Of a stretch of DNA of 64,000 bases, positions 1 to 64,000 are shown in pieces (the stretch's first letter is position 1; every line of letters begins with the position of its first letter). The notes under the pieces are model-generated. The model searched no databases. It saw only the letters and a list, made by a program, of their open reading frames with translations, and was not told where the DNA came from. This stretch comes from Myxococcales bacterium (lineage in GTDB: Bacteria > Desulfobacterota > Binatia > HRBIN30), in contig JBBILD010000001.1 of assembly GCA_037445065.1 (NCBI GenBank), forward strand, positions 32,001-96,000, written 5' to 3'. The position numbers and the translations under genes are program-made.

Positions 1-1395
1 CTCGATCGTACCGGTAAATCCGATCAACACGGCGTCCCAATCGAACGTGGAGCTTAGTTTTTCGACGAGCGCTTGGAAATCAAGTGGGCGGTAGTCCACT
101 TTGAGCCCCAATTTGGCCCAATCTTCCTTGAGAATCGAGCACATCTTCTCGCGAACTAGATTGCCGGCGTTGGTGGTCAGCGAGAACTCGATTCGGTTCC
201 CTTGGCTATCTTCCCGCCACCCATCGCCATCACGATCCTTGTACCCTGCCTCCTCGAGTAAAGCCTTTGCTCGTTCGAGGTCATACTCGTAGTCAACGAG
301 ACTGGGATTGTGGTAACGGCGGTTTTCCGGAGAAATTTCAGCCACCGCAGGTTTTCCGTAACCGTTGAGGCAGTTGACGATCATCGAGTGCTTGTCAATC
401 GAGTGCGCAATGGCACGGAGGAACTTGGGGTCTGTGAACCAGGTGAGGCGCGGGTCCCGTTTTCCGTCCTTGATGTACCGTGCAGGGTTGCGATTGAAGG
501 CTACGAACGTGGAACCGGGATCGAGCCCAGTCTCCTGAACGCTGATGGCTAGAAAGTCTGCCTTTTGGCGCAGCTCGCCCACTTCTTCGGCACGCGGGTA
601 ATGAATGTCTGTCTGCCGGGAGAGGAACTTGAGATACACCGTGTCTTGGTCCGGGACGATCAGTTGTACGCGCTGTTGCAGGTAGGGCAGCGGTCGTCCC
701 TCCTCGTCGCGCATCCAATAGTGCGGGTTCCGCTCGAACTCCAAAAACTGGGCTGGGACAAACCGTGTGAGGCGATAGGGGCCGGTTCCGATGAGTTTCT
801 CGGGCGGGGTGTCGATCGACCACTGCTGATTGAATTTGCCCTGTTTCCAAGGTTCCTCCAGCACATGTCGGGGAATCAGTGGGACGCCAATCGCGTTGAG
901 AAGCGGAGCGAACGGTCGCGGCAGGGTGATTTTTACTGTGAAATCGTCCAGCGCTGTCACTCCGATCGGCTTTCCATCCACCAACAGCACGTGTTTGAAA
1001 CTATTGGGGATTTGCTCATCGAAGATTACCTGAAACGTGAACACCACATCGGCAGCAGTGAAAGGAGTGCCATCGAACCAGCGGACATCGCGGCGCAAGA
1101 AGAAGGTCCACTCCGTCCCAGCCTCGTTACGCTCCCAGCGTTCCGCCAATAGCGGCTCTTGCTCGGTGGTCACGGGATTAACGCGCACCAAGCCTTCGAA
1201 CAGATCGCCGGTGGCGGCACTGGAAGCCGCGTCTACCGAGAGGATGGGGTTGAACGTTTTGGGGTCGCTGATACTTGCAGTCGTCAGTCGCGAGGGATTC
1301 GCCTTGATTGGCTGGGAACCTCGTGGTTCTCGCTGGCACCCGAAATTGAGCAGCAGCAGCAGCGACCAGCTACAGATCAACAGCGCGTGTTGCAT
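1..1395 (-). CDS. ABC transporter peptide/nickel-type substrate-binding lipoprotein (SBP family 5); 3' end runs off the window
   Basis: Not in the ORF track; translated by hand from ATG 1395, which overlaps the upstream TAA: MQHALLICSWSLLLLLNFGC (lipobox-like), DPKTFNP, LFEGL, WTFFLRRDVRWFDGTPFTAADVVFT, IGTGPY. The frame stays open to position 1. Confidence 0.92.
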   Translation of the reverse strand, partial: MQHALLICSWSLLLLLNFGCQREPRGSQPIKANPSRLTTASISDPKTFNPILSVDAASSAATGDLFEGLVRVNPVTTEQEPLLAERWERNEAGTEWTFFLRRDVRWFDGTPFTAADVVFTFQVIFDEQIPNSFKHVLLVDGKPIGVTALDDFTVKITLPRPFAPLLNAIGVPLIPRHVLEEPWKQGKFNQQWSIDTPPEKLIGTGPYRLTRFVPAQFLEFERNPHYWMRDEEGRPLPYLQQRVQLIVPDQDTVYLKFLSRQTDIHYPRAEEVGELRQKADFLAISVQETGLDPGSTFVAFNRNPARYIKDGKRDPRLTWFTDPKFLRAIAHSIDKHSMIVNCLNGYGKPAVAEISPENRRYHNPSLVDYEYDLERAKALLEEAGYKDRDGDGWREDSQGNRIEFSLTTNAGNLVREKMCSILKEDWAKLGLKVDYRPLDFQALVEKLSSTFDWDAVLIGFTGTIE

Positions 1396-2210
1396 TAGGG
1401 GAGGCTCTCTCCTTCTAAGTGCACAACGCGGCTACCTGCAGGCAACGATACCTGAAACTCATCCCCCTTGAGGGTCGGGTTGACTTCAATGTCGTGAAAT
1501 TGGAGTGTTACAGAACGCCGGAAGACCGGGGCTTCGAGGACCAGTTTCTCGACGATAGGCACTGGGGAACCAGCCTGAAAACTCTCATACTTCGCAGCCC
1601 AGAGCACAGTTCCATCTCTCCCACCTTGCTCCACTTCCACAGGTACCGCCTCTTCATTCAGCCAAACAAAGCCTCTACCCAACGCACCTTCATACACGAG
1701 GCAGTGAGCAGCATCGTTCCGCTCTCGCGGGCACTCCGCAGGTGCAGAGCCGCGGTGACCAGGGGTGGCGAGAACTAGGTCCACCAGTTCCTCCACCGGG
1801 ATCCACAAACCGGTGTAGCGCCAAAGGTTTTCCGCACTGGCTTTCCCGACATAGGCAGTGTTTTCCCTCGGCACGTAGGCGAGCAAGTTCTGTTCATCGG
1901 TCGTAAGCACGAAGGCCGCTCCGAACCAGGAGAGCGCTTCGACTCGGACCCGGTCGGGCCGTGCGATCAGCACTGCCTCACGTGACGAGAAGGACTGCTC
2001 TGGGTCCCGATAGCGAATCCGGACCAGGGCGCGCAAACTCGTAAGGCGTAGAGCACGGTCTCGCAAGATTCCCAGGGCGGAAGAGGGTAGGGCAGCGGTT
2101 GCTCGTTCCCATCTCGCAGGTTGCGAGCGGGCAGCGCACCCAGGGAGACTCCCGAGCGAACCCAGCACGAGGCTGAATGCCAAGCCAAGGCTTGCTGAAA
2201 TTCTGCGCAT
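1395..2210 (-). CDS. LolA/LolB-fold (DUF4292-like) outer-membrane lipoprotein
   Basis: Lipobox LPGC; RPDRVRVEALSWFG segment typical of LolB/DUF4292-like proteins; follows a TPR gene. Confidence 0.6.
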   Translation of the reverse strand: MRRISASLGLAFSLVLGSLGSLPGCAARSQPARWERATAALPSSALGILRDRALRLTSLRALVRIRYRDPEQSFSSREAVLIARPDRVRVEALSWFGAAFVLTTDEQNLLAYVPRENTAYVGKASAENLWRYTGLWIPVEELVDLVLATPGHRGSAPAECPRERNDAAHCLVYEGALGRGFVWLNEEAVPVEVEQGGRDGTVLWAAKYESFQAGSPVPIVEKLVLEAPVFRRSVTLQFHDIEVNPTLKGDEFQVSLPAGSRVVHLEGESLP

Positions 2211-2219
2211 GGTCCCTCT

Positions 2220-4037
2220 TTACGGTCGCGTCGCCCCCCCATGATTTGCTGGGCTGACTTCCGAAACTTTTCCCCCTAACTGCTCGATCTTCGCACGGAT
2301 CCGCCGTTGCTGATCCTTCTCCTTCGCTTGCTGGTAGGCCTGCAGGTACAAGCTCAACGCTTCCCCATGCCGCCCCACTTTCACATACGCGTCGGCTAGG
2401 TGCTCGGTGATGGTCGGGTCGTCGCTGACCAGCTCGAGAGCGCGCTCCAGGAGTTCGATTGCCTTTCGATAGTCCCCTCTTTGGTAGTAGACCCACCCTA
2501 GGCTGTCTACGTAGTACCCATCGTTGGGCTCGATGCTGAGCGCGCGGCGGATGAGATCTTCTGCCTCGTCAAGGTTGGTGCCTTGTTCGGCGAACGTGTA
2601 CCCTAAGTAGTTCAAAGCCGCGGCGTTGTTCGGGTTGAGTTCAATGGCCTTTCGCATGTGCCGGATGCAGGATTCTTTGTCTTTCGCTTCGTCGTACAAG
2701 GCGCCGAGAGTGAAGTGGTATTTGTCGTTATCGGGCTTTCGCTCAACCAGTTTCCGGGCCAGTTCCAGCGCTCGTTCCAGGTTTCCTTTCTCGCGGTAAA
2801 GTGAAATCAGAAAACCGGCGAGTTCGTCGCTGTCCGAGTTCGCCCGGGTGGCACGCTCCAGCGCCGCGATGGCATCATCCACGCGGCCCATCTTTTGGTA
2901 GACATAACCAATCTGCCCTTGCGCTTCCGCGTACAACGGCGAAGTCGGAGGGATTTTTTCCAACTCAGCTACAGCTCGTTCGAAATCTCTGGCTTCGACG
3001 AGGACGGAGCCAAGGTAGTAGCGGACTCGGTCGTTGGAAGGCTCAGCCGCCAGCACCAGCGAAAATTCGGTAACGGCGCGATCCAGTTCTCCCTTCTCGT
3101 AATAAATCAGGCCAATTTTGATGCGCGTGTCTTGAGGATCCGCTTCGATTTTTTCCAGCTCTTTGAGTTCGGATAAAGCTTCGTCGAGGCGGTTCTGGCC
3201 AATGTAAAGCCCGCCTAGCCGCTTGCGCACAACGGTGCTGTGTGGGTCAGTTTTCAGGATCTGGCGATAAAGATCGATCGCTTCTTCGGCTTTGTCCTGA
3301 AGCTGATAAAGTTCTGCGAGGTCGAGCAACAGGTTCGCCGAGGTAGGGCTCAACCGGATTGCTTCCTTGTAGGCTTTTTCTGCCGCTGGGTAGTCCTGCT
3401 TAGCCGCGTAGACGCGGCCAAGGTAGTAGTACGCCAGAGAGGAGGACGGGTTCAGCCGGGTCAGCCGCTCGAGGGTTTCGATCGCTAGGTCGTATTGTTC
3501 CTGCTTAGCGTAGAGGGCTCCGAGAAAAAGATGCGCTTCCTGATTGGTCGGCTCTTGAGCAAGGACGGTCTGATACTGGTCTTGCGCCGCTTGCTCTTCT
3601 CCGAGCGCCGATAGAATCCCTGCCAGAAGCAGCCGCGAGTGGGTATCCGTCGGTTCTGCTTGAACGGCGGCTTCAAACTGGGCCCGTGCTTCGGGCAATC
3701 GGTTGAGTCGCAAGTACAGCAGGCCGAGCCGACGCCGTAGAAGCGGCGTGTCTGGGTCCGCCTTGGTCGCCAGAGCCAGTTGTTCCGCCGCTGCCTCGAT
3801 CTCTCCGTCGTTGAGCGCGATTTGCGCTTTTAGGAAGTGGGCAAGCGCCTGGGCTTCCCGGGGGATTGTCAGTTTCTCTACCGAATGGGCTTCCCCCAAC
3901 TCTAAGGACCAGGGAAAGTGCCGCCAGGGATCGGCAGTTTTCCGGGTCACGCCACACCCCGCGCACACAGCCGTCACAAGGACCGAAGTCAGCATGAAGG
4001 CGGCGGAGCGAGCGAGGTGGTACCAGGCGAACTGCAT
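2220..4037 (-). CDS. Tetratricopeptide-repeat lipoprotein
   Basis: Many TPR units; C-terminal ALNYLGY...DSLGWVYY motif; N-terminal CAGC lipobox-like. Confidence 0.92.
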   Translation of the reverse strand: MQFAWYHLARSAAFMLTSVLVTAVCAGCGVTRKTADPWRHFPWSLELGEAHSVEKLTIPREAQALAHFLKAQIALNDGEIEAAAEQLALATKADPDTPLLRRRLGLLYLRLNRLPEARAQFEAAVQAEPTDTHSRLLLAGILSALGEEQAAQDQYQTVLAQEPTNQEAHLFLGALYAKQEQYDLAIETLERLTRLNPSSSLAYYYLGRVYAAKQDYPAAEKAYKEAIRLSPTSANLLLDLAELYQLQDKAEEAIDLYRQILKTDPHSTVVRKRLGGLYIGQNRLDEALSELKELEKIEADPQDTRIKIGLIYYEKGELDRAVTEFSLVLAAEPSNDRVRYYLGSVLVEARDFERAVAELEKIPPTSPLYAEAQGQIGYVYQKMGRVDDAIAALERATRANSDSDELAGFLISLYREKGNLERALELARKLVERKPDNDKYHFTLGALYDEAKDKESCIRHMRKAIELNPNNAAALNYLGYTFAEQGTNLDEAEDLIRRALSIEPNDGYYVDSLGWVYYQRGDYRKAIELLERALELVSDDPTITEHLADAYVKVGRHGEALSLYLQAYQQAKEKDQQRRIRAKIEQLGGKVSEVSPANHGGATRP

Positions 4038-4145
4038 GGGCGAGCACGCCTAGCACAATCCCGTCGGGGCTTCTATTGGAGTTCGGCACTGGGTGTGATC
4101 GCAGGAGTTCTGAAGGATCGCGACGGCCTGTCGAGGAGGGAACGC

Positions 4146-6101
4146 ATGGGATGGCGGCAGATTTGGGGACCGCAGCGCAAAGGGGGGCAGGGGTTGGACG
4201 CGCAGCAGGCGGAAAGTGGATCCAGAGCGATCCGTGCCTTGTTGAGCGATCCTGCGGTGCGGGACCACGTGGACTTGGTGTTGACCTGCCGCGATTCGGC
4301 GTACGAGGTGTGGTCACGCCGCGGATTTCTACGTTTCGAACGCTGGAATCATGAGGGGCGCCAGGAGTTTCGGGTAACCCATGTCGTGGGTGAAAACCCG
4401 GTGGCTCGAACTGAGGCTCACCTGGTGGCCACTTGCCAGGACGAAGTCGAAGCGGCCCGGCGTTCAGGTGTCGCCTGCCACGATCCGAATTTCGCTTTTA
4501 TCGAGCCGGAATGGCTTTCTTACCCATACGCGTTTGAACGAATTGCGCAACTGTTCGATAGTCCGTTCACCGGCGATCTCGTGGTGAGCCCGAAGTGCTA
4601 CGCGTTCGGGACCCAGCCTGGTCAGCACGGTGCTTTGGATGTAGTCCAGTCGCGAGCACCCTTAGCCTTTGCCGGCCCCGGAATTCGTCCGGGCCGGGTT
4701 CTCGAGCCAGTTCGGCATGTGGACATCGCTCCGACGATCTGCCGCTTGATGGGTTTTCCCCTCATTGACGGGCGAGACTGGAGTGGTTTGCGGTCTAGCG
4801 AGCGTGGGGTGGCTGCGGATGTTTACCTCCTCCGTCAGGATGGGCGGGTCCTCAGCGAGATCCTCACGTCGGAGCCCGCTCGCCCGGAGCGTGTTTACTT
4901 GATCGTGTGCGATGGGCTGAGTCACAGCGAACTCATGCACCTGTGGGCCACCCGGGATCCCGCGATCCGCAACTTGCGCAGGATCTTGGAGCGAAGCGCT
5001 TGGTTTGCGTTTGGCTCGACGGTGAATTTCCCGAGCATTACTTGGCCGAGCCACAGCACAATCTTGACGGGCGCTTGGTGCGGCCATCACGACGTGGTGA
5101 ACCCAACCTACTACGATCGAGCTGGTCGTAGAGCCCTGGCGCCCCAAGCGCAAGGAATTTTGACAGAGGGGTTTCTCTCCACCGAGGTGGAAACTCTGTA
5201 TGAGGCCTTCCGCCGCGTGCTCGGGCCTGATGCGTTCGTGGCCAGCATTCATGAGCCGCAGAGCCGGGGCGCGGTGCACGCGGCACTCGAGCAGCGTGTG
5301 ATCGGCCCCCGTGACCGCCTCCGCGAGATCACTGCGCGGCTCGTGGAGGAGATCCATCCTCGCTATCGGGCAGAAAACAAGGAATCGGTGTACCGCGAGG
5401 CTGTGCTGGATGCACGGGGACTTGCTCAGGTCCTGGTGCTGTTCGAGGACACCAGCCACCCTCCCCCTGTTTTCGTTGCACACGAATTCGCCCTGACCGA
5501 CGGCGCCGGCCATGAATACGGCCCGCATGGAGAAGGGCTACGTACGGCGATCGCAGAAACGGATGCTCGCTTAGGTGTGGTTCTAGACTTGCTCGAGAAG
5601 AAAGGGTGGTTCGACTCTACGTTGTTTGTGCTCACCTCCGACCACGGCATGGCTCCGCAGCGCACGGAACTTGCAGCAAACCCGTGTCGCTACTTAGAGC
5701 GAGCTGGTTTCCAAGCGCTGGTCGGCGAACCCATGATCTGGTTGCGGGATTTGGCTTTGCGTGTCGAGCGCGCGTCCGATGGGCGAACAGCACGCCTCTT
5801 CGTCTCCGAGCTAGACCCGGATCAACGGGGAAGGAGTCTGCCGGTCGAAGGAGCTGAGGTGACAGTCATAAGCGGCGCAGACCGCATCCTGGCGCGGGGT
5901 CAAACAAGCGGTCCCGGTGTTTTTGGCTTCGCCGTTCCCGCTGATCGTGGTGCGCGCGAAATCCGCTTAATCATTCGCCACCCGGACTATAACTCGCGTC
6001 ACGTCTGGCTCGACGGCTTGCCGGTTGATAGCGACCCATGCTCGGAGCTGTATGATGTTGCCCGCCTGCTAAGTTCTCACAGTCCGGGCTCGGTCGGCTA
6101 G
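4146..6101 (+). CDS. Alkaline phosphatase superfamily, nucleotide pyrophosphatase/phosphodiesterase-like, with permuted motif order
   Basis: Motifs LIVCDG, FPSITWPSH, DGAGHEYGP, SDHGM, GQHG, DIAPT. Start moved from 3918 to ATG 4146 to avoid overlap with the TPR gene. Confidence 0.85.
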   Translation: MGWRQIWGPQRKGGQGLDAQQAESGSRAIRALLSDPAVRDHVDLVLTCRDSAYEVWSRRGFLRFERWNHEGRQEFRVTHVVGENPVARTEAHLVATCQDEVEAARRSGVACHDPNFAFIEPEWLSYPYAFERIAQLFDSPFTGDLVVSPKCYAFGTQPGQHGALDVVQSRAPLAFAGPGIRPGRVLEPVRHVDIAPTICRLMGFPLIDGRDWSGLRSSERGVAADVYLLRQDGRVLSEILTSEPARPERVYLIVCDGLSHSELMHLWATRDPAIRNLRRILERSAWFAFGSTVNFPSITWPSHSTILTGAWCGHHDVVNPTYYDRAGRRALAPQAQGILTEGFLSTEVETLYEAFRRVLGPDAFVASIHEPQSRGAVHAALEQRVIGPRDRLREITARLVEEIHPRYRAENKESVYREAVLDARGLAQVLVLFEDTSHPPPVFVAHEFALTDGAGHEYGPHGEGLRTAIAETDARLGVVLDLLEKKGWFDSTLFVLTSDHGMAPQRTELAANPCRYLERAGFQALVGEPMIWLRDLALRVERASDGRTARLFVSELDPDQRGRSLPVEGAEVTVISGADRILARGQTSGPGVFGFAVPADRGAREIRLIIRHPDYNSRHVWLDGLPVDSDPCSELYDVARLLSSHSPGSVG

Positions 6102-6463
6102 TTGCCGCCGTAGGTGTCGTCTGCCTGCTCGATCATTTGTTCGAGCATCCGCTGCTGCGCTGCCTGCACAGCAAGCTGCCTCATCAATAGTTGCGCTTGA
6201 TGGGCCAAGGGTAAGGCTGCGAGGTAGCCGATCAGTTGCCCGATAGACAGGCGGTCGATTGATTCCTCCATGTGTTGGAGAACCGGCTCGGGGATTTCGA
6301 GCACCCCCATTTGAGAGAACACTTCCATTGCTTGTGCCGCCCGCTCGGCAAAGTCCTTTCGCGCCTCTTCTTTCTCTTCGGGCGTAACTCGTACTTGCAG
6401 CTTGGCAGCGGCTCGGTCGAAGAGCCGGTCGAAGGCGTGAAGAACTGCCTCTTTGCCAGTCAT
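6098..6463 (-). CDS. Hypothetical helical protein (about 121 aa)
   Basis: MTGKEAVLHAFDRLF...; GAGG-type RBS upstream; stop overlaps the convergent gene. Confidence 0.7.
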   Translation of the reverse strand: MTGKEAVLHAFDRLFDRAAAKLQVRVTPEEKEEARKDFAERAAQAMEVFSQMGVLEIPEPVLQHMEESIDRLSIGQLIGYLAALPLAHQAQLLMRQLAVQAAQQRMLEQMIEQADDTYGGN

Positions 6464-6564
6464 TGCGTCCTCTGGGGAAAGACTCACGGTCGGCGAAAGT
6501 AAGCACGAGCTGGGCCTGTGCAAGTCCCCGTCAAAACGGGCTCCCATCGGCCGAGAGATTTCCG

Positions 6565-6594
6565 TTGACAGGGCTTCAGCGCCAGCCGTAAGCT
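6565..6594 (+). promoter_or_regulatory. Putative sigma70 promoter TTGACA-N18-TAAGCT
   Basis: Perfect -35; the -10 ends 8 nt before ATG 6603. Confidence 0.45.
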
Positions 6595-6602
6595 TTTGCG
6601 CG

Positions 6603-7145
6603 ATGAACGTTCGGCGACTCGGAGCTTTCGTTTGCCCGCTGATCATCGCAGCAGTCATTCCCGTTCTCGTACGGCCTGGGCGAACGGAAACCGTCTATCA
6701 GTGGACCGACGAGCAAGGAACGCTTCATTTCTCCGATCAGCCCCCTGGCGGGCGCAAGGTGGAAGAGCGGCACCTACCACCTCCTGAGCCAGCTCAGAAG
6801 GGGGAGAGCGTTGAACCGTCGAGTGCCGGCGCTTTACCTGCTCCCGCCCCGCAGGATCCCGCAAGGGTGCTGATCGAGCGACAACAGGCCGAGCGCACCG
6901 GGCCGAGCGCGCTTCACGTTTCAGGGGTCGTTCGCAACGTGGGTGGCCGAGCCGCCACGCAATTACGGGTGCGTGTTTCCGCGCCGGATCCAGTCCAGGG
7001 AAACCCGTGCCTAGAGCAAGAAGTTCCCATCAATGTAGACCACTTGGAGGCGGGGGAGAGAAAAACCTTTGAGTTAGAACTCGATCATCCGTGCTTGCAC
7101 GGTGAGGCCACGGTTCAGCTGCAGGTGCGCTGGGACGAGCTATAA
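6603..7145 (+). CDS. DUF4124 domain protein with C-terminal Ig-like (FxLYD-like) domain
   Basis: Signal peptide, VYQWTDEQGTLHFSDQPP (DUF4124 signature), Pro-rich linker, VSGVVRNVG...LEAGERKTF. Confidence 0.8.
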   Translation: MNVRRLGAFVCPLIIAAVIPVLVRPGRTETVYQWTDEQGTLHFSDQPPGGRKVEERHLPPPEPAQKGESVEPSSAGALPAPAPQDPARVLIERQQAERTGPSALHVSGVVRNVGGRAATQLRVRVSAPDPVQGNPCLEQEVPINVDHLEAGERKTFELELDHPCLHGEATVQLQVRWDEL

Positions 7146-7202
7146 CCGCGTCAGGATGGGGCGCCAGAAGGATCGGCGCCGCGGGAGGCAGCGAAGCAGC
7201 CA

Positions 7203-8237
7203 ATGCCGCTCGAGTACCGAGCTGAGGGGGACCGCCTGGTTTGGGTTCGGAACCCATTTTCCGGAACCATCACCTACTTCACCGATGTACACTTGAAAAG
7301 GAACGGGTTCGTGAGCCGCGCCGAGCCTGGTTCGCGCGATGTGGCAGCGGCGGCAACCGAAGCGGCTGGACAGCTCGTGCAGCAGGTGCCGATTGGCCCA
7401 CAAGAGTGCCCTTTTTGCCCGGGCAACGAGTCCCAGTCGGCGGATGAAGTGTATCGGCTCACCGAGCATGATGTGTTCGGCTCGGGTAAGCGTGACGATT
7501 GGTTGATCCGTGCCGTACGCAATCTGGTGCCCCGAGTGCCCGAGTCTTGTACCGGAGGCAAAAACGAGTCGTATGTGGTGGTTGAGGACCCGCGTCACTT
7601 TCGCGTCCGATCGGAAAAGGGGTGTGAACTTCTCCATTCCGCTCACCTGGCGGAAGAGCAGTTCGCAGCGGTGCTAGAAGTGGATCGAGAAGTCGCGCGC
7701 CGGGCCTATCGAAACCCAGCCGTACGCCATGTGCTCATCCGCAAAAACCAAGGCCGGGAATCAGGGGCATCTCAGCCGCACATCCACAGCCAGGTCATTG
7801 GGAATGACCGTGTATTCCCGGCCGTGTGTTGGGAGAGGGAAGTGACGACGCGCGAGCCCACCATTTGGCACGAAATCATCGAGTTCGCGCGGCGCTGGGG
7901 GTTCGTGTTGCGCGAGGAGAGCGGAACCGTCTTGTATTTTTGCCCCTTTGGGACCTTTCCGCGAAGTTACGAGGTCGTCAGTATGGAGTCATGGCGGTCG
8001 CTGGTCGATGTGGATCCGGGGAATTGGAACAGGTTTGTGAGATTTCTACACCGAGGTCTAAAAGTTCTAGGCGAGCGGCCCCTCGATTACGAAATCCATG
8101 ATGGCCCCGGGATTCCGTTGCACGCCCACATTCATTCTCGGCACTATCCGTATGCAGAGATTGGAGGCACTTTGAATCTGCCGACGGCCCTTCTGTTGAC
8201 GGGTGAGATCTTGAATCCGCCGGAAGAGATCGCCTGA
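7203..8237 (+). CDS. Galactose-1-phosphate uridylyltransferase-like protein (GalT/HIT superfamily)
   Basis: CPFCPGNE zinc motif and KNQG..SGASQPHIHSQ (HxHxQ) catalytic motif. Confidence 0.8.
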   Translation: MPLEYRAEGDRLVWVRNPFSGTITYFTDVHLKRNGFVSRAEPGSRDVAAAATEAAGQLVQQVPIGPQECPFCPGNESQSADEVYRLTEHDVFGSGKRDDWLIRAVRNLVPRVPESCTGGKNESYVVVEDPRHFRVRSEKGCELLHSAHLAEEQFAAVLEVDREVARRAYRNPAVRHVLIRKNQGRESGASQPHIHSQVIGNDRVFPAVCWEREVTTREPTIWHEIIEFARRWGFVLREESGTVLYFCPFGTFPRSYEVVSMESWRSLVDVDPGNWNRFVRFLHRGLKVLGERPLDYEIHDGPGIPLHAHIHSRHYPYAEIGGTLNLPTALLLTGEILNPPEEIA

Positions 8238-8250
8238 TGCCTGCCCTGCG

Positions 8251-8279
8251 TTGACAAGGAAAAGAAACTGGCGTAGAAG
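8251..8279 (+). promoter_or_regulatory. Putative sigma70 promoter TTGACA-N17-TAGAAG
   Basis: Perfect -35, 17-nt spacer, partial -10, upstream of the SCP2 gene. Confidence 0.45.
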
Positions 8280-8381
8280 GCGCTCGGTGTTTTGGGAGGG
8301 TCGAATTACAGGCCAGTTTTCGCAGTAAGAAACCACCGGTGCCGAAGGGACACCGAGAGTACAGAAAGGAGGATGGTTCGT

Positions 8382-8717
8382 ATGTCGGTCGCAGAACAGG
8401 TCAAGCAGATTTTCGAGGCGATGCCGCAGAATCTGAATGCGGATGCCGCCAAGGGGATGAACGCCGTGATTCAGTTCAATTTGACTGGAGATGGCGGTGG
8501 TAATTACTACGTGACCATTAAAGACGGTACATGCACTGTTACGGAGGGCACTGCTCCGTCGCCGAACATGACGATGACGATGGCGGCGCAGGATTATGTG
8601 GACATGATTTCCGGTAAGCTGAACGGACAGATGGCGTTCATGAGTGGCAAACTCAAAATCGCAGGCGACATGGGCCTCGCGATGAAGATGCAGAGCTTGT
8701 TCAAGCGCCCTGCCTGA
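8382..8717 (+). CDS. SCP2 sterol/lipid-binding domain protein
   Basis: IQFNLTGDGGG.YYV.IKDG...AFMSGKLKIAGDMGLAMK; AAAGGAGG RBS. Confidence 0.93.
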   Translation: MSVAEQVKQIFEAMPQNLNADAAKGMNAVIQFNLTGDGGGNYYVTIKDGTCTVTEGTAPSPNMTMTMAAQDYVDMISGKLNGQMAFMSGKLKIAGDMGLAMKMQSLFKRPA

Positions 8718-8748
8718 CGGCTCTCCGCTTACAGAAAATCAGCGATCG

Positions 8749-8791
8749 AGAGGGCTGTACCACCTACAGTGGTGCAGCCCTCTTTTTATTT
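8749..8791 (+). terminator. Rho-independent terminator
   Basis: AGAGGGCTGTACCAC-CTACA-GTGGTGCAGCCCTCT (15-bp stem with one G-U) followed by TTTTATTT. Confidence 0.85.
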
Positions 8792-9076
8792 CAGGATTCG
8801 CTCGCACGAAAAGCGGTCTGGTGATGTGCGTTGGCAGGCCAGGGTGTCGGTGACGCCTGAGGCCAGTACTGCGCAAACGGTCGTCAATGCGGTGGACCGC
8901 CCTTCCAGCTCGTCCGCCGCTTCGACCGACCGGCAAGCGGTGCGGCCTTGGTAGGTCAAGCAGATTTCGCAGCGCACCTGTTGGAGAGTGAAACTGCGAT
9001 AGATGACAGCCGCCGCGAACGCGAGTGCCACCAAACCTGCAATCCAGGAAATGCGCTTCTCTGCCGCGGACTTCAT
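8786..9076 (-). CDS. Small membrane-anchored Cys-rich hypothetical protein
   Basis: N-terminal TM helix followed by six Cys in about 60 aa. Confidence 0.7.
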   Translation of the reverse strand: MKSAAEKRISWIAGLVALAFAAAVIYRSFTLQQVRCEICLTYQGRTACRSVEAADELEGRSTALTTVCAVLASGVTDTLACQRTSPDRFSCERILK

Positions 9077-9124
9077 TGGTGCCGGCTAGCGCGGTGCAAA
9101 ACGGGGCTAGCAGAACGGGGGCTG

Positions 9125-9580
9125 TTACTCGTCGATCACGGCGTCTTCTTCGACGGTAATATCGAGCTCGTCCGAAGCTGAAGCCTGCCCAGACGTAACT
9201 GTGACAGAGGCAACGTAGTCGCCTGCCTTGGTGTAAGTGTGCTGGGGAGCAGGGTCCTGGGAAGTGTTACCGTCTCCAAAATCCCAGTGGTAACGAAGCT
9301 CGCTTTTGCCCGTACATTCAACTTCTGCCGAGAAGGAAACCGTAAGGGGCGGTGGGCCGTAGTCGGGATCCGCATCCATGATCACAACGCAGTCTTCTTC
9401 TTCCGGGATCACCGCTGGACTTTGAGAAGACCCGCTAGCCTCTGGAGGCGCCGGTTTTCCAGGCTCTAGACCGGCTTGCGTTGCACTTGGTTGCGGCCCA
9501 TCTCTCTGACATCCGCCGCTGCATCCAGAGTACAACAGGCACACAAAAACAGCCGCTAGCACAGCCGTTAGGGGTCTCAT
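9125..9580 (-). CDS. PKD domain lipoprotein
   Basis: Lipobox YSGC; GPPPLTVSFS...YHWDFGDG...PQHTYTKAGDY. Confidence 0.9.
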   Translation of the reverse strand: MRPLTAVLAAVFVCLLYSGCSGGCQRDGPQPSATQAGLEPGKPAPPEASGSSQSPAVIPEEEDCVVIMDADPDYGPPPLTVSFSAEVECTGKSELRYHWDFGDGNTSQDPAPQHTYTKAGDYVASVTVTSGQASASDELDITVEEDAVIDE

Positions 9581-9637
9581 AAAACCAACCTCCTGCGCCT
9601 CACGCGGCGCTCGTTCGTAGCTGGGCGGGTCACGGCT

Positions 9638-10528
9638 TCATTCAGGTCGGGTGGGCAGCGGTTTTGGGCCAGCAGGCGTGGGCGGAACCGCTGTGGGTTG
9701 TGAAAGCGGTGTATCCTTTGGCCGGCGGATGCGGAGCTGTTTGGGGGGACCGGGGTTTCCTTGAACATCGCGCACCCGTACCGTGAGGATCGTGTCTCCG
9801 ACAGGAAAAGCCCAGGCCCGCGCAACGACCATGCAGAACTGTTGCGTTGTGTCCGGACTGACGAAGGAAAAGTCCCCGTTTTGGTTCACGGTACATGCAG
9901 ACTCGTTGTCGTTGTGCATTTCGAAGCGGCACGAGAAGTCGTTGATCGCGGCAGTGATCTCTTCCGTCTCTGCAAAGCTTTTTGCTGCCGGGATCCCGCC
10001 GATGTTTGGACGAAGGCGGTCACAGACTGCGGCACTGCCGTCGCCGAGAGGGCGGTTACTGATGATCTCCAAGTCGGGGCGCACAGTGGGATCGCCAGGG
10101 GAGTGAGCGTAGACTCGGCGCGCGACTTCGTGACCGCTCAATCCCGGCTTTGCTTCCACAACCAAAATAAAGCCGGCTCCGGCCTGAGTCAGGTACGTGG
10201 GGATTCCCTTTTCTACGGAGGCGGGTTGTACGGGCAATCCATCCGCCCGAGCCGCACCGAAGTGCGTGATCACCGGGCCAATCGGCTGGCCTTTGCGAGC
10301 CTTGACCTGGTCTTTCCCAACCGGACGAGTCGAAAGGGGAGTCGGTGGCGCTTGTCCCTCAGGGGGCGGCGTCGCGGGGGGCACAGTTGGAATGGGGGTT
10401 TCCCAAACTGGCGAAGGAAGGGCTGAAGGCGCGCTCGCTTCCTGCCGTAACGTCGAACATGCTGCGAGGCCAAACAACAGGGCCCACCCAGTAAGGCGGC
10501 ATGCTACCTTCACCGACCACAACGCCAT
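9638..10528 (-). CDS. Hypothetical lipoprotein with Pro-rich ends and a four-Cys core domain
   Basis: Lipobox LAAC; GAGGAG RBS before ATG 10528. Confidence 0.75.
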   Translation of the reverse strand: MALWSVKVACRLTGWALLFGLAACSTLRQEASAPSALPSPVWETPIPTVPPATPPPEGQAPPTPLSTRPVGKDQVKARKGQPIGPVITHFGAARADGLPVQPASVEKGIPTYLTQAGAGFILVVEAKPGLSGHEVARRVYAHSPGDPTVRPDLEIISNRPLGDGSAAVCDRLRPNIGGIPAAKSFAETEEITAAINDFSCRFEMHNDNESACTVNQNGDFSFVSPDTTQQFCMVVARAWAFPVGDTILTVRVRDVQGNPGPPKQLRIRRPKDTPLSQPTAVPPTPAGPKPLPTRPE

Positions 10529-10612
10529 GTTCCACTCCTCGCGAGCCAAAGTGGCGCAGCTTGTAACGGCAGGTAGAAAGCCAGTCAAGAAAAACGGAAG
10601 GGGTTCCCCGTG

Positions 10613-11410
10613 TTAGCGAGAGCGCGTGACGCCTTTCCTGGGGCATATGTCTTGGAGGGGGCACTTGCTGCAAAGCGGGGAAAGGGGACGGCAAATCGTT
10701 TGGCCGAACGCCACGAGGAGATCGTTGTACTCAAGCCAGTAATCCCGAGGTAACAACTCGCGAAGTGCGCGTTCGGTTTGTTCGGGAGTTTTTGTAGTCA
10801 CCAGACCCCAGCGATTGGAAATGCGGTGAACGTGTGTGTCGACGCAGATGCCGGGAAGCCCGAATCCCTTAGTGACGACTAGGTTGGCGGTTTTCCGGCC
10901 CACGCCCTTCAGTTTCAGAAGCTCGTCAAGCTCAGACGGAACGTTCCCGCCGTAGCGTTCCTCCAAAGTCTTGCAGATGTCGTGAATGACGCGGGCTTTT
11001 GTTCGATAAAAGCCGACCGGATAAATCGTTTTGGCAATGGCTTGCACAGAAACGCGTGCGAGCTCGGCAGGGGACTTGGCGAGCGAGAACAGACGCCGAG
11101 CGGCCTCGGCGGTTACTTGATCTTGGGTGCGCAGACTCAGAAGGCACCCGATGAGCACGTGAAACGGGCTTTGGTTTTGAGCGGCCATTAAGGTGACCAC
11201 GGGTGCTTGCCACGATCGGGCCGCGGCGCGCAGCCGACGGATGGCCTCGTGGATCGGGAACTTCGAGTCGCTGGTAAGCGCGAGTGGAGCGTCGGTATGG
11301 GCCTCTCGGTGCCGGGGGGAGCGTACCGTATGCTTAGGATTTGCGCGGTTTCCTGACGCCGACTGGCCCTTTGTGCGAGGCGCCGGAGGGGTTTGTCTCG
11401 CCTTGCTCAT
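10613..11410 (-). CDS. nth: Endonuclease III (HhH-GPD, 4Fe-4S)
   Basis: [11 protein letters not shown]hH motif, VDTHVHR, CxxxxxxCxxCxxxxxC cluster; start estimated. Confidence 0.93.
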
Positions 11411-11523
11411 GCGGATCGCGTAGCGCACCGCTTCCCGAAAAAACAATCTCATGCATGCCCTAGCAATCTCTGACAGGCGGAGATTGTCTGGTCCGCAGTG
11501 CGGCTGATATTCATTGACTCTAA

Positions 11524-12498
11524 ATGCTCCGGTTGGGTTTGATCGGCGTTGGTCGCCACGGTGAGCGTTATGCGCGGCATCTCGTTCAGGAGGATCTGGG
11601 TGCTTGCCTCGTGGCGATCGCGCGGCGCAGCGAAGATCTGGTCCGCCAGCAAGCGGCCGAGCTCGGTTGTCGCGGGTACGCGGATTACCGAGAGCTCCTG
11701 GCGGCCCCGGACGTGGACGCGGTGATTGTGGTCGTGCCCCCGACGGCTCACCTGGACATTGTGCGCGCTGCCGCAGCCGAAGGCAAACCAGTTTTGTTGG
11801 AAAAGCCAGCGGCACCCAATCTGAACTTGGGTCTGGAAATCTTGAACTGTGTGCGGGCCAAGGGCTTGCCTGTGATGGTGGCGCAGACCTTGCGATTTAA
11901 CGGAGTGATCCAGGCTCTGCGGGCCGCGCGGGAAGGGATTGGGCGCATCCACGGGCTACGCATCGGGCAGCGCTTCGAGCCCTCGCGTCCAGGGTGGATC
12001 GATGATCCCTCCGTCTCGGGAGGCGGGATGATTCTACACACTGGGGTGCATTGCTTTGACTTGGTACGGTGGTTGACCGATTTGGAGGTTCGCGCCGTAA
12101 CTTGCATGATCAGCCGAGTTCGCGCTGCGAGAACAGAAGACAACTTCGCATGCGCGCTGAAATTGAGTGACGGGGTGTGCCTCGCTTCCGTCGCTGGTTC
12201 CCGTGCTACGGGCAGTCGCTCCGGTGGTGTCGAAATCGCCGGCGAGAGGGGCCAGTTGATCGGGGATCACGTGTTGAACCGTGCCTCCCGGGTGTGTGGG
12301 CATTCGGTGGAGGAAATTGCTGTTCCGCCGCCCGTCGCCACCGTGAGGGAGGCGGTTCGCGCGTTTGTTGAGGCTCTGCAACGTGCTCGTGACTTGCCCA
12401 TCCCGCTCGAGGAAGGACTGAAGGCCGTGGCCATTGTGGATGCTTGCTACCGTTCGGCGGCGACGGGACAAGAAGAGCAGGTGCTCCCAGTGCGATGA
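11524..12498 (+). CDS. Gfo/Idh/MocA family oxidoreductase
   Basis: GLIGVGRHG Rossmann motif, [16 protein letters not shown]. Confidence 0.92.
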
Positions 12499-12568
12499 GG
12501 TGTTCCCCCGATCGAAGTGGGGGTCTTTTCAGGAAGATCTTTAGGAACGCATGAAGGGAGAGTCTCAG

Positions 12569-12880
12569 ATGGCAGGGAAACTCTCGGAGCAAGAAATCCA
12601 GTCGCGGCTAGCCAAAATCGAAGGGTGGCGTTTGCGCCGAGGCAAACTCTGTCGTGAGTTTCGATTCGAAAGCTTCGCCGATGCGTTTGCGTTCATGGTC
12701 AAGATGGCGGTCTTCTCGGAGAAGCGGAATCACCATCCGGAGTGGTTCAACGTGTACAATAAAGTGACCGTCGAACTTTGCACCCACGATGCCGGTGGTA
12801 TTACACAGCGGGACCTCGATTGGGCGGTGGCGGCAAACGCCGCGTATCAACCGTTCCAGCCGCCGGCGGAGAAATCCTGA
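12569..12880 (+). CDS. phhB: Pterin-4-alpha-carbinolamine dehydratase
   Basis: [25 protein letters not shown]. Confidence 0.95.
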
Positions 12881-12970
12881 ACGCTTGCGCCCGGGCGCTG
12901 AGAGACCTAGCGAAACCCAAGCCGACCCTCGGCCGCAGCGGTCATGCCGGCTCGACGTGCCACCAGGGGA

Positions 12971-13043
12971 TGGGCAGGGAGTGAATCGAACACTCGACAC
13001 GGGGATTTTCAGTCCCCTGCTCTACCGACTGAGCTACCTGCCC
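12971..13043 (-). tRNA. tRNA-Phe (GAA); CCA not encoded
   Basis: GGGCAGGTAGCTCAGTCGGTAGAGCAGGGGACTGAAAATCCCCGTGTCGAGTGTTCGATTCACTCCCTGCCCA folds into a full cloverleaf. Confidence 0.96.
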
Positions 13044-13373
13044 ACGGTTCGGTGCCGCAGGTGGTCGCGTTCGGTACCAAAACCGAGGCAGGAACCGCAA
13101 GGGCTTGGTGAAAAGGAAAATTACGGTAGAACTGTGAACCGGACCAGGGGCGGTGATTTCGGCCGTCGGGAAACGCCTCGCCTAGCGCTTCGCCTGAGTT
13201 ACGGGGTGCTGCCAAGGCGTCACGCGCTTCGTTGACTTGGCGCTGAGCCTTGGCTAGGCGCTCCACCACGCTGAGAGGACGTACAACGGTGAAATCGGCA
13301 GAGACGTCCTGCTTCGTGGGTTTGCAGGAACGCCTTTCAGCCACAAAAGACCGGTGGTACGGGGTAGGTGTCC

Positions 13374-13544
13374 ATGGCAGAAAAGAAAGCAAAGACTGCG
13401 GAAAAGGGCGGTGGCCAGCAACAGAAAAGGCTGTGCCCGCGGTGTGGGGCAGACGCGCGCGTGGTCAAGTTCGTCGGCTTCGGACCTAGAGGAATGTTTT
13501 GGGTTTGTGACAAAAACTGTGGCTATCAGGAACGCACGCGCTAG
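13374..13544 (+). CDS. 56-aa zinc-ribbon microprotein (CPxCG type)
   Basis: MAEKKAKTAEKGGGQQQKRLCPRCGADARVVKFVGFGPRGMFWVCDKNCGYQERTR; GGTAGGTG RBS-like; below the ORF-track length cutoff. Confidence 0.75.
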   Translation: MAEKKAKTAEKGGGQQQKRLCPRCGADARVVKFVGFGPRGMFWVCDKNCGYQERTR

Positions 13545-13571
13545 GGTGAAAGGATAAGGAGGGGCGCAGAG

Positions 13572-13949
13572 ATGGCAGGTTCATCGAAGCGCAAGAAGAC
13601 GAGTGGTTCGACTCGGTCGTCGAAGAGCAAGAAGACGAAGCGTCCTGTTCGGCTTTTGGATGAAGAAGTGAACGAGGAGGGCGAAGCGGGGCTACCACGT
13701 GACGAAGCAGGTCGGCGCAAGATCAAAAAGCAGTACGAAGAGCTGCTGGGGATCCGTATCGAAAAACTCAAGGGACGAATCCTCAATCGGGAGAGAATTA
13801 ATAAGACCCAAGAGGGAATTTATTTCATTTGCTTCGAGTGCAAGAAGATTTGTCACAACTTGGATGAGGGCTTAGTTGAGGACCCGAACAACCAGCGCAA
13901 TCTTTGCGCGGCGTGTGCCAAGGCCAAAGGCAGGCAGGTGGCCGCTTGA
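13572..13949 (+). CDS. Basic protein with C4 zinc finger, DksA/TraR-like
   Basis: AAGGAGG RBS; EGIYFICFEC-x21-CAAC preceded by a helical segment. Confidence 0.7.
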   Translation: MAGSSKRKKTSGSTRSSKSKKTKRPVRLLDEEVNEEGEAGLPRDEAGRRKIKKQYEELLGIRIEKLKGRILNRERINKTQEGIYFICFECKKICHNLDEGLVEDPNNQRNLCAACAKAKGRQVAA

Positions 13950-13978
13950 GGGCCGCACAACTGGGGGGCTTCAGGAAC

Positions 13979-14923
13979 TTAACCATTTAGTCCGCTGCGT
14001 AGGCGGGCCAACCATGTTTCGAACTCCGGAGGCATCGGGGCCGAGATGGTTAGGGGCAGGCGGTTGGCCGGATGTCGGACAACAACTTCGGCCGCGTGGA
14101 GGAAGTGCCGGCCGAGACCATGGAGATCTTGGTAGTAGAGAGAGTCGCCCACCACGGGATGCCCGAGGTGCGCAAGGTGGGCCCGAATTTGGTGCATGAC
14201 TCCGGTTTCAATTTCGACCCGCAGCAGTGTGTACTCCCTGAAGTTTTCGATGGGCCAGTAGTGGGTAACCGCTTCCCGTCCGCTTTCCCTACCGCGGGAG
14301 GGGCGTACTTTGCGGCGGTCAAGGGGATCGTGCTCGAGCCCGAGCCTCACGGTTGCGGGCTTGAGGACTGTTCCGTGGACCAGCGCCCAATAACCCTTCC
14401 GGACCCGTCGGTTGCGAAACTCCGAGCAGAGGAACTGGTATGAAGGGAGATCCCTTGCTGCCACCAAGACACCCGAGGTTTCCCGGTCGAGGCGATGAAC
14501 GAGACCAGCCTCCAAGTTGCCAGCCGGTAGCGCCTGCATCTCTGGGTATCGCGCGAGAAGAAAGTTTGCGACGGAGCGCCTCTCTGCCGGGTGTAAAGCA
14601 TGGCTTGGCAGCCCACTCGGTTTGCTAACGGCAACAAAGTGGGGGTCCTCGTAGAGCACGATGACGGGCAAATCTGGGTTGGGTTGCAACCTCGTGACAG
14701 CAACAAGTTCGGCCAGGACTTGAACGCTTTGTCCGCTTCGGAGTCGCGATCCCTTGTGAGCAAGGTGCCCGTCAATGCGCACGGCCCCTTCTTCGATGAG
14801 GCGGACCACGCGACGCCGCGATAGGTGTGGCAGGCGGGCGGAGAGGAAGGCGTCGAGGCGCTTGCCTTCGTCTCTGTTGGTAGAAACAAGAACTTGGTAC
14901 TGTCCAAGGCGCGGATCGTTCAT
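13979..14923 (-). CDS. RluA-family pseudouridine synthase with S4 domain (RluD-like)
   Basis: RLDAFL S4 domain, KPSGL, VHRLDRETSG, ETGVMHQIR.H, GD.LY. Confidence 0.93.
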   Translation of the reverse strand: MNDPRLGQYQVLVSTNRDEGKRLDAFLSARLPHLSRRRVVRLIEEGAVRIDGHLAHKGSRLRSGQSVQVLAELVAVTRLQPNPDLPVIVLYEDPHFVAVSKPSGLPSHALHPAERRSVANFLLARYPEMQALPAGNLEAGLVHRLDRETSGVLVAARDLPSYQFLCSEFRNRRVRKGYWALVHGTVLKPATVRLGLEHDPLDRRKVRPSRGRESGREAVTHYWPIENFREYTLLRVEIETGVMHQIRAHLAHLGHPVVGDSLYYQDLHGLGRHFLHAAEVVVRHPANRLPLTISAPMPPEFETWLARLRSGLNG

Positions 14924-14950
14924 CGTTCACATTGGGAATCGCTGGTGATC

Positions 14951-16099
14951 ATGAATTTAAGGCCCACAGATACTCAGGTAAACGAGTGGAGGAAGTTGTT
15001 CCCGGCAAGCGGAAATCTCGTTCATCTAAACCACGCTGGTGTGTCGCCCATTTCGCGGAAGGTGGCAGACGCTGTCTGCGCCTTTTTGCAGGATGCGCTG
15101 AACATCAGCGAAGAACGATACCGCGCGTGGGAAGAAGAATCAGAGCGCGTACGCGAGCGGTGCGCCCAGTTCATAGGTGCTAAGTACCATCAGATCGCCT
15201 TTGTGAAAAACACCTCGGAGGGGCTTTCCTTGGTTGCCGCGGGTGTTGACTGGCGTCCCGGTGACAACGTGGTGGCGGTCGAAGGAGAGTATCCATCGAA
15301 TGTGTACCCCTGGTGGGCGCTGCAGCGGAGAGGGGTGGAACTGCGCTTGGTACCGCAGCGTCAGGGTTTGGTTCACGCTCAGGATCTGGAGCAGGCTTGC
15401 GATCCTCGTACACGGGTGGTGGCGGTAAGCTTCGTGGATTGGGCCACAGGGGCGCGGAACGATTTACCGTTACTCTCACGGGTGGCTCACCGATTTGGCG
15501 CGTTGTTCTGTGTCGACGGGATCCAAGGTGTCGGAGTCCTACCCCTGAATGTTGAGGATGCTGCCATCGACTGCTTGGCGGTGGGCGGCCACAAGTGGCT
15601 TTTGGCACCGGAAGGGTGTGGCTGGCTGTACCTGTCGGATCGCGCCTTGAGCCAAGTGCAATCCGTTCTGCACGGTTGGAAGAGCGTTACCGACTGCGAT
15701 CGGTATCTTCCTTATCATTTCGAGCCACGGGCAGACGCTCTGCGTTTCGAACCTGGCAGTTTGCCGCACCTTGGAATCCGCGCTTTGGGTGCCGCAGTGG
15801 AGCTGCTCAGTGAGGTGGGTGCGGACCAAGTCTGGCAGCGGGTCCGACAACTCACGGGTGACTTGTACGATGGGCTTAAGCGCCTGGGTGCGGAGGTTAT
15901 CAGTCCTTGGCATGACGGGGCACGCTCAGGAATCGTGGTCTTCCGCGTTCCCGGCGACTGTGCGGTGTTAGTCGCGGAACTGAACCGTAGGGGCTTTGTG
16001 GTGCGGATGCGCAGTGGCGGGGTGCGCGCGGCCCCGCACTTCTATAACAGTGAGCAAGAGATCGCTCGCTTTCTGGCGGCGCTTGCAGACTTGACCTGA
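14951..16099 (+). CDS. Class V PLP-dependent aminotransferase/lyase
   Basis: HLNHAGVSP, DGIQGVG, GGHKWLLAP (PLP Lys); no catalytic Cys at the usual desulfurase position. Confidence 0.88.
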   Translation: MNLRPTDTQVNEWRKLFPASGNLVHLNHAGVSPISRKVADAVCAFLQDALNISEERYRAWEEESERVRERCAQFIGAKYHQIAFVKNTSEGLSLVAAGVDWRPGDNVVAVEGEYPSNVYPWWALQRRGVELRLVPQRQGLVHAQDLEQACDPRTRVVAVSFVDWATGARNDLPLLSRVAHRFGALFCVDGIQGVGVLPLNVEDAAIDCLAVGGHKWLLAPEGCGWLYLSDRALSQVQSVLHGWKSVTDCDRYLPYHFEPRADALRFEPGSLPHLGIRALGAAVELLSEVGADQVWQRVRQLTGDLYDGLKRLGAEVISPWHDGARSGIVVFRVPGDCAVLVAELNRRGFVVRMRSGGVRAAPHFYNSEQEIARFLAALADLT

Positions 16100-16202
16100 C
16101 ATTCCAGTACCGAGAGCTTGCCTGGAGAGGATCAGCATGCTGGCCTGGTGCGCTGTCCACTAGCGCAAGCCCGGAACGGCGAATTGTGCTAGACGAGCGC
16201 CC

Positions 16203-18842
16203 ATGGACGCGCCCGTAGTCTCTCGAGTGGAGCAATGGTGGGAGGAGCCTGGCCCGATGACCGGGCTTGGCTGGCTCCCCCGTTGGTTCTGCAACAAATT
16301 CTTGTCTGGGGTGCGGTTAGACCCGGGCGCGGTGGAGCACATTCGGAATCTATCTCGCCAGGGCTCGGTGGTTTATGTGATGCGGTACCGCTCCCTCGTT
16401 GACTACATGCTGGTTGCTTTCGTGCTGCTGCGAGAAGGCTTGCCGCTTCCCGCATTCGTTGCTGAGGTTCCGAGCCTACTGCTTCGCCCAGTGCGAGAAA
16501 TCGCAGCGACCCTGTGGCGGCGGATTCGTGCGAGAGGATGGTTGGGCCGTGCCGCGAAGCGACTGGAGGATCTCAATCGTTGCCAGCAATTCGTTCGCCA
16601 GGGGCAACCAGTTTTGATTTTCATGCGTGGTTATGTGGGGGGATTTCCTTTGCGCGTCAGCCGGCGGGTAGCCATCCAGCGCGCTCGCTCTGGAACGGAC
16701 TACTTGCGGGAGATTGTCCACGTAGCGGCGGCAGAGAGAAAAGAAGTGTTCTTGATACCGTTAGCCGTGCTGCGTGGGAGAGGTTTCCGGAGAAAAGAGT
16801 CCCGCCTAGCCACACTAGTATACAGCGTCCAAGAAGCCCCTGGGGATCTCAAACGGCTGATCTCGCTGTGGTGGAATGCCAACCAAACGAGTCTCGTGGT
16901 GGGACGGCACGTGGCGCTGAGCGACATGCTGGAGCACTATGGCGCCGAGGGGGAAGAACGCGTGGTAAGGCGTGTCGCCCGGGCGCTGCAAATCTTTCTG
17001 TACCGAGAGGAGAAACTCGTTTGGGGTCCGACCTTACTGCCGAAGCGGATGGTGCGTCAAATCGTGCTGCAGCATCCCGAGGTCACGCAAACGGTACGGC
17101 GGTTGGCGCGCGAGACTGGCCAGGCGGAGTCCAAACTGTGGCGGTTGGCTGAAAGATACTTCGACGAGATGGCGGCAAATTACCAGGGAGCGTTTTTCGC
17201 TTTTCTCGAGTTTCTCTTCAATCGCATCTGGCCGCGCATCTTCCAGGGCTTGGATTACCGGGGCTTGGACAAGGTGATCGAGTGCGTCAAACAGCACCCT
17301 GTTGTGCTGGTCCCCTGCCACCGGAGCCACTTTGATTACCTCATCCTCTCGTACATTTTTCACATCAACTACATGAGCCCACCGCATATCGCGGCTGGCA
17401 TCAATCTTTCCTTCTGGCCGTTGGGACCGCTGTTTCGTGGCGCGGGTGCGTACTTCATCCGGCGCTCGTTCGATAATGACCCTCTCTACAAAGCGGTCTT
17501 CCGCAGCTACCTCACGTTCCTGATTCGTGAAGGGTACACGCAGGAGTTTTTCATCGAGGGAGGCCGGAGCCGAACAGGAAAAATCCTGACGCCCAAGCTC
17601 GGCATGCTCTCAGCAATTGTCAACGCGTTCGTGTCTGGGGTGCGGCGGGATTTGTACCTGGTTCCGGTGTCGATTCAGTACGGCCGGGTCGTCGAGGAAG
17701 AAGCTTACAAGCGAGAGTTGACCGGTGCAGAAAAAGAGCGCGAGTCGTTGTGGGCGTTGCTCAAGGCGCGGGCGGTCCTGGGGCAAAACCGCGGTACTAT
17801 CTACGTCACGTTTGCTGACCCGATCTCATTGCGAGAGGCGCTGGGCGATCGTTTAGAGCGTTTTCGGGACTTGGCCGGAGACCCTCAAGTCGAAGAGGAA
17901 AAACGAAGATTCATCCAAAAGCTGGGGTTCCGAGTGCTGCGCGCCGTGAATGAGGTCGCGGTAGCTGGGGCAACCGCCGTGAGTGCTACGGTGTTGCTGA
18001 GCCGCACAGAGGCTGCCTGGCGTTACGAGGACTTCCTTGCACGGGCTCAGGCGCTTGTCCGGTTTCTGCGGTTCCGGGGCGTAACGTTGACTGCTTCGCT
18101 CGAGCGCAATGTCCACGACTTTTTGGAGAACCTTGCTTTCTTAGAGAGCGGCGGTCTGATTCGCCGGCTGACGGGTGACGGGGTCGCCATCCACGTTCCA
18201 GCTGAGAAACGGATGAACTTGGATTTTTACAAGAACAACATCATCCATTTTTTCCTGGTTCCTGCTCTACTGTCAGCAAGCCTCGCGCGTGGTTTCAGGG
18301 GAGAAGAACTGGAGCAGGAGATTCTTTGGTGGCTGGATTTCTACCGCTGGGAGTTTCCTCTTCCGGAGAAAGAAACCGTGCCACGGGAGATCGCTTCCTT
18401 GATCGAGTATTATCGCGCGGAAGGCGCTTGGCGGGACACGGGTGGCGGCTGGGTGGAGAGAACCCACCCGTTTGTAGCGACCACAGAGCGGCTCTTGGAC
18501 AACTTTTGCGAAGCGTACTGGATTGTGGGCCGCACGTTGTTGCACCTGCCGCGAGAAGGCATGAGCTGGAAGAGCGTTTTGGTTCAAGCACGCAAGAAGT
18601 TCGAGACCGCCCTCTTGCTCGGCGAGGCAAAACACCCAGAAGGCTGTTCTTCGGTGGTCTTCGAAAACGCAATCCACCGGTTTGCGGAGCTGAAATTTGT
18701 TCGGGTTGTTGGCGAACGCCGCGACCGCTCCGTGATCCCAGCCGACCATGCTGCCCAACTACCGCCATTGCTGGAGAGGCTGCGTCGCCAACTTCAGGAT
18801 CGGGAGGCGTTCTCGGCGCAAGCTGTGGCGAGCGGCGAATGA
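16203..18842 (+). CDS. plsB: Glycerol-3-phosphate acyltransferase
   Basis: PCHRSHFDY (HX4D), AAGINL, GAYFIRR, FFIEGGRSRTGK. Confidence 0.9.
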   Translation: MDAPVVSRVEQWWEEPGPMTGLGWLPRWFCNKFLSGVRLDPGAVEHIRNLSRQGSVVYVMRYRSLVDYMLVAFVLLREGLPLPAFVAEVPSLLLRPVREIAATLWRRIRARGWLGRAAKRLEDLNRCQQFVRQGQPVLIFMRGYVGGFPLRVSRRVAIQRARSGTDYLREIVHVAAAERKEVFLIPLAVLRGRGFRRKESRLATLVYSVQEAPGDLKRLISLWWNANQTSLVVGRHVALSDMLEHYGAEGEERVVRRVARALQIFLYREEKLVWGPTLLPKRMVRQIVLQHPEVTQTVRRLARETGQAESKLWRLAERYFDEMAANYQGAFFAFLEFLFNRIWPRIFQGLDYRGLDKVIECVKQHPVVLVPCHRSHFDYLILSYIFHINYMSPPHIAAGINLSFWPLGPLFRGAGAYFIRRSFDNDPLYKAVFRSYLTFLIREGYTQEFFIEGGRSRTGKILTPKLGMLSAIVNAFVSGVRRDLYLVPVSIQYGRVVEEEAYKRELTGAEKERESLWALLKARAVLGQNRGTIYVTFADPISLREALGDRLERFRDLAGDPQVEEEKRRFIQKLGFRVLRAVNEVAVAGATAVSATVLLSRTEAAWRYEDFLARAQALVRFLRFRGVTLTASLERNVHDFLENLAFLESGGLIRRLTGDGVAIHVPAEKRMNLDFYKNNIIHFFLVPALLSASLARGFRGEELEQEILWWLDFYRWEFPLPEKETVPREIASLIEYYRAEGAWRDTGGGWVERTHPFVATTERLLDNFCEAYWIVGRTLLHLPREGMSWKSVLVQARKKFETALLLGEAKHPEGCSSVVFENAIHRFAELKFVRVVGERRDRSVIPADHAAQLPPLLERLRRQLQDREAFSAQAVASGE

Positions 18843-18900
18843 GCAGAAATCTCCGCGAGGAGCGAGAAATGAGAAGCCGTGCTTATGGGAGGTGTGCTCG

Positions 18901-19416
18901 ATGACGCGACGTCGAGCGGGTTTGTCGTTGTCTTTATCTGCCGGTTTGTTGCTCGCCGGTGCGTGCCACACGAAACAAACCTCGGAGGTACTGGTTCGTG
19001 TCGAGGCGGTTGCGTTTGACCGTGCCTCGCAGTCCCCAGTGCTGGTGTTGCAGGAAGAAAAGGGAGAGCGCCGCCTGCCCATTTGGATTGGCCCCGCGGA
19101 GGCGCACGCGATTGCCTTGGAGCTCGAACGGATTACGCCTGCGCGCCCGCTCACGCACGATCTGATGAAGGCTGTCCTTGAGCGCACCGGGGCTTTGGTG
19201 GAAAAGGTGGTCGTGACCGACCTGCGCGACGGCATTTATTACGCTCGAATCTTCCTGCGGTCCGGGAGGCAAGTTGTTGAACTGGACAGCCGTCCGAGCG
19301 ATGCGGTTGCGCTAGCTGTGCGAGTCAAGAGTCCGATCTATGTCGCACCTGCTGTGTTCGAGGCTAGTAAGGGCTCTCCGGCTCGGGAAGGAGGAGAGCC
19401 TGACCTCCGGGTCTGA
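18901..19416 (+). CDS. Bifunctional nuclease family protein (DUF151) with a lipoprotein-like leader
   Basis: LPIWIG..EA.AI, RPLTHDL, DSRPSDAVALA. Confidence 0.92.
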   Translation: MTRRRAGLSLSLSAGLLLAGACHTKQTSEVLVRVEAVAFDRASQSPVLVLQEEKGERRLPIWIGPAEAHAIALELERITPARPLTHDLMKAVLERTGALVEKVVVTDLRDGIYYARIFLRSGRQVVELDSRPSDAVALAVRVKSPIYVAPAVFEASKGSPAREGGEPDLRV

Positions 19417-19743
19417 AAATGACGACTCGGGGAACGTGGACCAGCCCCAGCCGTCTGTCGCTTGTGGCGGGCTCGTCGCTTCGTGCCGGAACGCACCTGA
19501 CACATTTCTGTGGTCAGCAAGATCCAGCTAGCGTACGGCGCTTGACCATCGTCTGGCCAGAGTTCCAGTTGGAGACTCATTCTGGTTTGCCGCGTGAGGC
19601 AATGACTTCCGGGTCACAGAAACATGCCGGTCCATCAGCCAGCCGTTTGCGAAGCATGATTCGACTTCATCGAAGGGGCCCTACACGGACGGACGATGTT
19701 TTGCGATGTGCATCGGTACGGGGATTTTGAGGACGGTTGAAAG

Positions 19744-20676
19744 ATGTTACGGCGGGACGGCACCATTCATTTGCTCGCCACAGTCACTCTCGGCCTGAGC
19801 TTCGTTTTAGTAGCCGTCGGAGGCTTGGTGACGAATACCGGCTCGGCGCTCGCGGTGCCGGATTGGCCGACGACGTTTGGCTACAACATGTTCACTTACC
19901 CGGTTTCCGAGTGGAAAGGCGGGGTGCTGTACGAACACTCTCACCGGTTGTTGGGCAGCGCCGTGGGCTTGTGCACCATTTTGCTAACGATTGCGGCTTG
20001 GCGGTGGGCGACTCGGAGGGTGATTCGGTGGCTTTCGGTCGCGGTCTTGGCCGCCGTCATCGTGCAGGGGGTGCTCGGCGGCCTGCGGGTCGTTCTGCTC
20101 GAGCATTCTCTCGCGATCGTGCACGGTTGCTTTGCGCAAGCCTTTTTGGGTCTGTTGGCTGTGCTGTGGGCTCTCAGCGCCCCTTCGTGGAGGGACAAAC
20201 CGGTTTCTCCCGGGATTGCGCTGAAGCTGAAATGGATTCCGGCGGTGCTGTTCGCTCTCTTCCCCGTGGCTCTATACTCGCAGATCGTGTTGGGGGCTTT
20301 TTTAACCCACAGGGGCGTCTACCTCTGGTATCACATTAGCGGCGCGGGAGTGACGTCCTTGCTGGCGTTTCTTTTGGTTGGTTGGATCTTGAGGGTACGC
20401 TTTGAGGACCCCGCACTCCGCCGCCCTGCCCTAGCGGCGGCGGGGCTGCTCACCCTGCAATTGAGTTTGGGGTTGCTGGCCTACCTTTGGCACTTCGAGG
20501 GTATGCATCAGCGCGTGCCTTTTGAGGCTGGACTTGCGCTTCTAGCTGGGCACCGAATCACCGGCAGCTTGTTATGGGTACTGTCGGTGGTGCTGTGCGT
20601 GCGGTACTTTGGCTCGACTGTTCGCGTACCGCGGGTCGAGCCTCGAATCGGGCTGCGTTCCCCTGTCGGGACATGA
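19744..20676 (+). CDS. ctaA: Heme A synthase (COX15/CtaA family)
   Basis: GGLVT..GS.LAVPDWP, EHSHR, QGVLGG.RV, conserved His residues in TM helices. Confidence 0.9.
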   Translation: MLRRDGTIHLLATVTLGLSFVLVAVGGLVTNTGSALAVPDWPTTFGYNMFTYPVSEWKGGVLYEHSHRLLGSAVGLCTILLTIAAWRWATRRVIRWLSVAVLAAVIVQGVLGGLRVVLLEHSLAIVHGCFAQAFLGLLAVLWALSAPSWRDKPVSPGIALKLKWIPAVLFALFPVALYSQIVLGAFLTHRGVYLWYHISGAGVTSLLAFLLVGWILRVRFEDPALRRPALAAAGLLTLQLSLGLLAYLWHFEGMHQRVPFEAGLALLAGHRITGSLLWVLSVVLCVRYFGSTVRVPRVEPRIGLRSPVGT

Positions 20677-21596
20677 TGGAACCACTCTCTCGGACCGCAG
20701 ATGTCCTCCCAAATGTCGGCCGGCGCCTGCGCAGGCTCTGGGATTTCGTAGAACTCGGTAAACCTAGGCTTATGTTAATGGTGCTGGTGACAACAGGCGT
20801 GGGCTATTACATGGGTGCCGAGTCCTGGGACGCTATAACGGGTTTGGCTCCATTGCTGCTGGGTACCGCACTTTCGGCTTCTGGGGCGTTGGCCCTGAAC
20901 CAGTACATGGAACGCGAAGTCGACGCGCGGATGCCACGCACGAGCACCCGGCCGCTGCCCGCGGGTCGGCTCACGCCAGGAGAGGCCTTCAACTTTGGGT
21001 TCGTTTTAGCCTTGCTGGGGCTCGTCTACTTGGCCGTTGCTTCGGGATGGCTCGTTGCCGTGATTACCGCGACCACCATTTTGAGCTATTTGCTGGCTTA
21101 CACTCCTCTGAAGTTGCGCAGTCCGATGTCGACCATCATCGGGGCCATTCCTGGTGCGCTTCCCCCGGTGGCAGGTTGGGCGGCGGCTCGTGGCGAGGTC
21201 GAATTCGAGGCGGGTATCTTGTTTGCCATTTTGTTCCTTTGGCAACTGCCGCACGCCTTGGCGATTGCGGAATTGTACCGGGACGACTATGCGCGAGCAG
21301 GAATCCAGGTTTTGCCTGTCGTCGAGCACGATGCCGGCGCAACTGCTCGTCAGATGGCCGTCCAAACCCTGGTTCTGGCCGCCGTTGCCCTGCTGCCTTG
21401 GGCAGTCGGGATGACCGGAAGAACGTATGCGGTTGTCGCGGCAAGCGCGGGGGGCATTTTTGCGGCGGCGGCTTTTCGCTGTGTTCGGCATCCTGGGAAC
21501 GCTGCGGCGGCGAAAGCGTTGCTGTTTGTGTCGTTGGCGTATCTTCCTGTGATCCTGTTGGCTATGGCGCTGGATCGCCGCTTGCCGCTCTACTGA
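20673..21596 (+). CDS. ctaB: Protoheme IX farnesyltransferase (heme O synthase)
   Basis: KPR, NQYMERE.D..M.RT..RPLP.G, YTPLK, WQLPH, YRDDY; ATGA overlap with ctaA. Confidence 0.95.
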   Translation: MMEPLSRTADVLPNVGRRLRRLWDFVELGKPRLMLMVLVTTGVGYYMGAESWDAITGLAPLLLGTALSASGALALNQYMEREVDARMPRTSTRPLPAGRLTPGEAFNFGFVLALLGLVYLAVASGWLVAVITATTILSYLLAYTPLKLRSPMSTIIGAIPGALPPVAGWAAARGEVEFEAGILFAILFLWQLPHALAIAELYRDDYARAGIQVLPVVEHDAGATARQMAVQTLVLAAVALLPWAVGMTGRTYAVVAASAGGIFAAAAFRCVRHPGNAAAAKALLFVSLAYLPVILLAMALDRRLPLY

Positions 21597-21673
21597 GATG
21601 GGTGGACGGCTCAGGTTCGGGAACGGGTCCGTTTGAGCGAAGCGCGCGAGAGCTGTTCATTGGGTGCAGGGAA

Positions 21674-22282
21674 GTGCGTAGGCTGTTTTTTCTAGGACTG
21701 TTTCTGCTCTCCGTGGCTGGTCCGCTCTGGGTAGCTTGGCAGCGCGTGAGTTGGTGGGTACGGCCTTCGCTGCCTGTGCTCTCCCACTTGCCGGCAGAGT
21801 TCGAGCTGGTCGATCACGAGGGCCGGCATTTGGGAAGCGGGGAACTGAGAGGCAAGGTTTGGGTAGCCAATTTTATTTTTACGCGTTGCCGGGGGATTTG
21901 CCCAGCGCTGACAACACACATGCGAGCACTGGTCAGTCAGTGTGGTGAGGACCCCGCAGTCTGGTTCGTGTCGGTTTCCGTTGATCCCTCCTACGACACC
22001 CCAGATGTTCTGGCGCGGTACGCTCGGGAGCACGGCGTCCGATCGGACCGTTGGCGTTTTTTCACCGGGGACCGAGAGAAAATCGTCGAACTTGTGCGCC
22101 GAGGCTTTTTGCTCGGTGTCGAGCCGAGTCTGGATCCGAACGAGCCAATTGTGCACAGCAACCGCTTCGCCCTGGTTGATCGCCAGTTGCGGGTCCGAGC
22201 CTATCACCAGCCGACGGAACAAGACTTTGTTCAGGCCGTCTGCGAGGACCTTAGTCGTCTCGTCAATGAGCCGAGTCGCTGA
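21674..22282 (+). CDS. SCO1/SenC copper chaperone
   Basis: FIFTRCRGICP (CxxxC), SVDP.YDTP, IVHS; GTG start estimated. Confidence 0.92.
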   Translation: MRRLFFLGLFLLSVAGPLWVAWQRVSWWVRPSLPVLSHLPAEFELVDHEGRHLGSGELRGKVWVANFIFTRCRGICPALTTHMRALVSQCGEDPAVWFVSVSVDPSYDTPDVLARYAREHGVRSDRWRFFTGDREKIVELVRRGFLLGVEPSLDPNEPIVHSNRFALVDRQLRVRAYHQPTEQDFVQAVCEDLSRLVNEPSR

Positions 22283-24431
22283 CCAGAAAGGCTGCTGATG
22301 GGCGGTACAGCTGCTCGTAATAGTCTCGAACCATGCGGCGGGCGCTGAAGCGGCCGATCAAGGTTCGCATCGAGCGCTTCATTTTTGCGATCCAGCCCGC
22401 AGGCAGGCCTTGGTCGTTTCGCTGATAAAACAGTGGGATTACTTCATCGCGCAAGAGGCGCAGTAGCTCGGAGGCGTCGTGTTCGTCCTGCGAGTGCGGG
22501 TCAGACTCTGGTGAACGAATGGCCCACCCGTTATGGCCGTCGTAAGCCTCGTCCCACCAGCCGTCGAGCACGCTCAAGTTCAGCCCGCCGTTAACTGCCA
22601 CTTTCATTCCGGAGGTGCCGCTCGCCTCCAGCGGCGGCCTGGGGAGATTCAGCCAAAGATCAACTCCGGCGACAATCTGCGCTGCCATTCCGGCATCGTA
22701 GTCTTCGAGAAACACCACACGCCGTCCCACTTCCTGGGCGTTTTTAAGCTGGAAGCGGTTCCGCAAATCCTCCTTGGCTTCGTGATCCGCCGGGTGGGCT
22801 TTACCGGCAAGGATGACCTGGATCGGGGTCTTTTGCAGATCCAGGCTTGTGAACAGTCCATTTTCCGAGAGGCGTGCGAGCAGATAGAGCCGTTTGTAAC
22901 CAACCACACGACGGGCAAACCCAATGGTGAGGGCGTCTGCGCAAAAGGTTTCACAGGCTGCCATTACGTAGCCGGGGTCCTCGCCTCGGCTCAGGCGGTC
23001 CCGCACTGATTTCGTGCGCACGTAATCCACCAAGAGCTTGCGTTGTGCACAGCGTGCCTCCCAGAGTTCCGCATCAGGAATCTCTTCAATTTTCTCCAGC
23101 ACACTTGGATCCAGACAACGCTGTTCCCAGTCCTCGCCGAGGTATTTGCGAAGTAATGCCTGCACCGATGCACCCATCCACGTGAGGGAGTGCACCCCGT
23201 TTGTGACATGACCGATGGGCACCCGATCCACGCTCGCCTCAGGCCAGAGGGTGCGCCAGAGTTGGCGCGACACGGCGCCATGTTTCTTCGACACGCCGAC
23301 GGCCTTTTCGGAAAGCCGCAAAGCGAGGGGCGTAATGCTGACCGTTTCTTCGCCGCTGCCGGGCGTAATGCGGCCCAGGTCCAAGAAGCTTTGTTCCGGA
23401 ATTCTTGCTGCTTTGAGATAAGCTCCAAGTGCTGCAACCCACTCGTGTGGGTGATACCCTTCGTTGCCCGCTGGCACGGGAGTGTGGGTGGTGAACACGG
23501 TTTCTTTCCGAACCCCAGCGAGCGCGACCTCAAATGAGGCGCCTTGCTGGATGCGCTGGCGTATTCGTTCGATTGCGCTCAGCGCAGCGTGGCCTTCGTT
23601 GAGGTGAATCACAGCTGGCTCGATGCCCATGGCGGAGAGGGCACGAACTCCACCGATGCCAAGCAACGCGTACTGCGCGAGCCGAAGCTGGCGGTCGCTC
23701 ACGTAGAGGCGTGACGTGATCCAGCGGTCCGCGGGGTGATTCCGCTCGTGGTCCGCGTCAAGGAGGTAAAGGCGGGTCCGGCCGACATCGATGCGCCAGA
23801 TGTACGCAGAGACGTCGCGACCGCGAATGGGCACGACGATTTCGAGTGGTTGCCCGTCGGCGTCGGTGACCCGCACAGCGGGAAGGCGTTCGAACAACAG
23901 GTCAACCCAATACTCGTGCTGCCAGCCCCAGGGGTCCAGTCGCTGGTGAAAGTACCCCTGCCGGTAGAATAGGCCGACCCCGACGAACGGTAACCGTAAA
24001 TCCGAGGCAGCTTTCAAAATGTCCCCAGCAAGCACGCCGAGACCACCGCTGTAAATAGGTACCGATTCATGAAAGCCGAACTCTGCGCAGAAGTAAGCAA
24101 TCGGCCGAAGTACTCCCTCCTTGCCCGTTTGCAGGGAGGGGAGGTCGGAACGACAGGCGTCAAACAGCGCGCTGACTCGTGCCACGAACTGAGGGTCCCG
24201 CGCCAGCGCGCGCAATCGAGCGACATCGGCAAGCATCAGGAGTTTGCGAGGATTACGCTTGCAGTGCAACCAAAGACGCTGGTCCAACTGAGCGAAAGTT
24301 TCTTCTCCCCCGGGCGCCCAGCTCCACCGATAATTCATCGCGAGATCAGCCAGGTGAGCGAACTCCGAAGGCAACCGCTCGCGCAGGTCTTGGATTGCAG
24401 CCACGATGTCTCGTGTTCCATCGTTTCTCAT
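22263..24431 (-). CDS. glgP: Alpha-glucan (glycogen/maltodextrin) phosphorylase
   Basis: YSGGLGVLAGD, HLNEGH, FTTHTPV, EASGTSGMK (PLP Lys); GGAGG RBS before ATG 24431. Confidence 0.95.
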   Translation of the reverse strand: MRNDGTRDIVAAIQDLRERLPSEFAHLADLAMNYRWSWAPGGEETFAQLDQRLWLHCKRNPRKLLMLADVARLRALARDPQFVARVSALFDACRSDLPSLQTGKEGVLRPIAYFCAEFGFHESVPIYSGGLGVLAGDILKAASDLRLPFVGVGLFYRQGYFHQRLDPWGWQHEYWVDLLFERLPAVRVTDADGQPLEIVVPIRGRDVSAYIWRIDVGRTRLYLLDADHERNHPADRWITSRLYVSDRQLRLAQYALLGIGGVRALSAMGIEPAVIHLNEGHAALSAIERIRQRIQQGASFEVALAGVRKETVFTTHTPVPAGNEGYHPHEWVAALGAYLKAARIPEQSFLDLGRITPGSGEETVSITPLALRLSEKAVGVSKKHGAVSRQLWRTLWPEASVDRVPIGHVTNGVHSLTWMGASVQALLRKYLGEDWEQRCLDPSVLEKIEEIPDAELWEARCAQRKLLVDYVRTKSVRDRLSRGEDPGYVMAACETFCADALTIGFARRVVGYKRLYLLARLSENGLFTSLDLQKTPIQVILAGKAHPADHEAKEDLRNRFQLKNAQEVGRRVVFLEDYDAGMAAQIVAGVDLWLNLPRPPLEASGTSGMKVAVNGGLNLSVLDGWWDEAYDGHNGWAIRSPESDPHSQDEHDASELLRLLRDEVIPLFYQRNDQGLPAGWIAKMKRSMRTLIGRFSARRMVRDYYEQLYRPSAAFLVSDSAH

Positions 24432-24781
24432 CGTTGCCTCCCAGACCCCAGCTTCCGCCGATGGATGCTGGTCTCCGCCGTAGGCGGAGACCCAAAGCTG
24501 CAACAGGATCTCATTCCGGTAACATGTTGCAGTGTGCCTGGATGGCGGCGCTGACACAAGCGCTTTCTCAGCCGGCTTATCCGGGTAACCTCGGTCACCG
24601 TCGCTTGCAACGCGTCGTGCACTCGGGGTGTCATGCGGGCGGGTATGTTTTCGTCGTTCGGCGCCAACCGCGTCATCGTTTTGTCGGGCGTGCCCCTCGT
24701 GGCTCGACGTTGCCTCGGGCTCCGCGCCCACTTGGCTTTGGAACGTGGCTTGAATCACCTGTTTTCGTTTCGGGGCAAGCG

Positions 24782-27175
24782 ATGATCGGCGCTAATCGGG
24801 AGAGGGAAGCGCGCGTTGAGCGTTGGATGGTGGGAGTGGGTTGGTTTTTTGCGTGGATCCTTCCTGGCGTGGTCGCGGCACAACTCGCGGATTTGCAGAT
24901 ATGGAAGTCTGACGGCGTCGCCACCGCCGTGCCAGGGCAGCCTATCACATACACGGTTACCGTCACGAATGCTGGACCTGATCCCGCTTTGGGGGCAATC
25001 GTGAGCGATGTCTTTCCCGCCGCTTTGGTGGGGGTGGTCTGGACGTGCTCCGCGTCTCCTGGCTCCAGCTGCACGCCCGTAGGCAGTGGAAACATCAGTG
25101 ACGCCGTTGATGTGTTGGTGGGTGGGACCCTGACTTACACCGTCAATGGGACCATTGACCCGGGAGCGACTGGGTCTATCTCGAACACCGCGACGGTTAC
25201 GGTGCTTGCGCCGGCGACCGACCCCATGCCCTCCAATAACTCCAGTACAGACACCGACCTCCTGACGCCGCAGGCCGACCTAGGCGTTACGAAGACCGAC
25301 TTTTCCTCTTCTGCCGTTCCTGGGACTTGGGTGACCTACACAGTGACGGTGGTGAACAATGGGCCGAGCCACGCCACCGGTGCCCAAGTAATCGACTCCT
25401 TTCCCCCTGAGCTTCAGTCGATCACTTGGACCTGCGCCGCCACTCCGGGATCCTCGTGCTCTTCCTCGGGCTCTGGAAACATCTCGGACACGGTGACCAT
25501 CCGCGCTTCCGGTGCGCTTACGTATTCGATTTCCGCATGGATCGATCCGGCGGCGACGGGCGTGTTAGTCAACTCGGCAAGTGTAAACCCGCCCCCAGGG
25601 GTCTCCGATCCGGGCCCGTCGGCGAATTCAGACACGGACACGACCCTGCTTACGCCGCAGGCAAATTTGGCGGTGAGTAAAACGAATGGTACCAGCTCCG
25701 TAACCGCTGGTCTCACCACGACGTATCAAATCCTAATTACCAATACGGGTCCGAGTGATGCTCCAGGCACAGCGGTGCAAGACTTCTTCCCCTCCGAGAT
25801 CTCTTCTGCGGCTTGGTCATGCGTGGCTGCGGGAGGTGCGAGCTGCACTCCTTCTGGGACTGGGGACATCGACGAGCTTGTCGATTTACCTGCGGGCAGT
25901 TCCGTGTTGTTCACTGTGGTCGCGTCGGTCGACCCGTGTGCATCCGGTTTCGTCACGAACGGCGTGGACGTGGTTCCAGACTTTTCCGTTGTTGATCCTG
26001 ACACCGCGGACAATTCTAGTTCTGACACGGACTCTATCATCCAAACTGCGGATCTGGCTTTGTCCGTGTCCGACTCGCCCGATCCCGTGCTTGTGTGTAA
26101 TTTGCTCAGTTACCAAATCACGGTACGCAACATCGGCCCCTCATGTGCAAGCGGCATCGCTGTCACCAACACCTTGCCTGCAGGAGTCCCGTTTCTCGGC
26201 ACCAGTGGCTCATGCAGTGTTTCGGGGGCTTCCCAGAACTGCTTAGTGAACGATCTCGCGCCGGGCGACGTAAACACCTTCGTGATCCAAGGCTTGGTGG
26301 ACCGTTCCCTACGAGGAGCGGTGGTGGTCGATCAGACCGCGGTTACCTCGGTGACTTCTGACCCGGTAGCGGCAAACAACGCAATCGCCACGACCACCGA
26401 GATTAAACCGCGCGACCCGTACACGATCAGCTTGACTGCTGCGCCGAGATACTTGCGGATTGGGGGGCAAAGCCGGGCCCGTTATCGAGTACGTGTTGCC
26501 AGTTTGTGTGACCCGATGGTGGATTCCGAAGACGTGCTGGTCCGCAGCGTATTGCCTGTCGGATTATCGTTCCGCGGTGCCGAACCGCTGCCTACCTCTT
26601 CAGACGAAGCCGGCGCGGAATTTGAGTTCCCTCTCCTAGCGGGGGGAGAGTCCGTTGATTTGGAAATAGAGGCCGAGCTGAACGAAGACGCGGAGCCGGG
26701 AGCCGAGTTAGTGCACTCGGTTCAGGTAGTAGATTCGCTCGGTCTGGGGGAGACCGCCTCGCAAGTGCTTTACGTTCGCCCGCTCCCAGACGTGCGCGGC
26801 AGGTTAGTGGTAAAGTTAGCCGTACCACGTAAGATTTCGGCTGGCGTGCAACTCCCCTCGCGTCTCGTCGTTGACAACAAGAGTGGGATACCGGCGGAAG
26901 ACGTAGAGGCGATTTTGGTTTTGCCGTCCGAACTCACTTTAGTCTTGGCCGTCCCCCCGCCGAACTTTGAACTCGACTTTGGTGAACTGCGCGAGCTTCA
27001 TTGGAACTTCCCGGCTGTGAAGCGTAAGCAAGTCATTCGATTATGGCACCTTTTGCCCGCTGATTTATTCCCCGGGGAGGTACTGAACTTCGTTGCCGAA
27101 GTTGAGGATTCCGACGGGAACTTGGCGAGCAATCGGCGAGACGTGAGCATCCGAATGCCGCCCCGCGCTCGTTGA
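24782..27175 (+). CDS. Secreted/surface DUF11 repeat protein
   Basis: Signal peptide; repeated ADL...K.D...PG..TYTVTV.N.GP units. Confidence 0.9.
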   Translation: MIGANREREARVERWMVGVGWFFAWILPGVVAAQLADLQIWKSDGVATAVPGQPITYTVTVTNAGPDPALGAIVSDVFPAALVGVVWTCSASPGSSCTPVGSGNISDAVDVLVGGTLTYTVNGTIDPGATGSISNTATVTVLAPATDPMPSNNSSTDTDLLTPQADLGVTKTDFSSSAVPGTWVTYTVTVVNNGPSHATGAQVIDSFPPELQSITWTCAATPGSSCSSSGSGNISDTVTIRASGALTYSISAWIDPAATGVLVNSASVNPPPGVSDPGPSANSDTDTTLLTPQANLAVSKTNGTSSVTAGLTTTYQILITNTGPSDAPGTAVQDFFPSEISSAAWSCVAAGGASCTPSGTGDIDELVDLPAGSSVLFTVVASVDPCASGFVTNGVDVVPDFSVVDPDTADNSSSDTDSIIQTADLALSVSDSPDPVLVCNLLSYQITVRNIGPSCASGIAVTNTLPAGVPFLGTSGSCSVSGASQNCLVNDLAPGDVNTFVIQGLVDRSLRGAVVVDQTAVTSVTSDPVAANNAIATTTEIKPRDPYTISLTAAPRYLRIGGQSRARYRVRVASLCDPMVDSEDVLVRSVLPVGLSFRGAEPLPTSSDEAGAEFEFPLLAGGESVDLEIEAELNEDAEPGAELVHSVQVVDSLGLGETASQVLYVRPLPDVRGRLVVKLAVPRKISAGVQLPSRLVVDNKSGIPAEDVEAILVLPSELTLVLAVPPPNFELDFGELRELHWNFPAVKRKQVIRLWHLLPADLFPGEVLNFVAEVEDSDGNLASNRRDVSIRMPPRAR

Positions 27176-27269
27176 TCCTTTTGGACGCGTCCGTTCAAGC
27201 AGGCCTTCGGCTTTCCCGAGTGCGGCATACCTTCGGAGTTTGAGCGTTGTCTTGTCAGAAGGTGGGCCG

Positions 27270-27284
27270 TGGCAAGGCAATTGC
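27270..27284 (+). promoter_or_regulatory. sigma54 (-24/-12) promoter TGGCAAGGCAATTGC
   Basis: GG-N10-GC spacing with TGGCA and TTGC boxes, 27 nt upstream of the CBS gene start. Confidence 0.65.
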
Positions 27285-27311
27285 GTGTACTCGGAGCATG
27301 AGGACGAGCCG

Positions 27312-27866
27312 ATGCGAGTGAGAGATTGGATGACCCGTAACCCGATCACGGTGCAGGCTAGGGATCCTGTGCGACAGGCCGCCACCTTATTGGCTTCTAG
27401 GCGCGTGAACCAGCTCCCGGTGCTGGCAGGCGACCGCTTGGTCGGCATCATAACCGAGCGGGACATTCGCGAGGCTGTTTTCTGTTTGCTACCGGAGTGG
27501 AACTACGAACACCGAGAGACGTCTGTCCTGGATCTACGCGTGGAAGCAGTCATGACTCCCCACGTGCTCGTGGTGCAAGCTCAAGACGACCTGGTGCGAG
27601 CTGCCCGCCTGATGCGGCGGGAACGCTTGAACGCCCTTCCTGTGATGGATAGGCACCGTTTGGTTGGGATTTTGACCGGTTCAGACCTCGCCGTGGCGTT
27701 GATCAGTCTTTTATCGGCGGAGAGGCAGGCAGGGGGCGAGGGTCTCCGTGACGGAGGGTTCGGGGCACGGCATGACTCAAGGGGCGAAGCAAGCCTAGAA
27801 GGCGCATCATCGGCGGGTTACGCGGAGGAGGCTGGTTGCACCGGTCTTGGAAGAGGAGCTTCATGA
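27312..27866 (+). CDS. CBS domain pair protein (AcuB-like)
   Basis: VRDWMT, LPV...LVGIITERDI, VEAVMT, LPV...LVGILT.SD. Confidence 0.9.
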   Translation: MRVRDWMTRNPITVQARDPVRQAATLLASRRVNQLPVLAGDRLVGIITERDIREAVFCLLPEWNYEHRETSVLDLRVEAVMTPHVLVVQAQDDLVRAARLMRRERLNALPVMDRHRLVGILTGSDLAVALISLLSAERQAGGEGLRDGGFGARHDSRGEASLEGASSAGYAEEAGCTGLGRGAS

Positions 27867-27879
27867 CAGGAGGCATTAC

Positions 27880-28092
27880 ATGTCGAGAACCATGGCGGAT
27901 ATCGGTTTGGCCGCGGGAGATGTTTGGCGCTGTTTGGCGGAACATGGTCCAGCATCTGCCGACGTTGTGAAGCGGCGAACGAAGCTGGGTAGTAACGTTT
28001 TTTACGCAGCTGTGGGCTGGTTGGCACGCGAAGACAAATTGACGATCCGTGAAGAAGGTCGGAAATTGATTCTGGAGCTGAAAAACGCCTAA
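27880..28092 (+). CDS. Small winged-helix protein (DUF2582 family)
   Basis: IG.AAG.VW..L...AVGWLAREDK; AGGAGG RBS. Confidence 0.85.
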   Translation: MSRTMADIGLAAGDVWRCLAEHGPASADVVKRRTKLGSNVFYAAVGWLAREDKLTIREEGRKLILELKNA

Positions 28093-28113
28093 CCGAGTTT
28101 CGCACGCACCATG

Positions 28114-29436
28114 TTACGGCTTTGCCGCGGGCAGGGATAGAATGAAGGTAGAACCCACCCCGAGGGTGCTCTCGACGGTGAGTTCGCCACCCATGGCCGT
28201 CGCCAGGCGTGCCGAAAGTGCTAGGCCAATTCCGACCCCACCCGCCTGGTGACCCGCTGCCCCCTGCCGGAAAGGTTCAAAAAGATGGGGGAGCTCTTCC
28301 GCACGGATGCCAGGGCCGGTATCGCGGACAAAGATTTGAACTTGGCCGTTATGACCAGTTTGTGCGCTGAGGGTGATCTGACCGCGTTCGGTGAATTTCG
28401 CGGCGTTGGAAAGCAAGTTCAGAAGGATCTGCTCCAGCCGGTGTGGGTCTGCTCGGACAAACAGGTCACCCGCTGGGCTCACCTCGAATCGTACAGGCTT
28501 TCCACTGAGGCGTGGCTCGATAAAGGTCCGCATTTCCTGGAAGATAGGATCGAGGGCAACCCGCGAGGTCTTAATCGCAAGCTTGCCAGCTTCGATTCGC
28601 GACAAATCTAACAAGTCGGCGATCAAAAAGACCAGCGTACGCGACGTCCGCGCGATGCGCTCGACCGCGTCGCGCGCTTCCGCGCTGAGCGGGCCAAACT
28701 CTCCCTCAGCCAACAGGTCTACGTAGCCGGTGATGATGTTTAAAGGCGTGCGCAGTTCGTGCGAGACACTGGCTAAGAATTCGTTTTTCGCGGCGTTTGC
28801 CTGCTGCAAGGCTCGGTTGGCTTGCTCCAAAGCCTCGTTGGAACGTCGTAGTTCGGCCGCCTGCAGATAGAGAGCTTGCCGTTGGTGATCGAGAAAAGCT
28901 GCGCCCAGTACCGTGAGAATGCCTATCGCCACCAGCCCGAGCAGATGCATGCTAGCCGGGACGAGAGGTTGGGCCCCCGCAGCCAACGCCAACCCAAAGC
29001 CGGCGACACCCGCTCCCGAAACGAAACTCTGGGCGCGCCACCCCCAGGGCATCGATACCATCGAACCCACAAGGACGTAGAGGAGCGCGAGCGCCAGCAC
29101 GTCGCCTGTGGAGCGGACGATTATGTGATAAGCGGTGATGCACGCGATCAAGGCTACCGCCGCGACTGTAGCGACCAAGCGCGCATGGTTTTGAAAACGG
29201 TGCGGACGTACCAGCGATCCGGCCGCCGCGAGCACAGCGAGTTCGACGCCGTAGAGAATCGCGTACACCGTATCTCGATCGGGGAATGCACGGTGTTCAA
29301 GAACCCAGGCAAGTCCCAGAACCGCTGCGAACGCCAGAGCTGCAGCCGGAAGTCGCTCCGCGACCCTACGGTTTACGTCAGCCATGTAGGATGCGGTAAG
29401 TTCCGCTTCGGCCCGCACGTGACGTTTATAATCCAT
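28114..29436 (-). CDS. Membrane sensor histidine kinase (orphan)
   Basis: 5-6 TM helices; SHELRTPL H-box, NLLSNAAKFT, DTGPGI, GVGIGL. Confidence 0.93.
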   Translation of the reverse strand: MDYKRHVRAEAELTASYMADVNRRVAERLPAAALAFAAVLGLAWVLEHRAFPDRDTVYAILYGVELAVLAAAGSLVRPHRFQNHARLVATVAAVALIACITAYHIIVRSTGDVLALALLYVLVGSMVSMPWGWRAQSFVSGAGVAGFGLALAAGAQPLVPASMHLLGLVAIGILTVLGAAFLDHQRQALYLQAAELRRSNEALEQANRALQQANAAKNEFLASVSHELRTPLNIITGYVDLLAEGEFGPLSAEARDAVERIARTSRTLVFLIADLLDLSRIEAGKLAIKTSRVALDPIFQEMRTFIEPRLSGKPVRFEVSPAGDLFVRADPHRLEQILLNLLSNAAKFTERGQITLSAQTGHNGQVQIFVRDTGPGIRAEELPHLFEPFRQGAAGHQAGGVGIGLALSARLATAMGGELTVESTLGVGSTFILSLPAAKP

Positions 29437-29491
29437 CGGTTGCGGTGGTGCCAACGGAAGGCAAAGGAAACGGGATGCTTGGAGGCTGCTC

Positions 29492-30379
29492 GTGGTGAGA
29501 TGCGCGCTGATCGTTCATGGGGGAGCGGGTCGAATCAACGAATCAGAAAAGGACGGCATCCTATCGGGCTTGCAGGAAGCGGCGGCGCGCGGTTTCCGTT
29601 TGCTACGTGAAGGGCTGAGCGCGGTCGAAGCGGCGGTGGAGGCTGTGGGATTTCTCGAAGACAATGTCTTGTTCAACGCTGGTCGAGGTTCGGTCGCGAC
29701 GTTCGAGGGTTCGATCGAGATGGATGCGTCAGTGATGGACGGTAAGTCCCTCCGCGCCGGTGCGGTAGCGGGGGTGCGCACCATTCGGCATCCGGCACGC
29801 TTGGCTGCCGCGATCTTGCGGCAAGGTCGGGAGGTATTTCTGGCTGGGGAAGCGGCGGAGCGGTGGGGCAGGGTTTGGGGACTGGAATCCTGGGACCCGA
29901 TTGACCTTGCCGAAGGGGCTCGCACGAACCACGGGCTGGTTCGCAACTCTGTGGGAACGGTTGGCGCCATCGCGATGGATCGGCGAGGCCATTTAGCAGC
30001 GGCGACGTCCACGGGCGGCCGAGCTGGAAAGCGGGAGGGACGGATTGGTGATTCCGCTGTGATCGGGGCGGGTACGTATGCCGATGACGAGTCAGGCGCA
30101 GCTTCGGCTACCGGTTACGGTGAGGCGATCTTGCGGGTTTCTCTGGCCCACTTTGCGGTACGCCAGCTAGAAGCAGGGCGGGCGCCACAGGTTGTGGCCG
30201 AAGAGAGCCTGGCACGACTGGGACGTCTGACTGGGGGGCATGCGGGGCTGATCTTGTTAGACCGACTCGGCCGCTGCGGAGCGGCAACGAACACGGCCCA
30301 TATGCCCGTCGCATGGATGAAGGCGGGCATGGCGTGCCCACAAGCTCGTATGAGTCCATCGTGGGAGATGGTGCGTTAA
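29492..30379 (+). CDS. iaaA: Isoaspartyl peptidase/L-asparaginase (Ntn hydrolase)
   Basis: IVHGGAG, FNAG.GS, EMDAS, GTVGA, ATSTGG, GRIGDS. Confidence 0.92.
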   Translation: MVRCALIVHGGAGRINESEKDGILSGLQEAAARGFRLLREGLSAVEAAVEAVGFLEDNVLFNAGRGSVATFEGSIEMDASVMDGKSLRAGAVAGVRTIRHPARLAAAILRQGREVFLAGEAAERWGRVWGLESWDPIDLAEGARTNHGLVRNSVGTVGAIAMDRRGHLAAATSTGGRAGKREGRIGDSAVIGAGTYADDESGAASATGYGEAILRVSLAHFAVRQLEAGRAPQVVAEESLARLGRLTGGHAGLILLDRLGRCGAATNTAHMPVAWMKAGMACPQARMSPSWEMVR

Positions 30380-30394
30380 AGGAGCGAAGATCCA

Positions 30395-31165
30395 GTGCCA
30401 GAATTGACGGCAAAGTTCTTTGGCTCAGAAATTCCATGGTGGAGGCTTAGCTGGGGACTGTTGGCGGATGCCTTGGTTGCCGCTTGGACAATCCTTCTCG
30501 CGATCCCTGCAATTGTGTTTACGCTGTTGGCCCGTCGCACCTGGCTCATTGACTTCTTGGCGCCGGTCTGGAGCCGCGGCGTTCTGTGGATTTGCGGTGT
30601 GCGGGTGGAAGTTCAGGGTCTCGAAAACTTGGACCCCCACCGCTCCTACGTTTTGATCGCCAACCACGCGAGCAATTTCGACATTTGGGTGATGCTGGCA
30701 GCGTTACCACTCCGGCTGCGCTTTGTCGCGAAGCAGGAGTTACTGCGGGTTCCGTTTTTCGGAACGGCCCTTGCTCTGAGCGACCACATTGTCATCGATC
30801 GTTCCAATCCGGAGGACGCGGTCCGAAGGATCAATGAGCGGGTGGCGGCACAAGCGCAGCGCGGTAAGCCATTTTGTTTACTTTTTTTTGCGGAAGGTAC
30901 GCGTAGCCCTGACGGGACGATTCTGCCCTTTAAAAAAGGGGGTGTAACGCTGGCGTTGCGTTCTGGGTTGCCAGTGGTTCCTGTGGCAATTAGCGGCACA
31001 CGCAAATTGCTCCCGAAGAATGCGATTCTCATCCGGCCTGGAGGGAAGGTAAAGCTGGTTTTGGCGAAGCCGATCGAAACAACGGGCATGACGTTAGAGG
31101 GTCGTGATGAGTTGAACGAGCGGGTTCGGCAAACGGTGATCGCAAACTACGACCCAGGTTATTGA
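30395..31165 (+). CDS. plsC: 1-acyl-sn-glycerol-3-phosphate acyltransferase
   Basis: NHASNFD, FVAK, FAEGTRS, FKKG. Confidence 0.9.
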   Translation: MPELTAKFFGSEIPWWRLSWGLLADALVAAWTILLAIPAIVFTLLARRTWLIDFLAPVWSRGVLWICGVRVEVQGLENLDPHRSYVLIANHASNFDIWVMLAALPLRLRFVAKQELLRVPFFGTALALSDHIVIDRSNPEDAVRRINERVAAQAQRGKPFCLLFFAEGTRSPDGTILPFKKGGVTLALRSGLPVVPVAISGTRKLLPKNAILIRPGGKVKLVLAKPIETTGMTLEGRDELNERVRQTVIANYDPGY

Positions 31166-31287
31166 TCTATTTCCCACCGCCCTTCGGGGTGACGCCTGGA
31201 GGCGAGGCAATTTCTCTTGCATGCCTGAGTCGTGCGCTGTCACATGGGTCACGGGGCCGGAGTGTTGGGCCAGGATGGGCTTTCATG

Positions 31288-33342
31288 TCACCAATGCGTG
31301 TCGTGTTGCGCCCCGGTTTCGGCCGCAGCAAGAAACGCTTGCGTTTTATCGGCTGGAACACCGAGAAGTTCGCCGATACGAAGGCTTGCCGCCAGCGCGT
31401 AGAGTTCGCTTTGCCCAGCCCAGTCCCTGCGCAACGGAAACGTCGAATTGCTCGCTTTGGCGAGCCAGCCAGAATGCGTGCGGATAAAACATTCGGACCC
31501 GAACCACTGAGCGCTGCGCAGACCATCGAGCGTTCTTAACGCCGGATCGTCGGCACAAGCCAGAATCACTTTCTGCCGGGAGCGCATCCTAGCGCAAAGA
31601 ACTTCAATTTCCTGCAAGAGGAGTCTTACCAACTCTGGGTCCCCAGCAGGAGGATGCGCGACCGGGGTGACGACGGCGAGATCCGGTTCGACAACATCCA
31701 GGAGCGCGCGCATGTCACCAGGAGCAGCGATCCCTAGCTCCAAAATTAAAACATCGCATTTCGTGGGCGAGACTGCACCGAGGATACAGCGCAGCAACGC
31801 TTCGACGCGACCTATGTGATGTATCCGCACGTTTAGGATCGCTAATGGAAGCCCGATTTGGGTATTGTACGAGAGCGGGTTGGACCTCACCTGAAAGTGT
31901 TGCCCAAGGTACCCGGTCAAAGTCCGTTTGACCACGGTTTTCCCCCGGCCACCCGTAATTCCGATAATGATCGGCCTGTGTCGCAGTGCCGCCTTTGTCA
32001 ATGTTTTCAGCGTCAAACTAGCGAGCCTGCGCCGGAGCTTGGAAGGACGGCTCCCAAGAGAACCCACTGGCTGAAAGCCAATGCCTGCACGCTTTAGCAC
32101 CTGAAGTTCGCGAGTTTTCGGCAAAAAGAAGTCGCGGATGCGTTCAAAGGCACGATCGATCTCCTCGGTCGAACGCGCGAAGCAAAAGCGTAAGTGCCCC
32201 TCTCCCGTAGGACCGAATGCAACACCAGGGACGACGGCGACCTTGGCGACGCGCAAGAGTTCCCGTGCAAGGCGCATAGAGTCGCGTGCACAAGGGACGC
32301 CGTCTTTAATGCGTGGAAAGGCAAAGTACGAGGCCTGTGGTGTCTGGTAGTCAAACACCCAAGGCAACGAATCCAAATGCTCGATCATTCTCCGCCTGCG
32401 CGCCCGGAGTTCTTCCCGGAATCGTCGCACTAGTTTTTCGCCGTGCTCCAATGCCGCAAGGGCTCCGTACTGAGACGCAACGGGCGCACAGGTTACTAAT
32501 GCGTCATGGGCGCGGAGGATACGTGCCGCGAGGTTCCGGTCCGTGTGCAGAAAGCCGACTCGCCAGCCAGTCATGGCGAACGCCTTAGAGAACGAGCAAA
32601 TGCGGACCGTTCGGTGGCGGAAGTCCGGCCATCGGGCGGGACTCATGACCGGTCGCTCCACGTAAACAAAATCCTTGTAAACCTCATCAGAAATGACAAT
32701 CAGGTTGTGTCGCTCAGCGAGATCGAGAAGCGAGCGAACCGCCTCTGGTGAGAAGATCGTGCCGGTTGGGTTGTTTGGCTGGGCAATGAGGATTGCGCGG
32801 GTGCGCGAGGTCACTGCCTGTCGGCAACGCTCCGGATCGAGATCGAAACTCCTGTCTTCGTCGAGTGGAACGAAGCGCGCGTGTAGTCCGGCTAGCTTCA
32901 ACGCGCTGAGATACGAGGTGTACGAGGGTGAGGGTAGAAGCACCTCGCATCCGGGTTCGAACAGTGCCAGCAGTGATGCGCTCAGACCTTCGATCGATCC
33001 GCAGGTGACGATGATTTCGGAGTCAGGATCGTAGTGCATCCCGTCCTGCTTCAACGTTTCGGCGATTTGCTCGCGCAGTCGTGGCAGGCCCGGGGACAGG
33101 GTGTACCGCGCACAAGAGCCGTCGCGGATGTGTTGAACGACGAACTGCTTGATTTCCTCCGGGGTATCGAAACTAGGGATCCCTTGCGCGAGCGAGATTA
33201 CGTCTGGGAGACCTGCTGCTTCCAGTTCGATGGCCTTGATCGGCGAGAGTACGAGTTCTTCCCACGGGCGTGGTGCAAGCGTACCCCAAAGTGAGGGATC
33301 CTCTGCCAATTGGCGTTTGCGGCTACCGTTCCTCTCGGCCAT
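31288..33342 (-). CDS. Class I/II PLP aminotransferase fused to a MurF-like central ATPase domain
   Basis: PNNPTG, SDEVY, SFSKAFAMTGWRVG; then IIGITGGRGKT, SYNTQIGLPL, LILELG..PGDM...PDLAVVT. Confidence 0.85.
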   Translation of the reverse strand: MAERNGSRKRQLAEDPSLWGTLAPRPWEELVLSPIKAIELEAAGLPDVISLAQGIPSFDTPEEIKQFVVQHIRDGSCARYTLSPGLPRLREQIAETLKQDGMHYDPDSEIIVTCGSIEGLSASLLALFEPGCEVLLPSPSYTSYLSALKLAGLHARFVPLDEDRSFDLDPERCRQAVTSRTRAILIAQPNNPTGTIFSPEAVRSLLDLAERHNLIVISDEVYKDFVYVERPVMSPARWPDFRHRTVRICSFSKAFAMTGWRVGFLHTDRNLAARILRAHDALVTCAPVASQYGALAALEHGEKLVRRFREELRARRRRMIEHLDSLPWVFDYQTPQASYFAFPRIKDGVPCARDSMRLARELLRVAKVAVVPGVAFGPTGEGHLRFCFARSTEEIDRAFERIRDFFLPKTRELQVLKRAGIGFQPVGSLGSRPSKLRRRLASLTLKTLTKAALRHRPIIIGITGGRGKTVVKRTLTGYLGQHFQVRSNPLSYNTQIGLPLAILNVRIHHIGRVEALLRCILGAVSPTKCDVLILELGIAAPGDMRALLDVVEPDLAVVTPVAHPPAGDPELVRLLLQEIEVLCARMRSRQKVILACADDPALRTLDGLRSAQWFGSECFIRTHSGWLAKASNSTFPLRRDWAGQSELYALAASLRIGELLGVPADKTQAFLAAAETGAQHDTHW

Positions 33343-34009
33343 GGTCCGTCCTGCGACTGGAACTGCCGAGCACGCGCTCGCATAGCGCAGCACTCGCATG
33401 TTCCGGTGTGCCGTCGAGGAGGAGTGCTTCCCATCGCCCCTGCCTCTCGCACACAACATGCACGGAACCCAGAGCGATATCGAGCTGCGCGATCGCGTGC
33501 TCCTGGCCCTCCATCAGGTGGGTGAGTAAGGTGCGGATAACGCCCTTGTGGAGCACGAATAAGGTGTGACGGGGCAAGTTCGGCCGCAGTCGTTCGAACG
33601 TCTGCCAAACGCGCTGGCGAAAGACGGGCACTGCCTCTCCACCCGGGTATGCGAAGTTTTCTGGGTGCTCGCGCCAGAGTTGATATCTCAAGGGATCTGC
33701 AGCTTTGATCTCTTGCTCCGTTAGGCCTTCCCATTCCCCGAAACAAATCTCGTCAAAGCCAGCGAGGGCGATCTGCTGAACTCCAGGGGCGATCAGCGAG
33801 GCGGCTTCCCGGCAGCGAGCGAGCGTGCTGGTGACTGCGATATCGAAGCACAGGCGTATGCGGTTGCAAATCGTGGCCACTGCACGCATCTGTCCTCGGC
33901 CAAGGTCGCTAAGTGGGACGTCCGTTTGCCCGTAGTAGCGGATCCGCGAGCCTCCGGTGGTTTCGCCGTGGCGCACAAAGACGAGACTCCGGCCGGGAAG
34001 TCGGCTCAT
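33323..34009 (-). CDS. Histidine phosphatase family protein (CobC/GpmB-like)
   Basis: VRHGET, S.L.RC, EI.FGEWEG, PGGE, HKGVI. Confidence 0.9.
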   Translation of the reverse strand: MSRLPGRSLVFVRHGETTGGSRIRYYGQTDVPLSDLGRGQMRAVATICNRIRLCFDIAVTSTLARCREAASLIAPGVQQIALAGFDEICFGEWEGLTEQEIKAADPLRYQLWREHPENFAYPGGEAVPVFRQRVWQTFERLRPNLPRHTLFVLHKGVIRTLLTHLMEGQEHAIAQLDIALGSVHVVCERQGRWEALLLDGTPEHASAALCERVLGSSSRRTDHGREER

Positions 34010-34012
34010 GGC

Positions 34013-34750
34013 TCAAAAGGAGACCCGTCGCATAATGGCTCGGGGTAACGAGCGAATCAAAGCCATCACAAGGCGCCACGTCGGGGGCGCGTAAACGACC
34101 GGCTGACCTGTGAGCAAGGCACGAACGACGACGCGTGCCACCTGATCCGGTCTGCCAGCGAGCGGCGGGGCCGGTAGGCCGGCAGTCATTTGAGTGTGAA
34201 CGAAGCCGGGCCGGACTTCGACGACCCTAAGACCTTGACCGCGATACTTGTGGTCCAGTCCTTCCAAGTAATAACGTAGGCCCGCTTTACTCGCGCCATA
34301 GAGAATGACCGGCTTCCGTGCGCGGTCGCCTGCAACCGACGTAAACACACAAAGCGTGCCGCCCCCGTTGGAGAGGAGCCGCGCCTTTGCGACTTCACAA
34401 AACAATATCGTATGGGTGAAATTAACGGTCAAAAGTTCGCGGAGTTGGCCCAGGTGCCGTTCGAGGTTTGATTGCTGAGCAAACAAACCGGCCGTGACAA
34501 CGACCGTGTCCAGCCCGCCCACCGCCTCCTCCGCTTGTTGGAGCGCCGGCTCGAAGCAGGCAGGATCCAGCAAGTCGCACCACACTGTGGCCACCGAGCC
34601 TTGGGCTCCATGGACTTCCAAGTCCCTTGCAGAGCGCAGAAGTTGCTCTGGGTCTCTGCCCAGAAGCACGATTCGGGCTCCCTTCTCCGCTAGAGCGCGC
34701 GCCAATGCCCTCCCCATTCCACTTGTTGCCCCGAGCAACGCGACCTTCAT
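34013..34750 (-). CDS. SDR oxidoreductase, DprE2-like
   Basis: GATSGMG, SVAGDR, YGASK, VRPGFVHTQMT; coupled to the DprE1-like gene. Confidence 0.85.
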   Translation of the reverse strand: MKVALLGATSGMGRALARALAEKGARIVLLGRDPEQLLRSARDLEVHGAQGSVATVWCDLLDPACFEPALQQAEEAVGGLDTVVVTAGLFAQQSNLERHLGQLRELLTVNFTHTILFCEVAKARLLSNGGGTLCVFTSVAGDRARKPVILYGASKAGLRYYLEGLDHKYRGQGLRVVEVRPGFVHTQMTAGLPAPPLAGRPDQVARVVVRALLTGQPVVYAPPTWRLVMALIRSLPRAIMRRVSF

Positions 34751-36081
34751 ACCGAGTCTCCGAAAAGCCTTACCGATAGGGCACTGCGCAGCCGGCGGTG
34801 TGGGTCCCACCTCTCGCGGATCGCTCGGAATCGTTCCAACCTAGGCTCCATGCGTTCAAAATGCTCTCTGCGCGTGAAGGCATCCTTAGCGAGGTAGACT
34901 CGTCCTCCGGCTTCAATAACGAATTCGTTTAAACAGTCGACAATTTTTTGCGTGTTCTCTCGCACCGGCATATCGAGTGCGTAAGAGATTCCAGGCTTGG
35001 GAAACGATAAAATCCCATTTCCCTCTGCCCCGCAGTCTTTGATGACAGCCAGAAAGATCGGTGCTTCCAATTTCTGTAACTGCTTTGCGAACTGCTCATG
35101 GAGGCCGAAGTCGCGGTCAGCAGGTAGAACGCACTGGTACTGCGTGAATCCCCGCGAGCCGTAAACGCGGTTCCAATTTTTCAAGGCGTCAAGGGGGTAG
35201 AAAAACTCGTTTGGTGACACGACCTTCCTCCGAGCCCGCTGTCGGGCGCGCAAAAAGTATGCTCCATTGAACCAGCGAACCATCCACGGTTGGAGAAACC
35301 AGTTCGGGAAAACGTCGGGAACCGGGAGGGGGTCGGGGTCGCGGGGTGCATAGGGAGGCGCCTCGTAGGGGTGGGCCCAGCGGCCTTTCATGACCGCTCC
35401 GCGACCGAAGCGGGGAGGAGGATTCAAAAAGTCAGCCCAAGCAACGGTGAACGGCCAGGTGCGGCCCGCCGCGCGCAAGGCCTCCAGCAAACCGCGGAGT
35501 GTGCCATGAATTTCAACCTCCTCCAGGATCCAAGGCGACGGGATTGGTTTGAGTTGGAATTCGACTTCCAAGATATGCCCGGTTAGTCCCATGCCGCCAA
35601 TGGTGGCGAAGAACAGATCTGAGTGTTCGTCTCGCGAACACTCCACGACGTCACCGGACGCGACCCGAATGAGAATCCGATGCACGTGCTCCCCGAAAGA
35701 GCCTTCTACGTGGTGCATCTTCCCGTGCACATCTGCAGCGACCATGCCGCCGATGCTGACGAATTTCGTTCCAGGTGAAACGGGGACGAACCAACCGCGC
35801 GGCAAGAAAAGTCGATTCAGGCGCCAAAGCGGGCAACCCGACTCGGTTCGGATCTTTCCGGTCAACTCATCAAAAAACAAAACGCGGTCGGCCAGTTCGG
35901 TTCCGAGGAGGCAATCCGCGGGGGAGGCGGGAAGCGCGGCGTCCCCATAAGAGCGGCCCAGACCGCGAGCTAAAGCGACGCCTTCGCACTTGCGGCGGAG
36001 GTCCTCATGTAGGCAGATCCTCCCTTCCGTGACCGGATACCGCCCCCAACCAAAAAGCCTCTGAGAAACCGAGCAGGCCAT
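34747..36081 (-). CDS. FAD-binding oxidoreductase, DprE1-like
   Basis: GWGR, ARGLGRSYGD, PGTKFVSIGG..AADVHGK.HH, FFYPLD, YG..GF.QYQ, GRVYLAKD. Confidence 0.9.
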   Translation of the reverse strand: MACSVSQRLFGWGRYPVTEGRICLHEDLRRKCEGVALARGLGRSYGDAALPASPADCLLGTELADRVLFFDELTGKIRTESGCPLWRLNRLFLPRGWFVPVSPGTKFVSIGGMVAADVHGKMHHVEGSFGEHVHRILIRVASGDVVECSRDEHSDLFFATIGGMGLTGHILEVEFQLKPIPSPWILEEVEIHGTLRGLLEALRAAGRTWPFTVAWADFLNPPPRFGRGAVMKGRWAHPYEAPPYAPRDPDPLPVPDVFPNWFLQPWMVRWFNGAYFLRARQRARRKVVSPNEFFYPLDALKNWNRVYGSRGFTQYQCVLPADRDFGLHEQFAKQLQKLEAPIFLAVIKDCGAEGNGILSFPKPGISYALDMPVRENTQKIVDCLNEFVIEAGGRVYLAKDAFTRREHFERMEPRLERFRAIRERWDPHRRLRSALSVRLFGDSV

Positions 36082-36083
36082 CT

Positions 36084-37046
36084 TCAAGCCCTCCCGCCCC
36101 TTGGTTGGGTTTTACGACGCGAAACTTCGGCTGCCTGGTCTGACATAAGAGCGCGAACTTCTTCGAGACTGGGAATCCCGGCTCGGCCCCCAAATTTTCG
36201 GCACTTTAAAGCGGCGCTAGCAGCCGCAAATCGCAGGGTTTTCTCGATGGGCCAGCCCTGGAGGAGCCCATGTATGCACCCTGCATGGAACAGGTCTCCG
36301 GCCCCGGTCGTGTCCAAGGCAAGCACACGATAGGCTGGCACAAAGATGGTCCGTTCCTCAGCGCGCGCGACGGCGCCTCCGGTCCCCAAGGTCACCCCTA
36401 CAAGCCAAGGTCCAAGGCGGGCCACCTTTTCCACGGCCTTCTCGATCCGGTCCTCGCCGGTAAGGCGAAAGAAAAAATCGCGGCTGGCGATGAGTACATC
36501 GGTAAGGGCCAAGAGTTCGTTTATGGCTTGGGCCGGTTGATCGATGTCGAGAACGACTTGCACCCCGAACTCCTTGGCTCGCCGCGCCGATTCGATAGCA
36601 GTCCACGGGTCCACGGCATCGAGCAGGAGAAAACGAGCTCCTTTCAGGATTTCCGACGGCACCACTGGCAGCCGGAAGGGGTCTCCGCAGGGTCCGGCGA
36701 GCACAGACCGTTCACCCGTTGCGCGATCAACCAAAATCACCGAAACCGGCTGACTCTGATTGCGGAGCACTACAGAGGCATGCAGGTTCACCCCCTCCCG
36801 CGCAAGGGCTGAACGGACGAGGAGACCTCCAGGGTCATCGCCGAAGACGCCTACGTAGGCCACGGGGATCCCCCAGCGACGCAGAGCTACCAAAGCCGTC
36901 GGTACTTGACCGCCGGGTTGGGTTTCGTAGCGGAGAAGCGGCTGCTTCCCGTCGAGGCGAGGGTGACGGTGAACCACGCAAAGGTGGTCCACTGTGCTTT
37001 GCCCACTACCCACCACCAAAGCCGAACTGAGGCGACTCGTCAACAC
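36084..37046 (-). CDS. PfkB family carbohydrate kinase
   Basis: PGG..PTA, VTLG..G, DTTGAGDLFHAG. Confidence 0.92.
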   Translation of the reverse strand: MLTSRLSSALVVGSGQSTVDHLCVVHRHPRLDGKQPLLRYETQPGGQVPTALVALRRWGIPVAYVGVFGDDPGGLLVRSALAREGVNLHASVVLRNQSQPVSVILVDRATGERSVLAGPCGDPFRLPVVPSEILKGARFLLLDAVDPWTAIESARRAKEFGVQVVLDIDQPAQAINELLALTDVLIASRDFFFRLTGEDRIEKAVEKVARLGPWLVGVTLGTGGAVARAEERTIFVPAYRVLALDTTGAGDLFHAGCIHGLLQGWPIEKTLRFAAASAALKCRKFGGRAGIPSLEEVRALMSDQAAEVSRRKTQPRGGRA

Positions 37047-37211
37047 GGATCCTTGTTGTAGCTAATTACCATGCCGAACAGATGCCGGCCATGAGCAGGT
37101 GAGGGACACTCTTCGCACCTGCGGGGAAGCTCTTTCACTGTTGGGGCCCTTGATCACGGTCGGTTACCTACGCAGCACGGATCCTGAACTCAATTCGGAG
37201 GACTCCTGAAA

Positions 37212-38060
37212 TCAGTCACCGGAGGGGACTAACGCAATGACCCGGGCTGGGCTGCCGCTGCCGTTTACAATCGGGAGCGGCAGGGCAAAGATCCAGGCCC
37301 CCGTCGGAGGAAGTTGCTCCACGTTTGCAAGATTCTCGAACGCCGGTTTGTTTGCTGCGGAGAGGACCCGGTGCACCGGAAAAGAGCGAGATCGCCCAGG
37401 ATCTACGCTGGCCGTGTCTACCCCAAGCGCAGCGATGTTCCTCTGCTCGACCAGGAATGACACCGCCTCAGCCGAAAACCCCGGGAAGCGAAGACCCGAA
37501 GTGTCCCCGGGCTGATCAGATCCCAGGTATTGCTTCTTGTTTCCCCAGTACCGGCCCCAGCCACTCAACATCACCACGATCGCGCCCCCGGGCAGTGGAC
37601 CGTGGCGCTGTTCCCAAAGCAAAACGTCCTGGACGGTCAGTTCATAATCCGTGTTACGGGCTGCCTGTTCCCGAACGTCAATGACCACCGCCGGACCGAC
37701 ACAGGCGCTCAACGGTACTGCGTCGGCCGCTAGCTTCCCCTCCCCAAAATGAAGGGGGGCATCCATGTGCGTCCCCCCGTGCTCTGCCATGCGAAAGTTG
37801 TTTGCCGCGTACCAGTACCCCTCAGGCGTCCAGCCGCGGTGAACCGGTTCGAGCGTAAAAGGAAGGCTGGTGGGCCAAAAGATCGTGTCCGGCCCCAGCG
37901 AGTGGGTGAGGTCCACGAGCCGCACGGAAGCGAGCCATGGCGTGACTTGGGCTTTTTCCCACATCTGATGCGGCAGCTTTGGCCCCTTCGGGGCGCACGC
38001 AGCGAGAGAAAGGGTAGCCAGAACTACCGCCGTTACGTGGTGACCATGAGCAGTGGGCAT
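37212..38060 (-). CDS. Cyclase family (kynurenine formamidase-like) lipoprotein
   Basis: EHGGTHMDAPLHF motif, ENL; lipobox LAAC. Confidence 0.9.
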   Translation of the reverse strand: MPTAHGHHVTAVVLATLSLAACAPKGPKLPHQMWEKAQVTPWLASVRLVDLTHSLGPDTIFWPTSLPFTLEPVHRGWTPEGYWYAANNFRMAEHGGTHMDAPLHFGEGKLAADAVPLSACVGPAVVIDVREQAARNTDYELTVQDVLLWEQRHGPLPGGAIVVMLSGWGRYWGNKKQYLGSDQPGDTSGLRFPGFSAEAVSFLVEQRNIAALGVDTASVDPGRSRSFPVHRVLSAANKPAFENLANVEQLPPTGAWIFALPLPIVNGSGSPARVIALVPSGD

Positions 38061-38148
38061 GCTCACCGCGTACGAAAATCGCGGGCTTCAAGTCAATCGT
38101 GGCGTGGGTGAACTGTCCGCTTTTCTGAACCACGATCGCCGGGTGCCC

Positions 38149-38177
38149 TTGACGAAAGGAGATCAAGATCGCATTAT
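38149..38177 (+). promoter_or_regulatory. Putative sigma70 promoter TTGACG-N17-CATTAT
   Basis: Near-consensus boxes upstream of the sigma factor gene. Confidence 0.4.
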
Positions 38178-38343
38178 AAAAACCGTTTCGCGGGGGCTGG
38201 CTGGCAGGAGTACCTGTACGGCGAGGGCCTCTCACGATGGTTGAAACAAAGAGCGAAATTGCTCTGGACCTTCGCTGAATTTTCACCAATGATGTGCGTC
38301 GAAGACGGCCATGTTCGATACGGACTACAACACTGAGTATGCA

Positions 38344-39510
38344 ATGACGGATCAAACCTCACTCATCGAGGAGGAGCTGCCACGCTCTGAGGAGGCTACG
38401 GAGTCGCCAGAGGCAGAGGACCTCCTGGAACTGGAAAGCCGGGATGTGGAGTCGTTGTTTTCCGCAGACCTGGCCACCACTAGCGTTCTGTCCCGTGCCG
38501 AAGAGGAATCTCTTGCACGGCGGATTGCGCGTGCTCGGGAGCGAATTCTCAAGGTCCTACATGGGGCAAAAACCCTCAGCCGTCATGCCCTCGAGGACGC
38601 TGGTCGGGGGGTGATTTTGCCAGAAGAAGACTTCCGCGAGCGGGAGACAGTGACCATCCTGCGTTTTGCCGAGGCAATTCTGGCAGATCAGAAGCTCCAT
38701 CGCAGGAAAGAGTTTGTGCGCCGGACGGGCTTCCGCAGCGTGCGGCGTTTGCGCAAATTCGTAGACGATTTGACTAAGGCGTTGAACGACTACCGAGTTT
38801 TGCGAGACGAAATGATGCGAGCGAACCTCAGGCTTGTGAATCTGTTCGCCCGCAGATACCGCCACCCGGTGTTGACGTCGCTCGACCTGTTCCAAGAGGG
38901 CACCATCGGCCTCTTGCGAGCGATCGAGAAGTATGACCCGCAGCGGAACATCAAGTTCAGTACCTACGCTACGTGGTGGATCTGGCAGCAGCTCAGCCGA
39001 GCTGCAGACATGCAGGGGTCGTTGATTCGTTTGCCGGTACACTGGAACCAGTTCCGGCGCCGGATCGGGCGAGACGCAAGGGAACTCGCCATGGAAAACG
39101 AGCGGCCAGTGACTCGGGACGAGATTGCAGCGACCCATGGGTTGGACCGAGAGCGCTTCGAAGCCATGGCGCAGAGCTTCCAGTTCGTTTCGACCGACGC
39201 GCCGATCGGTGAAGATGACGATCGCACTCTGGAGAGCACCCTCGCTTCGGATAGTCCTGAACCAGAAGGTGTGGCGGAGAAGGCGTCATTACGCGAGCGC
39301 CTGGAAGACGCTTTGCGACAACTCCCAGAGCGCGAGCGGATCATTCTACGGCACCGATTTGGGTTGGATGACGACGAAACCGAAACCCTCGAGCAGCTTG
39401 GCCGACAGTTCGGAGTCAGTCGCGAACGGATCCGGCAGCTTGAAGCACGTGGCCTGAAGATGCTTCGCGCAATCTGTGCCCAGCAAGGCTTGCAGGATTA
39501 TCTCGAGTAA
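38344..39510 (+). CDS. RpoD/RpoS-like (group 2-type) sigma70 factor
   Basis: ANLRLV, DLFQEG.IGL.RA.EKYDP, KFSTYATWWI, IRLPVH, TLEQLG..FGVSRERIRQLE; no region 1.1. Confidence 0.92.
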   Translation: MTDQTSLIEEELPRSEEATESPEAEDLLELESRDVESLFSADLATTSVLSRAEEESLARRIARARERILKVLHGAKTLSRHALEDAGRGVILPEEDFRERETVTILRFAEAILADQKLHRRKEFVRRTGFRSVRRLRKFVDDLTKALNDYRVLRDEMMRANLRLVNLFARRYRHPVLTSLDLFQEGTIGLLRAIEKYDPQRNIKFSTYATWWIWQQLSRAADMQGSLIRLPVHWNQFRRRIGRDARELAMENERPVTRDEIAATHGLDRERFEAMAQSFQFVSTDAPIGEDDDRTLESTLASDSPEPEGVAEKASLRERLEDALRQLPERERIILRHRFGLDDDETETLEQLGRQFGVSRERIRQLEARGLKMLRAICAQQGLQDYLE

Positions 39511-39554
39511 CGCGGGACGGAAGCTAGTAGGAACCACGCAGTCCGGCGGCGGCG

Positions 39555-39908
39555 TTACTGTGGCCAGCCGCCGGACTGTTTTCCACTAGGGGATTCCAAA
39601 GAAAACAGCGGCCCGCGCAGATAGGTGCTACGGCACTGAGGACATCGGCTCGGTTTCGAAAGGCGATCGCGCTCCGAAAATTGGAATCCGCATTTGAGGC
39701 ACTGAGCCGGATGGACAAGAAATTTCCCTGTCCGGGTAGCCGAACGCCGTAGGTGCTCCAGGTGCGAAGCCAACTCCTTTTCTGAAATTTTCAAACGTTG
39801 GGAGAGGCAACGCAGCGAATGTACGCCTTGCTCCAGAAGCTGCGCGAGTTGCTGTCGGATCGTTTGATCCCGAGATCCGGTGCCGGGCTGTGTCGGGCGC
39901 GGTGGCAT
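39555..39908 (-). CDS. HTH plus zinc-ribbon transcriptional regulator (COG3357-like)
   Basis: TIRQQL...HLEHL..S; PAQCLKCGF.F...KPSRCPQCRS. Confidence 0.85.
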   Translation of the reverse strand: MPPRPTQPGTGSRDQTIRQQLAQLLEQGVHSLRCLSQRLKISEKELASHLEHLRRSATRTGKFLVHPAQCLKCGFQFSERDRLSKPSRCPQCRSTYLRGPLFSLESPSGKQSGGWPQ

Positions 39909-39962
39909 CGTCGAGCGCTTCTCATTTCTTTTATAGTCTGGTTGAGTTACGCGTGTAAGGGT

Positions 39963-40631
39963 ATGTCCAAGGAACCTGTTGGTGACTTTGCACGCGCCCG
40001 GAACGGCTTAATCGAGGAGTTGCGCCAGGACGGGATTCGGGATCCTCGAGTCTTGCAAGCGATCGCGCGGGTCCCGCGCGAGGAGTTCGTGCTGCTGCGG
40101 GATCGGGATCGCGCGTATGAAAATCGCGCTTTGCCAATCGAGCGCGGCCAGACAATCTCGCAGCCATTGATCGTTGCAATGATGACTGAGCTTTTGGAGC
40201 TGAAAGGCGGCGAGAAGGTGCTCGAAGTGGGAACGGGCTCTGGCTATCAAGCAGCGGTCTTAAGCCTGCTGTGTGGTTCGGTGTTTTCGATCGAAATTGA
40301 TGCGGATTTGGCGGAACAAGCACGCGAGCGCCTCAGCCGCCTGGGCTACTCCAACGTCCAGGTTCGAGTTGGAGACGGTTTCTATGGCTGGCCTGAAGAA
40401 GCGCCGTTTGACGCGATCATCGTGACGGCGGTGGCGCCCCGGATTCCCGAGCCACTGATCGAACAGCTGAAGCCGCAGGGCGTACTCGTCTTGCCCTTAG
40501 AAGAAGGCTGGAGTGAGACCTTAGTGCGCGTTCGCAAGTTGGAAGATGGCTCTCTTCAGAAAGAGCGCTTTGGCGCGGTTGCTTTTGTGCCCATGCGGGG
40601 AGCCATCCGCGCACAGGAAGCGCAGCACTGA
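39963..40631 (+). CDS. pcm: Protein-L-isoaspartate O-methyltransferase
   Basis: VPREEFV, GQTISQP, LEVGTGSGYQAA, GWPEEAPFDAI, FVPM. Confidence 0.96.
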   Translation: MSKEPVGDFARARNGLIEELRQDGIRDPRVLQAIARVPREEFVLLRDRDRAYENRALPIERGQTISQPLIVAMMTELLELKGGEKVLEVGTGSGYQAAVLSLLCGSVFSIEIDADLAEQARERLSRLGYSNVQVRVGDGFYGWPEEAPFDAIIVTAVAPRIPEPLIEQLKPQGVLVLPLEEGWSETLVRVRKLEDGSLQKERFGAVAFVPMRGAIRAQEAQH

Positions 40632-40722
40632 CCTCTCGTACGCTTGGCAATGCGTGAAATGTGCGGTATGGCGGACGCTGGCGGTCATTGATGGCCCTGT
40701 GAGAATGGGAGGACGTGAGTTT

Positions 40723-41136
40723 ATGAGAGGGAAGGCTTCGTTGGGGATTTTGTTTGTGTGGATCGGGGGATTGCTGAGCGTTGGCGCTGCAAGAGCTAAG
40801 GAACCACCACCTCCGGCAAAGGCCGCGTACTTGAGATACTGCTCGGCGTGCCACGGAGCGACAGGGAAGGGCGACGGGGTGGTGTCGCATTTGATGAATC
40901 CCCGGCCAGCCGACCTCACGCAGCTCGCAAAGAAGAACAGAGGAGAGTTCCCGTTCCTGCGGATTATCCGGATCATTGATGGACGTGAAACGCTCCGCGC
41001 GCACGGTGACCCTGATATGCCTGTGTGGGGAGAGATTTTTGCGTCAGAAGTGGTTGGTTCCCTGCACAAAGAGGCTGCAATTCGGGGGAAAGTGCTACTG
41101 ATCACAGAGTACCTGGAATCCATCCAGGAGAGATAA
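40723..41136 (+). CDS. Monoheme class I cytochrome c
   Basis: Signal peptide, CSACHG..G.GDG, PADLT, HG..DMPVWG. Confidence 0.92.
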   Translation: MRGKASLGILFVWIGGLLSVGAARAKEPPPPAKAAYLRYCSACHGATGKGDGVVSHLMNPRPADLTQLAKKNRGEFPFLRIIRIIDGRETLRAHGDPDMPVWGEIFASEVVGSLHKEAAIRGKVLLITEYLESIQER

Positions 41137-41173
41137 AGTTTGGTCGTGGACGGTTTGCTCCCCGCGGGTGAAT

Positions 41174-42679
41174 TCAGAAACCGAACGTTACCAGGTCGGA
41201 CTGCGTTCTTGCATAGCTGAGCGCGAATTCCAACTGCGCTTTAGTCTGCGCGTGTACCTCGAAGATTGGTTCCCCTTTTTCCACGACGTCTCCGACCGTT
41301 CGTAAAAGCCGCACTCCGGAGGCCACGTTGGCAGGTGCCCCAGCCTGCTTAGCTACTCTGGCCATGTGCCAACAGTGAATGGCGCGGACCCGCCCGTCCG
41401 CAGGGGAAAGATACGGCTCTTGAAAAGGTGCTGCGGGTGGGAAGGGCTTGCGGCCTTGAGCGTCGAGAATTCGTTCGAAGGCCCTTTCCGCAGCACCGGA
41501 ATCGAGCGCCTGTGCAGCCGTTCGATACCCTTGCCCTCCCACGACCGTACCAGACAGCTCGAGAATGCGAGCCGCCAAGTAGATGGACTTTTCGCGCAGG
41601 TCGACGGGCGCGCCAGGTTGTCGGTGCAGAACGGCCAGCACGTCCAGCGCTTCCAGCCTTGGTCCAATACCCCAACCGATAGGGCCGCGGGCCTCAGTGA
41701 TCGCGATATCCACGTTCAAATCGATCCGTCGAGCCACGTCGCGGAACAACTGCGCTAGGTGATCTGCTTGCTCGATTGAGCGCACTTTAGCGGTTGGGCC
41801 TACGGGAATGTCTAGTAAAACGTGGGTCGCTCCTGCCGTTTTCTTTTTGGACAGAATGGAGGCAACCATTTGTGCCTCGGTGTCAATTTCCATCGGCCGC
41901 TCGACGGTGATCAAGATATCGTCGGCTGGAGCCATGCCTAAGGCTCCTCCCCAGACGATACACGCTCTCGCGGTGTCGATGGCCCGGTAGAGCTGATCTG
42001 GGTCTAGTGCGACCTCAGCAAGCACTCCCATCGTGTCCGCTGTCCCAGCAGGACTCGTGATGGCTCGAGAGGATGTTTTCGGAACTGTGAGCCCGAGCGA
42101 AGCAAGAACTGGGATGACAATCATGGTTGTTCGATTTCCGGGTACTCCGCCAATGCAGTGCTTGTCTAAGATCGGGCCACGTTCGAAATGCAAGCTTTTG
42201 CCAGTGTGCACCATTGCATTCGTGAGGGCCACGAGCTCGTCGAGGTCGAGTGACCGCAGAGCGCAGGCGAGGACGAACATTGAAAGCTCGATTTTCGAGT
42301 AACGGTGGGCGACGATGTCACGGAGAATGGCTTCGAACTGTGCGGGCTCGAGCTTTTGGCCAGTCAATTTGGCGCGCACCAAGTCGAGACTTCGCGGCGC
42401 CGGGGAGTGCGCAGCGTGGACGAGGGTTCCTTCGGGGAGTTGCAGATCTCGGAAGGCTACTTCAGAGAGCCCGATTTCATCGGCGGCGAGCAGCCCGTTT
42501 CGACAAAAGTTCAAGATGCCTGTGATCTCCCGCCCGTCCGTGGAAAGCGTCGCTGCGCTCCAGACCCGCACCCGGTCCAGAGGGCGGAATCCCAAGTTGC
42601 CCTTTTCGACAGCAGACTCGTGTATGAACACGACGCGCTCGCTGAGGGTATCGATGTGCATCCGCCGGAGTTTGAACAT
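41174..42679 (-). CDS. Thymidine phosphorylase family, AMP phosphorylase-like
   Basis: DKHCIGGVPGNRTT, PKTSSRAITSPAGTAD, ASILSKK; GAGGAGG RBS. Confidence 0.92.
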   Translation of the reverse strand: MFKLRRMHIDTLSERVVFIHESAVEKGNLGFRPLDRVRVWSAATLSTDGREITGILNFCRNGLLAADEIGLSEVAFRDLQLPEGTLVHAAHSPAPRSLDLVRAKLTGQKLEPAQFEAILRDIVAHRYSKIELSMFVLACALRSLDLDELVALTNAMVHTGKSLHFERGPILDKHCIGGVPGNRTTMIVIPVLASLGLTVPKTSSRAITSPAGTADTMGVLAEVALDPDQLYRAIDTARACIVWGGALGMAPADDILITVERPMEIDTEAQMVASILSKKKTAGATHVLLDIPVGPTAKVRSIEQADHLAQLFRDVARRIDLNVDIAITEARGPIGWGIGPRLEALDVLAVLHRQPGAPVDLREKSIYLAARILELSGTVVGGQGYRTAAQALDSGAAERAFERILDAQGRKPFPPAAPFQEPYLSPADGRVRAIHCWHMARVAKQAGAPANVASGVRLLRTVGDVVEKGEPIFEVHAQTKAQLEFALSYARTQSDLVTFGF

Positions 42680-42777
42680 GAGCGACCTCCTCTCGATGTT
42701 GAGCCGTTTGTTATCTTTGTCCGCCCTGTTGGAAATTGTTGTCATGCGTTACGGGCGCGAGAAGGAAAGACCGGGAA

Positions 42778-44385
42778 ATGCAGGCTCGAGATCGTGGCGT
42801 TGATGCAATCACACGCGAGTTGTTCTTACACCGGCTTTCGGCGGTTTGCGAGGAGATGGGGGCTGCGCTCTGCAAAAGTGCGTTTTCTGCAAACATCAAG
42901 GAGCGCCGCGACTTTTCCTGCGCGTTGTTCGACGGGGCGGGCCAATTGGTGGCACAGGCGGCGCACATCCCCGTTCACCTCGGTTCCACGCAGTTGGCAG
43001 TGAAGGAAGCCCTTGGTCTCGTCACAATGTCGGCGGGCGACGTGGCAGCCGTGAACGATCCGTTTGCGGGAGGAACGCACCTCCCCGATCTGACGCTCGT
43101 TGCCCCTGTGGTTTTGTCTGGTCGCTCCCGACCGCTGGCCTTCGTAGCTGTGCGTGCGCACCACGCAGACATGGGCGGTATGGTTCCGGGATCCATGCCA
43201 CTCTCTGAAGAGATCTTTCAGGAAGGCCTTCGGATCCCGCCGGTCTTGTGTGTGCGCAATCGCCGCTGGGTACCGGAGTTTCTGCGGCTCTTCCTTGCAA
43301 ACACACGCGTTCCTGAAGAGCGCCAGGGCGACCTCTTTGCTCAGCTGGCTGCGATCCGCATCGGGCAAGCGCGGATGGCGGGCTTGTGTCGGCGCTTTGG
43401 TGCAAGAGTGCTCGAGACGGTCATGGCGTCCTTGCTGGACTACTCAGAGCAACTGGCTCGTGCACTCATTGCCCGGATTCCGAACGGGCGATACACGGGG
43501 CAAGACGTTCTCGATGATGATGGTCGGGGCACCCGTGGGATTCAGCTTCGCGTTGCGCTCGAAGTCAAACGTGACTCGATGCGGGTGGATTTTTCGGGTT
43601 CCTCGCCTCAGGTGGCTGGTTGCCTGAACGCAAACGCTGCCATCACCTGGGCAGCGGTTTTGTACGTGCTGCAGACCTTGGCCGGTGGGCGAATTCCGCC
43701 AAACGCGGGCTTGATGCGGCGGCTGGAGGTGGTTGCTCCGGAGGGGTCCATCGTAAACGCCCGTTTTCCTGCGGCAGTGGCGGGTGGCAACGTAGAAACC
43801 TCGCAGAGGTTGGTGGACGTTCTTTTTCGTGCTCTCGCCCGTGCGTTGCCGGAAGAGATCCCTGCCGCCAGCGGGGGCACGATGAACAACTTGGCCCTTG
43901 GTGGTTACGACCCCATCCGCAGCCGCTTCTTTACCTACTACGAGACGATCGCCAGTGGGGCAGGGGCTGGCCCGAGTGGCCGCGGTGCGGATGGCATCCA
44001 CACCCACATGACAAACACCTGGAACACACCGATTGAAGCTTTGGAAGCCGCATACCCCGTCCGGGTCACAGCGTACCGCATCCGAGTGCGCTCGGGTGGG
44101 GAAGGACGCCACCGGGGAGGTGCTGGAGTTGTCCGGGAAATAGAGGTGCTTTGCCCGCTGCGCTTCTCCCTATTGAGCGAACGCAGGGTATTCCCCCCTT
44201 GGGGTTTGCTCGGGGCTCAACCTGGCCGGCGGGGCCGGAACGTGCAAGTAGGACGGAACGGTAGGAAGTGGTTACTCCCCGGCAAGGTCGAAGGCCAGCT
44301 GGCGCCGGGAGAACGACTTCGGATCGAAACCCCGGGGGCTGGGGGGTGGGGCCGAAAGCGGGGAAGGGGTGCACGGGGGAAGTAG
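42778..44385 (+). CDS. Hydantoinase B/oxoprolinase family protein
   Basis: S.NIKERRDFSCA, HIPVHLG, NDPF.GGTHLPD, HHAD.GG, GNVETSQR, TPG.GG.G. Confidence 0.95.
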   Translation: MQARDRGVDAITRELFLHRLSAVCEEMGAALCKSAFSANIKERRDFSCALFDGAGQLVAQAAHIPVHLGSTQLAVKEALGLVTMSAGDVAAVNDPFAGGTHLPDLTLVAPVVLSGRSRPLAFVAVRAHHADMGGMVPGSMPLSEEIFQEGLRIPPVLCVRNRRWVPEFLRLFLANTRVPEERQGDLFAQLAAIRIGQARMAGLCRRFGARVLETVMASLLDYSEQLARALIARIPNGRYTGQDVLDDDGRGTRGIQLRVALEVKRDSMRVDFSGSSPQVAGCLNANAAITWAAVLYVLQTLAGGRIPPNAGLMRRLEVVAPEGSIVNARFPAAVAGGNVETSQRLVDVLFRALARALPEEIPAASGGTMNNLALGGYDPIRSRFFTYYETIASGAGAGPSGRGADGIHTHMTNTWNTPIEALEAAYPVRVTAYRIRVRSGGEGRHRGGAGVVREIEVLCPLRFSLLSERRVFPPWGLLGAQPGRRGRNVQVGRNGRKWLLPGKVEGQLAPGERLRIETPGAGGWGRKRGRGARGK

Positions 44386-44450
44386 CGGAGGTCTGGCCGG
44401 AGCTGCTTCCCCCGTGCGGGTTGGGAGGGAAGGGGAGGGGTTGAGGAAGA

Positions 44451-44987
44451 TCACGCCGCAGCAGGCGGTGCCGCGACCGGTTTGGCACCTGTACCGGATC
44501 GTTCGCGCCGCTCCAAACGAGAGAGTCGCTTTTCAAGCGCGTCCAATCTCTCGCATGCCCGCCGAAGCTCCGTGTGCGTAGCCAGATCCAGGCGCTGCGA
44601 AAGGAATCTCCGTGCTCGCTGCTCGAGTCGGTTGGCCGCCAGGCGTAACGGTTCCCGCAGCTGCCGCCTCCAGGTTGCGAACTGTTTCGTGAGTTGACGC
44701 GATGATACCGAGAGGCGTCCCTCGAGCATTTCGAGTTGGCGGCGGGCAAGCTTCTCAACATCCTGCCAGATTTGCTCGCTTTGCGTGCGCATCTCACGAC
44801 TGATCTGCGCGGCTCGTTTCTCGGCAGCACGCCCCGCTGCCGCGATTCGCTTGCGCGTGTCCTGCAGCAAACGGGCCGTATTGTCGGGAAACAAGCGCAC
44901 AACGCGGTCAATCTGAGCGGTCACCGTGTCCGTCACCGGAGTCGAACCTTTTGGCACCCGTGGCTTCGCAGCCATTTTCCTTGCCAT
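44451..44987 (-). CDS. Coiled-coil, phasin-like (PHA granule-associated) protein
   Basis: Amphipathic helices; LDLAT..EL..ACERLDALEKRL C-terminus resembles phasin/PhaF-like proteins; AGGAGG RBS. Confidence 0.6.
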   Translation of the reverse strand: MARKMAAKPRVPKGSTPVTDTVTAQIDRVVRLFPDNTARLLQDTRKRIAAAGRAAEKRAAQISREMRTQSEQIWQDVEKLARRQLEMLEGRLSVSSRQLTKQFATWRRQLREPLRLAANRLEQRARRFLSQRLDLATHTELRRACERLDALEKRLSRLERRERSGTGAKPVAAPPAAA

Positions 44988-45008
44988 GAGAGAACCTCCT
45001 GACCAGGC

Positions 45009-45050
45009 CATATAACGCGGTGCATCATACATGTCAATGCACTGCGTCAT
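45009..45050 (-). promoter_or_regulatory. sigma70 promoter TTGACA-N17-TATATG overlapped by an inverted-repeat operator
   Basis: On the + strand ATAACGCGGTGCAT-N11-ATGCACTGCGTCAT (12/14 inverted repeat) straddles the -35. Confidence 0.65.
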
Positions 45051-45168
45051 GGTTGTGCGAGGCGCGGTCCCTGGTCCAGCGCCGTAAACCTCCCAGAAAC
45101 CAAGTTGAGGAAGCGGCAGAGGTGCGGCCCTAGGAGAAAGGACCCCACCGTCTGGAAAAGGGTGGGAG

Positions 45169-45242
45169 TGGTCGCACGTGGACTCGAACCACGGGCCTCC
45201 TGCATGTGAGGCAGGCGCTCTAACCAGCTGAGCTATGCGACC
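45169..45242 (-). tRNA. tRNA-Val (CAC); CCA not encoded
   Basis: GGTCGCATAGCTCAGCTGGTTAGAGCGCCTGCCTCACATGCAGGAGGCCCGTGGTTCGAGTCCACGTGCGACCA cloverleaf. Confidence 0.95.
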
Positions 45243-45368
45243 ATGAGCGAAACGTGCCGCTAACACATGCGGCCCGTGGTCGCAAGAAGAGTACGTGCCA
45301 CCTTGGAAGAAGATCCTTGCTTGGGGAAGCCCGTGCGATAGAGTGCCGGAGCTTCAGGAGGCTTTGGG

Positions 45369-46373
45369 ATGAGTGTCGCCATGTGGGCAAAGGCGGTTCG
45401 AGTAATCCCACGGGTTGATAAAACGGAGTGGGAGCAACTCGACGTCATCTCTCGCTGGTTGATTGCAACGCGCTCTGCGGTCTTGGTGATGACCTTGAAT
45501 TCCGCTGTGCTGGCAGGATTGTTGGCCTGGCGGGATGGAAAATTTTCGTTTTTGCCCTGGCTGTTGGTGACGGTTGGGCTTTTGCTCGCGCACGCTACGA
45601 ATAATCTGGTGAACGACCTCACCGACCACTGGAAGGGTGTTGACCGGGACAACTATTTCCGGGCTCAGTACGGCCCGCAGCCGCTCGAGCATGGTTTGCT
45701 CTCGATTCGCGAAGTGCTCGCTTACATCGCGGTGACCGGAGGGACCGCGTTGCTTGTGGGGCTGGTGCTGGTTTACTGGAGGGGTGCACCAGTTGCGGCT
45801 TTGCTCGCAGCAGGCGCGTTCTTTGTACTGTTTTATACTTGGCCGCTGAAATTCATTGGCTTGGGCGAGCCAGCTGTGGTGGCTGTGTGGGGGCCGCTGA
45901 TGGTGGGTGGCGGGTATTTTGTCGTAACCGGAGAGCTTCGCGGAAGCATACTTTGGGCAAGTTTGCCACTCGCCTTGGCGGCCACCAGCGTGCTGTTTGG
46001 TAAACATATCGACAAGCACGATGCTGACCGAGAAAAAAGAATTTATACCCTGCCGGTACTCTTGGGCGAGCGGGCCGCGCGCTGGGTGGCGGTTGTCTTG
46101 ATAATCGCGATGTACGCGGTGACACTGGCGCTGGTCTTGAGCGGTGCGTTCGGTTGGCCCCTCTTACTGGTCGTTGGTGCGCTGCCTGCGGGTCACCTGG
46201 CGGTACGGGTGTACTTGCAGCCGCGACCAAAAACTCCTCCCGAGGAATATCCACTAGGAATCTGGCCGTTGTGGTATTCTGCGTTTGCGTTTCGCCACAC
46301 GCGCCGGTTCGGCGCCCTGTTCTTGTTGGGCACGGCGCTAGAAGCCGGCATGTGGCGTCTGTTCGGCGGTTGA
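45369..46373 (+). CDS. menA: UbiA-family prenyltransferase, MenA-like
   Basis: NNLVND..D..KGVD, YT.PLK.IGLGE, D...D......TL.V.LG; multiple TM helices. Confidence 0.75.
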   Translation: MSVAMWAKAVRVIPRVDKTEWEQLDVISRWLIATRSAVLVMTLNSAVLAGLLAWRDGKFSFLPWLLVTVGLLLAHATNNLVNDLTDHWKGVDRDNYFRAQYGPQPLEHGLLSIREVLAYIAVTGGTALLVGLVLVYWRGAPVAALLAAGAFFVLFYTWPLKFIGLGEPAVVAVWGPLMVGGGYFVVTGELRGSILWASLPLALAATSVLFGKHIDKHDADREKRIYTLPVLLGERAARWVAVVLIIAMYAVTLALVLSGAFGWPLLLVVGALPAGHLAVRVYLQPRPKTPPEEYPLGIWPLWYSAFAFRHTRRFGALFLLGTALEAGMWRLFGG

Positions 46374-46410
46374 TAAAGGCCTGACAAAAGTCCTCGTTTC
46401 GGAGGTCAGT

Positions 46411-47691
46411 ATGGGCGTCGAAATACAGCAGGCACCCGTGGAGCAGCTCGACATCATTAGTGCGAGAACCTACGGAGAACACGGTTATCCGCACGAGGCC
46501 TGGGCCAGGCTGCGTCGTGAAGCTCCGGTCTGTTTCATGCGACCGCCCGGTTACCGCCCTTTTTGGGCGATCACGAAGCACGCTGATGTGATCGAGGTCT
46601 CCACGCAACCGGATAAGTTCAAAAGCGCGGGGCGATTCATCCTGTTTCCCGAGGCTGCTGAGTCCTCTGGACCTCGTCTCGAAGAAGACCCGCCCCTGCG
46701 TATGCTGGTTAACATGGATCCCCCGGAACACCGAACCTACCGACGTCTCGTTAGCGGTTGGTTTACACCTCGAGCGATTGCCCGCTTGGAGCAACGGCTG
46801 GTCGAAATCACGCACGAAATCTTTGATGATCTCGCTGGCGACGGCGGTTGGCGCGAATGCGACTTTGTGCGTGATGTGGCGGCTCTCCAGCCCTTGCGGA
46901 TGATCACAGAGATCCTGGGGATTCCCAGACAAGATGAGCAGTTCGTGTTGCGGGTGACAAACGAAAACTTCGGCCTCGAGGACCCCGAGTTTCAGCGACC
47001 TGGTGACACGCGTGCGGAGCGCTTGGGTTTTTTGCAAGAAGCGTTTGCCTATTTACAGCAGATCACGGAAGACCGGCGCGCGAACCCGCGCGAAGATTTG
47101 AGTACGGTGCTGGCGCACGCCACGATCAACGGAGAGCCGGTACCGCAATTTGAGTTGTTTTCGCTGTATTTCTTGATCATGGTCGCTGGGCATGACACCA
47201 CCAGGAACTCAATTGCAGGAGGTCTCCTGGCCTTGATCGAGCACCCACAGGAGCTGGCACGGCTTCGCGCAAATCCCCACCTCATTGAAACCGGAGCGGA
47301 CGAAATTGTTCGCTGGACAAGCCCTGTGATTCACTTTTCCCGCACGGCGACGGTGGACTACGAGCTGCGTGGCCAGAGGATCCGCAAGGGGGACTCGGTG
47401 GCTTTGTTTTATCCGTCCGCGAATCGTGACGAAGAAGTATTCCCGGACCCGTTTGTTTTCCGCTTGGATCGGGAACCCAATCCACACTTGGGGTTTGGAG
47501 TCGGAGAGCATTTCTGTTTGGGAGCGCACTTGGCACGGCTCGACATCAAGGTGTTTTTTCGAGAGTTCGCGCGCCGTGTCGAGGCAATCGAACTTGCCGG
47601 CCCCGTGGAGCGCTTACACGCTAGTTTTGTCGGGGGTCCCAAGCGCATGCCCATTCGGTGGCGGCTAAAGCCGCGCGCCGCCGTAAACTGA
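46411..47691 (+). CDS. Cytochrome P450
   Basis: DPPEH, AGHDTT (I-helix), EIVR (ExxR), FGVGEHFCLG heme Cys. Confidence 0.96.
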   Translation: MGVEIQQAPVEQLDIISARTYGEHGYPHEAWARLRREAPVCFMRPPGYRPFWAITKHADVIEVSTQPDKFKSAGRFILFPEAAESSGPRLEEDPPLRMLVNMDPPEHRTYRRLVSGWFTPRAIARLEQRLVEITHEIFDDLAGDGGWRECDFVRDVAALQPLRMITEILGIPRQDEQFVLRVTNENFGLEDPEFQRPGDTRAERLGFLQEAFAYLQQITEDRRANPREDLSTVLAHATINGEPVPQFELFSLYFLIMVAGHDTTRNSIAGGLLALIEHPQELARLRANPHLIETGADEIVRWTSPVIHFSRTATVDYELRGQRIRKGDSVALFYPSANRDEEVFPDPFVFRLDREPNPHLGFGVGEHFCLGAHLARLDIKVFFREFARRVEAIELAGPVERLHASFVGGPKRMPIRWRLKPRAAVN

Positions 47692-47810
47692 CCGGCGGCT
47701 ACGCTTCCCCGCCGGTGTCCACGTAAGCGGCAGCCGGGTGGAGCCACGCATCTATGTTGCTCTTCCCGTGTCGATCCGCCGCCCTCAGTTTGCCAAACGA
47801 CCAACGGTGC

Positions 47811-50800
47811 TCAGCGACAGACAAACGTACTCCCGCTTCGTGAGAACTCACACCGAGGGCGCACGCTAGTGCTTTCATTGAACGTAAGGCTGCTGCACTG
47901 TCCCATTGCTGCGCGGCTCTGATTACCGAGGACAACGATCAGCTGAACCGGGTCCTTGCCTGGCTGAATCTGAAAATCGCCGGTCTTTCCTTTGATGGTC
48001 ACGGTAAAAAGACCCGGCGTCCGCGTGGAACTGCGAACGGTTGCCTTTACAATGTCCCCTTGGAGCCGGTCAGGGTCGCGGTAAGTGGCTACATGGCCGC
48101 TGGTACTGAGTCGCCAACCAACGTCCGAGCGCGAGGTGGCAGCGCCTCCCGGAACGATCCTTTGCCACAGCAGATTCCCGTTTCGATCGAGCACCGCGAA
48201 ACGGATTCCCTCCGCAACTGGGTTAGGCGCTGGGACGGCGGGTGCGAGCATCCAGGCCACCCGAATGCTGAGGTTTTCATCGCCTGCTGGATCGGGGTTC
48301 CGTGTGATCTTCAGTTTTGCTGGAGAAGGAACAGTAGTGCCGCTGCAAAAGACTTCTGGCAGTGGGGTCGTTGTTGGCGTTGGGGTCTCGGTTTCCGTAG
48401 GGGTCGGCGTCTCGGATGGTGTGGGCGTCTCGGATGGTGTGGGCGTCGAGGTCGGAGTCTGAGTGGGGGGATCCGTTGGCGTCTGCGTGGGCGTCCAGGT
48501 CGGTGTCAGTGTGGGCCCGCCGGGTGTGATTGTCACAGTAGGTGTTGGGGTGGGCGTAAAGGTGAGGCTGGGTGTCGGCGAGAGCGTGGGAGTGCTTGTC
48601 CGGGTTATGGTTGCTGAGGGCGTCCAGGTTAGGGTTGGGGTCGGTGTCAGCGTGGGCACGGGCGAGAGGGTCGGGGTCTGGGTGGCGGTCAAAGTTTGGC
48701 TCGGCGAGGGCGTGGCTGTGCGCGTCGGGGTTCGTGACGCAGTCGCCGTGGACGTAGCGCTAGGAGTGGGGGTGGCAGTCGCGAAGTTCGGGGTGCTGTT
48801 GGGGTCAGCCGGGTCGGAGCCCGCGTCGATTTCGTCGCGATCGAAATAAGAGTCCTCGTCACGGTCGACGCCCATCCGCACCGCGGATCCTAACGGGACG
48901 GCCGTATACGTAAGCTCCTGACCTGGGATGGAAGCCACCATGCGCAGGGAAGAATCGGTCCAGGCGGGCTCACCGGCTCGGTCGCTTTGGAAGGTACCAG
49001 TGGCTGTACGGTACCAGCCGCGCATCTCGCCGTTGTAAAAACCTTTCACGACGATGTCCGTTTCCCCCGCGGCAGCGCGCTGCAAAAGCAGGTCGATGCG
49101 CGGATTAGCCACTGCAGCGTTGGCTGAGGTCAGGGTAACCTGCTGTCCAACAACGGGGAAGAGATCCGTGTCGAACGCGAGCAGAAACTGCTCCACATTG
49201 CGCCGCTGGGTGTCCCCGCCGTCGAAGCCAGCCCCATTTTGGTTATTGAAGACGGTGGCATTGAGAAATCGAAAGAGGGTGTCCACGCTACCGTCGTGGA
49301 GAAAGCCGAAGCCCCGGATTTGGTCACCCTTGTGTCCGTTGTCGCCAGAGTTGAAGAACGGAACGGCTGCCATCCCGAACATTCCGACTTTTTGGTAGAG
49401 GTTTCGCAGGTGGGCGATCTTGATGACTTGAGGCTCGTTTTCGAAGCTGGCCTTCCCATCTGTGCCGAAGAACCCTTGAGCACGGTTTGTCACGTGGCAG
49501 CCGTTGCAAGTGTGTCCAAGCGCGCTGTCCGTACCATCCGTGCCGAACGGGATTCCATCTGCGCGGCGAGGACCAAAGAAGAAGTCGCGGCCCGCTTGCT
49601 GTGCCGGTGTGAGGGAGTTGTCTAGGGCGCGGATGGGATTCGGCGGCAACTTTACTTGCAAGATAAAGTCAGTAAACGCTTGCATCTCTGCTGCGGTGAG
49701 TTGCGCGCTTCGGCCAAGCAGTCCAGGGAAAGCGACGTTGAACGCCTTGAACGCAAGATCCGCGCTGAAGGGCTGAGAACTTCCTCCATTGCGGTCACCC
49801 CGCCAGTGCATGGCCCCGTGGTTGACGAGCCCTCGTAACGTTTGCGTGGTCATCGGGCCTTTCATTGGATGAAAATCGCGGAACACTCCGCTGGGAATGA
49901 ACGAAGCCAGTTTCACAGGAAGCGGGTTCGTCTGGGTTTCATCGTCCGGGTTGCCGAGATCCCAGGCGAGGCTGTCGAGGTCTGCGAAGATGTGACAACT
50001 TGCACACGCTGCTTCTCCGTTGCTCGAGGTATATTGCGCATCGTACAAAAAGCGCCGCCCATTAATCACCGAAGCCGGTTCGGGATTATAGAGGGACACG
50101 TGGTCCACCTCGGTTTTGGTCGCCGTGTCCACGATTGCGATCCCGTTGTCGAAACGCGTCAGGACGTAAAGTCGTTGCCGCGTTTCATCGAGGGCCAAAC
50201 CCGCCGGCCCGCCGCCGCTGACAGAAATGTAGTTGGCGCCGTTCGGAACAAATGTGTCGGCCTCGAGTTCGGCAGTTTGAAAAACGCCGACTTTGCTGGA
50301 GCCGAAAGCCGCGACGTACAGGGTCTGGCCATCACTGGTCACGACCATGTCCAGCGGTGTGGCAAGGCTGTGATCCTTGGCCCCTGGCGGAGCTGGGCGC
50401 TGACTGTAGTCAATGTGCTTGTTCAGATGGCGTGGTAGCACATTGGAGCCGGACAGAACCGTAATCCTCGCCTCGGCGAGGTGCCCTTGCACTGTGGTTC
50501 CCCCGAACTGGGCCGCAAAGACTCCGGGACCTTCGAACCGAAACTCGTTGCGCGCCTCGAAGTTGCTCACGTAAATTTTCCCGGTAACCGGGTTCGTGAC
50601 CATGTTGAACAAGATCGTCCCGACACCGGCGAAGTAGCCCGCTCCACCGGGGAGTTGGGCCGGCGGGTTGGCGTTGGCGTCGATGACAAACACGTCCTTG
50701 TCGGGTAAGTTGAATTTGACGGCATTGTTCCAGTTGCGCCCACACACGCTTCCTGGGCAGTCCGCATCGGTGGTACAACTCCAGCCGTACTTAGACCCAC

Positions 50801-51641
50801 CTGCGCACGCCTTATCCGACCAGTACGATCCATTCCACTTGACGATGAGGCCGACCTCGGGCGCCGCCGCACCGGTGTGATCGCGCGTAGGCAGCGGTAA
50901 TCCGCCCGGGTATGTCACTCCAGAAACCGTGCAGGGCCCCGCAACTACGTTATCCCCTTTGTTCGAGTCGTCGCACACGACGCCTTCGTTGACCACCGTG
51001 GTTTGGTTTCCAGAGTGAAAGACCGCCGCGTACACTCTGCTGCCATCCGGACTGACGGCAAGAGCGCGCGGCGTATCGCCAAACAACGTGAGGATGGCCA
51101 AGGGTATGCCGCCCAGCGAGCTTCCGAGATTGTTGGCATCGAAGACCCACACATCCGCGCGCCCGATTCCGGGTGTGGTGAGTTGGGGGTCGTTCGGGTT
51201 ATTTTGCCCGCGATGGGCACACGTGATAAACGCCCGATTTCTGCCCGGGCCGGCGAACACGATGTCCCGTGGTTCATCTCCGACTAATAGAGTGCGAACG
51301 ACGCGGGCAGGGAGGGACGACAGGTCCACAATGCTCACAGAGTCCGACAAGTGGTTGACTACCCAGACCTCGGTGTTCGTGCGGGCAGCCACCGCCACTG
51401 GTTCTAAGCCTACTGGCACGGAGTCCAAATGCGTCAGGGATCCGTCAGGATTAATGGAAAAGATTTCTAGGCGGCTGTCAGGGATGTTGGTCGCAAAAAG
51501 CTTGCTCCCGTCGGGGGACTTGGCCAGCGGCCGCACGGGGCCACTTTCGAACAGTGTGTACGGGCCTGCCGCGAGAACCCGAGGCAACGACAATAGTAAC
51601 GTGAATCCAACCCAAAACGCCCCGCGTGCGAGCGATTGCAT
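47811..51641 (-). CDS. Large secreted protein: YncE/YVTN beta-propeller, diheme cytochrome c peroxidase-like domain, Thr/Pro linker, Cys-containing C-terminal domain
   Basis: Signal peptide; VGLEPVAV/VGDEPRDI propeller repeats; CASCH and CNGCH; HWRGDR, HLRNL, LHDGS; DRDEDSYFDRDE Ca-binding-like motif. Confidence 0.85.
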   Translation of the reverse strand: MQSLARGAFWVGFTLLLSLPRVLAAGPYTLFESGPVRPLAKSPDGSKLFATNIPDSRLEIFSINPDGSLTHLDSVPVGLEPVAVAARTNTEVWVVNHLSDSVSIVDLSSLPARVVRTLLVGDEPRDIVFAGPGRNRAFITCAHRGQNNPNDPQLTTPGIGRADVWVFDANNLGSSLGGIPLAILTLFGDTPRALAVSPDGSRVYAAVFHSGNQTTVVNEGVVCDDSNKGDNVVAGPCTVSGVTYPGGLPLPTRDHTGAAAPEVGLIVKWNGSYWSDKACAGGSKYGWSCTTDADCPGSVCGRNWNNAVKFNLPDKDVFVIDANANPPAQLPGGAGYFAGVGTILFNMVTNPVTGKIYVSNFEARNEFRFEGPGVFAAQFGGTTVQGHLAEARITVLSGSNVLPRHLNKHIDYSQRPAPPGAKDHSLATPLDMVVTSDGQTLYVAAFGSSKVGVFQTAELEADTFVPNGANYISVSGGGPAGLALDETRQRLYVLTRFDNGIAIVDTATKTEVDHVSLYNPEPASVINGRRFLYDAQYTSSNGEAACASCHIFADLDSLAWDLGNPDDETQTNPLPVKLASFIPSGVFRDFHPMKGPMTTQTLRGLVNHGAMHWRGDRNGGSSQPFSADLAFKAFNVAFPGLLGRSAQLTAAEMQAFTDFILQVKLPPNPIRALDNSLTPAQQAGRDFFFGPRRADGIPFGTDGTDSALGHTCNGCHVTNRAQGFFGTDGKASFENEPQVIKIAHLRNLYQKVGMFGMAAVPFFNSGDNGHKGDQIRGFGFLHDGSVDTLFRFLNATVFNNQNGAGFDGGDTQRRNVEQFLLAFDTDLFPVVGQQVTLTSANAAVANPRIDLLLQRAAAGETDIVVKGFYNGEMRGWYRTATGTFQSDRAGEPAWTDSSLRMVASIPGQELTYTAVPLGSAVRMGVDRDEDSYFDRDEIDAGSDPADPNSTPNFATATPTPSATSTATASRTPTRTATPSPSQTLTATQTPTLSPVPTLTPTPTLTWTPSATITRTSTPTLSPTPSLTFTPTPTPTVTITPGGPTLTPTWTPTQTPTDPPTQTPTSTPTPSETPTPSETPTPTETETPTPTTTPLPEVFCSGTTVPSPAKLKITRNPDPAGDENLSIRVAWMLAPAVPAPNPVAEGIRFAVLDRNGNLLWQRIVPGGAATSRSDVGWRLSTSGHVATYRDPDRLQGDIVKATVRSSTRTPGLFTVTIKGKTGDFQIQPGKDPVQLIVVLGNQSRAAMGQCSSLTFNESTSVRPRCEFSRSGSTFVCR
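48361..48783 (-). repeat. Thr/Pro-rich low-complexity linker containing an exact 18-bp tandem duplication (48406-48441)
   Basis: (TP)n-rich stretch of about 140 aa; GGCGTCTCGGATGGTGTG occurs twice in tandem. Confidence 0.9.
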
Positions 51642-51754
51642 AGCCGTGTCCAATCTTCCCTCCCCAGATGGGGCGTCGCTTACCACAGGTGGAGTTCGAT
51701 TGACAACACAATAACGCAACCTTCTTGTGCCACGGGAGGACAAAGCGCGAGGCG

Positions 51755-51780
51755 GGAATAAAATGAAAAGAATGAACGTA
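51755..51780 (+). promoter_or_regulatory. ECF-type promoter GGAAT-N17-CGTA
   Basis: GGAAT AAAATGAAAAGAATGAA CGTA, 38 nt upstream of the ECF sigma start. Confidence 0.6.
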
Positions 51781-51818
51781 GTAAGTGGCGGTAGTTGTAA
51801 AAGCTAGAAAACCATAAG

Positions 51819-52391
51819 ATGGCCTGGCCAGGAAAAGATCGCGGGTGGTTCGAGCGCGAGGTCCTACCTCATCTCTCTGCACTGTATCAGTTTGCCGTAG
51901 AGCTGGCCGGCCTAGACGACGCAGAGGACCTTGTGCAGACGGCCGTTCTGCGTGCATGGCAGCGGCGGGCATTGGCGCGGCCGGACCGCAGTTTGCGACC
52001 CTGGCTCTTTGCGATTCTGCGGCATGAGTGGATCGATGAATGTAGGCGGCGCCAGCGTGTCGGTCGCTGCGACAACGTAACGGAGGAGTTGCTTCTGACG
52101 CCGTTGTCTTCTGATCCAGTGGCATTGGTGGCTCAACAGCGAAATGCTCGCCGGGTGCGGGACGCTCTCCGGGCCATTCCTGAGGCGTTCCGTTGGCCGG
52201 TTTACTTGAAGGACGTCGAGGGGTTCGGGTACCGCGAAATCGCGGAAATTTTGGGACTTCCTATCGGTACCGTAATGAGCCGTCTCGCCAGGGGCCGCGC
52301 GCTGCTCCGAGAGCGCCTGGAGGAAGTGGCAGCGGAGTCAGGTGTTGCCGGGTCACGGTCCGTCGTAAGGAAGCGGACAAATGGATTGTAG
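51819..52391 (+). CDS. ECF RNA polymerase sigma factor
   Basis: DAEDLVQ, WLFAILR, EGFGYREIAEILGLPIGTVMSRLARGR. Confidence 0.95.
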   Translation: MAWPGKDRGWFEREVLPHLSALYQFAVELAGLDDAEDLVQTAVLRAWQRRALARPDRSLRPWLFAILRHEWIDECRRRQRVGRCDNVTEELLLTPLSSDPVALVAQQRNARRVRDALRAIPEAFRWPVYLKDVEGFGYREIAEILGLPIGTVMSRLARGRALLRERLEEVAAESGVAGSRSVVRKRTNGL

Positions 52392-53208
52392 TAGTTGTCA
52401 GCGGTACGTGACCGCATACGTCGATCACGAGCTGGGCCTGGAACAAATGCTCCTTGTCGAGGAGCACGTTGCCGCGTGTTCTGCTTGCCGTGGGCGGCTC
52501 GAGAACGAGCGGGAAACAGCCCTTCTGGTAGCCGAATACTTTCCGCGCCTGGTGGCTCCGGAACGTTTGCTGCATCGGATTCGAGCTGCGCTTCGCTCGC
52601 CGGTGCGGTGGCCCGTGCGCAGCACACCGGTTTGGCCCCTGGCTGCCGGTTTATTCTTGGTTTGGTTGGGTTGGTGGATCGGAATCGGGGGTGTCTTGAG
52701 CAAGAACCCACCGGAAATCGTGCGCGACGCCATTGAGCTTCACCGCCACTCAGGGCTTCCCGATGCTTCGGCTGTGCGAACGGATGATCCCGCCCTTGCG
52801 AATCGATGGCTGCGGGAGCGGCTTGCGTTCATTCCTGAGGGTGCGCTCAGAACGCCGGATGGTGCCGAACTCGTGGCTGCACAGGTCGTCACCATTGCTG
52901 GCACGTCGGCGGGTTTCGTCCGCTACCGGGCGCGGGACGGGCATGTTTCGTTGTTTCTCCTCCCGGCACGCTCTCTTCCCGCTAGCGGGGAGAAATTTTG
53001 GGTCGGCGGAGTGGAGTTTCGAGCCTACGCGTGGCAAGGAGAAAGGCCAATTTTGTGGAATCATGACTCCGTTTCTTACATTTTAGTCGCTGAGTCGAAT
53101 CGGGAAATCGGGGAACATGTCCGCGACCGGTCCCCGCGGGCCTGCGGGGTGTGTCATTCGGTCGGGAACGAATGGGCCCGGAAGCTCTCCTCCGGAGAGT
53201 TGTTGTAA
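52381..53208 (+). CDS. Transmembrane ZAS (zf-HC2) anti-sigma factor with C-terminal CxxCH
   Basis: MDC...AYVD.EL...EHVAACSAC (HxxxCxxC), TM helix, extracytoplasmic domain, ACGVCH near the C-terminus; overlaps the sigma stop. Confidence 0.88.
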   Translation: MDCSSCQRYVTAYVDHELGLEQMLLVEEHVAACSACRGRLENERETALLVAEYFPRLVAPERLLHRIRAALRSPVRWPVRSTPVWPLAAGLFLVWLGWWIGIGGVLSKNPPEIVRDAIELHRHSGLPDASAVRTDDPALANRWLRERLAFIPEGALRTPDGAELVAAQVVTIAGTSAGFVRYRARDGHVSLFLLPARSLPASGEKFWVGGVEFRAYAWQGERPILWNHDSVSYILVAESNREIGEHVRDRSPRACGVCHSVGNEWARKLSSGELL

Positions 53209-53225
53209 CGAGTTGGGGTGGACGG

Positions 53226-54356
53226 ATGAGAAAACCAGCAAGATCTTTGGCGGCCTCTCTTTTCGGTGCTTTTGCATTGTACCTCCCGAAGGGCGTGTTG
53301 GAGCCAATCATTCCGGCAGACAACCCATTGACGGTCGAGAAAGTGGAATTGGGAAAGAAACTGTATTTTGACAAACGCCTTTCGGCGGATGGGACGGTGG
53401 CTTGTGCTACCTGTCACGATCCCACGAAGGGCTTCTCGGACGGTCGTCCTGTGGCCACTGGGATCCGCAACCAAGCGGGTGCTCGCAACTCGCCAACCGT
53501 CTTGTACGCTGGGTTCAGCGAGATCCAGTTCTGGGACGGGAGAGCACCATCCTTGGAAGAACAGGCAAAACAGCCCCTCATCAACCCGGTAGAAATGGGA
53601 CAACCGTCGCATGATGCGGTCGTGAAGGCGGTGCAGGCGGTTGCCGACTATCCGCCCCTGTTCCAGCGCGCCTTTGGTAGCCCTACGATCACGATTGACC
53701 GGATTGTTCAAGCAATCGCCTCCTTCGAGCGAACACTGGCACCGTTTTCCTCGCCCTTCGATCGCTTTCTGGCCGGGGAAAAAGACGCGATTAGCGACTC
53801 CGCCAAGCGCGGCTTCCAGCTGTTTTTGGGTAAGGCGCGCTGCGTTACCTGCCACGAATTCAACGCCGCATTTCCGTTCTTTACCGACAACAAGTTCCAC
53901 AACATCGGCGTGGCAATGAAAGGGAACTTCGAACAGTTGGCCCGCGAGGCGCAAGCCTTGGTGGGTCGTGGGAAAGAGGCCGAAGCGGAGCTCACCCACA
54001 AGCCGGGGGTCGAAGCACTGGGCCGCTGGATCGTTTCCCGCGAGCCAAAGGACATTGGAGCCTTCAAAACCCCGGGCCTTCGCAACGTCGCCTTGACGGC
54101 GCCGTACATGCACGACGGCAGCTTGCGAACGCTCGAAGAGGTGATGGAGTTCTACAATAAGGGCGGGGAACCAAATCCCAACTTGGACGGAGGCATGCGC
54201 CCGCTCGGCCTCACGCAGCAGGAAATCACAGATATCATCGAGTTCATGAAGAGCCTGACGGACGAAAGTGGAGGCAAGAATTTCAACTGGGAGGAATTGA
54301 AAGCGTTGGCTCAGAAAACACGCGCTGGGGAGTTGGTGCCGGGCCCCGCGCCGTGA
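53226..54356 (+). CDS. Diheme cytochrome c peroxidase/MauG superfamily protein
   Basis: CATCH, RNSPT, QFWDGR, CVTCH, FKTPGLRN, PYMHDG...FY. Confidence 0.93.
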   Translation: MRKPARSLAASLFGAFALYLPKGVLEPIIPADNPLTVEKVELGKKLYFDKRLSADGTVACATCHDPTKGFSDGRPVATGIRNQAGARNSPTVLYAGFSEIQFWDGRAPSLEEQAKQPLINPVEMGQPSHDAVVKAVQAVADYPPLFQRAFGSPTITIDRIVQAIASFERTLAPFSSPFDRFLAGEKDAISDSAKRGFQLFLGKARCVTCHEFNAAFPFFTDNKFHNIGVAMKGNFEQLAREAQALVGRGKEAEAELTHKPGVEALGRWIVSREPKDIGAFKTPGLRNVALTAPYMHDGSLRTLEEVMEFYNKGGEPNPNLDGGMRPLGLTQQEITDIIEFMKSLTDESGGKNFNWEELKALAQKTRAGELVPGPAP

Positions 54357-54391
54357 GAACGGAACACGGTACCGGGAAGGAGGAATGAGTC

Positions 54392-55540
54392 ATGGCAAAG
54401 TACACGCTCCCTCAGGAACGGAAAAAACAAGAGTATCTGGGCGAGCGCGACCGGTTTTTCGCCGAGCTGCCTAAGCTCAACCGTCGAGACTTTTTCAGGG
54501 TTGCCGCCAAGGCAGCGGCAGTGGCCACCGCGTTCTGGAAGGGGTATCCACCCCACTCGTTTCAACTGATTCGGGTTGCCGAAGCGAAGCAGAGCCAACC
54601 TAAATTCACGTTCGCGTATATCTCCGATACACACATTCTCGACAAAGGGCTCAATCATCGCTTTGTCAAAGCCTGCCAGAAGGCGGTTCAGGACGTGAAT
54701 GCGCTCGATCCGCAGCCCGATTTTGTCTTGTTCGGGGGCGACTTGGCGCAGTTGGGCAAGGCCGAGGAGCTGTCGATCGGGCAGCAGATCTTGAAGGAGT
54801 TAAAAGCTCCCGTACGCATGATGGTTGGCGAGCATGACTGGTACTTGGACATGGGCGAGAAGTGGCGCGAAATGTTCGGTGAGCCCACGTATTCGTTTGA
54901 TCACAAGGGCGTCCACTTCGTTGTTTTGAATTCGGTGATCGTCGAGGACTATTGGACCGAGCCGAAGATGACCCCGATGGAGCGCATGCTCGCTATGGCG
55001 CAACTCGACAATCCGAACGGCCGCCCATTTATGGTAGGCGAAGAGCAACGCGATTGGTTGCGGAAGGATTTGGCGAAGGTCGACAAAAAGACTCCAGTCG
55101 TGGTCTTCTCGCACTCCCCGCTATACAAGTACTACCGCCCATGGAACTTTTGGACCGAGGATGCCGAAGAGGTCCAGAAGTTGCTGTTTCCGTTCGAATC
55201 GGTGACCGTCATCCACGCGCACACGCATCAGGTGCTGACCAACCGCATCCGCAACATTACCTTCCATGGGGTTTTATCGACCGCCTGGCCCTGGCCGTAT
55301 GCGCCCACCGGGATTCCAGAACTCACCGTTCAAATGGTCCGGGCGGACCCTTTTAATCAGTTCGATGGTTGCGGCTGGGGAACCGTCTCGATGCGAGAAG
55401 ATGGCCAGGCGGACAAACACTACGTACTCTGGGACCGGAACCCAATGACCGTGACGTTTGACCACGTGCGCCGAGGCAAGGAAGGAATGCGTGAGCTGGC
55501 AAAGCCGTTCCAGGGTAGCCTGAGCTGGCCATCGTACTGA
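54392..55540 (+). CDS. Tat-exported calcineurin-like metallophosphoesterase
   Basis: NRRDFF Tat motif; SDTH, GGDL, GEHD, HSP, HAHTH metal motifs; AAGGAGG RBS. Confidence 0.9.
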   Translation: MAKYTLPQERKKQEYLGERDRFFAELPKLNRRDFFRVAAKAAAVATAFWKGYPPHSFQLIRVAEAKQSQPKFTFAYISDTHILDKGLNHRFVKACQKAVQDVNALDPQPDFVLFGGDLAQLGKAEELSIGQQILKELKAPVRMMVGEHDWYLDMGEKWREMFGEPTYSFDHKGVHFVVLNSVIVEDYWTEPKMTPMERMLAMAQLDNPNGRPFMVGEEQRDWLRKDLAKVDKKTPVVVFSHSPLYKYYRPWNFWTEDAEEVQKLLFPFESVTVIHAHTHQVLTNRIRNITFHGVLSTAWPWPYAPTGIPELTVQMVRADPFNQFDGCGWGTVSMREDGQADKHYVLWDRNPMTVTFDHVRRGKEGMRELAKPFQGSLSWPSY

Positions 55541-55572
55541 CCGAACCCCGGCTGGACGGAAGGAGAACACAG

Positions 55573-56181
55573 ATGCGTTGGGTTGCAAAGAGACAGTGGC
55601 TGTTTGGGTTTGCCGGGCTGCTCGCAATTTCGATGCGTCCGGCTTACGCGGGCGAGATTGCCAAGCATCAATTGCCCTCAGCCCCGGATGGGCAAAGCAA
55701 GGTGGTGGGCCTATGTGACGGAGAAACGTCCGTTGTGGTCCCCGGTGTCGCTGCCCATGATCGAATGAGTCCTCAGCAGGCACGTTCGGTCGCAACGGAA
55801 CTCATGCGGCGGCACGAGGAAAAGAACCAAGTAGCCCACGGAGGGCAGGAACACACGCAGCGCGAGATCCGGGTTTGGGAAGCGGAGCTGAAGCGTGTCG
55901 TTGACGAAGGATACCGGTTATTTCACTCGCCGGAGCTTGGGACCAACGGCATTTCTTGCGACATGTGTCACCCGGATGCGAGCAATACCCACCCGGAGAC
56001 ATACCCGAAGTTCCAAACCCAGCTTCGCCGCATTGCGCTGCTGCGCGACATGATCAACTGGTGTATTGAAAACCCGATGGAGGGTCCGCCACTACCGGAA
56101 CACGATGATAAGATGAAGGCGTTGGAGGCATACATCATCTCAACTAGGAAGGGTGTGGCATTAGCTCCCGGCAAGCATTGA
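55573..56181 (+). CDS. Monoheme c-type cytochrome, SoxA/TsdA-like
   Basis: Signal peptide; SCDMCH; YPKF...LRDMINWCI..PM.G...ALEAYI. Confidence 0.8.
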   Translation: MRWVAKRQWLFGFAGLLAISMRPAYAGEIAKHQLPSAPDGQSKVVGLCDGETSVVVPGVAAHDRMSPQQARSVATELMRRHEEKNQVAHGGQEHTQREIRVWEAELKRVVDEGYRLFHSPELGTNGISCDMCHPDASNTHPETYPKFQTQLRRIALLRDMINWCIENPMEGPPLPEHDDKMKALEAYIISTRKGVALAPGKH

Positions 56182-56549
56182 TAGCGGAAGTCGGAGTCGC
56201 CGTTATTCTGGTCTTTTTCGGGGCAGGGGCCTCTGCGGGCGAGGAGGGGAAGTATCGCACTCGCCTCCTCGCCCGTGAGTTCCTCGAGCACCAACAGCAA
56301 CTTGGTTTGGACCAGTCGCAGGTAGAACGACTCGAGGCGCTCGCTCAACGGTGGGAAGCGACCCACCGGGCACTGGCGCCGCGGGCATCGAAGGACGGGT
56401 ATGCGAGCGTACAAGAAAAGGCGGACGCCTTATTCGTTTGGAAGGAGCTGAGCAGCCAGCGCGTTCTCGTTGACCGAGACGCATTGTTCGTGCTCTCCCC
56501 CGAGCAGCGCCAGAGGTGGCGGGGGCTTCATTCGCAAAAAACCCCATGA
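56178..56549 (+). CDS. Spy/CpxP-like periplasmic helical protein
   Basis: Signal-like N-terminus; LGLDQSQ and VLSPEQR (LTxxQ-like) motifs; start overlaps the upstream stop. Confidence 0.55.
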   Translation: MIAEVGVAVILVFFGAGASAGEEGKYRTRLLAREFLEHQQQLGLDQSQVERLEALAQRWEATHRALAPRASKDGYASVQEKADALFVWKELSSQRVLVDRDALFVLSPEQRQRWRGLHSQKTP

Positions 56550-56665
56550 GCCCTCGGCCGTGATAAAGGCAACAAAAGGCATTCGCTGTCCACACAAAAC
56601 ATTCTTTCTCGTATTGCGCCATCCCGTATTTTGGGGCAACTTTTCGCCGACGAGCGAGGAACTGC

Positions 56666-58120
56666 ATGGATCGGCGCAGAAAGAAACCTGTGGGCGTACG
56701 GGGTGTCACCCGTCGAAGGGCATTGCAGCAAATCGGCGCGGCCGCCGGCGCGCTTTCGCTCTCCCCCCTGTGGATGGGCTGCGGCGACGATGGAGAGAAA
56801 GGGTTGTTCGACCAACCTCCTTTGACGCCTCAAGAGTTGCGCGTCGACACGGTTGTGCTGGTCATGATGGAGAACCGAACCTTCGACCATTTTCTGGGCT
56901 CGTTGTCGCTGCACGAGGGAAGGTCGGTGGACGGCCTGCGAGCCGAGTTCTGGAACCCACGCCCTGACGGAAGTCGCGTACCGGTGTTCCCGTTGGGACC
57001 TCGGTGTGTTGCTGATCCTCCACATGGCTGGGAGGCAAGCTTCCGCCAGGTCAACGACGGCCGCATGGACGGCTTTGTGCGCGAGCACTCCGCGGAGGTG
57101 GGTGCGGAACATGGGGATGAGGTCATGGGATACTACCAGCGTGCCCAGTTGCCCATTTACTACGCGCTGGCTGATGAGTTCGTGCTCTGCGAACGCTGGT
57201 TTTGCTCGGTGCGCGGCCCGACATGGCCGAACCGGATGTACTTGCATGCGGCGCAGTCCGATGGCCGCAAGGACAATAGTTTTCCTGGGCCGGCGGGTTT
57301 TCGCTTTGCCACGATTTACGACGTACTCAACGCTGTCGGGATCGAGTGGAAGTACTACTTTCTTGACTTGCCGTTCTTAGCCCTCTGGGGGAGCCTGCGC
57401 ACCCAATCGCAACGCTTGCGCCCGCTCGAAGAATTCTTCGAAGATGCTCGCTCCGGTCGGCTACCACCCGTGACAATCGTGGAGCCGGGGTTCACGCTGA
57501 ACGACGACCATCCTCCGCACGACATCCAATTGGGGCAGGCGTTCATTGCGGCGGTTCTTCGAACCTTAGGAACTAGTCCTCACTGGCCCCGCTGCCTCTT
57601 CATCCTCACGTACGATGAACACGGCGGTTTCTTTGACCACGTACCACCACCGACTGTACCGGACGAGCGCTCTGACCAAGGTTTCGGTGCCTTGGGCCCG
57701 CGTGTCCCAAGTTTTCTCGTATCCCCGTGGGCCAAGCGCGGGTTCGTGAGCCCTACGGTATATGAACACAGCTCGTTTCCCGCTTTCCTTGAGTTTCTCT
57801 TTGGTCTGGAACCTTTGACCATGCGGGACGCTCAAGCGAACATCTTTTTGGACGCTTTTGACCGAGATCGCCTGCTGCGCAACGACCCGCGCTCTTTCCC
57901 GGCCTTGCCCCAGCTTGTCGTGGACGAGGAGCCTGCGCCGGAGTGCGTCGCCCTCGGGGCACCCTCGGGACAAGCGGCCATTCAGGATATCGAACGCTGG
58001 GCAGATACCGGCGCCTTGGAGCGCGAGCTCGACCGGCGAAAGTACGCGCGAGAAACCCTTACCTATATCAACCGGCAGTTGGTGCGCTCCGGCTGGGCAC
58101 GCTGGCGGCACAGCAGTTGA
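56666..58120 (+). CDS. Tat-exported phosphoesterase (phospholipase C/acid phosphatase AcpA family)
   Basis: TRRRAL Tat motif plus MGC lipobox-like; MMENRTFDH, PTWPNR, DDHPP, YDEHGGFFDHV, GPRVP. Confidence 0.92.
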   Translation: MDRRRKKPVGVRGVTRRRALQQIGAAAGALSLSPLWMGCGDDGEKGLFDQPPLTPQELRVDTVVLVMMENRTFDHFLGSLSLHEGRSVDGLRAEFWNPRPDGSRVPVFPLGPRCVADPPHGWEASFRQVNDGRMDGFVREHSAEVGAEHGDEVMGYYQRAQLPIYYALADEFVLCERWFCSVRGPTWPNRMYLHAAQSDGRKDNSFPGPAGFRFATIYDVLNAVGIEWKYYFLDLPFLALWGSLRTQSQRLRPLEEFFEDARSGRLPPVTIVEPGFTLNDDHPPHDIQLGQAFIAAVLRTLGTSPHWPRCLFILTYDEHGGFFDHVPPPTVPDERSDQGFGALGPRVPSFLVSPWAKRGFVSPTVYEHSSFPAFLEFLFGLEPLTMRDAQANIFLDAFDRDRLLRNDPRSFPALPQLVVDEEPAPECVALGAPSGQAAIQDIERWADTGALERELDRRKYARETLTYINRQLVRSGWARWRHSS

Positions 58121-58241
58121 CAATGCTCGTGCTGTGCCCCGAGTTTCGCCTCTGTCCGTCTTCCTGACGTTTTCCCCCATGTCGGCAAGCAGCTGACGCG
58201 AGACGCTCCACTCGTGGAAGTCCGGCCCCTTTACGAGCGGT

Positions 58242-58286
58242 TGGCACCCGGATCGCTCTTCGTGTCCTCCCGACGGAGGACACGAA
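58242..58286 (+). promoter_or_regulatory. sigma54-like promoter (TGGCACCCGGATCGC) plus a 12-bp hairpin sequestering the RBS
   Basis: GG-N10-GC at 58243-58256; TTCGTGTCCTCC-CGAC-GGAGGACACGAA directly before ATG 58287. Confidence 0.6.
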
Positions 58287-60317
58287 ATGTTGAAGAAAAA
58301 AATTTGGTGGCTTGCTGGTTGGCTGGCTGGGTGGGCTGCCCTAGCACATGCCACCACAATGATCGTGGCTGATGAACAGAAATTAGCCTCGGCGGCTGAT
58401 CTCGTGGTGGTGGGACGGGTGGAGTCAACAGCGCCAGTGCCAGATGCCGCTCGGGGCGGAGGCGTGCAAACCAACACGGTGCTGACCATCCGTGAGATAT
58501 GGAAAGGGCACGCTGAAAGGGGGACAATCGTGATTTCCGAGCAGGGTGGCGATCTGGGCGAAATCTCGGAGCGCTATTTCGGAGTGCCGGAATACCGAAG
58601 TGGGGAGGTAGTCTTGGGCTTCCTGACGCGCCGCGTCGGTGGGGGCTGGCAAACCCTGGGCATGGCGATGGGCAAATTTTCCGTAGTCGAGGGATCTGCT
58701 GGAAGTTTGGCAATTCGAGACCTCGGTGCAGGAACGGATGCGCTGGAATGGGACGGCGCGACCCTCCGCAGGGTTCCGGGTCGGGCGGTCTATCGCCTCG
58801 AGGATTTGCGGCAATCTGTGCAAGGCACCCTGCAGAAACGCATGGGTCCCAGGGCGGAGCCCCTCGAAACTGAAGACGTAGACGACCTGGAACAATACGT
58901 TGCGCCCTTTGGGCTTATGGGGAGCCCCGGTCGCTGGTTCGAGGTGGACGAAGGAGCACCAGTTGGCTTTTGGGTAGACGCAAACGGCGACTCGGGCCTC
59001 GGTTTTGCCGCCACCAGCCGAGCCGTCGATCGCGCGATGGCGGCTTGGTCGAATGTTCCGACGGCAAAAATCCAACTACAGAACTTGGGCGCCAGAGAAC
59101 CAGCACCGCCAGATTGCAGGGGGCCAAGCCAAGTCTTGTTCAACGACCCGACAAACTCGATTAGTGACCCGTTCTTTTGTTCCGGCGTTCTCGCCCTCGG
59201 TGGGTACTGCACCACTTCGGAAGAAATGGTGGTCAACGGAGTCAACTTTCGGCGCATCACCGTAGGCAAGGTTGTCTTTAACAACGGGTGGGAGGTCTGC
59301 CCGTTCTGGAACGAGTGCAATGTGGCGGAAGTTGTCACGCACGAACTCGGCCATGCGATCGGGATCGGGCACTCGGAGAACTCCCGCGCAACGATGTTCG
59401 CATATGCCCACTTCGACGGTCGCTGCGCTTCGCTGCGCGCGGATGACGTGGCCGCGGTAAGCTTCATCTATCCGGCTTCAGAGTCCATGCACGACGTCGT
59501 GCTCGAAACCCCGCGGCCGGTCAGAGCCGTGATTCGGGCCGGTTCGCCCGAGGCAGTGGTGCCGGTAAGCGTCACTGTGCGCCATGCCGATTGGTGGGGA
59601 GGAGGCGCCTGGATCCGCTTGCAAGCCGAGGATGGCTCCTGCCCTGCCGGTACAGTTGAGAAAGTGGATTTTGGGGCCTTCTCGGAAGGGGATCGCGTCT
59701 ACGTGCCTCCGGCAGGCGAGGCAAAAGGGGTGCTATCTCTACACTTGCGCAGCGACGCGTTTACTTCTCGCGATCCCAAGGCTCCAGCTCGCTGCGTTGT
59801 AGAACTCAGCGCCTCGGCCGAGGAAGCGGGGAATATGGACCCGTATCCCGGAAATGAGCGAGCCGCGGTCATCGTAGATGTGACCGACAAGAACGACTTA
59901 AACTCCAAATTGAAACCTGTGCAAGTCGCCTTGCGAACGGTCAAGCCGGTTTTCATGCGCATCCCGTTGGGCAGAACCGAGGCGCTGAAAAGGGTCAACG
60001 TGCCTGTCCGATCGGCTGCGGCGGTGCAAACCGTCTCGGTTCGAGTCGAAACCTCCGATTGTCCGAGCGGTATCATTACCGGCGTTGTCTTACCCCGCTC
60101 GGTCGCTCCATTTACAGATGTAGCGATGGGAGCAAACTCCACACGAACCGCGCAGGTCTTACTGCGAGCCGACCGCTCACTGTGGACATCCCTATTCGCG
60201 GGGTCTCCCGCCCGCTGCTCCGCAATGCTCGTCGTCGAAAGCGATCTTACCGACCCAGACTTGAGCAATAATGTGCTTCCACTTCTGATTGATGTTCAAG
60301 ACGACAACGACATCTAG
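58287..60317 (+). CDS. Secreted metzincin (matrixin/M10-like) metallopeptidase with two C-terminal repeat domains
   Basis: Signal peptide; HELGHAIGIGH zinc motif; Met-turn ATM. Confidence 0.9.
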   Translation: MLKKKIWWLAGWLAGWAALAHATTMIVADEQKLASAADLVVVGRVESTAPVPDAARGGGVQTNTVLTIREIWKGHAERGTIVISEQGGDLGEISERYFGVPEYRSGEVVLGFLTRRVGGGWQTLGMAMGKFSVVEGSAGSLAIRDLGAGTDALEWDGATLRRVPGRAVYRLEDLRQSVQGTLQKRMGPRAEPLETEDVDDLEQYVAPFGLMGSPGRWFEVDEGAPVGFWVDANGDSGLGFAATSRAVDRAMAAWSNVPTAKIQLQNLGAREPAPPDCRGPSQVLFNDPTNSISDPFFCSGVLALGGYCTTSEEMVVNGVNFRRITVGKVVFNNGWEVCPFWNECNVAEVVTHELGHAIGIGHSENSRATMFAYAHFDGRCASLRADDVAAVSFIYPASESMHDVVLETPRPVRAVIRAGSPEAVVPVSVTVRHADWWGGGAWIRLQAEDGSCPAGTVEKVDFGAFSEGDRVYVPPAGEAKGVLSLHLRSDAFTSRDPKAPARCVVELSASAEEAGNMDPYPGNERAAVIVDVTDKNDLNSKLKPVQVALRTVKPVFMRIPLGRTEALKRVNVPVRSAAAVQTVSVRVETSDCPSGIITGVVLPRSVAPFTDVAMGANSTRTAQVLLRADRSLWTSLFAGSPARCSAMLVVESDLTDPDLSNNVLPLLIDVQDDNDI

Positions 60318-60412
60318 TAAGCAGGGACTTGGGTGTCGGTGCCGCGGGCTGTCGCTTTTCTTCGAAGCGAGGGAACTGCCCGCAAACCCGCAGCCAACAA
60401 GCGGCCCGGCGC

Positions 60413-62641
60413 TCAGGCTGGGAGCTGCTCTCTCTGTAAAGAAAAAGGCCGCAAGGGTAACTGGACGACAAATGTGGAACCGCGACCGAGTTCACTATCT
60501 ACCATAATCTGCCCACCCATGGCTTCGACCATGCGGCGCACAATGTATAACCCTAACCCCACCCCGGACTGTGATTGCCCGCCGGCAGCGCGTCCCTGGC
60601 GGAAAGGCTCGAAGATCATCGGCTGTTCCTCCGCTGGAATACCCACCCCGGTGTCCTCGACGATGATCTGAACGCTGTCGTCGCTCCTAGCAGCGCTGAC
60701 TCGCACCCAGCCGCTCGCAGTGAACTTCACCGCATTCGATACGAGGTTTTTGACTACCACTTTTAGTTTGCTCGGATCGGTTTCGATCTCAGGGCCTTGC
60801 GGCGGCAACAGACACCATAGATCCACTGCTTTTTCACGCCACTGCTGACGGACCTCGCGCACGGCGCTCGCGACCACTTCAGTTAGGGAGATCCTGCGCA
60901 CGTCTAGTGGTAGGCGGCCACTTTCCAGACGCGTGAGGTCGAGGATGCCGTTGACCATGTCGAGAAGCTGCAAAGCATTCGCGTGTAGGCGAGCCAGCGC
61001 TTCCGCTTGTTCCGCATTGATTCGCCCGAGGACTTCTTCCTGGAGGAGAGCAGTATAGCCGATGATGACATTCAGCGGGGTGCGTAGTTCGTGAGACATG
61101 GTAGCCATGAATTCCGACTTCAGACGGCTCGCTTGCTCTAGCTCCTCCATCACTCGCGCGTTTTCGAGAGCCAGAGAAGCAAGTTGTGAGAGTCCACGAG
61201 CGATCCGCTCCTGGGAGGGATGCAATGGAAAGTCCCCCTCGAGCAAGCCTACGATCAAAGCGCCCGACACTTGTTCGCCTCGCCGCAAGGGGATGACCAG
61301 CGCGCCGGAAAAGCCGGCAGCCAGAGCAAGCAAGAATTGCGGAACCATTGTCTGGGCCGCGCGATGATCGAGTTGGATGAGTTCCTTTTGTTGGATACGC
61401 TGCGCTAGGCTGCTGACCATCGTCGGGGGAACGCGGACAATCCGCAGTGTATCCCAAACTTCGTCGGAGAAATTGTAATTCCCGACCGGATGAGCGTCGT
61501 TCCGCTGGGGGTCGATCAACCAAAGTTGAGCCCACTTCCCACCCAATGCATTTGTGGCTGCCGCGCAAAGCCGCTCCGCCAAGTCCTGCTTACTGAGCGA
61601 GGCGATAATTTCTTCAGCGGCCGCCGACAGGGCGGCGGCCACGTACGCTTCCTCGGCAAGCTGGCGCTGGAATTTTCGCTGTTCCGTAATGTCCGTTGCG
61701 ACGCCCAGCACTTGGGCTACCGAACCATCCTCCGCCAGTAGCGGGCGCTTGATCGTTCGCAGCCAGCGCTCTCTTCCTTGAGCATCGGTGATCTTTTCTT
61801 CCTCGATTTGCTGCTCTTGGGCGGTTTCGAACACCCGCAAGTCGATCGCTCGAAAGAAAGCGACTTCTTCGGCGTGGGGGTTGAAATCGGCGTCTGTCCT
61901 CCCGATTAAATCCTCGACGGTGGTCCCATAGACCTCCGCAACCGCCTGATTGACCAAGGTAAAGTGACCGTCCCGGTCCTTTGCGAAGACGAGATGCGGG
62001 TCGGTATCGATGACCTGCCGTAGGAACCGCCGCTGGGTCTCGATCTGGCGCTCGTGCTCGAGCCGGCGGCCAGCCTCGATCCGTGCTTCTGCCCGGGAGC
62101 GTTCCAATTGATAGGCGATGTAAACCGAGGCGCCGACGACGACCAGAACACCCAGAAACTCGCGTAGGCGTAACGGAGAAAAGTGACCCTCGCTGAGTAC
62201 GATCGTGACAAGGTAAAGGGGCAGCAGGATCGCTCCGAGAGCCAATTGGGGGAGACAGCCCCAGGGCAGCAGAGCAGCGCTGCCCATGGCAAGCGCAACG
62301 AACACGAAGGAAGCGCTATTGGCATCCCCGGTGACGACGGATACGGCCGAGGCGGTGGCAGCCGCGGCGGTCAAACCCAGCAAACCGTTGATCGTGTGTC
62401 CCCTGCGGCTGTGGACACGATACGAAGCGATCAATAGAAGCAGCAAAAATCCGAGCGCGATGCAATGAACCGCACTCACCACCGGATTCTCACCTGGCCG
62501 TGCCACCAGCTCAGCGACGGCGAATGCGGCCAGACAGCCAGTCAGCAGCCAGCCAGCCACGCGCACTCGCGCCTGGAGTTCCGCATCCCGTCTTTCCCCC
62601 GGCTGCCCGTTGCTGCCGCCCTTAGGCCGAGCAGAATCCAT
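60413..62641 (-). CDS. Membrane PAS/GAF sensor histidine kinase (orphan)
   Basis: TM region, PAS (KDRDG.F.LVN...DITE), GAF-like segment, SHELRTPL, NLVSNAVKFT, DTGVGI, GVGLGL; start estimated. Confidence 0.93.
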   Translation of the reverse strand: MDSARPKGGSNGQPGERRDAELQARVRVAGWLLTGCLAAFAVAELVARPGENPVVSAVHCIALGFLLLLLIASYRVHSRRGHTINGLLGLTAAAATASAVSVVTGDANSASFVFVALAMGSAALLPWGCLPQLALGAILLPLYLVTIVLSEGHFSPLRLREFLGVLVVVGASVYIAYQLERSRAEARIEAGRRLEHERQIETQRRFLRQVIDTDPHLVFAKDRDGHFTLVNQAVAEVYGTTVEDLIGRTDADFNPHAEEVAFFRAIDLRVFETAQEQQIEEEKITDAQGRERWLRTIKRPLLAEDGSVAQVLGVATDITEQRKFQRQLAEEAYVAAALSAAAEEIIASLSKQDLAERLCAAATNALGGKWAQLWLIDPQRNDAHPVGNYNFSDEVWDTLRIVRVPPTMVSSLAQRIQQKELIQLDHRAAQTMVPQFLLALAAGFSGALVIPLRRGEQVSGALIVGLLEGDFPLHPSQERIARGLSQLASLALENARVMEELEQASRLKSEFMATMSHELRTPLNVIIGYTALLQEEVLGRINAEQAEALARLHANALQLLDMVNGILDLTRLESGRLPLDVRRISLTEVVASAVREVRQQWREKAVDLWCLLPPQGPEIETDPSKLKVVVKNLVSNAVKFTASGWVRVSAARSDDSVQIIVEDTGVGIPAEEQPMIFEPFRQGRAAGGQSQSGVGLGLYIVRRMVEAMGGQIMVDSELGRGSTFVVQLPLRPFSLQREQLPA

Positions 62642-62789
62642 ACGCAAAGAAGTTGCTATGTGATCCACCGCGCACAGGCAAGAAAAAACTGCTCCGAGGA
62701 GCCCGACCGCGGCCATGCCAGAGGCCGCACGTTCTTGCCCAGCGCTGTGTCGGATTGCACCACCAGAACCAATGTACTTTAGTGCCGCT

Positions 62790-63563
62790 ATGGTTGGTCA
62801 ACGCACAGTTCTGCTGCACGGAGTGCTGTTTGCGGTAACGCTAGCGGGTTGCGTAGGGCGTTACGTTCGGCTGGACCAGAAGGGCATGACTTGTGTCGAG
62901 GCCCACCAAATCGCGCTCGCTACGGTGCAACGCCTCGGTTACGCGGTGGTCGATTCCACTAGACCCGCCCCTGGGTCGCCTGGGTTGGTAACTGGAAGCC
63001 GGGGCGAAGGCTCACAGGTACGCAAGGTATTGGTCCAGGTGTTTTGCACAGAGATGGGCGCCCAGGTGGAAGCACGGACGGAAGGAGAAGGGTTGCCGGA
63101 CCTCTCTTTTGCCAACGAGTTCCAGAAAGGCTTTGCCGCGCTCGCGGCCCAACGCCCTCGACCGCGAGAGTTGGCGAGTCAGGGGATTGACGTGGCTGTG
63201 CATCCCGAGCGAGCCAGCGCCAGTGAGTTAGGAGTGGATGTATCGCTTCTCGGCGTGGTACCCGTGAGTGTAAGAATCGCGAATCACACCACCCGTTCAT
63301 ACCGTTTGCTCGTGAACCGAATTCTTCTCCAGGATGACCGTGGCGGCCGAACGCCTCCGTTACCGGCCAGTGAGGTTTTGACAAAACTTTCGGAGGAGCA
63401 GCGTTCAGCCGTGGCGCCCCGCCTCCTCCGCGACCGAGTGGTGCGGCCAGGAGAACTGGTGGAGGGTTACCTGTTCTTTCCCTTCGCAGCGTATTCTCGA
63501 GCCCGAGTGAGCTTACAGGATATGGAGAGCGAGGAGCTAGAAGGCTTTACGATCGAGTTTTGA
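62790..63563 (+). CDS. Hypothetical lipoprotein
   Basis: Lipobox LAGC; C-terminal PGELVEGYLFF Ig-like segment. Confidence 0.75.
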   Translation: MVGQRTVLLHGVLFAVTLAGCVGRYVRLDQKGMTCVEAHQIALATVQRLGYAVVDSTRPAPGSPGLVTGSRGEGSQVRKVLVQVFCTEMGAQVEARTEGEGLPDLSFANEFQKGFAALAAQRPRPRELASQGIDVAVHPERASASELGVDVSLLGVVPVSVRIANHTTRSYRLLVNRILLQDDRGGRTPPLPASEVLTKLSEEQRSAVAPRLLRDRVVRPGELVEGYLFFPFAAYSRARVSLQDMESEELEGFTIEF

Positions 63564-64000
63564 CCCCCAGGTCCGAAGGCAGTTCGCTGTGGGGTAAAGC
63601 CCTCGCCATGGCGGATAAAAGCTCATCAGGGCCGACGTAACCGACAAAGCGCGCCACTTCGGTTCCTTCGCCATTCAGGACAATCAGCGTCGGTACACCG
63701 CGGACACCAAACCGCGTGGTCAGTGTCTCCGTCTGCTGATTCTCAAGGGTGAGGTCGGCGCGCAACATCGAGAATTGACTGGCGAGTTCAATCACTCTGG
63801 AGTCAGCAAACGTTGTCGCATCCATCTCATGGCAGGGAATGCACCAATCAGCGACAAAATCGAGAACAACGGGGCGCCGTAACTCCGTGGCCCTGGAGAG
63901 TGCCTCCTCAGAGAACGGTGTCCACCCGATTTCGCTTCGCGCCGGGAAGGGGACGGCAAACCAGAGGGCTGCTGCCACAGCGGCCAGGCCACCCAGTTGC
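63547..64000 (-). CDS. C-terminal thioredoxin domain of a DsbD-like protein-disulfide reductase; 5' part lies outside the window
   Basis: PVVLDFVADWCIPCHEMD..TF, ADLT, GVPT; preceded by a TM helix; frame open to the window end. Confidence 0.8.
   Translation of the reverse strand, partial: QLGGLAAVAAALWFAVPFPARSEIGWTPFSEEALSRATELRRPVVLDFVADWCIPCHEMDATTFADSRVIELASQFSMLRADLTLENQQTETLTTRFGVRGVPTLIVLNGEGTEVARFVGYVGPDELLSAMARALPHSELPSDLGVKTRS

Follow-up and report, generated by a model that had tools for sequence, protein, structure and literature searches.

Several described systems resemble parts of the operon presented here. The Sox core and TsdA share with it a His/Cys haem domain and a dimetal protein that is of Tat type and belongs to the metallophosphoesterase superfamily, whose fold is known for hydrolysis; His/Cys haems are usually low-potential, and in TsdA three arginines around the active-site Cys serve the substrate. 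They differ in that the cytochrome of the operon is a single haem domain without the TsdA arginines, and its dimetal protein resembles GpdQ, with a far smaller length than SoxB. The MauG/preMADH and MbnH/MbnP pairs likewise combine a Tyr/His dihaem enzyme with an electron carrier and with a Trp-rich partner that is exported, but in the operon the partner is of the metallophosphoesterase fold and mau/mbn neighbours do not recur. SorT of S. meliloti is a sulfite dehydrogenase with a molybdenum cofactor. The RpoE4-SorT-SorU-Azu2 system to which it belongs is similar in that an ECF26-type promoter drives genes for a metalloenzyme of the periplasm, for a cytochrome c and for another carrier, but its signal is sulfite, and the parts of the reports available to us describe no anti-sigma haem (PMC3511301, PMC6180224). 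BthA from Burkholderia, a Tyr/His dihaem protein always adjoining a putative exported phosphatase, PhosA, turns over H2O2 when supplied with an electron source and forms a bis-Fe(IV) state, its function being given as unknown in the portion of the report consulted (PMC6405878). It parallels the operon as a Tyr/His dihaem enzyme beside a putative phosphatase (PhosA being likened by description), but is devoid of the inter-haem Trp found here (W103), and neither a His/Cys cytochrome nor a haem anti-sigma factor is described in that portion (PMC6405878). Cache_heme sensors, as presented in an excerpt of their description, compare with the anti-sigma factor of the operon in that an extracytoplasmic domain has gained a short CXXCH and senses via haem c, but they have a Cache fold, sense NO and feed a kinase or receptor output rather than act as anti-sigma factors (PMC12889525). 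Finally, the ECF206 and ECF207 groups have a zinc-finger, one-helix anti-sigma factor encoded at +1 (PMC7826278 supplement, Casas-Pastor et al. 2021) and a conserved calcineurin-like phosphoesterase, with cytochrome c upstream in ECF206s2 and with a cupredoxin in ECF207, the ECF207 promoter being GGAATAAA/GTC (PMC7826278). The anti-sigma type, the pairing of phosphoesterase and carrier, and the promoter are all as in the operon, but the sections of that description available to us give no function, no haem motif of the anti-sigma factor (CxxCH, 0 occurrences) and no dihaem enzyme (PMC7826278). No account of the operon or of a haem-c anti-sigma factor was found in the open literature searched, the consulted text of PMC11442138 dealing with HasS only, and a description elsewhere is possible.

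The window (the whole stretch of 64,000 nucleotides that was analysed) carries six verified open reading frames on the plus strand, tightly packed at 51819..56549, with a predicted promoter ahead of them:

51755..51780, + strand: predicted ECF promoter, GGAATAAA-N14-CGTA, 39 nt 5' of the sigma start
51819..52391, + strand: ECF sigma factor, 190 aa (PF04542, PF08281)
52381..53208, + strand: anti-sigma factor, 275 aa (PF13490, zf-HC2)
53226..54356, + strand: dihaem enzyme of the CCP/MauG superfamily, 376 aa (PF03150, CCP_MauG, E 7e-61)
54392..55540, + strand: twin-arginine dimetal protein of the GpdQ/Rv0805 fold, 382 aa (Metallophos, PF00149)
55573..56181, + strand: monohaem cytochrome c with a SoxA/TsdA-type domain (PF21342, SoxA-TsdA_cyt-c)
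56178..56549, + strand: small exported helical protein, weakly Spy/CpxP (LTXXQ)-like, LTXXQ below cut-off

As the sequence-only reading had stated, the six genes are co-oriented, with overlaps or gaps under 40 nt: with the ATG at 53226 taken as the start of the dihaem gene, the spacings in order are -11, 17, 35, 32 and -4 nt, and the clustering is far above chance expectation. A scan for a terminator 3' of the sixth gene gave a signal not over chance. The identities proposed in that reading are borne out by Pfam for the sigma factor, the anti-sigma factor with its CxxCH, the dihaem enzyme, the metallophosphoesterase and the cytochrome; the Spy-like label of the sixth product is weak (PF07813, E 0.034, 15.3 bits versus a cut-off of 24.3), with Atlas matches of 0.86-0.87, i.e., below 0.9.

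Among 80 loci collected with the dimetal protein as the seed, the dihaem enzyme is encoded in 79 and the cytochrome in 76, and in a cytochrome-seeded search the order dihaem-dimetal-cytochrome is strict in 19 of 21 loci. These three genes form the conserved core, which occurs in anammox bacteria, myxobacteria, a methanotroph, Kryptonia, Acidobacteriota and Binatia, the dimetal proteins being ~60-68% identical across phyla, with gene order likewise kept. The co-occurrence across phyla that had been envisaged thus extends to the three-gene core and not to all six genes, and the six-gene unit was rejected as a conserved system: the anti-sigma gene is present in 15/80 loci and the Spy-like gene in 7/80, all of them Binatia-like. 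The sigma/anti-sigma pair adjoins the core in Binatia and Acidobacteriota and is lineage-specific, not part of the core; the Spy-like gene is accessory and also lineage-specific. The downstream phosphoesterase gene and the divergent beta-propeller/dihaem gene were likewise rejected as core members, being syntenic in the closest relatives only (2/80; 4/9). A gene of the phospholipase C/acid phosphatase type is located 3' of the operon in the host genome and its closest kin. Gene fusions are represented by two clean dihaem-dimetal proteins (78% identical to each other) and one dimetal-CuA protein, while five of the eight long proteins (P0276, P0279, P0280, P0281 and P0283) were discarded as frameshift-garbled read-throughs. 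For more distant relatives, an electron carrier or haem-maturation gene lies beside the dimetal gene in 5/6 annotated regions, and the dimetal protein pairs with a cupredoxin, a CuA domain or a cbb3-type oxidase. Rhizobial loci of ~50% identity keep the cytochrome and the tryptophans discussed below, while the 13-15 kb of sequence read there contain no gene for a dihaem enzyme. The Sinorhizobium locus is adjoined by soxYZ and a flavoprotein gene, and a tauE gene is found near the Phyllobacterium locus. Neither clustering of the flanking genes nor a Pfam search with 58 of the 98 neighbours picked revealed a recurring substrate clue or a recurring sulfur gene. The conserved unit encodes nothing that would supply the cytochrome with electrons.

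In the dihaem enzyme, the alignment places Tyr310 where the second haem has its distal ligand, as in MauG, MbnH and BthA, matching the Met of the canonical CcP 3o5c and the Tyr of 6e1c; it is invariant in 79/79 homologues, and the inter-haem W103 is invariant in the family as well. A canonical bacterial CcP was rejected, as Tyr replaces the Met of the His/Met electron-transfer haem. MauG (TIGR03791, 261 bits versus a cut-off of 443.85, no recurring methylamine dehydrogenase neighbours) and MbnH (TIGR04039, 251 versus 362.85 bits, the neighbour having a metallophosphoesterase fold and not being MbnP) were also rejected. Matches to CcP and 6e1c (1e-55) are stronger than to BthA (6nx0, E 2.6e-19). 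SoxZ (PF08770) is absent from the host genome (97.7% complete; a positive control in Thermus was matched), and the earlier statement that the operon is neither canonical Sox nor mau/mbn stands.

The model of the dimetal protein (pLDDT 93.9) superimposes on GpdQ (Z 25.1, rmsd 2.9, 239 aligned residues) better than on SoxB (Z 14.0, rmsd 4.2, 213 aligned), and the SoxB model TIGR04486 does not match it. It displays the fold and the DxH, GD, H and HxH ligands of the GpdQ/CpdA class III phosphodiesterases, with the catalytic His retained and all seven metal ligands (D79, H81, D117, E147, H241, H277 and H279) invariant in 80/80 loci, as are R90, W251, W299, W301 and R317. In motif III, GEHD replaces GNHD in 80/80 loci, and this Asn-to-Glu change is found in 92/97 representatives that show the motif; scores against the curated CpdA/SpdA models are 33-37 bits versus cut-offs of 225-400. 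The Tat signal was called from the motif NRRDFF, whose RR pair is conserved in homologues, the profile search with TIGR01409 giving no match. As for the cytochrome (haem motif CDMCH), Cys164 aligns with the ligand Cys of SoxA/TsdA, is kept in 77/77 aligned rows and is probably the sixth haem ligand. The fold compares to TsdA and SoxA with Z of 9.9-10.3, though Foldseek returned nothing under E 0.001 for the model and TIGR04484 scores 37 bits versus a cut-off of 110; a single PF21342 match is present in the host genome. At the TsdA arginine positions are Q150, M160 and N167, resembling the first domain of SoxA.

Pairwise complex prediction, a check suggested along with the sequence-only reading, gave the dimetal protein and the cytochrome a score of 0.88 versus 0.01 for the best control, with contact agreement of at least 76% and partner pLDDT of at least 74; the score mark is passed by 116/157 solved and 2/215 mismatched pairs, counts that apply only roughly here. 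In the model, the edge of the haem docks on the active-site loops of the dimetal protein via W251 and W299/W301, with Cys164, R90 and R317 in the interface, and the two proteins are thus predicted to bind as partner subunits. A dimetal protein that is simply an exported phosphodiesterase or phosphatase of the ordinary kind, sharing its regulation with a peroxidase and a cytochrome that act independently, would fit the intact GpdQ-like ligands and catalytic His, the phosphatase-type gene downstream and the putative phosphatase next to BthA, as far as the latter is described in the portion consulted (PMC6405878), but such an arrangement appears improbable in view of a tight predicted complex capping the active site with haem, the fusions to redox domains, the identity and gene order kept across phyla and the Asn-to-Glu change. 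Phosphoester hydrolysis, as originally proposed, is not supported so far.

The proposed analogy with SoxA/SoxB fares no better. It could take the form of a miniature Sox system, in which thiosulfate or sulfite would be coupled to Cys164, the dimetal site would hydrolyse off sulfate like SoxB, and peroxide would be the oxidant. The SoxA/TsdA domain, the placement of Cys164, R90 and R317 within the predicted interface and the sulfur genes at the Sinorhizobium and Phyllobacterium loci are in line with this, as are the ECF26 sigma factors RpoE1/RpoE4, which in the excerpt consulted are sulfite-responsive and drive sorT-cytochrome-pseudoazurin (PMC3511301). We give it a slim chance, considering the replaced arginines, the closeness to GpdQ over SoxB, the lack of SoxZ in the host, the lack of SoxB over cut-off in 5/5 other core-holding genomes and flanks without a recurrent sulfur gene.

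Modification of a neighbouring protein by the dihaem enzyme, also raised earlier, is possible but not favoured. Such cofactor maturation would have the MauG-type enzyme, with H2O2, oxidise W251, W299 or W301 of the dimetal protein to a cofactor or cross-link, the matured dehydrogenase then feeding the cytochrome. The Tyr/His dihaem signature and the invariant tryptophans at the mouth of the active site, including a WxW, agree with it, and in the parts of the literature seen there is precedent in MauG acting on methylamine dehydrogenase and MbnH on MbnP (PMC6405878, PMC11892367). However, the rhizobial loci keep Trp and cytochrome without a dihaem gene in the region read, the tryptophans are accounted for by the predicted cytochrome interface, a catalase-peroxidase takes the place of the module at the same slot (see below), and permanent fusions better match a catalytic partner than a one-off maturase. 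We consider this proposal unlikely, while allowing it some weight.

As to regulation, the promoter motif is found upstream of the operon at 29/76 loci, versus 0/551 control windows and 18/3800 base shuffles, and agrees with the ECF26 and ECF207 consensus in the parts of the sources consulted (PMC6180224; PMC7826278 supplement). The GGAATA(AA) -35 element, the zinc-finger one-helix anti-sigma factor at +1 and the phosphoesterase context are all present, and from promoter and context, rather than from a group HMM, we infer that the sigma factor belongs to the ECF26/206/207 neighbourhood; its top NCBIfam model is PRK12533 (128 bits, under the cut-off of 248). Together with the synteny, the motif supports the earlier view of a self-regulated, conserved, uncharacterised periplasmic redox module. 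The anti-sigma factor possesses a cytoplasmic zinc finger (HxxxCxxC, residues 29-36), a single hydrophobic segment (84-102; likewise one in 117/120 homologues) and, beyond it and outside the membrane, at the end of the outer domain, CGVCH (residues 255-259, 53143-53157). The CxxCH is invariant in three samples of homologues (16/16, 120/120 and 39/39) and is missing from the anti-sigma factors next to a distant, ~33% identical phosphoesterase in an Acidobacteriota sample. With motif and topology as observed, and with cytochrome c maturation represented in the host genome (three PF01578 matches), the outer domain is probably a haem c sensor. This motif, named but left unused in the sequence-only reading, is what points to peroxide.

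Among 47 genomes that carry the CxxCH anti-sigma factor and come from a single Acidobacteriota class, the sigma-adjacent gene belongs to the module in 15, to another dihaem protein in 11 and to an exported catalase-peroxidase in six, all six with signal-peptide-like N-termini, so that a haem peroxide-type enzyme adjoins sigma in 32/47; because the second dihaem family is uncharacterised, we infer rather than observe that it is a peroxide enzyme. The promoter motif faces the sigma-adjacent target in 26/26 cases checked. The cytochrome family is absent from 10/10 genomes with the katG or second-dihaem target and present in 5/5 controls, and no match to KatG-like proteins was found in the host genome. 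The target switches several times along the anti-sigma tree, a quick tree in which the row of the window is a very long branch of unsure placement. No peroxide enzyme lies beside the anti-sigma gene in 15/47 loci, and in the largest clade of this kind 4/4 genomes tested have the module at another site, with the promoter motif in front of it; nine weaker-scoring CxxCH anti-sigma genes adjoin no recognised peroxide enzyme. As a catalase-peroxidase occupies the same regulatory slot in relatives, the module most likely consumes H2O2 by redox chemistry and is not an ordinary phosphatase. The promoter motif is absent 5' of all 19 complete loci from the cytochrome-seeded search, and the peroxide link therefore holds for one regulatory lineage only. 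The interchange with katG would also suit a dimetal site that itself reduces or dismutates peroxide in the manner of rubrerythrin or Mn-catalase, the cytochrome feeding or reactivating it and the dihaem enzyme serving as a second sink. The extra carboxylate ligand E147 may suit higher-valent Fe or Mn, and any of the partner carriers observed could pass electrons to peroxide. Nevertheless, the missing electron source for the cytochrome speaks against this scheme, and, apart from side reactions of purple acid phosphatases, we know of no precedent for a peroxidase in the metallophosphoesterase fold; we find it rather unlikely.

The explanation that we prefer, and which we judge to have an even chance of being correct, is a periplasmic peroxide-response module, in which a haem-c sensor induces a peroxide-consuming oxidoreductase. 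Peroxide, or its redox effect, would alter the haem c of the anti-sigma factor and free sigma, which would transcribe the operon from the observed promoter motif. Together with the His/Cys cytochrome, the dimetal protein would constitute, as modelled, a two-subunit metallo-oxidoreductase with the haem edge on the active-site loops. The dimetal site would oxidise a small periplasmic donor, the lead candidate being a sulfur oxyanion such as sulfite, and the MauG-type enzyme would reduce H2O2 to water with electrons from the complex, the net result being peroxide removal equivalent to that by the exported catalase-peroxidase of sister genomes. Several points speak against this preferred explanation: a low-potential His/Cys haem is ill-suited as an acceptor without a strongly reducing donor or a change of ligand, and electrons could flow in the opposite direction; the seven positions that bind the metals and the catalytic His, as in a hydrolase, are all retained; the flanks give no consistent hint of a substrate; and some CxxCH anti-sigma genes, as noted above, have no peroxide enzyme next to them. 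MauG-type enzymes, moreover, are mostly poor as dye-linked peroxidases in the part of the literature seen (PMC11892367). The more detailed version, with a peroxide-sensing haem-c anti-sigma factor and a metallophosphoesterase-fold oxidoreductase capped by a His/Cys cytochrome and Trp-wired to a dihaem enzyme of the bis-Fe(IV) type, where the trio would replace a catalase-peroxidase, is somewhat less assured, standing a little short of an even chance.

New here are the predicted dimetal-cytochrome binding, the invariant CxxCH of the anti-sigma factor, the ECF26/206/207-type promoter and the repeated target swap. The swap with catalase-peroxidase names a directly testable signal, and the findings bear on the role of orphan MauG-type enzymes, such as BthA, that have 'phosphatase' neighbours. 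If true, an outside redox signal would reach transcription by a new route, through a haem-c anti-sigma factor, and a widespread clade docking haem on a metallophosphoesterase active site, time and again joined to electron carriers, would represent a new class of redox enzymes.

The operon had been taken, in the sequence-only reading, for a six-gene ECF-regulated periplasmic redox/phosphoester module, and six co-oriented, packed genes are indeed present: all six ORFs lie on the + strand, and the intervals between them are -11, 17, 35, 32, and -4 nt when ATG 53226 is taken as the start of the dihaem gene. The gene labels hold by Pfam and NCBIfam, except for "Spy-like," whose score is below the cut-off. 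The host genome possesses one copy of the locus, plus one more distant dihaem paralogue, and distribution among its kin is patchy (strong match in 14 of 40 relatives); the nearest named relatives of the dimetal protein are Candidatus Binatia records (79-92% identity). The window features are as follows.

47811-51743 (-): 1310-aa exported beta-propeller protein with two CxxCH motifs and a Pro/Thr linker
51755: promoter motif GGAATAAA-N14-CGT
51819-56549 (+): the six-gene operon
53226-54356 (+): dihaem enzyme
54392-55540 (+): dimetal protein, of metallophosphoesterase fold
55573-56181 (+): His/Cys cytochrome
56666-58120 (+): twin-arginine phospholipase C/acid phosphatase-type protein (PF04185), 116 nt 3' of the sixth gene

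A pattern search of the genome collection gave 583 matches; a relative of the dimetal protein is encoded at 549 of them, and the 80 best of these 549 loci were kept. Among these 80, the dihaem gene is found in 79 (the exception falls at a contig start) and the cytochrome gene in 76 (of the four exceptions, three fall at a locus end and one is either genuine or due to a frameshift), with identical three-gene order across Binatia, Kryptonia, Myxococcota, anammox Planctomycetota, Acidobacteriota, Methylomirabilota, and others. The anti-sigma is found in 15, the Spy-like protein in seven, and the downstream phosphoesterase in two. In an independent sample from one phylum, seeded on the cytochrome, 22 of 401 genomes gave a match; 19 of the 21 loci fetched possess all three genes in order (the dimetal gene being split across frames in two), one is cut by the contig start, and one is the cytochrome alone (L143:6949-7806, in a genome, G115, with no dimetal homologue by a P0001 search). 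The conserved unit is therefore the dihaem enzyme, the dimetal protein, and the cytochrome; the six genes are not conserved as one system. None of the conclusions depends on the unpublished genome G468, which contributes to a single tally.

The genes flanking the operon are less widely shared. Synteny of the PF04185 gene is limited to close relatives; it brings to mind the BthA-PhosA pair, and at locus L199 a CxxCH anti-sigma is likewise followed by a PF04185 gene. The beta-propeller gene is divergent from the sigma gene in the window and in four close relatives, with no ECF motif directed at it; its product is weakly similar to hydrazine synthase beta and gamma and has a 64% identical paralogue on host contig C2.

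The promoter motif, which has just one other strict match in the host genome, agrees with the ECF26 and ECF207 consensus. Of 76 loci, 29 have it 5' of the operon; among 551 control windows there is no occurrence, and among 3800 base shuffles there are 18. Because some of those 76 loci served to define the pattern, a cleaner test is provided by further Acidobacteriota sigma/anti-sigma loci, in which it faces the target gene in 26/26, two of the genomes appearing to be those of loci L038 and L043. It is absent upstream of all 19 complete cytochrome-seeded loci. The anti-sigma has a single membrane helix and an outer CxxCH, conserved in 16/16 proteins of 23-37% identity from two phyla, in 120/120 homologues among the matches listed (mostly one tight clade), and in 39/39 further loci; the anti-sigmas next to the distant phosphoesterase are without it. 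The host encodes cytochrome c maturation genes, and the anti-sigma may bind haem.

What this putative sensor controls varies. Among 121 genomes of one Acidobacteriota class, 47 encode the CxxCH anti-sigma, and the gene divergent from sigma falls into one of four classes: the module (15), a second dihaem CCP-like family (11), a catalase-peroxidase with a signal-peptide-like N-terminus (six), and another gene or none (15). In the largest "other" clade, 4/4 tested genomes have the module at a different site, where the promoter motif precedes it in every case (three coincide with loci of the first set). The module cytochrome was not found in five katG-type and five second-dihaem-type genomes, their completeness not being given (controls 5/5 positive). 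On a quick anti-sigma tree the four target labels need 15 changes, with at least four for the module and at least two for each other enzyme on well-supported branches. Nine weaker-scoring CxxCH anti-sigmas in the phylum sample have no recognised peroxide enzyme adjacent, and the host genome has no KatG-like match. The second dihaem family (L186:5628-7115, L190:9200-10600, L191:6394-7902, and eight further Acidobacteriota loci) is exported, 75-80% identical, behind the same promoter motif, and of remote CCP/MauG similarity only, with no Pfam match at 1e-7. At L250:2382-4148 the motif precedes the gene of a 588-aa twin-arginine protein, transcribed divergently from genes for a sigma and a CxxCH anti-sigma. 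A Fur-family regulator and a ferritin-like gene adjoin the module in two genomes that lack the ECF motif (L137:8536-9018, L138:1532-2059), which would fit a connection with iron or peroxide. Peroxide would be the signal for the anti-sigma; that peroxide chemistry occurs at the dimetal site itself seems distinctly unlikely.

As to the dihaem enzyme, invariant Tyr310 occupies the position of the Met ligand of canonical peroxidases, and Tyr there is a mark of MauG and BthA (PMC6405878). The enzyme scores under both the MauG and MbnH profile cut-offs, in agreement with the earlier view that the operon is neither mau nor mbn. One locus (L142:3652-5943) has His at this position, along with WPCPC for WPWPY in the dimetal protein, which reflects either natural co-variation or a mistake in the assembly.

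The dimetal protein model (pLDDT 93.9) matches GpdQ, Rv0805, and purple acid phosphatase at Z 23-25 and SoxB at a far lower 14.0. Every ligand position is occupied, but Glu replaces the GNHD Asn, a change seen in 80/80 close homologues, 32/35 diverse ones, and 92 of the 97 among 150 representatives that show the motif. Such a change removes a phosphate-contacting amide and adds a negative charge; a plain phosphoesterase is very unlikely. More distant relatives retain GEHD and adjoin electron carriers. At about 50% identity the neighbours are a cytochrome of the module's family, a cupredoxin-like protein (so labelled from a CxxHxWM motif seen in sequence), SCO, and HemA, as in the following variant operons.

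L097:6029-12084 (Phyllobacterium plasmid): cupredoxin-like protein, dimetal protein, short His/Cys cytochrome, then cbb3-type oxidase subunits; SCO and hemA upstream
L093, L096 (Sinorhizobium plasmids): the same three genes, then opposite-strand soxYZ, cytochrome, and flavoprotein; SCO and hemA upstream

At about 33% identity the neighbour is a CuA-type protein, a cupredoxin, or a cytochrome c assembly gene; the region of one plasmid copy has no electron-carrier-type neighbour. The dimetal protein also occurs in fused form, joined to the dihaem enzyme in two clean cases and to CuA in one.

The cytochrome is a single SoxA/TsdA-type domain by structural comparison (Z 9.9-10.3), with Cys164 at the ligand position. 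The three arginines near the cysteine of TsdA bind thiosulfate; the cytochrome has Q150, M160, and N167 there, and Met at the M160 position is shared with the first domain of SoxA, which is non-catalytic. A second near-conserved Cys (residue 48, CDG) lies in an N-terminal extension missing from the short variants, and a GKH at residue 202 is conserved at the C-terminus. ESMFold2 modelling supports binding of the cytochrome by the dimetal protein: the complex scores 0.88 versus 0.01 for the best control, with contact agreement of at least 76% between runs and partner pLDDT of at least 74, the mark used being attained by 116/157 solved and 2/215 mismatched pairs, counts only roughly valid here. 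PDB searches found no similar complex. The predicted interface sets the CxxCH edge, W163, and C164 against dimetal-protein loops following the metal ligands; R90, Q120, W251, W299, W301, and R317 are among the residues there, and each of the six is invariant (80/80). These tryptophans might instead undergo cofactor maturation, which we consider unlikely; in the preferred reading they would pass electrons to the His/Cys haem.

A literature search found no paper on the operon, in keeping with the earlier statement that it has no assigned function, or on a haem-c anti-sigma. The nearest precedents are BthA/PhosA, Cache_heme sensors, and the conserved ECF206/207 context, a phosphoesterase with cytochrome c or cupredoxin, for which the accessible part of the PMC7826278 supplement gives no function. 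Our best guess for the electron donor is a sulfur compound, given where the domain comes from, the fact that ECF26 sigmas respond to sulfite (PMC3511301), and one soxYZ-linked locus. Against it, SoxZ was not found in the host genome, SoxB is above cut-off in none of five other holders, and no sulfur gene recurs near the module; the lack of SoxZ and the fold of the dimetal protein also uphold the view that this is not canonical Sox, and a carrier-free Sox variant appears highly improbable. Overall, a donor would be oxidised at the dimetal site, and electrons would pass via the His/Cys haem, then via the dihaem enzyme, to H2O2; taken jointly with haem binding and peroxide sensing by the anti-sigma, this scheme is, in our estimate, about evenly balanced between right and wrong.
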